In this document: in pieces, positions 1-39,211 of the stretch
How positions within the stretch are numbered: the first letter of the stretch is position 1
Layout: every line of letters starts with the position of its first letter
NCBI GenBank assembly: GCA_039809385.1
Contig: JBDHUY010000015.1
Coordinates: 1 to 39,211 of the forward strand
Reading direction: 5' to 3'
From: Candidatus Altimarinota bacterium
GTDB taxonomy: Bacteria > Patescibacteriota > Gracilibacteria > JBDHUY01
DNA length: 39,211 bases
The notes under the pieces: generated by a model
Told to the model about the DNA's origin: nothing
Databases searched by the model: none
The model's input: only the letters and a program-made list of their open reading frames with translations
Program-made: the position numbers and the translations under genes

Positions 1-30
1 ACTTATACCTTAAAACAAATTACGCAAGAC

Positions 31-306
31 ATGGGGAGTCTATTGGAATTTCCGACAGGCAGGCAGGGAATTACGGAGAAGGTAAGTGTTTCCTCCTCAA
101 CAGAATTGGCTCAGGGAACGGGAATCACTCGCTCAAAATTACAGCTGGTAACGACTGTAGCAGGTGAAAGACCGATTGTGAATAGTACGGTTCTTACCAA
201 CTATCTTAATCCTGGCAGGAGCCATTCTGCTCCTGAAGACTCCTTTATCCCGCAAACTTCCGGGAAATATACTACTACGATTCAGCGATTATTAAAACAG
301 GCTTAG
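31..306 (+). CDS. Hypothetical protein (91 aa)
   Basis: ATG-started ORF followed by a + strand intrinsic terminator at 333-361; no recognisable motif. Confidence 0.4.
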   Translation: MGSLLEFPTGRQGITEKVSVSSSTELAQGTGITRSKLQLVTTVAGERPIVNSTVLTNYLNPGRSHSAPEDSFIPQTSGKYTTTIQRLLKQA

Positions 307-332
307 CAACAAGCATAAATAGTAATTAAACC

Positions 333-361
333 AGGTTTGTCATTCAGCGACAAGCTTTTTT
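333..361 (+). terminator. Intrinsic terminator
   Basis: AGGTTTGTC-ATTCAGC-GACAAGCTT stem (two G-U pairs) running into a T6 tract. Confidence 0.6.
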
Positions 362-436
362 GGAAAGAAACATGGATTGTAAAACGTATTTGACTATAGT
401 TAAACTAAAAAGTTTATGTATTTTTAATATTGTATC

Positions 437-464
437 TTGACGCTGCAAAGATTTTAATTAGAAT
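437..464 (+). promoter_or_regulatory. sigma70-type promoter of the GGDEF-ruvC unit
   Basis: TTGACG(437-442)-16 nt-TAGAAT(459-464). Confidence 0.6.
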
Positions 465-523
465 AAATTCTTTCTTGGAAAAGGAAAGCGGCAGAGTTTG
501 ATACTCTTTCACACGAACATCGT

Positions 524-1909
524 ATGTCTTCCACACAGCTAAAAATCAATCAGTTCAGACAAGAAGAGCCAGGAGCAGAAGTAGGCCATCCCTTAGAAGA
601 ACTCATTGCCGATATACAAGCAACAAAAGAGCAACTTCGATTGGAAGACTCCATTCGGCATATTCAGACCGAGATTAACAAGCTGATAAAAGAAGTTTCA
701 AAAAATCCGAATCTGCAAGAGGTATGTACGATAATCGTGAGTAAGATCAAGCGACTGTTGGAACTTGAAACGGCGACAATCTATCTTGGCAACGACGATT
801 TAGGCCGATTAGAATTGTTTGTAAGAAGCAACGATTCGAAACGCAGTACTTCGATTCCCTACGAAACAGATGATCCGGCCAGTCTTGCTTATGCGGATGC
901 GCATCCGGTAGAAAAGATGGTAAGCCCTTCCGATTCTCCAATAAAACAAAGAAGCTTGGCGCTGCCGGTTCAATTTCAAAACGATCCGGTAGCCGGGGTA
1001 CTCGATCTGTTTTTTCCCTATGGAAGAGAGGATTTACATCCCGATATGATCAATGCCCTGGAAATGGTGACCATACATTTGGCCCCCTTACTCAAGGTAT
1101 TGCACTTGCAGAGTTTAGCGACGGTTGACGAGATGACCGGATTAAACAACAAACGAGAATTCAATAGTCAGTTTGTCAGATGTATCGAGCAGATTGAACG
1201 AGGAAAGATTCCTTCCAGTTCGATATTTCTCCTGGACGCCGACGGACTCAAAAGCCTGAATGACAACCTTGACTATGAAACCGGAAATGCACTGCTCAAA
1301 GGCATAGCACTCTGTATGCAGGATGTATTTAAACGCGACATTGATGCGAAATTTCGTATAGGTGGCGATGAATTTGCAGCTATATCGATGGTAAATAGTT
1401 TGGAAGATCAGGCACAACTTATACGACAGCTGAAAGAACGCTTTAAATCTATGCAGATAGAACATATTATGAAAAAGACAAATGCGACACGCATAGACAA
1501 TTCGCCAGTCATGGAACGAGTCGACGTAGTTATCCGGATTGGAGAAAACTACTTTTCGCTGAGACATCCGCATCAAAATCCGTCGTATAGTGGCGAGGAA
1601 TATAGTCGCACGGTTATAGCTTCCGCCGGTTCGATCAGTGTATCGATCGGGGCTAAGTTTTTATACACCAGTAATCCCGAGCAAAAAATAACGGATAAGC
1701 AAGACCGACAATCGCGTTTATCCGAAATATTCAGGCACATTGCTTTCCTGATGAAATCCGATAAGGCTCATACGAAAACCGGGCAGCTTCCTTCTATTGA
1801 GGTGTTACAATTAAACAAAGCCCCAATTGACATATCTGACCCCAATACGTATCGTCTGGATGTATTAGAAGAATCGAAACTCGAAGAATATGGTACTCTT
1901 GGGGCTTGA
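524..1909 (+). CDS. GAF-GGDEF sensor diguanylate cyclase-family protein
   Basis: GAF-like region (ATIYL...SLALPVQF...GVLDLF), DEMTGLNNKR entry motif, DADGLKSLND, RxxD I-site (RDID) five residues before an intact GGDEF (nt 1361-1375). Confidence 0.9.
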   Translation: MSSTQLKINQFRQEEPGAEVGHPLEELIADIQATKEQLRLEDSIRHIQTEINKLIKEVSKNPNLQEVCTIIVSKIKRLLELETATIYLGNDDLGRLELFVRSNDSKRSTSIPYETDDPASLAYADAHPVEKMVSPSDSPIKQRSLALPVQFQNDPVAGVLDLFFPYGREDLHPDMINALEMVTIHLAPLLKVLHLQSLATVDEMTGLNNKREFNSQFVRCIEQIERGKIPSSSIFLLDADGLKSLNDNLDYETGNALLKGIALCMQDVFKRDIDAKFRIGGDEFAAISMVNSLEDQAQLIRQLKERFKSMQIEHIMKKTNATRIDNSPVMERVDVVIRIGENYFSLRHPHQNPSYSGEEYSRTVIASAGSISVSIGAKFLYTSNPEQKITDKQDRQSRLSEIFRHIAFLMKSDKAHTKTGQLPSIEVLQLNKAPIDISDPNTYRLDVLEESKLEEYGTLGA

Positions 1910-2372
1910 TCCCGGTCTGGAAACGGTCGGCTACGGTGTGATCCTGGAAAACAACGACGCATACAAGCTCGTGGATTTCGGCTGTATCAAAACATCTTCG
2001 ACGTTGCCGCTGGCCGAACGGCTCGGAATGATCGAAGAAGATGTACAAGGGTTACTTGATCATCACCGCCCCGACCTCATCGGCATCGAAACACTCTTCT
2101 TTGAAAAAAATCGCAAAACCGCCTTCGACGTAGCACAAGCCCGGGGCGTCCTGCTCAACACCTGTCACAAACACCACGTTCCCATTATCGAGCCAACTCC
2201 CCTGCAGGTAAAAATGAACGTTACCGGCGACGGACGGGCCGACAAAATCATGGTTCAGACCATGGTAGCGCGCATCCTTCACTTGGAAACCCTTCCCAAA
2301 CCCGACGACGCTGCCGATGCCCTGGCAGTCGCCCTGTGCAGCCTGAATATGCACCGGACGACGTTTGTATAG
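1890..2372 (+). CDS. ruvC: Holliday junction resolvase RuvC
   Basis: LGLDPG, IETLFF, QARGV, PLQVK, GRADK, DDAADALAVA motifs; overlaps the upstream gene by 20 nt. Confidence 0.97.
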   Translation: MVLLGLDPGLETVGYGVILENNDAYKLVDFGCIKTSSTLPLAERLGMIEEDVQGLLDHHRPDLIGIETLFFEKNRKTAFDVAQARGVLLNTCHKHHVPIIEPTPLQVKMNVTGDGRADKIMVQTMVARILHLETLPKPDDAADALAVALCSLNMHRTTFV

Positions 2373-2443
2373 GTCACTCTGAACGAAGTGAAGAGTCTGC
2401 TCCTTGGCCATACCAGGGGATTCTTCGCTACGCTCAGAATGAC
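2373..2443. repeat. REP-like palindromic dimer
   Basis: GTCACTCTGAACGAAGTGAAGAGTC (2373-2397) inverted with GATTCTTCGCTACGCTCAGAATGAC (2419-2443), 20/25 complementary, starting right after the ruvC stop; resembles the widespread GTCATTCTGAGCGNAGCGAAGAATC family. Confidence 0.75.
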
Positions 2444-2463
2444 AGACAGGCCTGTCCCCCGCT

Positions 2464-2532
2464 CTGTTCGCTGTTAACTGTAAGCCATGCTCCTGTCCCC
2501 TCTCCATTCTCCCAACTCCGCTCTCCTAACTC
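2464..2532 (-). repeat. Degenerate 7-nt tandem arrays at the tyrS 3' end
   Basis: Minus strand: gagttag gagagcg gagttgg gagaatg gagaggg gacagga, then ggcttac agttaac agcgaac. Confidence 0.6.
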
Positions 2533-3728
2533 TTCGGCACCAGCCGAACCATCGTCCGTTTCCCCAACTGCAGCACAACGGGTTGGCTGACGGCAAGACG
2601 CAGATTAATATCTTCGACTTTCTCGCTGTCCAATTTCACTCCCCCGCCCCGGATCATGTTTCTGGTTTCTGTTTTGGAAGGGGTTAACTTCAGTTCTGCT
2701 ACCAGATCGACCAAGAGTTGTTCCCCACTCGCAACCGGAACTTCGGGGATCTCGTCGGGAATATCTTTTTTCTGAAATACGGTGATAAAATGCTGCTCGG
2801 CTTCCTGTGCCGCACTTTCCGAATGATATAAACGCACGATCTCACGCGCCAGACGCATTTTTACATTGCGCGGATTTTCGCCAGCTTCCAATTCTTTCTT
2901 AATATCTTTTATATCTTCGATCGATACATCCGTCGCAAGTTCAAAGTATTTCAGGATAAGCGTATCGGGAATCGACATGGTCTTGCCATACATATCCTCC
3001 GGCTTGTCGGTAATACCGATATAATTTCCCAGAGATTTGCTCATCTTTTCATGTCCGTCGAGACCTTCCAGTATCGGAACGGTCAGGATGTTCTGAGGTT
3101 GCTGATCAAAGGCTTTCTGGAGCGGGCGTCCGGCCAGCAGATTAAACAGCTGATCGGTTCCGCCGATCTCGACATCGGCTTTGAGGGCTACCGAATCATA
3201 TCCCTGCATCAGGGGGTACAGGAATTCATGTAAACCGATCGGAATATCGTTTTTGAGCCGCTCCTGAAACATGTCGCGCTGGATCATTTGCTGCATGGTG
3301 AACTGCGAGCAAAGATGAATAAGCTCCTCGAATGTCAGAGGCGCGAGCCATTCGTGATTATACCGGATTTCGATTCTCTCCGTATCGATTACTTTGCGAG
3401 CTTGATCAAACCACAATTTTAGGTTTTCCTGAATCTGCTCCATCGTCAGCATATCGCGTCCTTTGGACTTTCCGGAAGGATCGCCGATACGGGCGGTAAA
3501 CGTTCCGATAACCAAAACGACTTGGTGTCCGGCTTCCTGAAAATGTTTGAGCTTTCGTAAAACCACAGCATGACCGATGTGCAGATCTTTGCCGGTGGGA
3601 TCGATTCCTAGTTTAACGCGCAGCTGTTTGCCGGATTCCAGCTTGACGCGTAAGTCTTCTTTCACGATCACATCTACCACCCCGCGTGTCATGAGTGTTT
3701 CAATTGTTTGAGGATCGGTTTTTATCAT
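2526..3728 (-). CDS. tyrS: Tyrosine--tRNA ligase
   Basis: LGIDPTG, HIGH, YPLMQGYD, GGTDQLFN, KMSKS and a C-terminal S4-like domain. Confidence 0.98.
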   Translation of the reverse strand: MIKTDPQTIETLMTRGVVDVIVKEDLRVKLESGKQLRVKLGIDPTGKDLHIGHAVVLRKLKHFQEAGHQVVLVIGTFTARIGDPSGKSKGRDMLTMEQIQENLKLWFDQARKVIDTERIEIRYNHEWLAPLTFEELIHLCSQFTMQQMIQRDMFQERLKNDIPIGLHEFLYPLMQGYDSVALKADVEIGGTDQLFNLLAGRPLQKAFDQQPQNILTVPILEGLDGHEKMSKSLGNYIGITDKPEDMYGKTMSIPDTLILKYFELATDVSIEDIKDIKKELEAGENPRNVKMRLAREIVRLYHSESAAQEAEQHFITVFQKKDIPDEIPEVPVASGEQLLVDLVAELKLTPSKTETRNMIRGGGVKLDSEKVEDINLRLAVSQPVVLQLGKRTMVRLVPKS

Positions 3729-3983
3729 AAATTTTAGGTAAATATACGCCTATGATTTTACGGGTTTTCTTGTGAAATAAAAGGACTTTTTGGATTCCGG
3801 AAAAAACATGATACAAAAATCAACAGCTGAGATCCCGGAATTTAGAAAAATACCGGTGTCCGAGAATTTGATCGAATAGCACGAATCAAATAATGGGGAT
3901 CTGTAAACCCAATTTTTTGGGAAACGATACCGATTCGAACTTCAGAAGAAGAGAATCTTCATTGTAAAATAATCCAAACTATA

Positions 3984-4011
3984 TTGACATTATTTTTTTC
4001 TGTTTTAGAAT
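3984..4011 (+). promoter_or_regulatory. Near-consensus sigma70 promoter of the sRNA candidate
   Basis: TTGACA(3984-3989)-16 nt-TAGAAT(4006-4011); no + strand ORF downstream. Confidence 0.7.
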
Positions 4012-4017
4012 AAATAT

Positions 4018-4097
4018 GTCCACAGAAATGTGGGCCTGGTTTCCGCCCGCGAGATGTCAGGTTACTCCTCCTTCCACCTCATCCCGCGGGCATTTTT
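4018..4097 (+). ncRNA. Candidate ~80 nt two-hairpin sRNA with CU-rich loop
   Basis: Starts 7 nt after the -10 box; GUCCACA-GAAA-UGUGGGC hairpin; GC-rich hairpin 4045-4091 with loop UACUCCUCCUUCC; AUUUUU tail. Confidence 0.65.
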
Positions 4098-4114
4098 AAA
4101 TACTGCGAAAACAC

Positions 4115-4149
4115 AAAAAATTCGGAGGTAATCATACTCCGAATCTTTT
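4115..4149 (-). terminator. Intrinsic terminator of the SLH gene (probably bidirectional)
   Basis: ATTCGGAG/CTCCGAAT stem flanked by an A6 run and CTTTT. Confidence 0.75.
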
Positions 4150-4166
4150 GAAAAAAGCAATGAAAA

Positions 4167-5099
4167 TCAGAACCCGTTTATCAAAACCATCATAACCGCG
4201 GTCGCTCCACGCGTCATCAGATCGTCGGGACCAAAATAACCGTTCTGAGATCCCTGAGCATATCCCATCAGGACGGCAAAAGCTACGTAAGGTTCATACC
4301 AGCTCCCTTTGACAGTATCAATGAAATTCATGATCCCGCCCACGATCTGGTTGAATGAGAAATTACGAAGCAACAGCACCTTGATCACCTCGACCCGGTT
4401 GGCAACCTGCATCGGACGGAAGTTTCCATCGGGATAGCCGGATACCCATTTGAGTTCCTTAGCCTTGGCCAGATACGGAGCATACCAGTCAGAGGTACGC
4501 ACATCCGGAAACGGATCGACACTCGGCGTACTGACCTGTATTCCCTTACATTTGATTCCGAATATTACCAGTTCAGCCCGGGTGATGTACCCGTCAGCCT
4601 TGAATTGCTTCAAAAGATTACCGTTCAGATCGGTATACCCGTCAATGCCGCAGGACGTATGCAACTTCTCCACAAAAGGTTCGTAGGGCGTACCAGCAGT
4701 ATCCTGAAAAAATACCGCCCCTGCCGAACTACCATTCGAATTTCCATTACTTCCGCCGGAGCCGCCACTATTCGTGTTAGTGATTGCGCCATTCACATTT
4801 CCCGAAGTGCCGTTGCTGTTGGGAGAGGTACATTCGATACTTGTATCACAGGTATCGCTCCCCAGTCCGCCGACCGGAATACAGGAACCGTTCACACAAT
4901 CGTAATGATAGCGCAGTCCTCCGCCACCTCCACCACCGCCGCCGCCTCCTCCCCCTCCTCCATACCCTTGGGAGAGAACTTTGGAAATAAAAAGGTCTCC
5001 GTGTTGTTCGTTATTCAAAATAACGCCAAGTCCAATAAAAAGGACAAGCAAAATAAAATATTTGCCTGCTTTCGATGCCAATGAAAGAAACATTGACAT
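4167..5099 (-). CDS. Membrane-anchored/secreted S-layer homology (SLH) domain protein
   Basis: N-terminal hydrophobic segment, poly-Gly tract, Cys-rich mini-domain, G/S/N linker, three SLH repeats (ITRAEL, GYPDGNFRP...NRVEV, MTRGAT). Confidence 0.88.
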   Translation of the reverse strand: MSMFLSLASKAGKYFILLVLFIGLGVILNNEQHGDLFISKVLSQGYGGGGGGGGGGGGGGGLRYHYDCVNGSCIPVGGLGSDTCDTSIECTSPNSNGTSGNVNGAITNTNSGGSGGSNGNSNGSSAGAVFFQDTAGTPYEPFVEKLHTSCGIDGYTDLNGNLLKQFKADGYITRAELVIFGIKCKGIQVSTPSVDPFPDVRTSDWYAPYLAKAKELKWVSGYPDGNFRPMQVANRVEVIKVLLLRNFSFNQIVGGIMNFIDTVKGSWYEPYVAFAVLMGYAQGSQNGYFGPDDLMTRGATAVMMVLINGF

Positions 5100-5138
5100 A
5101 GATGGTTGCGATTAAAAAATGAAAGTTAACACGACTTT

Positions 5139-5167
5139 ACATTACGGTTTCCGAGGTTATGTGTCAA
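5139..5167 (-). promoter_or_regulatory. Promoter of the SLH gene
   Basis: Minus strand TTGACA-17 nt-TAATGT. Confidence 0.5.
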
Positions 5168-5277
5168 TGGAAGTTGGACACCATAATTGTTTTTGTCAAT
5201 ACATTCTAAAAAGACTATGAGTAAATGGCATGCTCTAAGCAATCTTCTAGCGCAGGATACGTTGAATGAAGAAAAAA

Positions 5278-7511
5278 CTATTGAACCTTCAGAGCTCGGG
5301 CCAGAATCTCAGCTGTCTGAAGGCGAGTGACTTCTCCGTCGGGGCAAAATTTGCGGGCAGACTCGTCGCAGTAATCCATGAGGCCGGTTTGTAGAACAAA
5401 AGCAATACTGTCGGAGGAATATCTGTCAGAATCGGCGATGTCGGTATTTTTGCGTTTTTCAGGCAGAATTTTATTACGATACAAACGCTTGAGCGTATAG
5501 GCAATTTCGCCGCGGGTAAGAAGAGCCGACGGACAGTACTGACGGGAGACAGTATCGCACCAGGTCACCAGTTTGCGGTTGATTGCTTCGGCCACATACG
5601 GATAAATGAGATCGTTGTGGGGAATATCGCCGACAGTTGTTTCGTAGTCCCGCGGATCCAAGGGGATCACACCGATCAACTTGGTCACTATGACGGCCCA
5701 GTCTCCACGTTTTACGGTTCCTTCGGGGCGAAACAGGTTGCCAGAAGAAGACATCAGTTTATTGGTAAGCACAACCTGAACGGAAGGATATTCGCTGAAA
5801 TCGATATCATCCAGTTTTTCAAAGGCAAACCGGAGGTTACTTTTGCTCAATTCGTTTTGTACATCCAGCGGATCAAGCTGCTTGGGGCTGATGCCTTTAA
5901 GAGCGGCCAGAGCCGCGATAGCACCGGAGGCCTGACCGGTATACATAGTCACCGGTTGTAAGCGGGTCATACCGTTGACAATCCGGCTAACCGATATATT
6001 TTTTTCGGCAGCAAGCAGACCGTCGATATCGGCCGAAATGAATACCCCCATCGGGGTCTGTAAAATACGACGCGTGGTGGAAAGATGTTTTTCCGAGTCG
6101 ATACTTTCCAAGTTGGTTTTGGCCAGACAACCATGCAGATCGGGAAAATAATCGCCTACGGCTACCGCATTGGCAAAATCACTGATAGCATGCTGCTGAT
6201 AGCCAATTACAATATCGGAAGAATCTTCGGTTTCCAGTCCGACCATACGGCGGCTTTCCCGTACATACGGCATGACCGGCAGATATTTCTCAAAATTTTT
6301 GAGCGAACCGGAGATTTCGGAACAACTATTCTCTTCCGTATTATAGGGCGTATCGTACTCTTCGTCAGTAGCCAGCGACCAGTCGGTCGCCCCCAGTTCG
6401 TGCTGGATATAATAGACATACTGCAAAGTTTTGAGCTTGGCGGCGCAGGTAACGTTTTTTCGATAGACCGGATCTTCGATATAGCGAATAGTAGCCGGCG
6501 TATCGTTAGCCATATTCACCACGGTCTTGGAGATGCTGTTCACAAACCACGGTTTGGTAAAATCCACCACATAGTCGCTCGCGCGGGGGTCAGAATCGGG
6601 CAGGCCGCGATACCCGGCGGCAAACTGCCAGTCGTAGGGGAATTTATAGTTGTAGGGAAAGACATTTTTGCCGTCAACCAGCCAGCTGTTGCCGTCCTTC
6701 ACGACACTGCGCCGAAACACCTGTGCGGCCTCGGAATAGCTTTTTTTCCCACCCGGCGGATCGTTGACATCCATGACCAGCTCCGGCGGTACGCCATCAA
6801 AATATTTCCTGACTACGGCCGAATAGGTGATCGACTGAATACAGGAACCGCTCCCGGTCTGAGCCGTCTCATTAGTCTCATTGCCAACACGATAGGAAGC
6901 TCCCGCGAGCGGAAGCATATCACCATACTCGGTCGCGTCGATTAAAACCGAAGTCTTGAAACGAAGCAGATTATACTCCAGAACTTTACTCGCGGTTTCC
7001 ACACCGACTATTTTTTTATTATATGTAATCACCTTGTATACATTCGTACGCAAGTACAGATCAATATGCTCATTCTCCGCAACCATCTCTTGCAAAATCC
7101 GGTTCCCCACATGCGGCTCGATACACCGGCTGCCGGTTCCCCAATAACACGTATTGATCGGTTTATCGCCATAATAGGATTTCACCCGCTGCATAAATTC
7201 TTTAAAAATACCATAATCTGCGCCCAATAAATAGCCTTCGTCCAGAGAACCGACCGCCGCGGCCGTCATCTGTCCGCCCAGCCAGTCCGTCGGTTCGATC
7301 AGCGCCACCGATACCCCATCCTCGCGGCCTGCAAAGCAGCAGATACACCGCCGGTCCCCCCGCCGACGACGATGACGTCATATTGCTTCGTAAAAAGTCC
7401 CGGATCATAGGTTGCAGTCGTATTGCCTGACATCTGGAAAGCGAAAACGAGCACAATAACGAGTCCCAGGAATAGCGAGATCGAAATGATTTTCTGTCGC
7501 ATATATGTCAT
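5278..7511 (-). pseudogene. FAD-dependent oxidoreductase (FAD_oxidored-like) with C-terminal SLH repeats, split by a 1-nt frameshift
   Basis: 7299..7511 encodes a signal anchor plus YDVIVVGGGTGGVSAALQAARMG; 5278..7308 continues VALIEPTDWLGGQ...IDATEYGD...PYVRESRR...RLQP and three SLH-like repeats. One extra G in the G4 run at 7314-7317 fuses them (M-G-V-S-V-A-L-I-E). Confidence 0.85.
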
Positions 7512-9193
7512 AGTAGGGAGGAAAAACGGTACACCCGAATCTGAGGTGTATCTAAAAGAAGTGAAAATTCCGGCTGCTGTAAGAAAGAATACGAGAGAGC
7601 ATCTTGCTTTTCAATATCGCGTAACAGAATAACGTATCCGATATTCTGTGAAGCCAAGAGAGAAGTTATCTTTTCGATTTCAATATTCCCGCTATTCGTA
7701 ATAGCCAGATCCAGCGCGCTATAATCCGAATCGGGATTATCATGCATCACATTTCCGATCTCGGCATTCCGGCTAATAATCGTCTGTTTTCCAAAAAAGA
7801 CACGCCCCGGATTGGCGGTCACCAGATTGTTGTTAAACTGCAGCGAAAAATAACCGTGCCAGGGTAAAAGAAGTACCTTTTTATCTGAATCATTTTTTTG
7901 TACAATCTTTCTGACTTCATACCAGCTTTGCGGGTAATGAACGGCTGTAAGTTGTTTTTGAAATCCCCCCAGAAGCAGGTTTCCAAACATGGCGAAAACA
8001 AACCCCAGTACTACAAACATTCCCTTCTGCCAGCGCATATTTTTCAGTTGAGCATGGTCCAGTATTTTCTCAAGACCGATTCCGAAAAAGATCAGGTAAA
8101 CGATCGCCAGCACCCCGATAAATTTCTGACTATCGCGGAAGCCGGACCAGAAGAATACATGCTGAAACAGCCCCAGGTTCAAACTTTGAAAAAGGGTATC
8201 GGAGACGCCGGTCGAAAACATAAATGCAAATACGCCAGTCACAAGGAGAAAAACGCCCCGGACACGTCGCATTTTTGAACGTAGGAGGATAATAACACCG
8301 AATACTGCTAACGTCAGAATACCTGCCAAGGCGATCCAGAAAAATGGACTGTTCTGCGGCCACACGAAGTAATCGGCCCATGGATAGCGTTCGCCCCAGA
8401 ACCCGTTCAGAGAGAGAAGATTGAGCCAGACCGGCACCGGACCATGCGCGGCCGGAGCAAAGGCTTGCCAATCTGCCTGTGGAAATATAAAAGGAGGTTT
8501 GTTCAGTAACAGGAACGGAAACACCCAGTAAGCGGTGAAAATACCCAAAAAAAATAATCCGATCAGGATCTTTTTAAGTATAGCCGAGCCGTTTTTCTCT
8601 TGCCGTATAAAATTCGTAAAAAAGCTGTATACGGTATACAACAGAAAGATCAACACGGCCATCGCAAAAAAATGAAGCGAAAACAGCCCAATCATGACAC
8701 ATACCAAGATAAATTTGAGCCACATATGCCGTTTTTCGGTTGAAAAAAAGCCGAACAGATAATGGACAAAAACCGGCAGTAATGCATACCCGTACAACAC
8801 CTGCCACTGGCCGGCCAGAAACCGTTCATACACAAACGGATTGAGCATCGCAAATAGCGCGCAGAAAAAACGGGCGAAGCGGTTTTCCACCAGCGGAACA
8901 TACCGGTAAGTCAGAAAGCCGATCCCCCAAAACAACCCGAACAGCATGATCTTTTGAATCAGCCATACCGGCAAGAGAAATGAGACGAGATAGATCAAAA
9001 AATGAACCGGCCAAAAATGCAAAGATTCTACTGCCAGAGAAGGAAAATCGACAAACGGAGTAAATACCATATCGAGCGTCAGCACATAACCGGGCAAGAG
9101 CAGCTGCCATAAAATGAGTACGCTGATGCCGAGCAAGAAGAGCGCAGCCTGTAGATCAAAACCGCCCGCGATATGCTGCAATTTACGGATCAT
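7508..9193 (-). CDS. Polytopic membrane protein, probable GT-C fold (recalled as Rv0226c/MmpA-like)
   Basis: About 12 TM segments, LPGYVLTLDMVF, NPFVYERFLAGQW..LYGYALLP, FRDSQKF, extracellular C-terminal domain; ATGA-coupled to the next gene. Confidence 0.6.
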   Translation of the reverse strand: MIRKLQHIAGGFDLQAALFLLGISVLILWQLLLPGYVLTLDMVFTPFVDFPSLAVESLHFWPVHFLIYLVSFLLPVWLIQKIMLFGLFWGIGFLTYRYVPLVENRFARFFCALFAMLNPFVYERFLAGQWQVLYGYALLPVFVHYLFGFFSTEKRHMWLKFILVCVMIGLFSLHFFAMAVLIFLLYTVYSFFTNFIRQEKNGSAILKKILIGLFFLGIFTAYWVFPFLLLNKPPFIFPQADWQAFAPAAHGPVPVWLNLLSLNGFWGERYPWADYFVWPQNSPFFWIALAGILTLAVFGVIILLRSKMRRVRGVFLLVTGVFAFMFSTGVSDTLFQSLNLGLFQHVFFWSGFRDSQKFIGVLAIVYLIFFGIGLEKILDHAQLKNMRWQKGMFVVLGFVFAMFGNLLLGGFQKQLTAVHYPQSWYEVRKIVQKNDSDKKVLLLPWHGYFSLQFNNNLVTANPGRVFFGKQTIISRNAEIGNVMHDNPDSDYSALDLAITNSGNIEIEKITSLLASQNIGYVILLRDIEKQDALSYSFLQQPEFSLLLDTPQIRVYRFSSLL

Positions 9194-9569
9194 CGGAAGA
9201 AAAGAGAAATAGTCGCGATACGAGCCAAATAATCAGAAAGAAGAAAGCATACATCGCCATACTCCTCGTCCACTCGATCTGATCAAAGAGTGCCAAGAGA
9301 GCCATCGCCAATAACAATATTCCAGTAGTGACAATCAACACTCGCACCTCCCAGCGGTAGACCAGAAACGCAAGTCCTACCAGCAGTAGCAGTGCGGGTA
9401 CGATACTAAACACATACCAGATGAGCAAAAAATAGCCGAGGAGTAAAAAACCGGCGCTGGGCTTGGCCATAATATCGTTTTTTACTTTCTCCCGAAGAGT
9501 GCGCATCGACGCAACCGGACGGGCGTACCATCTTTGATTTTTCAGCAATGGGGTTGGACGTAAAGACAT
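9183..9569 (-). CDS. Small membrane protein
   Basis: 128 aa, 3-4 hydrophobic helices, overlaps the downstream gene by 11 nt within the cluster. Confidence 0.7.
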   Translation of the reverse strand: MSLRPTPLLKNQRWYARPVASMRTLREKVKNDIMAKPSAGFLLLGYFLLIWYVFSIVPALLLLVGLAFLVYRWEVRVLIVTTGILLLAMALLALFDQIEWTRSMAMYAFFFLIIWLVSRLFLFSSDDP

Positions 9570-9640
9570 AGAAGCAAGTTATATGAGAAAAATCGTGCTA
9601 TTTTTGGAACATATTTACTTTGCAAAAAGGACAATTATAT

Positions 9641-12292
9641 TTACTTTTTGCGTTCAGACAGAACTTTCGTATGCAACAACGTGATATTGTTAAACGGAAT
9701 TTGGCTATTGTCGCTATCAGAAGAAAAGAGATATTTGCGCCCCTGGGTTCGAAAGCTATATTTGCCAGAAGGATCTTCAAACCAAAACGGCAGATCATCC
9801 TGGGAAACGGGCAGGAGCATATCGAGAAAGAACAGTCCTTGGCCGGTATTGTTGATCTCCAGGACGTAATCCCCGGGTTCCAGCACACCGTCATACACCG
9901 GTTCATAGGTAAAACTTCCGACTATTGCTGGAACTTCCTTTTCGCTCAGGTTTTGCTCGTGCAATACGGAATCCCGTAACCGTAGTGCAATATGCACCGA
10001 CGTTCCGGCATTGGTACCTCGAAGTAACAGCGCATACCGGTTACGTTCAACGATGCGGAACGGCAGGTTAATGGTATTAGCTTGGGGTTTAAGCGCAAAA
10101 AATTGTCCCTGAAAGACCTGGTAGATAACCGGCACCGGCAGCTGAAAAAAGTTATTCGTGCCATAGAGCGCCGACATCGAGGGCATCGTATTGGTATAAA
10201 TCGTACTGGGCAGGAGGCTCGGATCGAATGGAAACAGATACGGAGAAGGTTTGATGATCTTTTTCGGATTGGCCAGTCCAAACAGATCGGTCACCGTCCG
10301 ATAGGGGTCGTCGGTCAAGATAGATTCGTCCTGGCGGTCCGGCTTATTCTGCAGCAGGATAGGGATCAGATTGACTCGCTGGACGAAATCCCGGGGTGAT
10401 TGGATAGCAACTTTCAGATAATTGGTCCAGTTCAAATCGAGAGACATTTTCGTATCTACCGGTACAGCGCGCGGTTTGAGTTCGAAAAGATCATATTGGC
10501 TGCCTTCGTAGACTTTTTCCAGATACGGGCTTTTTTCGATCTGGGTATACAAAGATTTTTCAAACCTCGGCAAATACACCTGCCCTACCCGGCGATACGA
10601 AATATCTTTAATGACCAATATATACCGTAAATCCGAAATGTTGACCATCACATCGTTCCACCAGTCCTGATTATAGAGCAGACTGCGATACAGCAGTTGT
10701 ACCGTCAGTTTATTTTCAATATCGCTGCTCGTACCATAGTAGAGTGTCGGATAATTGAGGTAATAGATAAAAAACTTGTCGATAAAGTTGTTATACGTTT
10801 CATCGTCATTCCCGACAATGCGGCCGCTTTCGAGTGTCGGCAACACCATGAGTTTTCCGTCGCGGCGCTGGTCCAGCAGTTGTTTCACCTGAACCAGATC
10901 GCTGCTCACCGTCCAAGGTTGAATGTATCCGTTAAAATTTCCCGACAACAACGTATCGCGATAATCGCCCATGAGCGCAAAAGGCAACAGCAGCAAAACA
11001 GCCAGAGCCGGCGCAAGATATACGGCAAACCTGAACGGGATTATACGCTTCAGCCAGTCCAAAATATGAAGGGGACCGATTGTCAGCAATAGCCCGATTA
11101 CAAAAAAGGCGATCAGCTGAAACCGATTGGGCAAACGCAGAATCTCGATAAACAGATATAGTATTTTTAACAGCATCAGCGAAATCCCGTGATTGGTCGC
11201 ATCGAGAAAGAGCGCGATCTGACGCAAAAGCTCGTGAAATGAAAAGCTCTCGGTATAGCCAATCGACATCCAAAACGAAAAAAGCAGGACAAAAACCAGC
11301 AATACCGTAAAATTTCGTTGTTCTTTTGAAAAGAACCGAAACAAAAGCAACGAGAATAAAATGAGGAGCGGATAGACAAGCTTGAGGGAGCGGATATCGA
11401 GCGGAATATACACGCCGTGTAAGAACAGATCGACCTGGGAGGAGGAATCCAGGGCAAAAAGGTGTGTCAGCGGAATTGAGGCTCCTTTGATAATATAATG
11501 GATCGCCGGAATACTGGACGTAACGTCGTCGCCCGAGGTTAACAGCACAAAAGCTCCGTAGGGGATCCCCGAAAGTAGCGCAATGGCGAGAAACATTCCC
11601 AGAGCGCTTTTTATCTGCCCGGCCCGCGACGAGCCTTTCCGCAGAGCCTGTACCAGCACAATGAAGCTGACCAGAGCGGTCGCAACATAAAACAGAATAT
11701 GATAATGAATCGCAGGGTTTATCAGAACGAGCAGCGAGATCAGAAATATTTTTTTCCAGGAAAAAGAGCTTCGAAAAAACACCTCGATGAGATAAAAAGA
11801 CAGAGCTACGGCAAAGAGTGAAAAACCGGCGATCAGCGTATAAAAATGCGTGATCTTGGAATAGAGCAAAATCAGGTGGATGACCAGCGCGGCGACAAAA
11901 GAAAAAAGTGCCGCGGGCGAAAATTTGTCGGGCTCTTTGCGACAATAGGCCTTGGCGACAATGAAAAAGGCATAGAACAACAAGAAGGCGGAGAGTGCGT
12001 TCAACAAAATCAGCGCGAACGGCAATACCTGATAGTACCGCATCCAGCTGGTCAGGAACGAATAAGAAACCCGCACCTCCTGACTCGACGTCAGATCGGA
12101 ATAGCCGCCGTCGATCTGGTCGAAGAATTGACTTTTGAAATCGAAAAAAGGGATGAGTTCTTCACGTACGATGACTTCCTGTCCGCTTAGAAGCTGTGGA
12201 AGATGCCAAAGAACGTCGCGAAAAATAACGACGTGGAGAACCACAAAAACGAGAAAGATCAGACCGTACAATTTTTTCGTCGAAAGCTTCAT
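9641..12292 (-). CDS. Large membrane protein, GT-C/AftD(DUF3367)-like with extracellular C-terminal domains
   Basis: About 12 N-terminal TM helices with VREE acidic first loop and LRLPNRF motif, KLMVLP, YILVIKD, C-terminal beta-rich domain; likely start ATG 12292. Confidence 0.6.
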   Translation of the reverse strand: MKLSTKKLYGLIFLVFVVLHVVIFRDVLWHLPQLLSGQEVIVREELIPFFDFKSQFFDQIDGGYSDLTSSQEVRVSYSFLTSWMRYYQVLPFALILLNALSAFLLFYAFFIVAKAYCRKEPDKFSPAALFSFVAALVIHLILLYSKITHFYTLIAGFSLFAVALSFYLIEVFFRSSFSWKKIFLISLLVLINPAIHYHILFYVATALVSFIVLVQALRKGSSRAGQIKSALGMFLAIALLSGIPYGAFVLLTSGDDVTSSIPAIHYIIKGASIPLTHLFALDSSSQVDLFLHGVYIPLDIRSLKLVYPLLILFSLLLFRFFSKEQRNFTVLLVFVLLFSFWMSIGYTESFSFHELLRQIALFLDATNHGISLMLLKILYLFIEILRLPNRFQLIAFFVIGLLLTIGPLHILDWLKRIIPFRFAVYLAPALAVLLLLPFALMGDYRDTLLSGNFNGYIQPWTVSSDLVQVKQLLDQRRDGKLMVLPTLESGRIVGNDDETYNNFIDKFFIYYLNYPTLYYGTSSDIENKLTVQLLYRSLLYNQDWWNDVMVNISDLRYILVIKDISYRRVGQVYLPRFEKSLYTQIEKSPYLEKVYEGSQYDLFELKPRAVPVDTKMSLDLNWTNYLKVAIQSPRDFVQRVNLIPILLQNKPDRQDESILTDDPYRTVTDLFGLANPKKIIKPSPYLFPFDPSLLPSTIYTNTMPSMSALYGTNNFFQLPVPVIYQVFQGQFFALKPQANTINLPFRIVERNRYALLLRGTNAGTSVHIALRLRDSVLHEQNLSEKEVPAIVGSFTYEPVYDGVLEPGDYVLEINNTGQGLFFLDMLLPVSQDDLPFWFEDPSGKYSFRTQGRKYLFSSDSDNSQIPFNNITLLHTKVLSERKK

Positions 12293-12306
12293 AGCCAATG
12301 TAGTGT

Positions 12307-12357
12307 CAAATGACAAAATCCAAATGACAAATAAAATCCCAAACTCTGATGCTCCAA
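12307..12357. repeat. Degenerate CAAAT-type 7-nt array
   Basis: caaatga caaaatc caaatga caaa taaaatcc caaactc, intergenic just upstream of the 12292 start. Confidence 0.55.
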
Positions 12358-12391
12358 TATTCGATTGTCTGTAAGTGCCCCGGCTCTCCGG

Positions 12392-14854
12392 TTATTTTCG
12401 ATACAATAATCCGTATTCCCGCAAAATATTTTGATGTAGTTCTTTCTGTTCGCCTGCCTTTTTCAAAACCGTCAGCCTCTGCTGTTCAAGCTCACGGCGA
12501 ATCCGGGATCGTCGCGAGAGGATCTCTTCAAACTTTCCGACAACATTTTTTTCGGAAAAATCCTTCATATCGATGGTATGGGGATACCCGATTTCATCAG
12601 TAAAATACGAACATTTTTCGGAATAATTCACAGCGACGAACGGTACGGCATGGAGAAAAGCGTAGACCAGTGAGTGCAGGCGCATACCGATAAAAACATC
12701 GAGCGAACCGAACACAGCATCAATATTCTCAATATTCAGATCGGAAATGATTTCGATTCGATCCGGGGATCCGCAATGCGGCAATATTTCCGTCGTAAAG
12801 AATGCCAGGTCGTTGTGGGTGTTGAACCCGTTCTGAAAGGGCAGAAAAACGAGTCTTTGCTGTTTAGGCGAAAGAGTATTGATGATCCGAATCCAGGTCT
12901 CTTTATAGCCCGAAAGATATTGATCGGGGATATCATGGAGAAGATTAAAACCGATTGAGAATTGAGAACTGGAACGATTTTCTTGCGGCGATGAAGAAGC
13001 ATGGAGTGATCCCCCGATCTTGAGTTCACCCTGAAATCCCATTGCATCGCCATTATGCGCAGATTCGCGCTTGTGCGCGAATGGCAAAGCAGAATCAGTA
13101 TTGCTTGAATAATTCAGCAGTACCCCGTCACAGCCCAAGTGCATTTTTTCTTTACCAGCCGGAAACAGTTCGAGCGCCTTGCGGTAAGAAGGAGCGTCAC
13201 GCAGGCTTACGAAGTCCAGCCGTTTGAGAATGTTTTTGGCGATCCATTTGCCAAGAGAGCTCTCAACGCTGCCGATCCCGATATTGAACGCTGCGCATTT
13301 TTTTCCAAAGAGTTTCGCTAAAAACAGAAAAACAAGCATACGGAAGGTCACCGCGTGTTTTGAGCGTCCGGTGGAACGGTAGAGTTCTTTGATAATCGTT
13401 CCGCCGCCAAAGAGAACGATATCGTTTTTTTTCAGAATTCCGATCCATTGCCATAAGGCAGTTTGGTAGGTATTGATCCACGAGATTGATGGAAACCCGG
13501 TCAGAATAGCAGCCGGAATAAGCGACGGATCGTTCGTATTTACCAGAAGTTCGGCCAGATTGGCAGAAGCATGCAGGAGAGAAAGATACGATTGCAGCAG
13601 GGCGTCGTCCCCCAGATTGGTCTGACCGAAACTGCCCAGTAACAAAACACGTTTGCCCGATTTTCCTATCTGTTCATACAAAGTCAATGTTCGTTCCCCT
13701 ACCTGACTCCACTTCCGTTCGTTTTTTGTGGATTGAATCCATTTTTCAACCACGCTATGATCGGATTCAAAAAAACTTTTCAGGCGAGAAGAAAGACTGT
13801 CTTCATTCAGCGAAAAGATCATGTCAGGTTCTTGAATTGTGGGAGCAAATACATCACTCGCTAAAAACGGTTTATCGGATCCGATCGCTATCGCCATTGG
13901 CCCGCTGGCCGACATCTGGACGGTATACGGAAAGATCAGCACATTTGCGACTCCGAGATATAGAGTCAGTTCGGCTTCATGGATAAATCCGATCCACATG
14001 AAATTCTTGCGTGGAATCAGGGTTTCGGCAGTATAGCGTGTCTCATCGTAGAGTTTCTGATAGTTTTTTTGGTCTTTGAATTTTGGATGAATCCCGGCTC
14101 CTACGAGCAACAGAGCCTCGGGGTCTTCTCTGATATATTCGGAAAATGCGTTTAACAAAAGATCAAGCCCTTTGTATCCCGTAAGATAGCCCAAAAACAG
14201 CACGACATGACGGTTTGAATCAATTGCGAGCTTTGAGCGAGCTTCAAACCGGGGCATTGTCGGAATATCTTCGACTCCGTGCGGAATCACTTCTATCTTA
14301 TGGGCAGGAACCTTATATTCTTCGATCAATATATCCTTAAAGTATGCTTCATGCACAATGGTTCTGGTGGTCCAGCGAGTCAGGGGTTTAAAAATGATTT
14401 TCAGCCCTGTACGCACCAGCCAGACCGGCAATTTCTTTTGATTTTCATAAATAAACCGGGGAGTGACGGCTTTGAGCGAGACAACACCGTGGATGGTAAT
14501 AACGGTCGGGATTTTTCGTACAAAAAAGAGCAGCCATTGCAGGAGATAGGCGGTGAGAACGTTACCAAAGAGGGCGAGTTCCTGCTGGACGTGGATGAGG
14601 TCCGGTTTTTCCTTTTTAACTTGTTTTATAATCTGATTCACAAAGAAAGGATTTTTGTCAAAGCAGCGAATGATACGGATCCCGTTTTCTTCGTACTCTT
14701 CGTATTGTCCGTGGATCTTGTTGCAAAGCACGGTAATCCGGTGGTCTTTTTTTTCAAGCGAGCTTAGGAGGTTTTTGGTATACGAAGCTACCCCGCCCGT
14801 AAAGCCGTGTTTTTGATTACGCTCCGGATATGTGCTGATATAGAAGATCTTCAT
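12392..14854 (-). CDS. GT4 glycosyltransferase fused to polysaccharide pyruvyltransferase (CsaB/WcaK-like)
   Basis: N-half GT-B/GT4 (GGVASYT, VIPHGV, FLGYLTGYKGLD, SASGPM); C-half LLGSFGQTNLGDDALL, FGGGT, LRD, GMRLHS, YSEK. Confidence 0.88.
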   Translation of the reverse strand: MKIFYISTYPERNQKHGFTGGVASYTKNLLSSLEKKDHRITVLCNKIHGQYEEYEENGIRIIRCFDKNPFFVNQIIKQVKKEKPDLIHVQQELALFGNVLTAYLLQWLLFFVRKIPTVITIHGVVSLKAVTPRFIYENQKKLPVWLVRTGLKIIFKPLTRWTTRTIVHEAYFKDILIEEYKVPAHKIEVIPHGVEDIPTMPRFEARSKLAIDSNRHVVLFLGYLTGYKGLDLLLNAFSEYIREDPEALLLVGAGIHPKFKDQKNYQKLYDETRYTAETLIPRKNFMWIGFIHEAELTLYLGVANVLIFPYTVQMSASGPMAIAIGSDKPFLASDVFAPTIQEPDMIFSLNEDSLSSRLKSFFESDHSVVEKWIQSTKNERKWSQVGERTLTLYEQIGKSGKRVLLLGSFGQTNLGDDALLQSYLSLLHASANLAELLVNTNDPSLIPAAILTGFPSISWINTYQTALWQWIGILKKNDIVLFGGGTIIKELYRSTGRSKHAVTFRMLVFLFLAKLFGKKCAAFNIGIGSVESSLGKWIAKNILKRLDFVSLRDAPSYRKALELFPAGKEKMHLGCDGVLLNYSSNTDSALPFAHKRESAHNGDAMGFQGELKIGGSLHASSSPQENRSSSQFSIGFNLLHDIPDQYLSGYKETWIRIINTLSPKQQRLVFLPFQNGFNTHNDLAFFTTEILPHCGSPDRIEIISDLNIENIDAVFGSLDVFIGMRLHSLVYAFLHAVPFVAVNYSEKCSYFTDEIGYPHTIDMKDFSEKNVVGKFEEILSRRSRIRRELEQQRLTVLKKAGEQKELHQNILREYGLLYRK

Positions 14855-14893
14855 GAAGGGATCATAGATAATTCAATAAATCACACTCAGAAC

Positions 14894-16891
14894 CTACGGT
14901 TGTCTCAGTATCGCCATATTCCCCATATCGATCCCCAGAAGGCGCGGACCGTTTTCGCTTTCCGGCTGTGCGTTTGGAATTTCGAGCGTCAGAATATTAT
15001 ACCCCTCGGGTTTAAGCAGGCTTCCATGAAAAGTCAAACTTTGTAGGAGAGTGTCTCCGTTGGCAAATTTCATAACACCCGGAATCGGGACGCCGTTGAC
15101 TCGCAAAGAAACTTCTTGCTGCCGCTGTACGGCTCTGGGTTTGAGCACAAACGTAAACAATCGATCCAAAGAGCCCGCATCCGCCAGACGAAAACCGATC
15201 TTTACAATGCTCTCAGCACTCCAGCGATGATCTTCTTCTAACGGAGACCATCCGGAAATGAAGTACCCCTGATCTTGGGCTTGGATAGATTGACCGAAAC
15301 GATAATTGGTATTCTCGGTGAATCGTTCGGCAATATTATAGGGAAATATATAAACGCTCAGTATCTGATCTGCAACTTGTAGCTGCTCAATTGTAGTCGG
15401 ATAGCCCATCTGGGCAATTATATACGATGCCGGACAACCCCATACGTTTCCATATCGATCCCCGATCACAAACGTTTTTCCCAGATAGCCGGAAGGCCGA
15501 TACCAGGATTCCGCGCTGAGCCACTGATACGGTTTGAGACGCCCTTGTTTATCACAAATTACGGCACGTATCCGCACCGATTCTTCGGAGAAATATGTGG
15601 TTGAATTTGCCAGCCAGTAGCCGGAATAGCCGTATTCAAGTCCCCGCGATTTGAGAAAATCGACCAGAACTGCAGATTGACTGTTGACATCATTATACGG
15701 AAGAAGCTTTACTCCGACGGCGAAATTTATCAGGTTTGCCGCAGAAATGATGCCTACTATTATGCCCAGACCATACCGTGTAATAGTATTCTTATAAGAC
15801 AGGCAAGCGGCTAATCCGATCGAGACCAGGAAAGGCACCGGCACAAGATACCGAGTTGACGCTATGTCGATAACCTTGTTACTAAAGATGTACAGTCCGG
15901 TGATAATGAGGACAGTGAGAACAAAGAGCAGATACCACGGCTTCTTCTTCCTGTTTGCTTGAAAAAGATAGGCCAGGCCATAGATGCCAAAGACCAGTAA
16001 AAACACATTGCCGACTTTCATGAGGCCCGACCCGGAGATCAGGTTTTCCTGAAAAAAGAAAGCATTGTGCAGTTGTAGAAAACCTTCGCCAAAGATTTGC
16101 AGATTCCGTATCAACTGTTCGTATCCACCGACTAATACGGGTTCGGTCGGCGAAAAAGAAAACCAGCCGACAGAAACGGTAAAAAAACGTAAAAACAGTG
16201 CCATACCCCAGGCGATTCCGATCACCAGCGGGGCGGAAACCGGCTTGAAGGTTTTGTTACGAATACTGGTATAGAGATACGTCAGCAAAAATGGTATGCC
16301 CAGAGCAAACTCCCAATACGGATCCCCGAAAAAAATAAAGGCCAGTACGATACAGATCCCCCACAACCATATCGGACGTAAAAAACGCTGCCGTTCAACG
16401 CTTATTTCAAAAAACAGGGCCAGAAAGAGAAAATATAAACCCATCTCAAATCCACGACTGGTGGGGTACCCCAGATAATAGAAAAACATATGGGATTGGC
16501 TCATGATCCAGATCGATACGAGCGCAAACGACCACCAGGGTATTTTTTTTCGGAATAGGACATACAGGAGAGCGAAAAATCCCGAAAGACATACCGCGAT
16601 ATGCAGAAACGTCAAAGATACCATTGTCCATTGATTTTCTCCCCACAAAAAGGAGGAAAGCCAATAGAGAGGCATCTTTAGAAAAAAAGAATCAGTAGGG
16701 AAAAATATTTTGGCAGAGAAAATATCCTTTACGAGCAAAAGTTGTGCCACTTTGTCGCTGTCCAAAATAGAGCCGTCCTGCCAAGCGGTAATGGCTATTT
16801 TTAAAAGCGCCAGCACTATAAGCAGCAGAAAGACAGATACTCGAAAAATAGATGTACGTCTCGCAGTATTTGAAACAGAAACGACAGGCAT
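14894..16891 (-). CDS. Polytopic membrane protein, probable GT-C glycosyltransferase
   Basis: DSD first-loop motif, about 11 TM helices, TRYL motif, GYSGYWLAN extracellular domain, C-terminal GWS..E..HRWS beta domain; directly downstream of the GtrB-like gene; likely start ATG 16891. Confidence 0.65.
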   Translation of the reverse strand: MPVVSVSNTARRTSIFRVSVFLLLIVLALLKIAITAWQDGSILDSDKVAQLLLVKDIFSAKIFFPTDSFFLKMPLYWLSSFLWGENQWTMVSLTFLHIAVCLSGFFALLYVLFRKKIPWWSFALVSIWIMSQSHMFFYYLGYPTSRGFEMGLYFLFLALFFEISVERQRFLRPIWLWGICIVLAFIFFGDPYWEFALGIPFLLTYLYTSIRNKTFKPVSAPLVIGIAWGMALFLRFFTVSVGWFSFSPTEPVLVGGYEQLIRNLQIFGEGFLQLHNAFFFQENLISGSGLMKVGNVFLLVFGIYGLAYLFQANRKKKPWYLLFVLTVLIITGLYIFSNKVIDIASTRYLVPVPFLVSIGLAACLSYKNTITRYGLGIIVGIISAANLINFAVGVKLLPYNDVNSQSAVLVDFLKSRGLEYGYSGYWLANSTTYFSEESVRIRAVICDKQGRLKPYQWLSAESWYRPSGYLGKTFVIGDRYGNVWGCPASYIIAQMGYPTTIEQLQVADQILSVYIFPYNIAERFTENTNYRFGQSIQAQDQGYFISGWSPLEEDHRWSAESIVKIGFRLADAGSLDRLFTFVLKPRAVQRQQEVSLRVNGVPIPGVMKFANGDTLLQSLTFHGSLLKPEGYNILTLEIPNAQPESENGPRLLGIDMGNMAILRQP

Positions 16892-16918
16892 GAACAGCAA
16901 AAAATCAAAGAAATACAA

Positions 16919-17869
16919 TTATGACATCTGCTTATGACGTACCACATACATCGGCCGGTTCACTACCTCGGCATGAATATTGGCAATATACAAAGCCAGC
17001 AGTCCCAGCGCCGTCAGGATGATCCCGACCAGAAAAACCAACAAAATAGCCAACTGTGCCGGGCCGGTAAAGCTCGAGAAATAGCGATCGTGAAAAATAT
17101 ACTTCCCTACCAGAATAGCCAAGCCCATAAAACCGCTCACCAGCGTAATCAAGATCCCCAGATACCCGGTAATCTTGAGCGGCAAAAGACTATGCGACAC
17201 AAACGTACTGGCAGCCAGCTTCAACAACTTCAGATAGCCATACCCCGGCTTGCCGAACCTCCGCTTGTCCGCCACAAAATAAATATACTCGGTTTTAAAA
17301 CCAAACCAGTCGAGCAACCCGCGCGTAATCCGGTTTCGTTCGGTCAGGCGGTTAAATTCTTGAACAACCTTTTTATCCAATAATCGAAAATCGGTAGTAT
17401 TCGCCAGTATATACCGGGCTCCGGCCAGCGAAGTAAAACTGTAGAAAAGTTTAGAGAACAATTTCTGGATCGGATTCTGTCCCTTATTATCGGAACGTAT
17501 CCCCACGACCATTTCGGCTCCTTCTTGCCACTTTTCGATAAAACGCGGAATCAGCGCAACCGGATGCTGCAGATCGGCATCAATCAACAACACCGCATCG
17601 CCGCGGGCATGATGAATTCCGGCCGTCAAAGCGATCTCTTTCCCGAAGTTGCGAAAAAGCTCAATATAGTGAATCCGGAAATCTTTCCGCTGCAGATCGC
17701 TCAACAAAGCCGTCGTACCGTCCCGGCTACCATCGTTTACAAATAGAAGTTCATAGTCATACCTATCCCGTAACGATTCCCAAATATGCTCGATCTGTTC
17801 AACCAGCATCGGAATATTCTGAGCTTCGTTGTAACAAGGAACAATAATCGTGACGAGTTGCTTTTGCAT
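16919..17869 (-). CDS. GT2 polyprenyl-phosphate glycosyltransferase (GtrB/YkoT-like)
   Basis: VPCYNE, VNDGSRDGT, RNFGKE, IDADLQHP, DFRLLD, two C-terminal TM helices, RPMYVV; likely start ATG 17869. Confidence 0.93.
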   Translation of the reverse strand: MQKQLVTIIVPCYNEAQNIPMLVEQIEHIWESLRDRYDYELLFVNDGSRDGTTALLSDLQRKDFRIHYIELFRNFGKEIALTAGIHHARGDAVLLIDADLQHPVALIPRFIEKWQEGAEMVVGIRSDNKGQNPIQKLFSKLFYSFTSLAGARYILANTTDFRLLDKKVVQEFNRLTERNRITRGLLDWFGFKTEYIYFVADKRRFGKPGYGYLKLLKLAASTFVSHSLLPLKITGYLGILITLVSGFMGLAILVGKYIFHDRYFSSFTGPAQLAILLVFLVGIILTALGLLALYIANIHAEVVNRPMYVVRHKQMS

Positions 17870-17945
17870 AAATACCATAAAAAGAGAGTGGTATGCCGCG
17901 GCTTTCCGCACTCTTTTTGTTTTTATTTTTCTACCCAGATACTGT

Positions 17946-17973
17946 ATTATAAATTCTCAAGCGTTTTTGTCAA
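17946..17973 (-). promoter_or_regulatory. Consensus sigma70 promoter for the glycosylation operon
   Basis: Minus strand TTGACA-16 nt-TATAAT. Confidence 0.8.
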
Positions 17974-18016
17974 TTCGATACCGATTAATCCAAAAGCCCC
18001 AGATAAAAGGTATTTT

Positions 18017-19288
18017 TCAAGTTTTCCATAGTCGTCGCGCCAACATTAGCAGAAAACCGCCGGCAAAGACAATTGCCAGGACGCCGGCGATGGAAAACAT
18101 CGAAAATGTCAGTACATGGAATATGCCAAACAGAGCAACGATCAGGCCCGCGCAAATGCCTGATACCCAAAAATCGCGACGGGCAAAAGCGAAATTGGCT
18201 TCCAGATTGAACAATGACAGAAACAAAGCTCCGAGGCCAAATAACCAAAGCGTATCGGCATACGAAACATACTGAATCGTAAAAAGCAACGATATGATCT
18301 GCACCGGAAAAAAAAGGTAGAGCAGGATCATGCACCCGGAAATCCCCACGATCGTCCCATAGGCAAACAATAATGTGGATCGATTCATTTTGCGATGCGC
18401 CTGGGTCTGGGAAACACTCTCGGGCAGCATCACCAGAATTACCGCCGAATTGAGCCAGAATACAAGCTTTCCCAATAGGCTCAATGCGGCATAATATCCG
18501 GCAAATTCGGATGCAGCCAGGCTTTTTACCAAAAGGACGTCGATGTTGGTGACAAATAGGAGCAGGGATGAGAATATCCATACTTTCGCATTTGGTCCGG
18601 CTAAAATGTTAAACGAAAACGGCAACGGGTTCTCTTCGCTAGTTTCAGCGGGTTCAGTTCCTCCGGATACCGCTGTTTTTTTAAGCAGAATTATCGCCAG
18701 CCACCAGGCTAGAAAAGCGGAAAATATCAAAGAATAGGCAACCGCACTGGCTGTCCCAACCAAGTATACCAAAGCTACTCCGACCAGAAGTTTGATAGCC
18801 GCCGTAACCGTATTAACAATACTGACTTCGGCAAACCGGCGGCTTGCCAGCAAAAAACCCTTATCGATACCAATCAGAATTGTAAAAAATGTAGCCCCGG
18901 CCACCGCCCACAAGCCGGCGGCGTCACCAAAATGAAAATAGAATACCAGTAACGGGGAGAGCAAAAGGAGGAATAGAATAAGCCAACTGGCAAACCTGAT
19001 CGTTTTGTGATAAATCGAACGATACATGGAAAGCCAGGAAATATTGTGCTCAGGTTGATGTTCAAGTACGCTGCGAAGAGGCAACACAATATACGTAATA
19101 CTGGAGCTGCATACGCTTAAAATCGCAAAAAAAGCCAGAAGCGTCTGCAGCTCGCCGTACTGAATCACTTCCATCTTTTTGGAAATCCAGAAATGGAACA
19201 GATACCCCAGGCCACCCGCAAGTAAAGTTCCCGACATACTGATCAGACTGTTGGCAACAAGTTTATGACGAAAGAAAGCGCGCATCAC
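18017..19288 (-). CDS. Oligosaccharide flippase (Wzx/MOP family)
   Basis: About 12 TM helices, QYGEL in the first loop, NIDVLLVK...AGYYAALSLLGK...VMLP pattern. Confidence 0.85.
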   Translation of the reverse strand: MMRAFFRHKLVANSLISMSGTLLAGGLGYLFHFWISKKMEVIQYGELQTLLAFFAILSVCSSSITYIVLPLRSVLEHQPEHNISWLSMYRSIYHKTIRFASWLILFLLLLSPLLVFYFHFGDAAGLWAVAGATFFTILIGIDKGFLLASRRFAEVSIVNTVTAAIKLLVGVALVYLVGTASAVAYSLIFSAFLAWWLAIILLKKTAVSGGTEPAETSEENPLPFSFNILAGPNAKVWIFSSLLLFVTNIDVLLVKSLAASEFAGYYAALSLLGKLVFWLNSAVILVMLPESVSQTQAHRKMNRSTLLFAYGTIVGISGCMILLYLFFPVQIISLLFTIQYVSYADTLWLFGLGALFLSLFNLEANFAFARRDFWVSGICAGLIVALFGIFHVLTFSMFSIAGVLAIVFAGGFLLMLARRLWKT

Positions 19289-19425
19289 GGAGAAGTAGTA
19301 GGTATGATGTATTACGTATCTGGTATAGTCAATTCTGGTAGACGCCGTAAGATTTACGTTAAATAGCTTGGACCGTAAAGCCTAAAAGGACATTACGACT
19401 ATAACCGATTCATCTTGGTCTGCTC

Positions 19426-19464
19426 AAACAAAGAGGCTACGTTCAACCTTCCCGATAGCCTCTT
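19426..19464 (-). terminator. Intrinsic terminator
   Basis: AAGAGGCTA/TAGCCTCTT stem with a minus-strand TTTGTTT tail, about 30 nt after the 19497 stop. Confidence 0.65.
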
Positions 19465-19496
19465 CGTAATAAGTACGTCGGCAATGAAGACCAGAT

Positions 19497-22160
19497 TTAG
19501 GGAATCACAATCGTTCCGGCTCCGACATTCATCCCGCTGGCACCCGGTATGCCAGAGAAATTCCGCAGCAGTGTACCGTCCGCTTTAAACAAGAATATCT
19601 GATTACCTCCGCTGTTACGGGCAGCCACAATTTCGTTTTTACCGTCATTGTCCAGATCCACGGCAGCAACTTTGCTACCGTCGCCGCTACCGCTACCGGC
19701 TATGAAGTAACGAATTTGAGTACCGGTTGCTTTATAGAGTACGACCTCTTTTCCGCCGGTTTTTTTGCCAACGATCACTTCAGCAGCGCCATCTCCATCA
19801 ATATCCGCCAGCGCTACATTCATACCGGCGCCTTTGCTAAAGGTTGAGAAATAGCGAATCTGCGTACCGCTTGGTTCATACAAAACAGCCTCAGTTCCGC
19901 CACTCCCTTTTCCGACCAGAATTTCGTCGTCTTTATCCTTATCAATATCGCCGCAGGCCACTTCTACACCAGCTCCTTTACTGAAGGCCGTAAAAGAACG
20001 CACGAAGGTCCCGTCCGTTTTATAGATCAAGACCTGGTTACCGTTATTTTTTTTGCCAAGCACGACATAATCTTTAAATCCGGTCTTGTCAAAATCGCAA
20101 GCAGCTACATTCAAACCGCTGGCGGAATTGGGTGCGGGAAAGAAGTCCCGTGCACCGATCAGCAAACGCGTACCGTCAAACATAGTCTGAATTACCTCAT
20201 TGCCACCGGAATTTTTGGTGGCTACTATTTCGCTGCTGCCGTCTTTTCCGGCAGTATCTCCCAACACCAGGTTCACTCCGTCGGCAGTTCCCGATTTGAA
20301 TGCCACAAAGGAATTCATAACTTCACCATACTCATTTTGTACCATGACCTGTTCGCTTCCCTGAAATATAGCCGAAACCACGACCTTGGGGAAATTGCCG
20401 ATGCCCGGACTTCCCCGATCAGTGGCTCCCGGCAAAAATCCGCGGGTCTCATCGATCCCCGCAGTCATCCACGAAGCTGCGACAGTTCCGTCGCCGGGTT
20501 GCCATTTACGTATCATCGAAGCTTTGATCACTCCGTTGCTGCCAGCCAGAGGATTGCCACCGTTACCGGCGGTATCGATCACCACCAGACTGGGAAAACT
20601 GGACGGTGTCATGGTGGAATTAACCGTGGGAAGGGACACTTTGAAGTTGAATTGATAGATCTTGAACTGCTGATTCGAGTCATTGAGACTTAAACCGGTT
20701 TCGATGAGATCCGGACTCACGCCCAGCGAAGAAGCCCCGCCTATTTTCTCTTGGGCCGCATGACGGGCGATCAGATAATGCCCGTAGGGAGGCAATATCG
20801 TACCGGCAGGCAGTACTGACAAAACCTGTTCGGTCGTAGCCGAAATCTTTTGCGTAAGGACAAGCCGCGATATATCGCTAAAAAACGGCGTCACATTTCT
20901 CAACTCCAGCCATTCGTCGTTGGTTCCGGCCGAAGAGCCCATCCACATCAACTCGCTATACACCAGATCGCCGGGCACTACCGGCTTGGTGATCCTAAAA
21001 ACTGTAACAGCCGTATTGTTAGACTGGTTGGGATCGGGAATATTGGAAGAAATACGGGACAGATTGCGTCCTTGTCCGCTAGCCGCTCCTGCGGTGGAAG
21101 CGGTATAGGTAATGATTCCCTGCTGACCGGAGTTTAATGTCCCCAAATCACAACGGATCCGTTTTCCCGAGACCGTAGTTTCGACAAAACACGGAGCCGT
21201 GAGATTATTAATCGCCGTTAGGAGACCTTCGTCGTAGTCGTCGAAAATCGTTACATTCGTTGCCGCGGACGACCCGTTATTTTTATACGAAAGCGTGTAT
21301 TGAAGAGTACCGCCCAAAGCTACCGTATCGACATTGGTACTTTCGGTCAAACGCAGATCTGCCGAAGGGGTGCCGGAATTTATCGTGACCGCCACGGAAG
21401 AAACGTTATTGGCCAAGTTAAGGTCGACAGTTTTAAAGGAATAGACGCGCGCCGTATTGGGAGCGGTTCCGACGGAAGTGGCCACGGCGCTGTACGTCAG
21501 CGTTTTAGACTGGCCGGGTTGGAGCAGTTCGAAAAAACGGCAGGCGATATATCCGGTCGCGCCGCTTCGCCGAATATCGTAACAACCGGAAGGCAAAGTA
21601 TCGTCGTTGATTGTCATATGGACAGCATCGTACTGATCCAAAATTAAGGTTGCATAGCTAAAGTCGGGACCATTATTTCTATATGTCAGGGTATAATTTA
21701 CGGTCTCGCCCACTTGGACCGCACTCTTATCTACTTGTTTGCTCAGAGCCAGATCAGCTCTGACAAACGGAGGGAGAGGTGATGGAAAACAGCGAATGGG
21801 AGGACGAATAACGGGCGGACGGGGAAAAGTTTCGCCCGGCGAAATACTTCCGGGGTCATATTCGTCGACATACGGTTCCAACGGCGGATCGCAAATCGGA
21901 AACGTGAGCGGAACCGTCTGAAATTCCTGCAAAAGATCGGGGGACAATACATCGGAAGGGAGTTCATTGAGATACGTCAGATCCTGGTTGCCCCAAAGCG
22001 GATTGAGCGCCAGATCGGAATCAGGTACGGTACGATCCTGAGCCAACGACCTGACCGGAAAAGCAGAGAAAACAGAGAAAAACAAGAGCATCAAAACCGA
22101 TGCTACCGCTGTTTTCTGCATGCGTGCAGAAATGATAGGTACCATAGAGATGAAGGACAA
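19497..22160 (-). CDS. Secreted multidomain protein: 2x DUF11, lamin-tail-like domain, FG-GAP/VCBS-type propeller
   Basis: Signal peptide; ADLALSK...YTLTYRNNGP and ADLRLTE...YTLSYKNNG; SELMWMG...DEWLELRN; repeated VA.xDxDxDG..EI.VG units. Start may be ATG 22145 or 22121. Confidence 0.85.
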   Translation of the reverse strand: MSFISMVPIISARMQKTAVASVLMLLFFSVFSAFPVRSLAQDRTVPDSDLALNPLWGNQDLTYLNELPSDVLSPDLLQEFQTVPLTFPICDPPLEPYVDEYDPGSISPGETFPRPPVIRPPIRCFPSPLPPFVRADLALSKQVDKSAVQVGETVNYTLTYRNNGPDFSYATLILDQYDAVHMTINDDTLPSGCYDIRRSGATGYIACRFFELLQPGQSKTLTYSAVATSVGTAPNTARVYSFKTVDLNLANNVSSVAVTINSGTPSADLRLTESTNVDTVALGGTLQYTLSYKNNGSSAATNVTIFDDYDEGLLTAINNLTAPCFVETTVSGKRIRCDLGTLNSGQQGIITYTASTAGAASGQGRNLSRISSNIPDPNQSNNTAVTVFRITKPVVPGDLVYSELMWMGSSAGTNDEWLELRNVTPFFSDISRLVLTQKISATTEQVLSVLPAGTILPPYGHYLIARHAAQEKIGGASSLGVSPDLIETGLSLNDSNQQFKIYQFNFKVSLPTVNSTMTPSSFPSLVVIDTAGNGGNPLAGSNGVIKASMIRKWQPGDGTVAASWMTAGIDETRGFLPGATDRGSPGIGNFPKVVVSAIFQGSEQVMVQNEYGEVMNSFVAFKSGTADGVNLVLGDTAGKDGSSEIVATKNSGGNEVIQTMFDGTRLLIGARDFFPAPNSASGLNVAACDFDKTGFKDYVVLGKKNNGNQVLIYKTDGTFVRSFTAFSKGAGVEVACGDIDKDKDDEILVGKGSGGTEAVLYEPSGTQIRYFSTFSKGAGMNVALADIDGDGAAEVIVGKKTGGKEVVLYKATGTQIRYFIAGSGSGDGSKVAAVDLDNDGKNEIVAARNSGGNQIFLFKADGTLLRNFSGIPGASGMNVGAGTIVIP

Positions 22161-22284
22161 AGTAAATAAATATTTACCTGATTCTACTATTTAACAAGCT
22201 CCGGCATATGTCAAGAGAATTAAACATGCCTGACGGTAAAGCGGGAAAGCAAGAAAACGACAAATGATCCTTACCGTATTTTCG

Positions 22285-25110
22285 CTAGTTTGCGACAATA
22301 TTGACAATCTTACCAGGCACAAAGATCTCTTGTCGGACGGTTTTGCCTTCCAGCCATTTTTTAACATCCTTGTTCTGGTACGCCAGCGTCAGCGCTTCCT
22401 CCTTGGTAATAGCGGGAGAAACAAGCAGTCTGCCGCGTACTTTTCCGCTTATCTGGACTACTAACTCGATCTCTTCATCCTTAGCCAGTTCGGCATCGAA
22501 GGCAGGCCAGGTTTCTTGAAAAATGCTCGTCGAATGTCCGGTTTTTTCCCACAATTCTTCAGCCAGATGTGGAATGAATGGCGACAACACAGTCAGAAAT
22601 TTTTCAAAAGCAAGCAGAGAAACAGCTTCGGCTTTGAGAGCCTCGTTCAAGAAGATCATGGCACTGGAAACTGCCGTATTAAAGCCCATACTGTCAATAT
22701 CCTGAGTGATCTTGCGGATCGTCTTATGTAGAAGCCGCAAAACGGATCTGTCGTCTTGATAGCCGGAACGTACCTTTTCTTCTTGCATTTTTAGGAGTTT
22801 TGTCAAAAAACGGGAACAACCTTCCAAACCTTTCGGATCCCATGGAATCGCCTGGTCAAACGGTCCCATAAACATTTCATACAAACGCAGCGTATCTGCC
22901 CCGTACTGCTCGACGATATCGTCGGGATTGACCACGTTGCCTTTGGATTTCGACATTTTCTCGCCCCCCTCACCCAGGATCATCCCGTGGCTCGTCCGTT
23001 TCTGGTAGGGTTCGCTGGTGGGAACATAGCCGTAATCGGCCAGGAATTTATTCCAAAAACGCGAATAAAGCAAATGGAGCGTCGTATGTTCCATTCCCCC
23101 ATTATACCAATCAACCGGCATCCAGTATTTCAATTTCTCAAAACCGGCAAAAACCTGATCGTTTCTTGGATCAATATACCGTAAAAAATACCAACTCGAT
23201 CCGGCCCAGTTGGGCATCGTATCGGTTTCGCGGATCGCCTCATGTCCACAATCGGGACAAGTAGTTTTTACCCAGTCGGTTACCGAAGCCAGCGGCGATT
23301 CGCCCGAATCGGTCGGTTCATAGTGTTCTACTTTGGGTAATTCCAGAGGCAACTGTTCCAAAGACAGCGGAACATAGACCGACTGCAATTTCCATTTCCA
23401 GGCCACGAGACCATGACGATTGATACGTTCAACATAATCGGAAGAATATTCGTAAGATTTTTCAAACTCGTTCAACGTTTGAGGAATATCTTTCGAACAG
23501 ATCTGCGGTAGCAGATCTTTACGATCAAACAGTTCGGACAGATTTTGAAAATGGAAAACCGTTTCGACCTCGAAAGCCAATACTTCTTGCGTTTCCTTAT
23601 TGATCGCGTGGATGATATCACCCGCTTTGACATTGTCGAAATAACGTTCGGGTTCTTCGGGATTCAAGGCTCGAGTTTCAATGGTTTTGCGTTCCTGCTT
23701 AATGGCCTCCCAACCTCCTTGATCATAAAAACTCAAAGTTAGTTTTTCTCCTCCCTTAGTTACGGCACAATGGGTGCATTTTACCAGCGGGATCGGTTCT
23801 CCCCAGTAACGCTGGCGGCTGAACACCCAGTCACGCAGTTTATAATTGGTACTGGGGTAACCGAACCCCTTTTCTTTGATATAGTGGATAATATCATCGC
23901 GCGCATCGGCCCAGGTGCGCCCTTTAAATTCCTCCGGATAAAGCAGAACGCCTTCGGGATCGTGGTGATAACAATATTCAAGATCTTTGACTTTTTGGGC
24001 TTCCTCCGGGTCCTTGGGAAGCATCGCTACTTTTAACGGAATACCGTATTTTTTGGCAAACGCGAAATCACGCTCGTCGTGCGCGCTGCAATTGACAAAG
24101 CCCGTGCCGTAATCGGCGACAACAAACGAAGCCGCCCAGATCGGCAGATCGCCGGTGCCGAACGGATTGTCCAGAAACCGTCCGGTAAAAATACCTTCGA
24201 TCTCTTTGTCGATCTCAAACCCCTGTTCTATTTTACGTCGTTTGAATTTTTCGACAAATTCCAGTACCGCCTGTTCTTCTGGCAATCCGGCAATCAATCG
24301 CGGTAAAAAAGGATGTTCGGGTGAAATCACCGCAAATGTTTGGGCCATAAATGTCTGCGGCACCGAATCGTACGATTCGAGTACAATATCGGTTCCTTTG
24401 ACGCGCTGCTTATAATTGACCCCTTCGCTTTTACCAATCCATTCACGTTGCTGGGTTTTTATCTTTTCCAGATAATCAGTGCTCTCCAAATCATTCAGCA
24501 AGCGATCCGCATATGCGGTGATTTTCAACATCCATTGAGATTTCATACGTTTCTCCACCGGGCCGCCGCAGCGCTCGCAGCGTCCGTTAACGACTTCTTC
24601 GTTTGCCAGACCGATTTTACAATTAATACACCAGTTGATCGGAATACTGGCTTTATACGCCATCCCTTTCTTGAACAGTTCGAGAAAAATCCACTGGGTC
24701 CATTTGTAATACGCCGGATCGGTCGTTTCCACCGCTCTGTCCCAATCGAACCCGATACCGATCGACTGCAATTGCCGGGTAAAATTTGCGATATTTTCCC
24801 TTGTGGTAACCGCAGGAGGTGTCTTGGTTTTGATCGCATAATTTTCCGCCGGCAGGCCAAAAGCGTCAAAACCGATCGGAAAAAGAACGTGGTAACCGTC
24901 CATCCGTTTTTTTCGCGTAATGATATCCATGGCGGTATACGAACGGATATGGCCCACATGCAAGCCATGTCCGGAAGGATAGGGAAACTCGACCAGACCG
25001 TAGAATTTTTTATTTTCTCCGTGCCACTGGTCAGGATCGAGCGTTTTATATGTCTGCTGCTTACCCCAATATGCCTGCCATTTTTTTTCAAGCTCTCGAT
25101 GGTTATACAT
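22285..25110 (-). CDS. leuS: Leucine--tRNA ligase with an inserted ASCH-like domain
   Basis: FPYPSG..LHVGH, DWVFSRQRYWGEPIP, RETDTM, GGMEH, KMSKS; likely start ATG 25110 (MYNHRELEKKWQ). Confidence 0.97.
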   Translation of the reverse strand: MYNHRELEKKWQAYWGKQQTYKTLDPDQWHGENKKFYGLVEFPYPSGHGLHVGHIRSYTAMDIITRKKRMDGYHVLFPIGFDAFGLPAENYAIKTKTPPAVTTRENIANFTRQLQSIGIGFDWDRAVETTDPAYYKWTQWIFLELFKKGMAYKASIPINWCINCKIGLANEEVVNGRCERCGGPVEKRMKSQWMLKITAYADRLLNDLESTDYLEKIKTQQREWIGKSEGVNYKQRVKGTDIVLESYDSVPQTFMAQTFAVISPEHPFLPRLIAGLPEEQAVLEFVEKFKRRKIEQGFEIDKEIEGIFTGRFLDNPFGTGDLPIWAASFVVADYGTGFVNCSAHDERDFAFAKKYGIPLKVAMLPKDPEEAQKVKDLEYCYHHDPEGVLLYPEEFKGRTWADARDDIIHYIKEKGFGYPSTNYKLRDWVFSRQRYWGEPIPLVKCTHCAVTKGGEKLTLSFYDQGGWEAIKQERKTIETRALNPEEPERYFDNVKAGDIIHAINKETQEVLAFEVETVFHFQNLSELFDRKDLLPQICSKDIPQTLNEFEKSYEYSSDYVERINRHGLVAWKWKLQSVYVPLSLEQLPLELPKVEHYEPTDSGESPLASVTDWVKTTCPDCGHEAIRETDTMPNWAGSSWYFLRYIDPRNDQVFAGFEKLKYWMPVDWYNGGMEHTTLHLLYSRFWNKFLADYGYVPTSEPYQKRTSHGMILGEGGEKMSKSKGNVVNPDDIVEQYGADTLRLYEMFMGPFDQAIPWDPKGLEGCSRFLTKLLKMQEEKVRSGYQDDRSVLRLLHKTIRKITQDIDSMGFNTAVSSAMIFLNEALKAEAVSLLAFEKFLTVLSPFIPHLAEELWEKTGHSTSIFQETWPAFDAELAKDEEIELVVQISGKVRGRLLVSPAITKEEALTLAYQNKDVKKWLEGKTVRQEIFVPGKIVNIVAN

Positions 25111-25239
25111 AGAAGTACTTAGTACGAAGTCTTTAGTCCCTAGTCGCTTCCAAACATTATTTGCATACGAGGTAAAAAATAGTATCAGACTATTTTTCTC
25201 AAGCATGGATGCTATAGCTACGACTAAGATTTCTAAAGA
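25111..25239 (-). promoter_or_regulatory. Structured leuS 5' leader with a 7-nt array next to the start codon
   Basis: 25130-25146 pairs with 25221-25239 and encloses three small hairpins; five NNNAGTM heptamers at 25111-25145. Confidence 0.4.
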
Positions 25240-25263
25240 TCGGGATAAAAAATCAACACGTCT

Positions 25264-25291
25264 ATTGTAGGGAAACGAGAGAAAATTGCAA
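25264..25291 (-). promoter_or_regulatory. leuS promoter
   Basis: Minus strand TTGCAA-16 nt-TACAAT. Confidence 0.65.
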
Positions 25292-25323
25292 AATATTGAA
25301 TAAGCGCAAAACCCGAATCGCTC

Positions 25324-25351
25324 TTGTTTTTTTTAAGAAGGGGATTACAAT
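25324..25351 (+). promoter_or_regulatory. secG promoter
   Basis: TTGTTT-16 nt-TACAAT, divergent from the leuS promoter. Confidence 0.55.
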
Positions 25352-25409
25352 AGCAATGTTTTCTTCCCAAGAAGGACGTATCTTTACTTATACAATATAA
25401 TCAGACCGT

Positions 25410-25625
25410 ATGCGAACACTGCTGACCGTAACTCAATTTGTATTTTCGATTCTGCTGGTAACGTTTATCCTGATGCAGAGCAAAGGGGCCGGGTTGTCCG
25501 AGGTCTTCGGAGGTTCGGGTAGTTTTTACAGCAGCAAACGGGGTATCGAAAAATTCCTGCATATGGCGACGATCATTACCGCAATCCTGTTCTTTGGGAA
25601 TTCTCTGGCTTTTGTTTTCATTTAA
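25410..25625 (+). CDS. secG: Preprotein translocase subunit SecG
   Basis: Two TM helices around ILMQSKGAGLSEVFGG...KRGIEKFL..AT. Confidence 0.95.
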   Translation: MRTLLTVTQFVFSILLVTFILMQSKGAGLSEVFGGSGSFYSSKRGIEKFLHMATIITAILFFGNSLAFVFI

Positions 25626-25680
25626 CAGGCGAACTACCGTATCGGGGATTACCTTTGTTCATTCATCTTCATCATCTCGT

Positions 25681-28164
25681 ATGAAACTACAGAAAAAGGA
25701 GAAGATTTTTCTCGTGAGTTCGCTGGTGGTCCTTCTGCTCAGCTCCTTGCACCTATCGTGGCTTTTTTACAGTGAGAACAGCCAGACATTGGCGAGCGAA
25801 GGAGGTATCTATACCGAGGGAGTCTTAGGCAAAGTAAATTTTATCAATCCGATTCTAGCCCAGCCCAACAGTCTGGATGCAGACCTGGTAGCCTTAATCT
25901 ATTCCGGTCTGACCAAGTACGACCCCCGCAGCGGCAAGATCGTACCAGATATTGCGACGTTTACGGTTGATCCGACGAATAAAATCTATACGTTTGTCCT
26001 CAAAGACGCCTACTGGCACGATGGCGAAAAAGTCACTGCCGACGACGTTCTGTTCACCTACAAAGAATTATTACAGAATCCCGACTTTCCCGAACCGATT
26101 CTGGGAGAGGCCTTTAAAGATATCGTTATCGAAAAGACCGACGAACGTACTGTACGTTTTCAGCTCAAAGAACCGTATTATTTTTTCCCTACCGCTACCA
26201 CTCTGGGAATATTGCCGAAACATATCTGGAGCGACTGGAGTCCCGACCGTTTGAGCGAAAGCGATTTCAATATGAATCCGGTAGGCTCGGGGTCGTACCG
26301 TTTCTCCCGGATCAAAAACGAAGGCCGCACGCCTACGGTAGAGCTGGAACGCTTCGAACAATATTATGATCTGAAACCGAAGATCAAAAATATCGTCTTC
26401 GAGATATTTCCCAGTTCGGCAGAACTGGTCGCGAACCTTTCGCGCATCGACGCCGCCGACCATGTCCCATCAGACGCGCTGGCCGAGATCCGCAATAATA
26501 AGCGATTTAGTGTGTTTCCGTACAGCTTGCCTCAGTATGCCGGCGTATTCTTGAACAATGCGCATCCCGTTTTTGCCGACAAACGCGTCAGACTCGCGCT
26601 GCTACTCGCAACGAACAAAGACGCGATCGTCCAAACGGCTGGGGATGCCAAACGCGTCGATACGCCATTTTTAGAACTCAAAAATGCCTCCTGGCAGTAT
26701 CAGTACGATCCAGCCAAAGCCCAGGGTGCCCTGTTTGACGCCGGGTGGAAACTGCCAGGGAGCGGAACGAATCAAAACGGGAACGCATCGTCGTCTACCA
26801 ATACAAATACAAACGTCGGCACTAATGCGAATTTGTCCAACCGCAACGCCAGCAACAGCAATGCTATAAGCTACCAACCCGTCTACTATGTCGCCAGCAA
26901 CGATCCGGTTTCGCCCTATCGCATTACCGAACCGAACAATGGCAAGAGTTTTACGACAAAAGAAACCTATTTTATTCTGCGCGGCACCAATCCGAAAAAT
27001 GCCACCGGTCTTTTGATTAACAATTATGAACTTAAAAAATTTACGGCGTCCAAAGGTACTTGGTCTTATATCGCCAGTCTGGAACTGGGGACTCTGAAAA
27101 AAGGTAGCAATACCTACAGCATTTCGTATCTGAACGAAAGCGGCAAAAAAGTATTTTTGGACAGTATCACGATTACCTATGATCCTGCTGGAACGCCCCC
27201 AACTCAACCCAATCAAAATCGCTCTATTCCTCCCACGACGAGTATCGAAAATAAGAACATGAACACTGCGCCTGCCATCTTGGCAAGTACGAGTAATACA
27301 AACCAGGGTTTTGCGCTCAATAAAAATAATAATACAGCTTCCTCCGCGAACAATACGAATTTTAACGGACAAGCACTATCTTCGAACCAGAATTCCCCTA
27401 GCACAGCCGTGAATACCAATGGCAATCAACCAACCGCCAACATCAATAAAAACACGAATGTTTCCTCTTCAACTACTTTAAATGCTAATGCCAATGTGGC
27501 CAATACTCCAGCCCCGATTCCGGCGGATCTGATATCCCAAATTCGCGTCAATGCAAAGGGCGAGCCTCTGCGTCTCAAAATGGTCACCGCCAGCAGCCCG
27601 GGAATTCTTCGGCAGATCGCGGAGCAGTTGCGCGAGTCGTGGCTGGAAGCCGGAATATATACCGATATCGAAGTACTCAATGAGAAAGAGCTGCTCGAAG
27701 TCATCCGCAACAAGAATTACGATATTATCCTGTATGGTCAAAGTCTCGGCTACAATCTGGATACCTTCCCCTACTGGCATTCGAGTCAGGGCGGGGAAAA
27801 CGGATTCAATCTGTCGAATTTTAAAAGCTTTCAGGCCGATACCCTGCTTGAAGAAATCAGAAATCCGTTTATCAATAAAGGGATTGATACGAATAATCCC
27901 GAAAAGCTGGAAGCCAGCCGTCAGGAGAATTTGCAAAAGCTCGTAGCCATTTTCGAGGAAAATAACCCTGCGATCTTTTTATACCAGCCGATTTACTATT
28001 ATGCGGTAGACACCAAGAAACTTAAATCCATGGAAATCGGCAATATGGCTCTGTTTTCGGATCGTTTCGAATTTGTTAAAAAGGCGTACATCGCCGAACA
28101 GCAGATCTTGAAAGACCCCCTTTCTGTCGGAGGCGTCTTCGGATGGCTGTGGAAAAACCTATAA
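25681..28164 (+). CDS. Family 5 (OppA/DppA-like) substrate-binding protein with a large insertion
   Basis: N-terminal TM, WHDG..VTADDV.FT, ILPKH, PVGSGSY, VRLAL; ~260 aa insert at 26755-27540; likely start ATG 25681. Confidence 0.9.
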   Translation: MKLQKKEKIFLVSSLVVLLLSSLHLSWLFYSENSQTLASEGGIYTEGVLGKVNFINPILAQPNSLDADLVALIYSGLTKYDPRSGKIVPDIATFTVDPTNKIYTFVLKDAYWHDGEKVTADDVLFTYKELLQNPDFPEPILGEAFKDIVIEKTDERTVRFQLKEPYYFFPTATTLGILPKHIWSDWSPDRLSESDFNMNPVGSGSYRFSRIKNEGRTPTVELERFEQYYDLKPKIKNIVFEIFPSSAELVANLSRIDAADHVPSDALAEIRNNKRFSVFPYSLPQYAGVFLNNAHPVFADKRVRLALLLATNKDAIVQTAGDAKRVDTPFLELKNASWQYQYDPAKAQGALFDAGWKLPGSGTNQNGNASSSTNTNTNVGTNANLSNRNASNSNAISYQPVYYVASNDPVSPYRITEPNNGKSFTTKETYFILRGTNPKNATGLLINNYELKKFTASKGTWSYIASLELGTLKKGSNTYSISYLNESGKKVFLDSITITYDPAGTPPTQPNQNRSIPPTTSIENKNMNTAPAILASTSNTNQGFALNKNNNTASSANNTNFNGQALSSNQNSPSTAVNTNGNQPTANINKNTNVSSSTTLNANANVANTPAPIPADLISQIRVNAKGEPLRLKMVTASSPGILRQIAEQLRESWLEAGIYTDIEVLNEKELLEVIRNKNYDIILYGQSLGYNLDTFPYWHSSQGGENGFNLSNFKSFQADTLLEEIRNPFINKGIDTNNPEKLEASRQENLQKLVAIFEENNPAIFLYQPIYYYAVDTKKLKSMEIGNMALFSDRFEFVKKAYIAEQQILKDPLSVGGVFGWLWKNL

Positions 28165-28272
28165 TTCTGAAAGAATCTGTTGCTCTGATTGTTCCAAAAA
28201 AGACATTGTCAGCGGAACCAAAATTCGTAATACTGTTTCAGCACACATATTTTCTTTTTATTTTTCAATACC

Positions 28273-28719
28273 ATGAAAGTAATCCTCCTGACCAACGTTG
28301 CTAACCTTGGACGAAAATACGATATCGTGAACGTCAAAGAAGGCTATGCTCTAAATTTCCTGTTTCCGACAAAAAAAGCCAAACCGGCTAGCGAGGGCGG
28401 TATGAAAGAAGTCGAATCGATGAAAAAACGTCAAATAATGCATATTGAAGAATTAAAAGCGCATGAAAAAGAAGTCGGCGCTCAGATTCGCGATCTGAAG
28501 AAGATCATATTTAAGCGTAAGGTTTCTCAAAAGAATCATCTCTTTGCAGCGATTACCGAAAAAGACATCGCCGAAGTCCTCAAAGGACAGCTGCGTATCG
28601 AAATCCCCGCTGCAGCAGTCGAAATGTCTGGACATATCAAAGAGACCGGGAACCATATGGTTACGATTCATGTCGGATCTGTCAAAGAATCTCTGGAAGT
28701 TATTGTCGAGGCCGAATGA
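28273..28719 (+). CDS. rplI: 50S ribosomal protein L9
   Basis: MKVILL..V.NLG...DIVNVKEGYALNFLFP, LFAAIT.KDI, IKETG.H.V. Confidence 0.97.
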   Translation: MKVILLTNVANLGRKYDIVNVKEGYALNFLFPTKKAKPASEGGMKEVESMKKRQIMHIEELKAHEKEVGAQIRDLKKIIFKRKVSQKNHLFAAITEKDIAEVLKGQLRIEIPAAAVEMSGHIKETGNHMVTIHVGSVKESLEVIVEAE

Positions 28720-29129
28720 AAATTCTGAGCATCGATTACGGAAAATCGAAAAGCGGCCTCGCCTTTTGCGATACGACATTGGGGGTCGTTTTTCCGCGCG
28801 GGACGGTTCGCGCTGCATCGTTATCGGAAATTCTTGAAACCTTGCAAACAACGATAACAGAAAGCAAGATCGAGTTAATCGTGGTAGGAATTCCCTACTA
28901 TCCCTCCAGGTCGACCACCTCTGGACAAGAAGAAGAGACCATAAAATTTATCGAACTGCTCAAAGATGCCGTCTCAGTACCGGTCGATAGCTACGACGAA
29001 CGGCTGACTACCAAAATCGCACAGCAAAACAGGCAGGTATTTACAAAGAGAAAAGCAAAGATTACCGATGACGAACTGGCAGCGGTCGTATTGCTGGAAA
29101 ATTATCTGGATGCTAAAAAGCTGCGTTGA
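28716..29129 (+). CDS. ruvX: YqgF/RuvX family nuclease
   Basis: ILSIDYG, IVVGIP, DERLTT, DELAAVVLLE; ATGA overlap with rplI. Confidence 0.93.
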   Translation: MKILSIDYGKSKSGLAFCDTTLGVVFPRGTVRAASLSEILETLQTTITESKIELIVVGIPYYPSRSTTSGQEEETIKFIELLKDAVSVPVDSYDERLTTKIAQQNRQVFTKRKAKITDDELAAVVLLENYLDAKKLR

Positions 29130-29149
29130 TTGCATACGTTTTCCTGATC

Positions 29150-29239
29150 TGGCGGAAGCGAGAGGATTCGAACCTCCGATACCCGTGAGGGTATACCGCT
29201 TTTCGAGAGCGGCGCCATCAACCACTCGGCCACGCTTCC
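29150..29239 (-). tRNA. tRNA-Ser(CGA)
   Basis: GGAAGCG acceptor stem, anticodon arm CCGCT-CT CGA AA-AGCGG, long variable arm, GGTTCGAATCC, discriminator G, encoded CCA; 90 nt. Confidence 0.97.
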
Positions 29240-29332
29240 ACGCACAGACTGTTATACCCTAAATGAGTCAAAAGCTCAAAGGATTTGCGTTTTTTTCCCC
29301 GGAAACGGTATACTGATAGGAAACTCACTATC

Positions 29333-30256
29333 ATGCTCTATTATCTGCTGTGTTTATCTGCCGTAGTATGCTTTGCCACCTACCCCACACTCGTAAAACT
29401 GGTTTTGGCGCAAAATGAATCGGCACCGATTATCCTGCTGGTCAGTCTCGCCACGTCCCTGGTATTGATGTTTGTATTCGGTTTCCTGCGCGAGATCAAA
29501 CAATACATACGACATAAACAACAAGATCCGTATCTTATCCTGATCGGATTGTTTTCGGGAGCCATTGCGCCTCTGTGTATCGGTATGGGGCTGGCCAATT
29601 CTAATGTCACCAACAGTGTGCTGATAACAAGCCTGCAAATTCCTTTTAGCGCAGTTCTTTCAGCTATGATCCTAAAAGAAAAAATATCCAGAATATACAA
29701 AGCCGGCTTAATCATTTTTATTATCGGAATCATCCTGTATAGTACCAATTTTTTCCAAAGCGGACTGCTATTGAGCACTTACGATATATTCTTTATTATA
29801 GCCGCATTTTGTTATGCTTTATCGGATATCCTCTACAAAAAGAAACTCACGCATCTATCTTTTGACATTATTTTACTAAGCCGCAGCCTATTCGGCAGTT
29901 TTTTTCTTTTCCTGGCGAATCTTGTCTTGACGCAAAATCACACCATCAGCCTTCCCACATTGCCAGTGACACACGTTTATATTGGGCTGGTAATCCTGAT
30001 TCCGATTCTGCTGGGCCAACGCTTGTGGTATCTATCCCTGAAGAAGATCCCGGCCGCAAAAGCTTCCATGTATATTACCCTCTACCCGGTTTTCGCCACA
30101 CTCTTCGGCTTTATGATTCTTCGGGAAGCAGTGACCGGTACGATGCTCGTATCCGGCATCATCATGATCGCTGGCCTGGTCATCGCTCAACTGCATTTCA
30201 AAAAACACCCCTCGCACAGTCGTCATATCCATCTCCAGCACTTCAAACAACAATAA
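29333..30256 (+). CDS. EamA/DMT family transporter with His-rich C-terminal tail
   Basis: 10 TM helices in two repeats (ILKEKIS, ILREAV); tail HFKKHPSHSRHIHLQH; likely start ATG 29333. Confidence 0.9.
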   Translation: MLYYLLCLSAVVCFATYPTLVKLVLAQNESAPIILLVSLATSLVLMFVFGFLREIKQYIRHKQQDPYLILIGLFSGAIAPLCIGMGLANSNVTNSVLITSLQIPFSAVLSAMILKEKISRIYKAGLIIFIIGIILYSTNFFQSGLLLSTYDIFFIIAAFCYALSDILYKKKLTHLSFDIILLSRSLFGSFFLFLANLVLTQNHTISLPTLPVTHVYIGLVILIPILLGQRLWYLSLKKIPAAKASMYITLYPVFATLFGFMILREAVTGTMLVSGIIMIAGLVIAQLHFKKHPSHSRHIHLQHFKQQ

Positions 30257-30257
30257 G

Positions 30258-30344
30258 AGAAGTTAGGGGTTAGAAGCTGGAAGCTACGTAAAAAACTCAA
30301 AAGACACCTTCTGGCTGTAAGCTGTCGGCTGCTAGCTGTCAACT
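30258..30344. repeat. Two 7-nt tandem arrays at the EamA/rlmI convergent junction
   Basis: agaagtt aggggtt agaagct ggaagct (30258-30285) and tctggct gtaagct gtcggct gctagct gtcaact (30310-30344). Confidence 0.7.
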
Positions 30345-31521
30345 ATTCGACATATAACAACAGGCTCTTCAAATACTCCCCTTCCGGATGGTAAATATTG
30401 ACCGGATGATCGGGAGCCAGAATATGCCGGCCGATAATCCGTACCTGCCGGTTTGCCTCGCGCGCGGCCTGAAAGATAACCGTCTGAAAAAGCTTTTCGT
30501 CGACAAAATACGAACAGGAGGAGGTAAGCAAAAGACCTTTGGACGGTATTTTTTGCAAAGCCAGACGGTTAATGTCCTTGTAGCCGCGACAAGCCTTGAC
30601 CACGTCGTTTTTGTTTTTGGCAAATGCCGGCGGGTCGAGAATAATAAAATCATACTCCAAAGCATTCTCGCGCAAGAAAGAAAATACATCTTGAACAAAA
30701 AAATTATTCTCTTTTGTATCGAGCTGATTAGCCTCGAAGTTGGATTTAGCCAGTTCGATCGCCTCAGACGAAATGTCAACCGAATCGACCTGTAGAGCCC
30801 CGCCAAAGCATGCATTGACAGAAAAACCGCCGGAATAAGAAAAACAATTGAGAACTCTTCTTCCCGCCGCATGAGAACGAACGAGGAACCTCATTTCCCG
30901 CTGGTCAAGAAAGAAACCTGTTTTTTGGCCTCGCTCGATATCGACCCAAAAATATAAACCATGCTCAATGACCGGGACGGGATCACACATGGTTCCTTGC
31001 AGGACCCCGAGAAACGGTGCGAGTCCTTCTTCGCGACGAGAAGGGAGATTTGATTTTTCAAATACGAAGCATGAACCGATTTCACGATTCAGCGCGTCGA
31101 GAATATCAAATTTTAAACGCTCCATACCGAGCGTTGATATTTGTATGACCAGTGCGTGGTCATAATAATCGACGATCAGTCCGGGCAGACGGTCTCCTTC
31201 TCCATTGATCAGGCGATAAGCGTTGGTCTCTTCTTTTTGAAAATATGCGCGGCGAAATCGAATTGCGGCAACCACAGCATGATAGATCGATTCAAGCGGA
31301 TCGTCCTCGCCAAAACTGATCATCCGGGCAACAATCGAGCACTTCGAGTTATAATAAGCATGCCCGAGCAGTTCTTTTTCGGGATTATACACAGCTACGA
31401 TATCGCCGTCTTCGATAGGATCGATATGCTGGACCGCGCCGGAAAAGATCCAGTGATGATAATTTTTGAGAGCTTTGTCTCGCCCTTTTTTGAGCGTCAA
31501 TATAGGATAGTCTTTTTTCAT
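30343..31521 (-). CDS. rlmI: RlmI/YccW-family SAM-dependent rRNA methyltransferase
   Basis: PUA-like N-terminus (HHWIFSG), EGDRLPGLIVD, GQKTGFFLDQRE, VLNCFSYSGGF, ILDPPAFAK, SSCS, EGEYLK. Confidence 0.9.
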   Translation of the reverse strand: MKKDYPILTLKKGRDKALKNYHHWIFSGAVQHIDPIEDGDIVAVYNPEKELLGHAYYNSKCSIVARMISFGEDDPLESIYHAVVAAIRFRRAYFQKEETNAYRLINGEGDRLPGLIVDYYDHALVIQISTLGMERLKFDILDALNREIGSCFVFEKSNLPSRREEGLAPFLGVLQGTMCDPVPVIEHGLYFWVDIERGQKTGFFLDQREMRFLVRSHAAGRRVLNCFSYSGGFSVNACFGGALQVDSVDISSEAIELAKSNFEANQLDTKENNFFVQDVFSFLRENALEYDFIILDPPAFAKNKNDVVKACRGYKDINRLALQKIPSKGLLLTSSCSYFVDEKLFQTVIFQAAREANRQVRIIGRHILAPDHPVNIYHPEGEYLKSLLLYVE

Positions 31522-32642
31522 ATGAGTACATAGCTGGTAAGAAGATGCGTAATCTTTACGGTAGCGTCGCGCTGAAACAGCCTGACAGCAGTTTGAACCA
31601 TCCGCACACGTCGGGATTCTTTGGTCCAGGCATCCGAGAGTACCGTAACTCCTTCGCTATCCAGTCGCTCCTGAGGAAGTACCAGGGCGGCTTCGTGTTG
31701 TCGCATAAAATCGGCATTGGCCCCTTGTTCTCCGCGACTTGATGTCACGGGAAGGGGAACCAATAGCATGAGTTTAGACAATACAGCCAGTTCAATAATG
31801 GTGGTAGCTCCGGCCCGTACCATTGCCAGATCGGCCGCTGCATAGATATCGGGAAGCTCTTCTGAAATATATTCGAACGAGCGGTAATTTTTCAGATTTT
31901 TTTGTACTTCATCCCAACTGCAGGGCGAATAGCGGGACTGTTCTTTTTGAAAATCTTTGGTATTGCCCTTCCCGACAAGATGCACGATATTAAAACGCTT
32001 GGTGAGAGTAAACAAATGCTTCCAGACAAATTCGTTCAAGGCGCGCGAGCCTTGTCCTCCTCCCATCACCAGCAAAACCGGCTTCTCTTTTTCCGGAAAA
32101 TTGAGTAAGGCTAGCCCTTTTTCACGATTGCCGTTGCACATGCTTTTCCGAATGGGAAGGCCGGTTAGTATTTCTTTCTCATCATAACGGTCTTTTGGAA
32201 AAGTCAAACACACCTTTTGAGCAATTTTTTTGATCATACTATTAGCTAAACCCGAGACAATATCCGATTCGTGAGTGATAACCGGAACGCGATTTAGCCA
32301 CGCTCCTACAGCTATCGGTAAAGCAATAAATCCCCCCTTGGAGAAAACTACGCGCGGTTTGGTCCTTCGGATAAGCCAAAAACTTTGAAAAATACCAATG
32401 AATACTCGAAAAAAATCTAAAAAATTCTCCCAATCGAAATAGCGTCGTAATTTACCGGCGCTGATCGCGTGAAACGGAATCCGGGCTTGAAATAGGATAT
32501 CCCTTTCCATTCCTTTGTCCGTCCCGACATAAAGAATCTCTTCTAACGTGAGGATTCTTTGATTGATCAGTTCATCGATTACCGCCAGGTTAGGCGTAAT
32601 ATGCCCCCCGGATCCCCCGCCGACGAAGAGTATTTTGACCAT
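31518..32642 (-). CDS. murG: Lipid I N-acetylglucosaminyltransferase MurG
   Basis: GGGSGGHI.P, GKLRRY, SKGGF, HESD, GGGQGS, RAGATT..E, Q..NA. Confidence 0.96.
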   Translation of the reverse strand: MVKILFVGGGSGGHITPNLAVIDELINQRILTLEEILYVGTDKGMERDILFQARIPFHAISAGKLRRYFDWENFLDFFRVFIGIFQSFWLIRRTKPRVVFSKGGFIALPIAVGAWLNRVPVITHESDIVSGLANSMIKKIAQKVCLTFPKDRYDEKEILTGLPIRKSMCNGNREKGLALLNFPEKEKPVLLVMGGGQGSRALNEFVWKHLFTLTKRFNIVHLVGKGNTKDFQKEQSRYSPCSWDEVQKNLKNYRSFEYISEELPDIYAAADLAMVRAGATTIIELAVLSKLMLLVPLPVTSSRGEQGANADFMRQHEAALVLPQERLDSEGVTVLSDAWTKESRRVRMVQTAVRLFQRDATVKITHLLTSYVLI

Positions 32643-33780
32643 GTTGCGTATGTTTCGATATTTGTAAAAGGATACCGGCAGCTATGAGCAGAGCCGTAAG
32701 CGAAGAGCCTCCGTAGCTGATGAACGGTAACGTAATACCGGTAAGCGGCATCAGTTGTATATTGACCGCGATATTGACCAGAGATTGCCACACAAACCAG
32801 GTCGTAATGCCGATCGCCACGAGCGAACTGAAACGATTGGGCGCATTTGTAGCGATCCGGTAACCGCGGTACGCAATAAAGATATACGCGCTCAACAGCA
32901 GGAGCAACCGTATGAAGCCCAGTTCTTCGGCCGTTGCCGAAAAGATGGTATCCCCTTGCACTTCCGGCAGATAGCCGAACTTCTGGACCGACTTGCCGAA
33001 TCCGGCGCCAAAGAGTCCGCCGCTGCCGATAGCGATCAATGCTTGTTGAATCTGCCAGCCGATGTTACGGCTTTTCGGATCGACCGCCGGATCTAAAAAG
33101 ACGTTAAAACGGCTTCGTACATACGGAACCGTTGCCACGACAACCGAGAAAAAGAGTAACGCCAGCAAAAAACCGGTCACCAGATGGAGCATCCGGGCTC
33201 CCGCAATATAATACATCACCACCGCAATCGGAACGATGACCAGAATAGAGCCGAAATCCGGAAGAAGGGCCAATAAAATGACAATCGCTCCCAAAATCAA
33301 TAAAAAAGGCAGGAAGCCGTTCTCAAGCGATTGCAGCTCCTCTTTGCGCCGTTCAAGCCAACGCGCAAAATAGAGTATAATACCGATCTTGGCGATTTCA
33401 ACCGGTTGAATAGAAGGCAAAAGCGGAATATTAAGCCAGCCGGTAGAACCCTTAAGTTTCAACCCAAAATCGGTAAACAGCAACATCAGTAAAATAATAC
33501 TGACAAAGAAAACATACGGTGCGGCTTTGCGCCAAAAAGAGACGGGGACGCGCATAGCCAAAAACCACATCGGCAAGGCCAAAGCCACGTGTCCGAGAGA
33601 ACGCCACAAATAGAAATCGTTACTGGGAGACGGGTAAAGATTGGGAAATTTATCCGCCAATTCTTTGGTAATGTTGTAGGATTCGAAAACACTGACACTC
33701 GAGATCATCACCAGACCGAAAACCACCAGCGCAAATATAACGGTGAACAACGGATAATCGATGGTACCTTCCTGCTTCAT
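32590..33780 (-). CDS. ftsW: SEDS peptidoglycan polymerase FtsW
   Basis: SIQPVEIAK, PDFGS, GSGGLFG.G, LPEVQGDTIF, EELGF, PLTGITLPFISYGGSS; directly upstream of murG. Confidence 0.93.
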   Translation of the reverse strand: MKQEGTIDYPLFTVIFALVVFGLVMISSVSVFESYNITKELADKFPNLYPSPSNDFYLWRSLGHVALALPMWFLAMRVPVSFWRKAAPYVFFVSIILLMLLFTDFGLKLKGSTGWLNIPLLPSIQPVEIAKIGIILYFARWLERRKEELQSLENGFLPFLLILGAIVILLALLPDFGSILVIVPIAVVMYYIAGARMLHLVTGFLLALLFFSVVVATVPYVRSRFNVFLDPAVDPKSRNIGWQIQQALIAIGSGGLFGAGFGKSVQKFGYLPEVQGDTIFSATAEELGFIRLLLLLSAYIFIAYRGYRIATNAPNRFSSLVAIGITTWFVWQSLVNIAVNIQLMPLTGITLPFISYGGSSLTALLIAAGILLQISKHTQHGQNTLRRRGIRGAYYA

Positions 33781-33820
33781 ACAAATACGTTCATTAGTCA
33801 GTATGCGAATAGCACTGCTA

Positions 33821-33848
33821 ATAATACTGTAAGACCGGAAATGAACAA
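33821..33848 (-). promoter_or_regulatory. ftsW-murG-rlmI promoter
   Basis: Minus strand TTGTTC-16 nt-TATTAT. Confidence 0.5.
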
Positions 33849-33875
33849 GGTCAGTTTTTCTTATGAAAAAATATT

Positions 33876-33914
33876 AAAAAAGACGCTATGACTGGGTAGT
33901 CAGGGAGCGTCTTT
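33876..33914 (-). terminator. Intrinsic terminator upstream of the ftsW promoter
   Basis: AAAGACGCT/AGCGTCTTT plus inner TGACT/AGTCA; T6 tail on the minus strand. Confidence 0.7.
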
Positions 33915-33915
33915 C

Positions 33916-34202
33916 TCGAGTGAACCTTATAAGTAGCGGTTTAATGTATAGTTGCTACTCAAGGCGACATCACCCGAACGAAGGGTCACCAACCTTCAGG
34001 TATTACCGTTCATCAAGAGTGAAAAACGGAACCTCTGCCATACTTTGGTTTTATTATCCCAAAATCCGTAAGGGTTGCTTTTGAGCGACTGTATCCGTCC
34101 CGATTTCGAGCTTGACACGATGGTCAATGAAACGGTAAAATACAATCAAGCAATAGAGATTAAAAGTCTTTCTGAGGAAGAATCTTCAGGAAGACTTTTT
34201 TT
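33916..34202 (+). ncRNA. Structured ncRNA candidate A (possibly 6S-like; unassigned)
   Basis: Long irregular stem 34000-34013/34127-34143 with nested helices and a GUAA tetraloop; G-U pairs favour +; ends in a T7 terminator; no ORF. 5' end uncertain. Confidence 0.5.
34162..34202 (+). terminator. Intrinsic terminator (strong on +, weaker on -)
   Basis: AAAAGTCTTTCTGAGGA-AGAA-TCTTCAGGAAGACTTTTTTT. Confidence 0.8.
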
Positions 34203-34481
34203 AAGTCTCCGACGGTGAGGCGGAAACTGATTATCGTACAGCAGAGAAAAAGCAGCATGCAGGAGCCCCGCCCTTGGCGGGGGAGGACGAGTCTATCCGG
34301 TCCGCGGCCAAGATAAGATGCTCGTCCTGTATGCTCCTTTTTCTCTGCGGGGCTGATTTTCAATGATCGTTTGGTTGTGGAGTGAAAGAAATGCGCGGGC
34401 CCGCGCTTCACCCTTCTTTCTTTTTTTATGTTTTTTTATTTTTGAAACCGTGTTTGTGTTCTTTCTTGTTTTTTTTGTTTT
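34203..34481 (-). ncRNA. Structured ncRNA candidate B (unassigned)
   Basis: Minus-strand promoter TTGAAC(34510-34515)-16 nt-TATCAT(34488-34493); A-rich 5' part; 24-bp near-perfect stem 34241-34264/34325-34348 enclosing two GC-rich hairpins. Strand not fully certain. Confidence 0.5.
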
Positions 34482-34647
34482 CAAATCATGATACCTGATT
34501 CAAAAAAAAGTTCAACCAGGAACTATTGAGCAAAACATTATTTTATTATCTTGTATATCTTTATACTTATATGAATCTCTAATGAAAGCCAAATAACACC
34601 CTCTCATAAACACACTTGATACTTTAAAAAATGATATTTTTATATAT

Positions 34648-34680
34648 AAAAAGAGCTCCGATTAATCGCGAGCTCTTTTT
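34648..34680 (-). terminator. Bidirectional intrinsic terminator after the large SLH gene
   Basis: AAAAAGAGCTC-CGATTAATCG-C-GAGCTCTTTTT. Confidence 0.85.
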
Positions 34681-34702
34681 ACTTTCAGGCAGAAAGTCCA
34701 CT

Positions 34703-37700
34703 CTATTGATTTCGATGTAACAAATACTCATAAATCGCCACGGCAACTTCGCCGCGGGTCATCGTACGTTCGGGAAAGAGCGAAGAACCGATATCCGGAA
34801 TAAGGTTATAACGCTGGACAGTACCCGCATAGCGCGCGAACCAATCCGAAGGATGGACGTCATTGAAGTTATACGAGAGATTTTCAGACAACCCGAATGT
34901 CAGAGTCATCATCTTTAAAAATTCAGCCCTTTTAATACCATCCTGCGGCCTGAATGTACCATCCGGATAACCGTTTACAATATTCAAATTGGCAGCTGTG
35001 ATTACAAACTTGGTATACCATTGATTTTCGAGTACATCCGGGAAGCGGCCATTATTACGCACATCCGATACCGAGCTATAACGAGTCAGCAAAAGGAATT
35101 TGGATCCTTCGGCCCGATTCACCAAACGACTTGGTTTAAATTCACCATCGGGAAAGCCCCCGACCACGGCTCTACGATAGAGCTCGGCGGCAGCCATTCC
35201 TTCAAGCGTGTTAAGATTGGTGTCCCTGAAAGGATTGGCAAACGAATTATTATTGACCAGCACCTCATCTTCAAATCCGGCCGGAGGCAACGGGATATTT
35301 CCGCCGCCATCGTTGCTGTTCGTCACGACGATCGTCCCAGTCATACTGGGGTGGATTGAGCAATGATAGGTAAAAGTGCCGGTCTGGTTAAACGTATACC
35401 TGTAGCTTTGATCGGTACTGAGGATGCCGCTTTGAAATGAAAGATTGTCCCCTACTACCGTGTGTTGGGAAGAGTCGCGGTTGATCCAGATAACTGTAGT
35501 ACCTAGCGGAACCGTAATGGTGGAAGGCGAGAAAGTAAAGTTACGGATTTCGATTTGCCGGTTGTTATTTCCATTGCCGGTTGTACCAACATTTACGGTA
35601 AGCGAAGCATTCGCGGTCAACCCCTGGCTGTCGGTCACCGAAAACTTTATGAGGAAGACCCCGCTGCGGTTATAACTATGGGTAAAAGTGGCGGTCTGGT
35701 TAAAACTGCTGCTCAGCACCGAATCGTTGAAAATACTCCCCTCATCTCCCCACTGGACTCGGTAGGACAAGCTTCCGTTCTCCGGGTCGCGAGCTCGCAC
35801 TGAAAAGGTACCGGTTTCATTCAGATTAAGATACGACGGCCCGCTCACGCCATCAATAATGGGGGTACCACTGCCACCGCCACTTGAGGCATTAATCATA
35901 AACGTATTGTCGGATTGATCTGAAACAGTATTAATACGACTGTCGTCAGTCTCGATACGAATACGAAAGTTACTTCCCTGATAGGTACTGCTGGTGGGAA
36001 TAGACCAATTAAAGCGGTTAGTACCATCAAACGAGGTTGTGTTACTGGTAATTTCAGCAGTTTCCGAAAACCCATTGAGCAACTTGATCCTAGTACGGTA
36101 GCCTACGTTTGAACCGGAAATACCGTCGTTAAACGTCCATTCGATGGTCTGAGTATCGCCGCTACGCCAGAACTGGCCGCCATTGGGAGTAACGACCTGG
36201 AGAGAAGCGTTCCCGCTGCCGCCCTGGTTGATACGAAACGTACTGTCGGATTGATCCGATACTGTCGAGATTCGATTGTCGTCGGTCTGGACCTTGATAC
36301 GAAAATTATTGCCCGAATAATTGTTCGAAACGAACCATGTGTAGGAATTGGATGAACCGTCGTACGATGTCGCATTATTGGCAATTGTCAAAACTTCGCT
36401 GTTCCCGTCGAGAAGGATAATGCGCGTACGATAGCCTACGTTACCGCCCGATATGCCATCGTCGAACGACCAGCGGATATCGTAGTTTTGTCCCGAAGAG
36501 AGCGATTCGCCCCCATTCGGTTGCTGTACGCGAATAAAAGAATTTCCGCTTCCACCTCCGGTCGTATTGATCGAAAAAACGTTATCCGATTCGTCTGACA
36601 CGGTCGAGATACGACTGTCGTCGCTCTGAACCCGAATCCGGAAATTGTTTCCCTGATAGGTATTGCTGGAGGGAATAAGCCAGGTAAACCGGTTCGTCCC
36701 GTCATACGATGTCGTATTGGATGTTATTTCGGCTACTTCGGAAAAGCCGTTCAATAATTTGATGCGGGTACGATAGCCCAGATTGGAAGAAGATAGACCG
36801 TCGTTAAACGTCCACTCGATCGTCTGGGTATCACCCTGACGCCATACTTGCCCGCCATTTGGAGTAATCACTTGCACAAAAGCGCCGCTGCTACCGCCTT
36901 GGTTGATCCGAAACGTACTATCCGATTGATCCGATACTGTCGCGATTCGACTATCGTCGGTCTGGACCTTGATCCGAAAATTGTTTCCCGAATAATTACC
37001 GGGAACGGACCATGTATAGCTATTGTCTGAACCATCGGAAGAAAAAGCATTACTGGTGAGGGTCAAGACCTCACTATTGCCGTCCATCAACATCACACGG
37101 GTTCGATAACTATTGTTCCCGCTGGTCCCATCGTCAAAGAACCAGCGAATCTGATATGATTGTCCCGCAGAAAGGAATTCTCCGCCGTTGGGTTGTTGAA
37201 CGCGGACAGTAACACCGGACGAACCGTTTCCATTGATGCTGAACGTCCCGTCGGACTGATCCTGCACAAACGGAACGCTTGAATCGTTCATCTGAATGCG
37301 AATCTTATAATTGCTCCCCTGGAAATTATTGGGTACGAGCCAGGAATAGGAATTGGATCCATCGTGCGACGTGGCGCTATCGGTAACTGTCAGAACCTCC
37401 TGATTTGCGTCGAGCATAGTGATTCTGGTCCGGTAACTTAAACTGCTGCTTCGTCCATCCTGATAGTCCCATTCAATCGAATAAAACTGATTAGGTTGCA
37501 AATTTTCTCCACCGTTGGGACGAGTAACTCGAATAAAGCTTCCATTATTGTTGCCGTTCCCGCGGATTTCAAAAGAGCTATTGGAAATATCGTCGGCAAA
37601 ATCTATGCGATTATCATCAATCGAAATTCGGATCCGGTAGTCTGTACCGGCAAGGTACGTTGGGATATTCCAGGAAAAAGAATTCGTGCCGTCGGAAGAA

Positions 37701-38974
37701 AAAGTAGAATCCGTTACAGTCAAAATTTCACTACCGCCATCCAGAAGTACGATCCGGGTACGATAACTAGAGGCGCTGTTATTGATGCCGTCGTCAAACT
37801 GCCAACGGATCGAGACTTGATTGCCGTTATTATACGATTCCCCGCCATTGGGTGTTTCTACCAGAAGATAGGTATCTCCACCACTGCTGCCGCCGGTAAC
37901 CCGGAACGATACCGAATTGCTGAACCCGTTACCGTTCTCCACCGCAACATTATAATCCCCGGGCAGAACGTCGTAAAACGTCTGGCCGTTACACGATGAG
38001 GAATTCGAACAACGAATACGGGAAGGGACGGTAAACGTTAAACTCGTACTGCTGCTGGAAAATACATCTTCGATAATGCCGTTTCCAAAACGAATGTCGT
38101 TATTGGAATTAAAACCGTTTCCATATAACGTCACTTGTCTCCCGGTAGGTCCCGAAGAAGGCGAGATACTGTCGATATAAACCTGCTGGTTGGTGCCGCC
38201 GGCAACGATCCGAAAATTACTGTCCGATTCATCTTGCACGTCGCCGCTAAAACCGCTTAAACGTACCTTGATCCGGTAACGGTCATCATTATCCAAGCTG
38301 GTCGGCACAAACCATTGAAAACTGTTGTCACCGACATAACTGGTCACGTCGCTGGTAATTTCGCGGACTTCGTCGCCCGAACGAAACAATTTGATCACCG
38401 TGCGATAACTGTCGAAACTGTTGGAAGCGTTGACGCGCCAGCGGATCGAATAGGAGCTGCCTTTGGAAACCACCTCTCCTCCGTCAGGCGAGAGTACTTC
38501 AACATTCGGAATTCCGCTCCCGCCTCCTCCGCCAGACGAATTGATCGAAAAATCGCGGCTCTCCGCTTCGGGATAATAACTCGTACCGAACTCGTTGGAA
38601 AAGGACTGATTGAGTTTGACGGCAAAACGGTAATTATTTCCCGAGAGATCCGAAGGAATGGTCCACGTATATTCGTTGGAACCGCTCCGGCTGCTCGCAT
38701 TGGTCGTAATCGAACGGATTTCGGTCGAAGAGCCGTTGCTGCTTCTCTGCCGTAAGGACAGAGTCGTAGGGACTGAGCCGAAACCGGTATAGTTCATCAA
38801 TGTCCAGCGGATCGTGTAACTTTGATTGTTACGCAGTGCTGTGCCGCTTACGTCCGGTGTCGTAACATCGAGACTGGGTCCGGAGAAGATGGCACCGGCA
38901 AAAGGAGGGTTGGTAGCTGGAAAAACGAACCCCGCCAGCAAGAGCAAAACCAGCAATCTGGAAATGGTTTTCAT
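34703..38974 (-). CDS. Large surface protein: 8 PxGG-type Ig-like repeats, IPT/TIG, PKD, cupredoxin, 3x SLH
   Basis: Signal peptide; repeated V..PNGG(E/Q)...I.W...Y.W...YRIRI...D.SD..F.I units; IDSISPSSG..G..VTLYG; WGD...HSY..SG; HTV...YHCSIHPSM; NRAE/KRAE/TRGE SLH motifs. Confidence 0.92.
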   Translation of the reverse strand: MKTISRLLVLLLLAGFVFPATNPPFAGAIFSGPSLDVTTPDVSGTALRNNQSYTIRWTLMNYTGFGSVPTTLSLRQRSSNGSSTEIRSITTNASSRSGSNEYTWTIPSDLSGNNYRFAVKLNQSFSNEFGTSYYPEAESRDFSINSSGGGGGSGIPNVEVLSPDGGEVVSKGSSYSIRWRVNASNSFDSYRTVIKLFRSGDEVREITSDVTSYVGDNSFQWFVPTSLDNDDRYRIKVRLSGFSGDVQDESDSNFRIVAGGTNQQVYIDSISPSSGPTGRQVTLYGNGFNSNNDIRFGNGIIEDVFSSSSTSLTFTVPSRIRCSNSSSCNGQTFYDVLPGDYNVAVENGNGFSNSVSFRVTGGSSGGDTYLLVETPNGGESYNNGNQVSIRWQFDDGINNSASSYRTRIVLLDGGSEILTVTDSTFSSDGTNSFSWNIPTYLAGTDYRIRISIDDNRIDFADDISNSSFEIRGNGNNNGSFIRVTRPNGGENLQPNQFYSIEWDYQDGRSSSLSYRTRITMLDANQEVLTVTDSATSHDGSNSYSWLVPNNFQGSNYKIRIQMNDSSVPFVQDQSDGTFSINGNGSSGVTVRVQQPNGGEFLSAGQSYQIRWFFDDGTSGNNSYRTRVMLMDGNSEVLTLTSNAFSSDGSDNSYTWSVPGNYSGNNFRIKVQTDDSRIATVSDQSDSTFRINQGGSSGAFVQVITPNGGQVWRQGDTQTIEWTFNDGLSSSNLGYRTRIKLLNGFSEVAEITSNTTSYDGTNRFTWLIPSSNTYQGNNFRIRVQSDDSRISTVSDESDNVFSINTTGGGSGNSFIRVQQPNGGESLSSGQNYDIRWSFDDGISGGNVGYRTRIILLDGNSEVLTIANNATSYDGSSNSYTWFVSNNYSGNNFRIKVQTDDNRISTVSDQSDSTFRINQGGSGNASLQVVTPNGGQFWRSGDTQTIEWTFNDGISGSNVGYRTRIKLLNGFSETAEITSNTTSFDGTNRFNWSIPTSSTYQGSNFRIRIETDDSRINTVSDQSDNTFMINASSGGGSGTPIIDGVSGPSYLNLNETGTFSVRARDPENGSLSYRVQWGDEGSIFNDSVLSSSFNQTATFTHSYNRSGVFLIKFSVTDSQGLTANASLTVNVGTTGNGNNNRQIEIRNFTFSPSTITVPLGTTVIWINRDSSQHTVVGDNLSFQSGILSTDQSYRYTFNQTGTFTYHCSIHPSMTGTIVVTNSNDGGGNIPLPPAGFEDEVLVNNNSFANPFRDTNLNTLEGMAAAELYRRAVVGGFPDGEFKPSRLVNRAEGSKFLLLTRYSSVSDVRNNGRFPDVLENQWYTKFVITAANLNIVNGYPDGTFRPQDGIKRAEFLKMMTLTFGLSENLSYNFNDVHPSDWFARYAGTVQRYNLIPDIGSSLFPERTMTRGEVAVAIYEYLLHRNQ

Positions 38975-39014
38975 AAGAGCAAACTATGAATTAAAGTAAA
39001 AATCGAAAGGTTTG

Positions 39015-39042
39015 ACATTAGCACAATAAACCAAAAACGCAA
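39015..39042 (-). promoter_or_regulatory. Promoter of the large SLH gene
   Basis: Minus strand TTGCGT-16 nt-TAATGT with a TGn extended -10. Confidence 0.55.
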
Positions 39043-39136
39043 GTTTTCAAGTTTTTAAACCTCTGCTCGCGCAGAATTTTTATTTCCTATATAACCTGAG
39101 TTACGAAATAGAGGAAATGAGGAAAGAGTGATAGAG

Positions 39137-39174
39137 TAGGGCAGAAAAGTATTACCACATAAATTTCTGCCCTA
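39137..39174. repeat. Perfect 11-bp inverted repeat
   Basis: TAGGGCAGAAA-16 nt-TTTCTGCCCTA; no U-tract. Confidence 0.6.
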
Positions 39175-39211
39175 TGGAGATTGTAGCACAATCGGATGAT
39201 CTGGTACGAAC

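Follow-up and report, generated by a model that had tools for sequence, protein, structure and literature searches.

RNAIII and the Rsa sRNAs of staphylococci keep a C-rich loop on display, and in RNAIII this loop sits on the terminator hairpin. A comparable outline is seen in the cuckoo RNAs (RSs0680 / SmelC397 group), small trans-encoded RNAs that carry an anti-SD-like, C/U-rich loop and a terminator-like 3' hairpin and that are described in PMC4615179 as having two to four adjacent hairpins, each with CCUCCUCCC, and as occurring in several copies per alphaproteobacterial genome. At least one cuckoo RNA is bound by Hfq according to the same text, which also cites the general idea that C-rich loops bind G-rich ribosome-binding sites independently of Hfq (PMC4615179). 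Two further points of reference are the 3' tail of the 16S rRNA and the sponges of the CsrB/RsmZ type, in which GGA repeats are exposed in the loops of many hairpins.

The locus described here lies in the window (the whole stretch of DNA analysed, 39,211 nt), where a gap of 438 nt between two minus-strand genes, tyrS and an SLH-domain gene, holds a candidate RNA unit at 3984-4097 on the plus strand. This feature is real and non-random, and with moderate confidence we read it as a small independent plus-strand gene predicted to encode an ~80-nt non-coding RNA that would be specific to a sparsely sampled, Peribacteria-like lineage. The features of the locus are the following:

2526-3728, minus strand: tyrS (Pfam tRNA-synt_1b, E 2.5e-79)
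3984-4011, plus strand: sigma-70-type promoter with the -35 box TTGACA at 3984-3989, a 16-nt spacer and the -10 box TAGAAT at 4006-4011 (consensus score 11/12)
4016-4099, plus strand: 27-codon ORF from ATG 4016 to TAA 4097-4099, spanning the whole putative RNA (sequence reading)
4018-4035, plus strand: hairpin 1, a stem of 7 bp, one of them G-U, closed by a GAAA tetraloop (in both the MFE and the centroid structure)
4036-4044, plus strand: single-stranded linker CCUGGUUUC, 9 nt (mean probability of being unpaired 0.875)
4045-4091, plus strand: GC-rich hairpin 2, 47 nt, with 15 standard pairs, an A4052.C4084 mismatch and a 2-nt bulge at 4057-4058 (from the fold)
4063-4075, plus strand: loop of hairpin 2, UACUCCUCCUUCC, 13 nt (mean probability of being unpaired 0.968)
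4092-4097, plus strand: T-run AUUUUU after hairpin 2, a putative intrinsic-terminator tail (read from the sequence)
4115-4149, minus strand: terminator of the SLH gene, with the stem 4120-4127/4137-4144 and a T-run on the minus strand, outside the candidate RNA (sequence reading)
4167-5099, minus strand: SLH-domain gene (Pfam SLH)

Like the cuckoo RNAs, the candidate would be a small trans-encoded RNA with an anti-SD-like, C/U-rich loop and a terminator-like 3' hairpin, but only one of its two hairpins is C/U-rich, the other loop being GAAA, and its loop CUCCUCCUUCC lacks the exact motif CCUCCUCCC. Moreover, the candidate is single-copy, its host is Peribacteria/Gracilibacteria-like rather than alphaproteobacterial, and neither an Hfq gene nor an Rfam match was found. 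Membership in the cuckoo family was rejected on two counts, as the hairpins do not each carry CCUCCUCCC and there are no multiple alphaproteobacterial paralogues. With the staphylococcal RNAs the candidate shares the display of a C-rich loop, whereas UCCC is absent from this loop and there is neither a sequence nor an Rfam relation; since starts in the host carry no SD, the usual target class of the staphylococcal C-rich-loop sRNAs is largely missing. The CCUCCUU of the loop recurs in the host's own 16S tail (CACCUCCUUUCU), yet in the candidate it would be presented by the hairpin loop of an ~80-nt RNA and not at a free 3' end, and by reading no other likeness to 16S helix 45 or the tail was seen. 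Finally, the minus strand of the candidate resembles the CsrB/RsmZ sponges in presenting GGA repeats in a hairpin loop, but with one hairpin instead of many, with no CsrA gene found and with no Rfam match. The candidate thus resembles C-rich-loop sRNAs in outline and is a member of neither the cuckoo nor the UCCC family.

The host assembly comprises 1.87 Mb in 26 contigs (95% complete, 46% G+C) and contains the candidate element in a single copy; the closest tyrS relatives carry the titles Candidatus Peribacteria or Gracilibacteria (53-58% identity), which agrees with an origin among the Patescibacteria, and the order of the host consists of two species genomes only. The promoter at 3984 is the top of six promoter-like sites in 3000-5500 (shuffle mean 3.7) and is directed away from tyrS. 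Downstream of it no plus-strand gene is present, the next gene being the convergent SLH gene, so the candidate unit is without any other product. A genome-wide survey of TTGACA-N16-18-TATAAT sites with at least 11 of 12 matches returned 102 sites, 81 of them outside ORFs of at least 150 aa. As these 81 sites fall in the 21% of the genome outside such ORFs and the other 21 sites in the remaining 79%, sites of this quality are enriched ~15-fold outside long ORFs. A same-strand ORF is faced by 59 of the 81, often 15-45 nt off, and the remaining 22 point away from the nearest ORF of at least 150 aa. Eleven of these 22 have an ORF of at least 60 aa just downstream, two lie ~30 nt upstream of tRNA-Cys and tRNA-Leu, and nine, the 3984 site included, have neither an ORF of at least 60 aa nor a tRNA within reach. 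Near-consensus promoters of this class, those with a 16-nt spacer included, are therefore common in the host genome and demonstrably in use there. The activity of the 3984 site itself is predicted, and with its 11/12 consensus score it would provide the promoter of its own that is expected of a generic trans-encoded sRNA.

On the plus strand, 4016-4100 folds at -32.7 kcal/mol (z -4.46; 0 of 200 shuffles as good), and the MFE structure makes up 37% of the ensemble. Hairpin 1 begins at the seventh base past the -10 box, its GAAA loop is 100% unpaired in the ensemble, and the predicted 5' end of the RNA is G4018 +/-2. Hairpin 2, which alone folds at -21.1 kcal/mol, is predicted to serve also as the terminator stem of the plus-strand unit, given the GC-rich stem followed by AUUUUU. 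Its 13-nt loop exceeds the rule of the terminator scan, and because this rule admits loops of 3-8 nt only, neither hairpin 2 nor the SLH hairpin was called by the scan. The minus strand of the region folds about as well (-33.8 kcal/mol, z -3.58), so folding alone cannot select the strand. The promoter in front, the GNRA loop on hairpin 1 and the T-run after hairpin 2 are found on the plus strand only; on the minus strand hairpin 1 is reduced to 5 bp with a UUUC loop, and the hairpin is followed by GGAAACC and no T-run. The architecture given in the preliminary description, that is a near-consensus TTGACA-16-TAGAAT promoter pointing at no ORF, a 7-bp GAAA hairpin seven nt past it, a GC-rich ~16-bp hairpin at 4045-4091 with a 13-nt loop and then AUUUUU, and a separate terminator for the SLH gene, was recovered in full, the ~16-bp stem consisting of 15 standard pairs and the A.C mismatch.

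Public metagenome contigs aligned on 3400-4700 revealed, in coded run X8, a relative with ~88-94% identity, present in three contigs; runs X5, X6 and X11 gave contig cover for parts of the stretch only. Among the runs listed as containing the locus none is recorded as RNA, and the DNA runs come from activated sludge or wastewater. The key contig (320 nt, depth 3.7) spans 3975-4224; its alignment contains 18 mismatches and 12 gap letters. Changes within ~30 nt of the ends of a piece are unlisted and 17 events are listed; six of the 18 mismatches are unlisted and by this rule fall within either 3975-4004 or 4195-4224, which leaves room for a change in the -35 box. In the -10 box, 4008 G>C gives TACAAT with T1, A2 and T6 kept, and further changes are found at 4012 and 4014, just past this box. 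Across 4015-4080, a stretch that includes hairpin 1, the linker and the 13-nt loop, there are zero listed changes. Two changes affect the stem of hairpin 2: 4084 C>T converts the A.C mismatch to A-U, and 4081 A>C disrupts the U4055-A4081 pair. Both are one-sided, and the stems of the candidate contain no compensatory pairs in this relative. The energy of hairpin 2 is -21.8 kcal/mol in the relative versus -21.1 kcal/mol in the reference, and that of the whole fold is -33.3 versus -32.7 kcal/mol on the plus strand and -32.1 versus -33.8 kcal/mol on the minus strand. Beyond the stem, 4092 A>T sets five T right against it, the T-run being kept amid indels, and deletions of 3, 1 and 6 nt follow at 4097-4110.

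Overall, the 79-nt RNA accounts for three of the 17 listed events (binomial P 0.035 for all eligible bases and 0.014 for non-coding bases only), P values that are optimistic because divergence is patchy while the calculation assumes that it is even. The alignment opens 9 nt 5' of the -35 box, and the 182 nt at 3793-3974 are dissimilar in the relative. Since similarity is lost before 3975 in the key contig and beyond 3792 in the contig on the tyrS side, conservation sets in 9 nt 5' of the -35 box and tapers off at the T-run, a pattern that comes from one low-depth contig of one run. The terminator of the SLH gene behaves differently in the same comparison: its stem holds 8-9 bp, with 4124 G>A matched across the helix by 4140 C>T, its register is shifted by a deletion at 4126 and by 4138 T>C, and its energies compare as -11.6 versus -10.9 on the plus strand and -15.4 versus -13.4 on the minus strand. 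Its 9-nt loop is altered in the relative, whereas the 13-nt loop of the candidate is identical. With its changed loop and covaried stem, the SLH terminator is therefore an ordinary terminator free to vary at this distance and serves as an internal control against which the loop, linker and hairpin 1 of the element stayed fixed.

A possible but doubtful alternative is that the locus has no dedicated function. In this case a merely promoter-like sequence of high quality or an idle promoter would be insulated by a plus-strand terminator hairpin, a short by-product RNA or none at all would be made, and the apparent conservation would reflect the patchy divergence of two close genomes. Indeed, other blocks free of listed changes occur in the same comparison (53 nt at 4141-4193 and ~140 nt at ~3622-3762), but the block at issue extends from just 5' of the -35 box as far as the T-run, and within it neither the 13-nt loop nor hairpin 1 has changed while both the loop and the stem of the neighbouring terminator have changed. 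Likewise, the nine of 22 outward-facing consensus promoters that lack an evident product indicate that such promoters are not rare in this genome, yet chance yields few sites this good (21 across 1.48 Mb of ORF sequence, both strands). The lack of covariation in the stems and the lack of signal in the target scan described below are as expected if there is no function, whereas a 16-bp stem with a 13-nt loop exceeds the needs of termination.

The homologue searches bear on this alternative as well, and their outcome conforms to it. BLAST of the whole gap against 40 relatives yielded AT-rich pieces of at most 45 nt only, none of them spanning the hairpins. A covariance model of the element and its fold detected, among 151 class genomes, the element itself plus one 16.8-bit noise match and, in the host order (2 genomes), the element itself only. 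Homologues with covarying stems, which the preliminary description had named as a way to check the RNA, were thus not found by the covariance model in the 150 other class genomes, and the stem changes of the metagenome relative are one-sided. On the basis that the order holds only two genomes, the absence of homologues is weak evidence either way. The tyrS relatives (at most 59% identity) lie next to other genes, the gaps upstream of their tyrS are short and lack any such element, and the metagenome collection contained nothing nearer than 59% identity. By eye, a divergent ORF is seen beside tyrS in relatives L030-L033.

Known RNA families offered no alternative identity. At the gathering score, Rfam release 15, whose models include SRP RNA, T-box, RsaE and CsrB, gave tRNA-Ser as the sole match in the whole window, with the candidate unmatched, and at E values up to 10 over 3700-4250 the best match was Cyano-2, with 14.4 bits versus a gathering score of 40; the covariance-model check proposed earlier thus places no known family at the locus. 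A known dispersed repeat, which according to the preliminary description would have spoken against an sRNA, was also looked for: the element is single-copy, with 0 exact matches in viral contigs and no phage match, and a repeat or mobile element was rejected. Bacterial SRP RNA was rejected because neither RF00169 nor RF01854 scored above the cut-off in any of 26 class genomes. A domain search for the Ffh M domain (PF02978) likewise matched none of the 26, and PF00448 had 0 matches in the host's own genome (no Ffh or FtsY domain); SRP subunits are lost in many CPR bacteria, according to PMC8080830. A T-box leader of tyrS was dismissed, as RF00230 had no match at the locus at E values up to 10 and both the promoter and the T-run run opposite to the tyrS strand. 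The same holds for a T-box or tRNA-Tyr mimic, for which the loop UAC and the linker UGGU (plus strand) or GUAA (minus strand) are after-the-fact patterns on the wrong strand or in the wrong order and without a model match.

We consider it improbable that the locus is instead a tiny protein-coding gene, in which a leaderless or short-leader mRNA would encode a 27-aa peptide (4016-4096), or in a variant 23 aa from the in-frame ATG 4028, and would perhaps also act as an RNA. The corresponding 27-codon ORF, which is absent from the earlier reading of the locus, opens ~4-5 nt past the -10 box and closes with a TAA where the T-run ends. SD is not used in this genome, and many of its starts are found 15-45 nt past a -10 box and one at 5 nt; still, a start at 4016 would require initiation only ~5 nt past the -10 box. 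The changes at 4081 and 4084 in the metagenome relative are synonymous, each at the third position of a Ser codon. This relative has lost the TAA, however, and its frame reads on to 38 codons, beyond the T-run at which transcription is expected to stop. Furthermore, 0 of 22 third positions in 4015-4080 are changed, against 56 of 474 bases in the SLH gene alongside; unchanged third positions beside a diverged SLH gene point to nucleotide rather than protein constraint. The peptide is without a Pfam match, and no membrane-spanning or other recognisable feature was seen in it by eye. Two other ORFs of at least 30 aa, at 4030-4131 (plus strand) and 4062-4160 (minus strand), were rejected as genes because indels of the relative whose lengths are not multiples of three break their frames.

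If the unit is an RNA gene, as we favour, its C/U-rich loop raises the question of targets. The translation signals of the host were surveyed on crude ORF calls (1214 ORFs of at least 150 aa). GGAGG at -20 to -3 was found in three of the 1214, versus 7 and 7 in two control windows, so that the earlier remark that starts in this DNA carry no SD extends to the whole genome on these calls; G accounts for only 10-16% of the bases upstream of starts. The host's own 16S 3' tail is still GGATCACCTCCTTTCT, reading ...CACCTCCTTTCT, with CCUCC kept, and CCUCCUU is common to this tail and the 13-nt loop of the candidate. In the host's clade bS21 is reported to be often absent (PMC9297842). SD-like words are undepleted genome-wide (AGGAGG occurs 658 times, with words of equal composition at a median of 735.5), and the GGAGG site at C13:54407 precedes a 19-codon ORF and no ribosomal protein gene. 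In the host's own genome (95% complete) an Hfq gene was not found and PF02599, for CsrA, gave 0 matches, which fits loop-mediated, chaperone-free pairing and argues against a sponge of the Csr type.

Scanned for duplexes with 1212 start regions, the loop reached -19.3 kcal/mol at best, with 20 shuffled loops reaching down to -20.1 kcal/mol, and sites at or below -12 numbered 32 for the loop versus 23.3 on average and at most 33 for the 20 shuffled loops. Complements of the 9-mers in the loop are spread over the genome with no pattern. The top duplex site, at C9 near 43617, is a lead only, with 10 bp of pairing ~30 nt before a 356-aa ORF. The preliminary description had proposed an unannotated trans-acting sRNA that might act on SD-bearing mRNAs: the self-contained unit of promoter, two hairpins and T-run is supported, and the action on SD-bearing mRNAs gained no support, its targets being no better than those of shuffled seeds. 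An anti-SD function of the loop is thus a guess that is neither refuted nor supported. One specific version of it, which we regard as a long shot, is that the RNA would be a free-standing copy of the anti-SD tail, with CCUCCUU in an open loop, soaking up or masking GGAGG-bearing RNAs such as the mRNAs of phages or mobile elements or the host's own ribosome-stalling, SD-like stretches.

Very improbable, in our view, is that the minus strand is the working strand. Its loop GGAAGGAGGAGUAA is SD-like and GGA-rich with a GUAA that resembles a Tyr anticodon, and the element would lie inside SLH read-through transcripts or a long tyrS leader as a binding site for the ribosome or for a protein (TyrRS or a CsrA-like protein). 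The slightly better fold of this strand, on which the A.C mismatch becomes G-U, would be consistent with this, but the changes in the metagenome relative weaken the minus-strand fold and slightly strengthen that of the plus strand, and the conserved T-run is without a role on the minus strand. The gene tyrS does lie 316 nt downstream of hairpin 2 on this strand, yet the 182 nt toward tyrS (3793-3974) are dissimilar in the relative, the tyrS genes of the nearest relatives have short upstream gaps without such an element, and no T-box matched at the locus. Between the SLH terminator and the element no promoter was found, and the sole minus-strand promoter candidate (3990-3961, 9/12) lies downstream of the hairpins, with its -10 box outside the conserved block. 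With the retained 16S anti-SD the loop would form a pairing of 7 nt, whereas a CsrA-like partner is countered by the fact that no CsrA gene was found in the genome; this also weakens the caveat, raised from the GGA motifs, of a Csr/Rsm-like element on the minus strand, and a CsrA sponge was rejected on this ground and on that of the single hairpin.

Returning to the plus-strand RNA gene, we infer that an RNA is produced, where it starts and ends, and all of its function, as follows. RNA polymerase with the housekeeping sigma factor would initiate at ~G4018, and the GNRA-capped 7-bp hairpin would close the 5' end at once, protecting it against decay. Hairpin 2 and the U-run would then stop transcription ahead of the terminator of the convergent SLH gene. 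The unusually large 13-nt loop of this terminator hairpin is predicted to stay open and is the likely working part. By analogy with the C-rich loops of Gram-positive sRNAs, its function is most likely loop-mediated and probably Hfq-independent pairing to purine-rich segments of other RNAs that resemble GGAGG, although a protein partner is also possible.

A full-text literature search retrieved no paper pairing Peregrinibacteria with sRNA, and broader searches retrieved nothing on sRNAs of CPR bacteria. The regulatory RNAs of the Patescibacteria (CPR) are almost unexplored, and the locus is a clean, testable candidate, with a predicted strong native promoter, two hairpins, a putative terminator and evidence of nucleotide-level selection. 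Should the RNA not be real, the locus would show how readily a promoter and a terminator mimic an sRNA gene. Translation in the host is itself unusual, as no SD is used, the anti-SD tail is kept, and Hfq and CsrA genes were not found. If the RNA is real, its C/U-rich loop would provide a handle on what the retained anti-SD and the SD-like sequences still do, and if it did act as a copy of the anti-SD tail, it would be a new kind of translation filter in Patescibacteria.

The genome from which the window derives (G000, Candidatus Altimarinota bacterium, assembly GCA_039809385.1) does not use Shine-Dalgarno (SD) sequences, yet retains CCUCC in its 16S tail. When crude ORF calls (ORFs of at least 150 aa, n=1214) were inspected, GGAGG was found upstream of 3 of the 1214 starts and the G content upstream of starts was 10-16%. 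A search of G000 for genome-wide depletion of SD-like words revealed none, and a consensus -10 box lies only 15-45 nt ahead of many starts. A scan for targets of the 13-nt C/U-rich loop (window 4063-4075) of the putative sRNA gene at window 3984-4097 (+) returned as its top duplex the following site:

Contig C9, about 43606-43625, minus strand: GGAAGGAGGAGG, 10 bp complementary to the loop

A 356-aa ORF starts approximately 30 nt downstream of this site, which itself lies directly after a TTGACA. The duplex, although the top one, falls inside the range of shuffled controls.

Consensus promoters followed by hairpins also occur elsewhere in G000:

Contig C4, 41490-41640, plus strand: consensus promoter TTGACT-16-TATAAT, with no ORF of at least 60 aa and no tRNA downstream
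Window 33876-34252, plus strand, and contig C12, 31836-32208: two-copy segment, copies 74% identical over 388 nt

At the C4 locus a 5' hairpin immediately follows the promoter and precedes a second long hairpin, with a fold of -33.7 kcal/mol over 120 nt; we consider it another sRNA candidate, unrelated in sequence to the element at window 3984-4097. The two-copy segment resides within a gap of ~920 nt lacking a long ORF, and both copies contain a consensus promoter (34112-34141 in the window copy), then a long perfect hairpin and a T-run, and share a conserved ...ACAGCAGAGAAA... stretch. An Rfam search of this segment gave no match of note.

Searches with the T-box model RF00230 yielded three full-length matches in G000, all sub-threshold (24-26 bits versus a cut-off of 93):

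Contig C2, 36229-36426, plus strand: 759 nt upstream of a 1338-aa ORF
Contig C14, 552-730, plus strand: ORF downstream
Contig C5, 19444-19616, minus strand: ORF downstream

By eye, the start of the 1338-aa ORF looks like isoleucyl-tRNA synthetase, and the ORFs following the C14 and C5 matches do not look like aminoacyl-tRNA synthetase genes. Across G000 and 25 class relatives, neither the SRP RNA models (RF00169 and RF01854; 0/26 above cut-off) nor the Ffh M domain (PF02978; 0/26) were detected, and G000 itself has no match to the SRP54-type GTPase domain (PF00448). This absence is already known, because PMC8080830 reports that many CPR bacteria lack two SRP subunits.

Around the putative sRNA gene, the window encodes:

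524-1909, plus strand: GAF-GGDEF protein
1890-2372, plus strand: RuvC
5278-7308, minus strand: FAD-dependent oxidoreductase

The terminator (4115-4149, minus strand) of the convergent SLH gene (4167-5099, minus strand) shows compensatory stem changes in the relative from metagenome run X8: G>A at 4124 is matched by C>T at 4140, and the pairing register has shifted. Its loop is also altered. The presence of a c-di-GMP cyclase, the GAF-GGDEF protein, in such a genome may be of note.

Follow-up and report, generated by a model that had tools for sequence, protein, structure and literature searches.

The minus strand of the window, by which we mean the whole stretch of 39,211 nt that was analysed, probably carries one stand-alone structured non-coding RNA gene of about 608 nt, which would run from a start near position 34481 to an intrinsic terminator at 33913-33874. 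The segment described in an earlier note on this DNA (34203-34515) is then likely to be the promoter and the 5' half of a gene for an RNA of about 600 nt, and the two structured RNAs of that first reading are most likely one transcript. Comparison of related sequences establishes both that the strand is the minus strand and that a covarying secondary structure is conserved, and from signals in the sequence we infer the transcription start and the 3' end. Read from 5' to 3', the RNA would begin with an A-rich leader, followed by hairpin P1 with its GGCC loop and a long rod, P2, with a freely varying interior expansion. It would continue with hairpin P3, whose TCACC loop is invariant, with P4, a hairpin that is optional, and with a conserved central domain made of several helices and of long single strands that do not vary, and after a variable hairpin it would end in a 3' domain that closes with the terminator.

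Extent and strand of the proposed RNA

The family is supported by three sequences, two of them paralogues of one genome. The second copy is 74% identical, lies on contig C12 of the same genome and would give a paralogue RNA of ~520 nt. The third sequence is a partial orthologue in a Peribacteria MAG (G001), the only other genome of the same order, which matched our model R1 with 44.9 bits (E 1.6e-6) and model R2 with 67.4 bits (E 2e-15). The contig of this MAG starts inside the RNA and the whole 5' half is absent from that sequence; P1 and the rod rest on two sequences.

On the minus strand the two copies are homologous from the promoter-like site at 34515-34488 down to a terminator hairpin and its U run at 33913-33874, and we therefore regard what lies between as one RNA of ~608 nt, from 34481 to ~33874. 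The nhmmer homology envelope covers 33871-34540 of the window; it includes the tail of the terminator at one end and reaches ~25 nt beyond the -35 box, on its upstream side, at the other. All features listed in the earlier note were found where it had placed them, but its coordinates are incomplete, and the conserved unit reaches 330 nt further, to ~33872. Its "RNA B" of 300 nt did not hold up as a separate unit and corresponds to the 5' half of the ~608-nt unit that ends at the terminator; the shorter RNA is not supported, because G001 runs from P3 into the downstream domain without P4 (34162-34199). The more general claim, of a promoter-driven structured RNA on the minus strand that belongs to no recognised family, has stood, with promoter-like hexamers recurring in the paralogue and nothing found in Rfam.

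The promoter-like site is of sigma-70 type, TTGAAC-16-TATCAT on the minus strand at 34488-34515, as had been proposed, with 9/12 matches in the promoter scan and a predicted start near 34481. There are two promoter-like sites between 33600 and 34900 vs 2.6 +/- 1.8 in shuffled sequences, and the minus-strand site is not significant taken alone. The paralogue has TTGCCA-16-TACTAT at the aligned position, and the T-run of the spacer and the first transcribed bases are kept between the two copies. The sequence signals of an independent non-coding RNA are accordingly present, with promoter-like hexamers in both of the sequences that include the 5' end, and a terminal hairpin with U run in all three. 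The predicted start is followed by the A-rich leader that was expected here (34481-34414, minus strand), ~68 nt long and largely unpaired in the folds; it is shorter and less A-rich in the paralogue, and its first dozen or so bases are common to both copies.

The GC-rich structure does sit in an AT-rich spacer, the GC content being 0.57-0.61 at 34200-34349 vs 0.23-0.32 at 34400-34699. Folding of the full length gave a z of -7.60 for the window copy (620 nt, 20 shuffles) and of -6.61 for the paralogue (544 nt, 100 shuffles). For 34150-34520, where a comparison with dinucleotide shuffles had been proposed, both strands fold better than chance (minus strand -112.2 kcal/mol, z -5.21; plus strand -126.7 kcal/mol, z -4.52; n=100 for each), and none of the 100 shuffles reached either value.

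The three sequences taken together give 78 modelled pairs, with 95.7% of their cells paired, and in 25 of these pairs both sides have changed while the pairing is kept, which are the compensatory changes of a structured non-coding RNA. There are 25 G.U cells vs 6 A.C cells among the 233, so that the paired fraction falls to 87.6% if the sequences are read in the plus sense, and this excess of G.U therefore favours the minus strand, with a count that is biased in so far as this strand was the one used to derive the structures and two of the three alignments counted. The minus strand is also favoured because a U run follows the terminal hairpin on this strand only, in all three sequences, because G001 has a TTCG loop in the RNA sense, and because the folds of P1 and of P3 are, in each of the two copies, more stable in this orientation. 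The opposite orientation would be an RNA on the plus strand from ~34148 or 34203, with the GC palindrome and the T-rich tract at 34393-34440 as its terminator. This agrees with the lower plus-strand energy of 34150-34520, with the T-rich sequence that follows the palindrome on that strand and with the better plus-strand fold of the rod in the window copy, but it is very improbable, given the preponderance of G.U over A.C cells, the weaker plus-strand folds of P1, P3 and the paralogue rod, the loss in G001 of a hairpin found on the plus strand only (34073-34090), and homology limits that coincide with minus-strand signals.

Conserved helices, loops and hairpin P4

The large indel in the rod spoiled the MAFFT/RNAalifold alignment of the 5' half on both strands, as well as a ribosum-weighted alifold of the whole unit, and folds of the single hairpins were used instead. 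P1 (34380-34413, minus strand) is made up of a 7-bp outer stem, in which one pair is G.U, an internal loop, a 5-bp GC tip and an apical GGCC, and contains the helix around the palindrome 34393-34406 that had been noticed earlier. In the paralogue the GGCC loop is kept, on a 3-bp tip, and the outer stem has 8 bp, one of them G.U. For P1 the minus strand gives the more stable fold, both in the window (-14.8 vs -14.2 kcal/mol on plus) and in the paralogue (-12.2 vs -8.5 kcal/mol). The linker between P1 and the rod (34349-34379) holds a stretch of ~15 nt that is conserved in the alignment of the two copies (A1).

The rod P2 (34241-34348, minus strand) folds as a 12-bp basal stem with a 5-bp extension around two hairpins, which form the variable interior. 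Its two arms of 24 nt, 34241-34264 and 34325-34348, are complementary at 22/24 positions (92%), and both interior hairpins that had been pointed out, CCCCGCC/GGCGGGG and AGGACGAG/CTCGTCCT, are found inside it. The paralogue retains the basal stem, in which there is a compensatory change from A-T to G-C, and the interior of its rod is one simple hairpin in place of the two of the window. In a relative from a hot spring, the two arms of the CCCCGCC/GGCGGGG hairpin are both shortened, by paired deletions of 2 nt. The junction had been thought switchable, and the TCCT at 34325-34328 and the two AGGA copies at 34261-34264 and 34284-34287 do exist, but the switch is not a conserved feature, because the interior of the paralogue is a simple hairpin and the near relative has indels there. 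The remark that the rod alone is slightly better on the plus strand is correct for the window copy (-62.0 vs -57.9 kcal/mol), but the paralogue rod is weaker on that strand, and with the homologues the evidence on strand that had seemed mixed resolves to minus.

The GUUUCCG/CGGAGAC hairpin described as following the rod is P3 (34204-34228, minus strand), with an invariant TCACC loop. Its 8 pairs have 91.7% of their cells paired in the three sequences, 3 pairs are changed on both sides, and in the window as in the paralogue its minus-strand fold is the more stable one. Compensatory changes accompany the conservation of P1, of P3 and of the rod base, those of P1 and the rod in two sequences only.

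The central domain (34035-34160, minus strand), as described by model R1, is built from long-range helices that are nested, from an internal hairpin and from long single-stranded runs without variation. In the alignment of the three sequences to this model (A12) 94.8% of the cells of its 32 pairs are paired, with 9 pairs changed on both sides. Downstream of it lies a hairpin (34000-34034, minus strand) that keeps its position while its sequence is replaced, by a 7-bp GC stem in the paralogue and by a stem closed by TTCG on the RNA-sense strand in G001. The 3' domain (33914-33998, minus strand; model R2) is made up of a hairpin with an invariant GGTG loop and a long bulged hairpin (helices b, c and d). 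Together with the terminator its three-sequence alignment (A13) has 38 pairs, 97.3% paired and 13 changed on both sides. Neither the A12 nor the A13 values were reached by any of 500 shuffles, and when the partners were slid against each other as a control, pairing fell to 24-49%. The terminator itself (33874-33913, minus strand) is an 8-bp stem around a 5-bp hairpin with a U run after it; it is found in all three sequences with compensatory changes and T runs of 6, 6 and 8, and the homology between the copies ends there. It is not far from hand to suppose that the P3 loop TCACC would pair with the GGTG(A) loop of the first hairpin of the 3' domain and in this way tie the 5' half to the 3' domain. 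Both loop motifs are invariant in the three sequences, an invariance that gives no covariation for the proposed pairing. Two elements of the predicted fold were dropped, a long-range helix 34410-34420/33976-33986 that is not kept in the paralogue, and an A-U pairing of leader and tail that has low information.

Hairpin P4 (34162-34199), which has an A run on one side and a T run on the other and no counterpart in G001, is more stable on plus in both copies (-21.6 vs -15.1 kcal/mol on minus in the window, -15.6 vs -9.8 kcal/mol in the paralogue), and together with the rod of the window copy, which also folds better on plus, it points the other way than the remaining structure. If transcription stopped at P4 on the minus strand, where it is a hairpin of 15 pairs with an A run before it and TTTT after it, there would be two separate minus-strand RNAs, "RNA B" from 34481 to ~34160 and a second one from 34160 to 33874. 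We consider this improbable: the scan of 33600-34900 found no promoter-like site from which a second minus-strand RNA could start, only 4 T follow the stem, P3 is joined to the central domain in G001 by a linker of ~12 nt without any P4, and a relative's contig from an RNA library spans P4, although by just 29 nt beyond it.

On the other strand P4 is followed by a run of 7 T in the window and of 6 T in the paralogue, and it may there be the terminator of a short antisense RNA. A plus-strand promoter-like site, TTGACA-18-TAAAAT, lies at 34112-34141 within the helices of the central domain. The site has 11/12 matches in the window as well as in the paralogue (TTGACA-17-TAAAAT) and in G001 (TTGACG-17-TATAAT). 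One could then think of a sense/antisense module, in which a plus-strand RNA of ~55 nt, starting near 34148 and ending at P4 and its T7, is made besides the long minus-strand RNA and pairs with the middle of it, either for self-regulation or in the manner of type I toxin-antitoxin or plasmid RNAI/RNAII pairs. Such a module is possible but on balance doubtful. The strong promoter match recurs at the homologous spot in 3/3 sequences, with a perfect TATAAT in G001, and P4 is ~6 kcal/mol more stable on plus in both copies before T7 or T6; against this, the plus-strand terminator-like hairpin is present in only 2/3 sequences, G001 having the promoter-like site but neither P4 nor the T run downstream, and there is no conserved small toxin ORF. 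The bases of the putative promoter also lie in covarying helices, the change from TAAAAT to TATAAT being mirrored in the pairing partner, and the structure of the RNA alone therefore explains their conservation.

Distribution and other identities of the locus

The RNA is restricted, among the genomes searched, to one small order of Peribacteria-type bacteria of the candidate phyla radiation. By blastn and nhmmer its own 1.87-Mb genome holds two copies and no more, which settles the question whether it is a multicopy, MITE-like sequence, and ~300 other genomes of the class and phylum gave no homologue. When 34140-34520 was compared by BLAST with 41 relatives, matches were obtained in 10 genomes besides G000, nearly all of them to a T-rich low-complexity tract, the sole exception being a 27-nt match to a hairpin. 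The search with 33871-34260 against 301 class genomes returned the own genome and the same 27-nt match in G034 only, which we rejected as a homologue, there being neither hairpin nor T run after it. A first sequence-pattern scan found nothing in metagenome or genome contigs, a second one based on the conservation in the three sequences found one genome contig (that of G001) and none among metagenome or viral contigs, and there was no match in phage and plasmid collections. Blastn of the whole RNA against G001 produced chance matches only (E >= 0.31) and no 5' half, and the start of the G001 contig used as blastn query led to no overlapping or second contig.

In the window the RNA adjoins ftsW, 90 nt upstream of it and on the same strand, but the neighbouring genes differ at the three loci and no gene context is shared; in a Pfam scan of neighbouring genes that left aside the 1,423-aa upstream ORF, those with matches were FtsW and MurG together with a methyltransferase and a hydrolase. 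A soil relative (run X13) has a locus that is collinear with ftsW. In this relative 21 listed differences fall in the flank of ~110 nt at 33763-33874 (19 of these lie beyond the end of the RNA near 33874) vs 15 in 33876-34205, the counts covering 36 of its 38 differences. None of the 15 touches the 70 modelled pairs, P3 or P4; 12 are unpaired and 3 are apical in the variable hairpin. A 247-nt contig from a metatranscriptome library covers 33987-34232 in a relative and is a weak hint of transcription, as it shows neither strand nor ends and could be carried-over DNA.

The earlier statement that the RNA fits no known family was borne out by Rfam, where the scan of the window at the gathering thresholds gave only tRNA. 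With Rfam 15 at E <= 10, the region 33700-34800 had 21 weak matches, the best with 24.5 bits vs a cut-off of 60, and the homologous loci L002 and L016 had none at E <= 0.1. The weak greA-leader and SpF11 matches at 34037-34202 merely fit a hairpin with a T run. Several housekeeping RNAs were considered and set aside. The 6S model (RF00013) has no match in the own genome at E <= 1, with positive control genomes, and the rod interior differs between the paralogues. SRP RNA models (RF00169 and RF01854) have no match in the own genome or in the region, but RF00169 is empty in 26/26 class genomes and may be blind in this lineage. The RNase P RNA of the genome lies on contig C3 (175.3 bits), and a tmRNA candidate was placed on C8 by ARAGORN.

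The overlapping ORFs are, as had been said, low-complexity, reading as Lys-rich or Phe-rich. No ORF is conserved between the copies; the differences are flat over codon positions (15/14/14 and 11/12/13) and there are indels that break the frames. The best shared frame has 43% amino acid identity vs a mean column identity of 84% in the DNA alignment A2 of the same region, and with the best shared frames either this dissimilar or broken by indels, the ORF of a type I toxin-antitoxin system is missing. If the locus were no RNA gene it could be a mobile element or repeat remnant of the MITE kind, a gene for a small protein, or a cis-regulatory leader of ftsW, and two copies in one genome, the position 90 nt upstream of ftsW on its strand, and open frames across the region would each suit one of these. 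We give such explanations hardly any credence. The copies are just two, 74% identical and without terminal inverted repeats when their aligned ends are read, and the collinear locus of the soil relative also speaks against a mobile element. The unit ends in a terminator and has different downstream genes at the three loci, the substitutions have no codon-position bias and the frames are broken, and both the G.U asymmetry and the compensatory changes indicate an RNA. The 920-nt "spacer" upstream of ftsW is, judging from its sequence, a gene, and counts as one for the annotation.

Possible function and likeness to known RNAs

Our best guess is that this is a stand-alone scaffold RNA, which would act in trans as a folded scaffold, either protein-binding or of RNA-only architecture, and not as the leader of an mRNA. 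We also hypothesize, as a speculation that we hold to be rather unlikely, that it is an order-specific ornate RNA of ~600 nt from no described family and a self-contained RNA machine, either with self-association through the GGCC loop and a clamp between TCACC and GGTGA, or as a sense RNA that is set by an antisense RNA from a promoter in its own conserved core. If this is true, two diverged paralogues in a genome of 1.9 Mb imply a function important enough to duplicate.

The RNA appears to be new at the level of the RNA family, as no homology to any described family was found, and its general kind, the stand-alone structured non-coding RNA, is already known. To our knowledge there are few large, intricately folded bacterial RNAs without known function. 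OLE, ROOL, GOLLD, HEARO and raiA are such large and intricately folded RNAs, and each of them opened new biology; the RNA described here would be one from the candidate phyla radiation. The literature that we searched describes no structured non-coding RNA from Peregrinibacteria or Patescibacteria, and not the present RNA. With ~520-610 nt and clear domains the family has a size that suits in vitro transcription, chemical probing and cryo-EM, and the two paralogues offer a natural comparison for finding the dispensable parts.

Some bacteria carry two 6S RNA paralogues, and the present RNA is like 6S RNA in standing alone and in having a long rod-like helix. It is however three times longer and multi-domain, and the rod interior, which in 6S is the functional bubble, is not conserved between the copies. 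The long structured RNA, with a putative short antisense RNA that has a strong promoter-like site and with a hairpin that is usable in both directions, also recalls type I toxin-antitoxin and RNAI/RNAII pairs, but no small hydrophobic ORF is conserved in it, G001 lacks the terminator for the antisense strand, and the antisense RNA is itself putative.

OLE (ornate, large, extremophilic; RF01071 in Rfam) is linked with oapA and oapB. It is an RNA of ~600 nt that forms an RNP (PMC9723947, PMC12265935). The present RNA did not match OLE, either in 33700-34800 at E <= 10 or, with E <= 0.1, in its two homologous loci, and its host belongs to the candidate phyla radiation, unlike the Gram-positive extremophiles that have OLE. 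It is nevertheless like OLE in being ~600 nt long, stand-alone and highly structured, with long invariant single strands between covarying helices and a function that is not evident from the sequence. ROOL and GOLLD are large ornate RNAs that form RNA-only homo-oligomers (PMC12286853). No Rfam match links our RNA to them, and it was absent from the phage and plasmid collections and, searched with one conserved pattern, from viral contigs. Like them it is a large ornate bacterial RNA without assigned function, and both paralogues share the palindromic GGCC loop, through which the RNA could in principle associate with itself.

The proposed transcription unit and its second copy

The RNA locus lies in a 922-nt intergenic gap (33781-34702), and the region first described, 34203-34515, is a GC-rich island within AT-rich surroundings. 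The 1.87-Mb assembly to which the window belongs holds one further copy, on contig C12 (74% identical), and neither blastn nor nhmmer returned a third; the sequence is therefore not a multicopy element, and a mobile origin of that kind was rejected. Homology between the copies spans 33871-34540 (alignment A1, nhmmer envelope), far past the first-described region on the low-coordinate side. At its high end, on the minus strand, the promoter-like site TTGAAC-16-TATCAT proposed in the earlier note was returned by the signal scan, with the A-rich stretch present 3' of it, and recurs in the paralogue as TTGCCA-16-TACTAT; both copies also keep the T-run spacer and the first bases of the predicted transcript. 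The low end is marked in both copies by an 8-bp stem around a 5-bp hairpin, followed by a U run on the minus strand only, and a compensatory G-C to A-T change maintains this terminator stem between them. Since the homology ends in minus-strand transcription signals, it points to a single transcription unit, about 608 nt long in the window and about 520 nt in the paralogue; from sequence signals, the window copy is predicted to start at 34481 and to end at about 33874.

Two minus-strand reading frames border the gap: at low coordinates one of the FtsW family (32590-33780, with a PF01098 match), and at high coordinates a repetitive ORF of 1,423 aa (34703-38974), whose stop faces the gap. In this ORF a signal-peptide-like start is followed by many repeats, each about 110 aa long, in which Ser, Asn, Gly and Thr are abundant, and its product is probably a surface protein. 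About 25 nt past its stop stands a perfect GAGCTC/GAGCTC hairpin (34648-34680) with an A run on one side and a T run on the other, which looks like a two-way intrinsic terminator between this gene and the RNA promoter; it is absent from the output of the promoter/terminator-signal scan. Downstream of the RNA and on the same strand are ftsW and murG (31518-33780) and then a gene for an RlmI-like PUA/SAM methyltransferase (30343-31521, minus strand), their stop and start codons overlapping, and the RNA therefore heads a cell-wall and division gene block, in the window copy only. A leader function was rejected, as a terminator closes the unit and the genes that follow it differ among the three loci: ftsW in the window, a convergent hydrolase gene on C12, and an unannotated ORF in the orthologue G001, a Candidatus Peribacteria MAG. 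Coding was rejected as well, the best shared frames being only 43% identical in amino acids (84% mean column identity of the DNA in alignment A2) or broken by indels, and the differences between the copies being spread evenly across codon positions (15/14/14 and 11/12/13).

The earlier note recognised no family, and Rfam agrees: the sole Rfam or ARAGORN match in the window is a tRNA-Ser (anticodon CGA) at 29150-29239, minus strand, and a permissive scan of 33700-34800 gave no credible match. Elsewhere in the genome ARAGORN called a tmRNA candidate (C8:28716-29154, minus strand) with an unusual 24-residue tag peptide. The small bacterial SRP model RF00169 had no match at E <= 0.01 in 26 of 26 class genomes (the window's own and 25 relatives) and matched 12 of 14 controls, and the large SRP model had no match in the window's own genome; in this lineage the SRP RNA may have diverged beyond what the models recognise.

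Conserved structure and strand

Folding recovered the helices already described: the hairpin around the palindrome at 34393-34406 (P1, 34380-34413), the rod P2 (34241-34348) with arms of 24 nt each that are 92% complementary, two hairpins inside the rod and one after it. The outer stem of P1 is retained in both copies, with an identical GGCC apical loop, and the G.U pairs of that stem become A.C if read on the plus strand; the rod base keeps 12-14 bp with a compensatory change, and the hairpin P3 (34204-34228) is kept by two compensatory pairs around an invariant TCACC loop. The rod interior is not kept; it comprises the pair of enclosed hairpins and the alternative AGGA/TCCT pairings that had been put forward as a switchable junction. 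The paralogue has one hairpin there, and a hot-spring relative carries matched 2-nt deletions in both CCCCGCC/GGCGGGG arms and a 1-nt deletion at the junction. Since the interior differs in both, we read it as a variable expansion and not as a conserved switch; the junction may be a lineage-specific switch.

Covariation was counted over three sequences, with two of the alignments fitted to models and a shuffle control that ignores relatedness, and the figures are consistent with the model rather than proving it: the central domain (A12) has 32 pairs, 94.8% of cells paired and 9 pairs changed on both sides, the 3' domain with the terminator (A13) has 38 pairs, 97.3% and 13, values reached by 0 of 500 shuffles in either case, and P3 (A9) has 8 pairs, 91.7% and 3, reached by 77 of 500. 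When the 3' partners are slid by 1-3 columns, pairing in A12 and A13 falls to 24-49%.

The strand evidence had been called mixed. The region folds better than its dinucleotide shuffles on both strands (z -5.21 minus, z -4.52 plus), but the comparison of homologues favours the minus strand. Full-length minus-strand folds reach z -7.60 in the window and z -6.61 in the paralogue. Over 233 cells there are 25 G.U against 6 A.C, and 95.7% are paired in the minus sense versus 87.6% in the plus sense, a count biased by having the structures derived from the minus strand. Independent of that derivation are the terminal U run of 3/3 sequences, a TTCG loop, read in the RNA sense, in the variable hairpin (34000-34034) of G001, the greater stability of P1 and P3 in the minus-strand folds of both copies, and the sole plus-only hairpin (34073-34090), which is not kept in G001.

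The hairpin P4 (34162-34199) is without counterpart in G001, and in both copies of the window's own genome its plus-strand form is about 6 kcal/mol stabler and is followed by a T run. Together with a plus-strand promoter-like site upstream of it (11/12 matches), which recurs at the homologous position in 3/3 sequences, this would fit an antisense RNA of about 55 nt made in that genome, as a rival or an addition to the long RNA. We find such a transcript unlikely. The promoter-like bases lie within covarying helices and the single change in the -10-like hexamer is matched by a change in its pairing partner, so that RNA structure is enough to account for the conserved bases, and a terminator for the short RNA is absent from G001.

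Orthologue and relatives in public data

Blastn found no homologue among 41 relatives nor among 301 genomes of the class. The covariance model R1 of the central domain (128 positions, 32 pairs), searched in 150 relatives, gave a single credible match, G001 (44.9 bits, E 1.6e-6), which is of the same family but a different genus; four further matches (E 0.36-0.67) were disregarded. The 3'-domain model R2 matches the adjoining stretch of the same contig (67.4 bits, E 2e-15), which a pattern scan likewise returned, and the RNA is present in 2/2 genomes of the order within the collection. R2 had no match in 149 other genomes of the class, the three-sequence model R3 none in 150 genomes sampled across the phylum, and the RNA was not found in phage, plasmid or viral collections. 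The G001 contig starts inside the RNA, at the rod 3' arm, and no overlapping contig was found, so that the 5' half is compared in two sequences only. The T-rich/A-rich tract at 34393-34443 has a k-mer depth of 132-597 from unrelated 31-nt contigs of metagenome runs and is the source of all spurious BLAST matches in relatives, bar one 27-nt match to the hairpin; it needs masking in any homology search.

Part of the stretch is contained in 20 public sequencing runs, four of which were compared in detail. A soil contig (run X13) is collinear with the window from ftsW through 34205. Among the 36 listed of its 38 differences, 21 fall in about 110 nt at 33763-33874, 19 of these outside the RNA, and only 15 are spread across 33876-34205, where about 59% of positions are paired. 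None of the 15 touches a pair of R1 or R2 (70 pairs in all), P3 or P4; 12 are unpaired and 3 lie towards the apex of the variable hairpin. The effective sample is small because the differences form about six clusters. A 247-nt contig of a relative from a metatranscriptome library (X20) covers 33987-34232 and crosses P4; being a contig without strand or ends, it is only a hint of transcription and may come from DNA.

Proposed function and known RNAs

The comparison shows a duplicated, non-coding unit with a conserved, covarying, multi-domain fold on the minus strand and with promoter-like and terminator sequences at its ends. That this is a single minus-strand ncRNA, and a new RNA family, we consider likely, the main weaknesses being the basis of three sequences, or two for the 5' half, and a strand call made from sequence alone. 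The RNA would serve as a folded scaffold acting in trans; the long invariant single strands in its central domain, and its invariant loops, look like binding surfaces. The TCACC loop of P3 is complementary to an invariant GGTG(A) loop in the first 3'-domain hairpin (5 bp in both copies of the window's genome, 4 bp in G001), and this contact, proposed from the complementarity of two invariant loops, would dock the 5' half onto the 3' domain. More speculatively, P1 could mediate self-association through its palindromic GGCC loop, a behaviour known from other ornate RNAs (PMC12286853).

Literature searches, at the level of titles and abstracts, found no such RNA described in Peregrinibacteria or Patescibacteria. 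Tested against what defines them, the present RNA falls outside OLE, ROOL, GOLLD and 6S RNA, and it probably falls outside type I toxin-antitoxin and RNAI/RNAII pairs, no conserved small toxin ORF having been found. It is nearest to OLE, ROOL and GOLLD in size and style, its rod resembles 6S RNA, and its possible antisense partner recalls type I toxin-antitoxin or RNAI/RNAII pairs.
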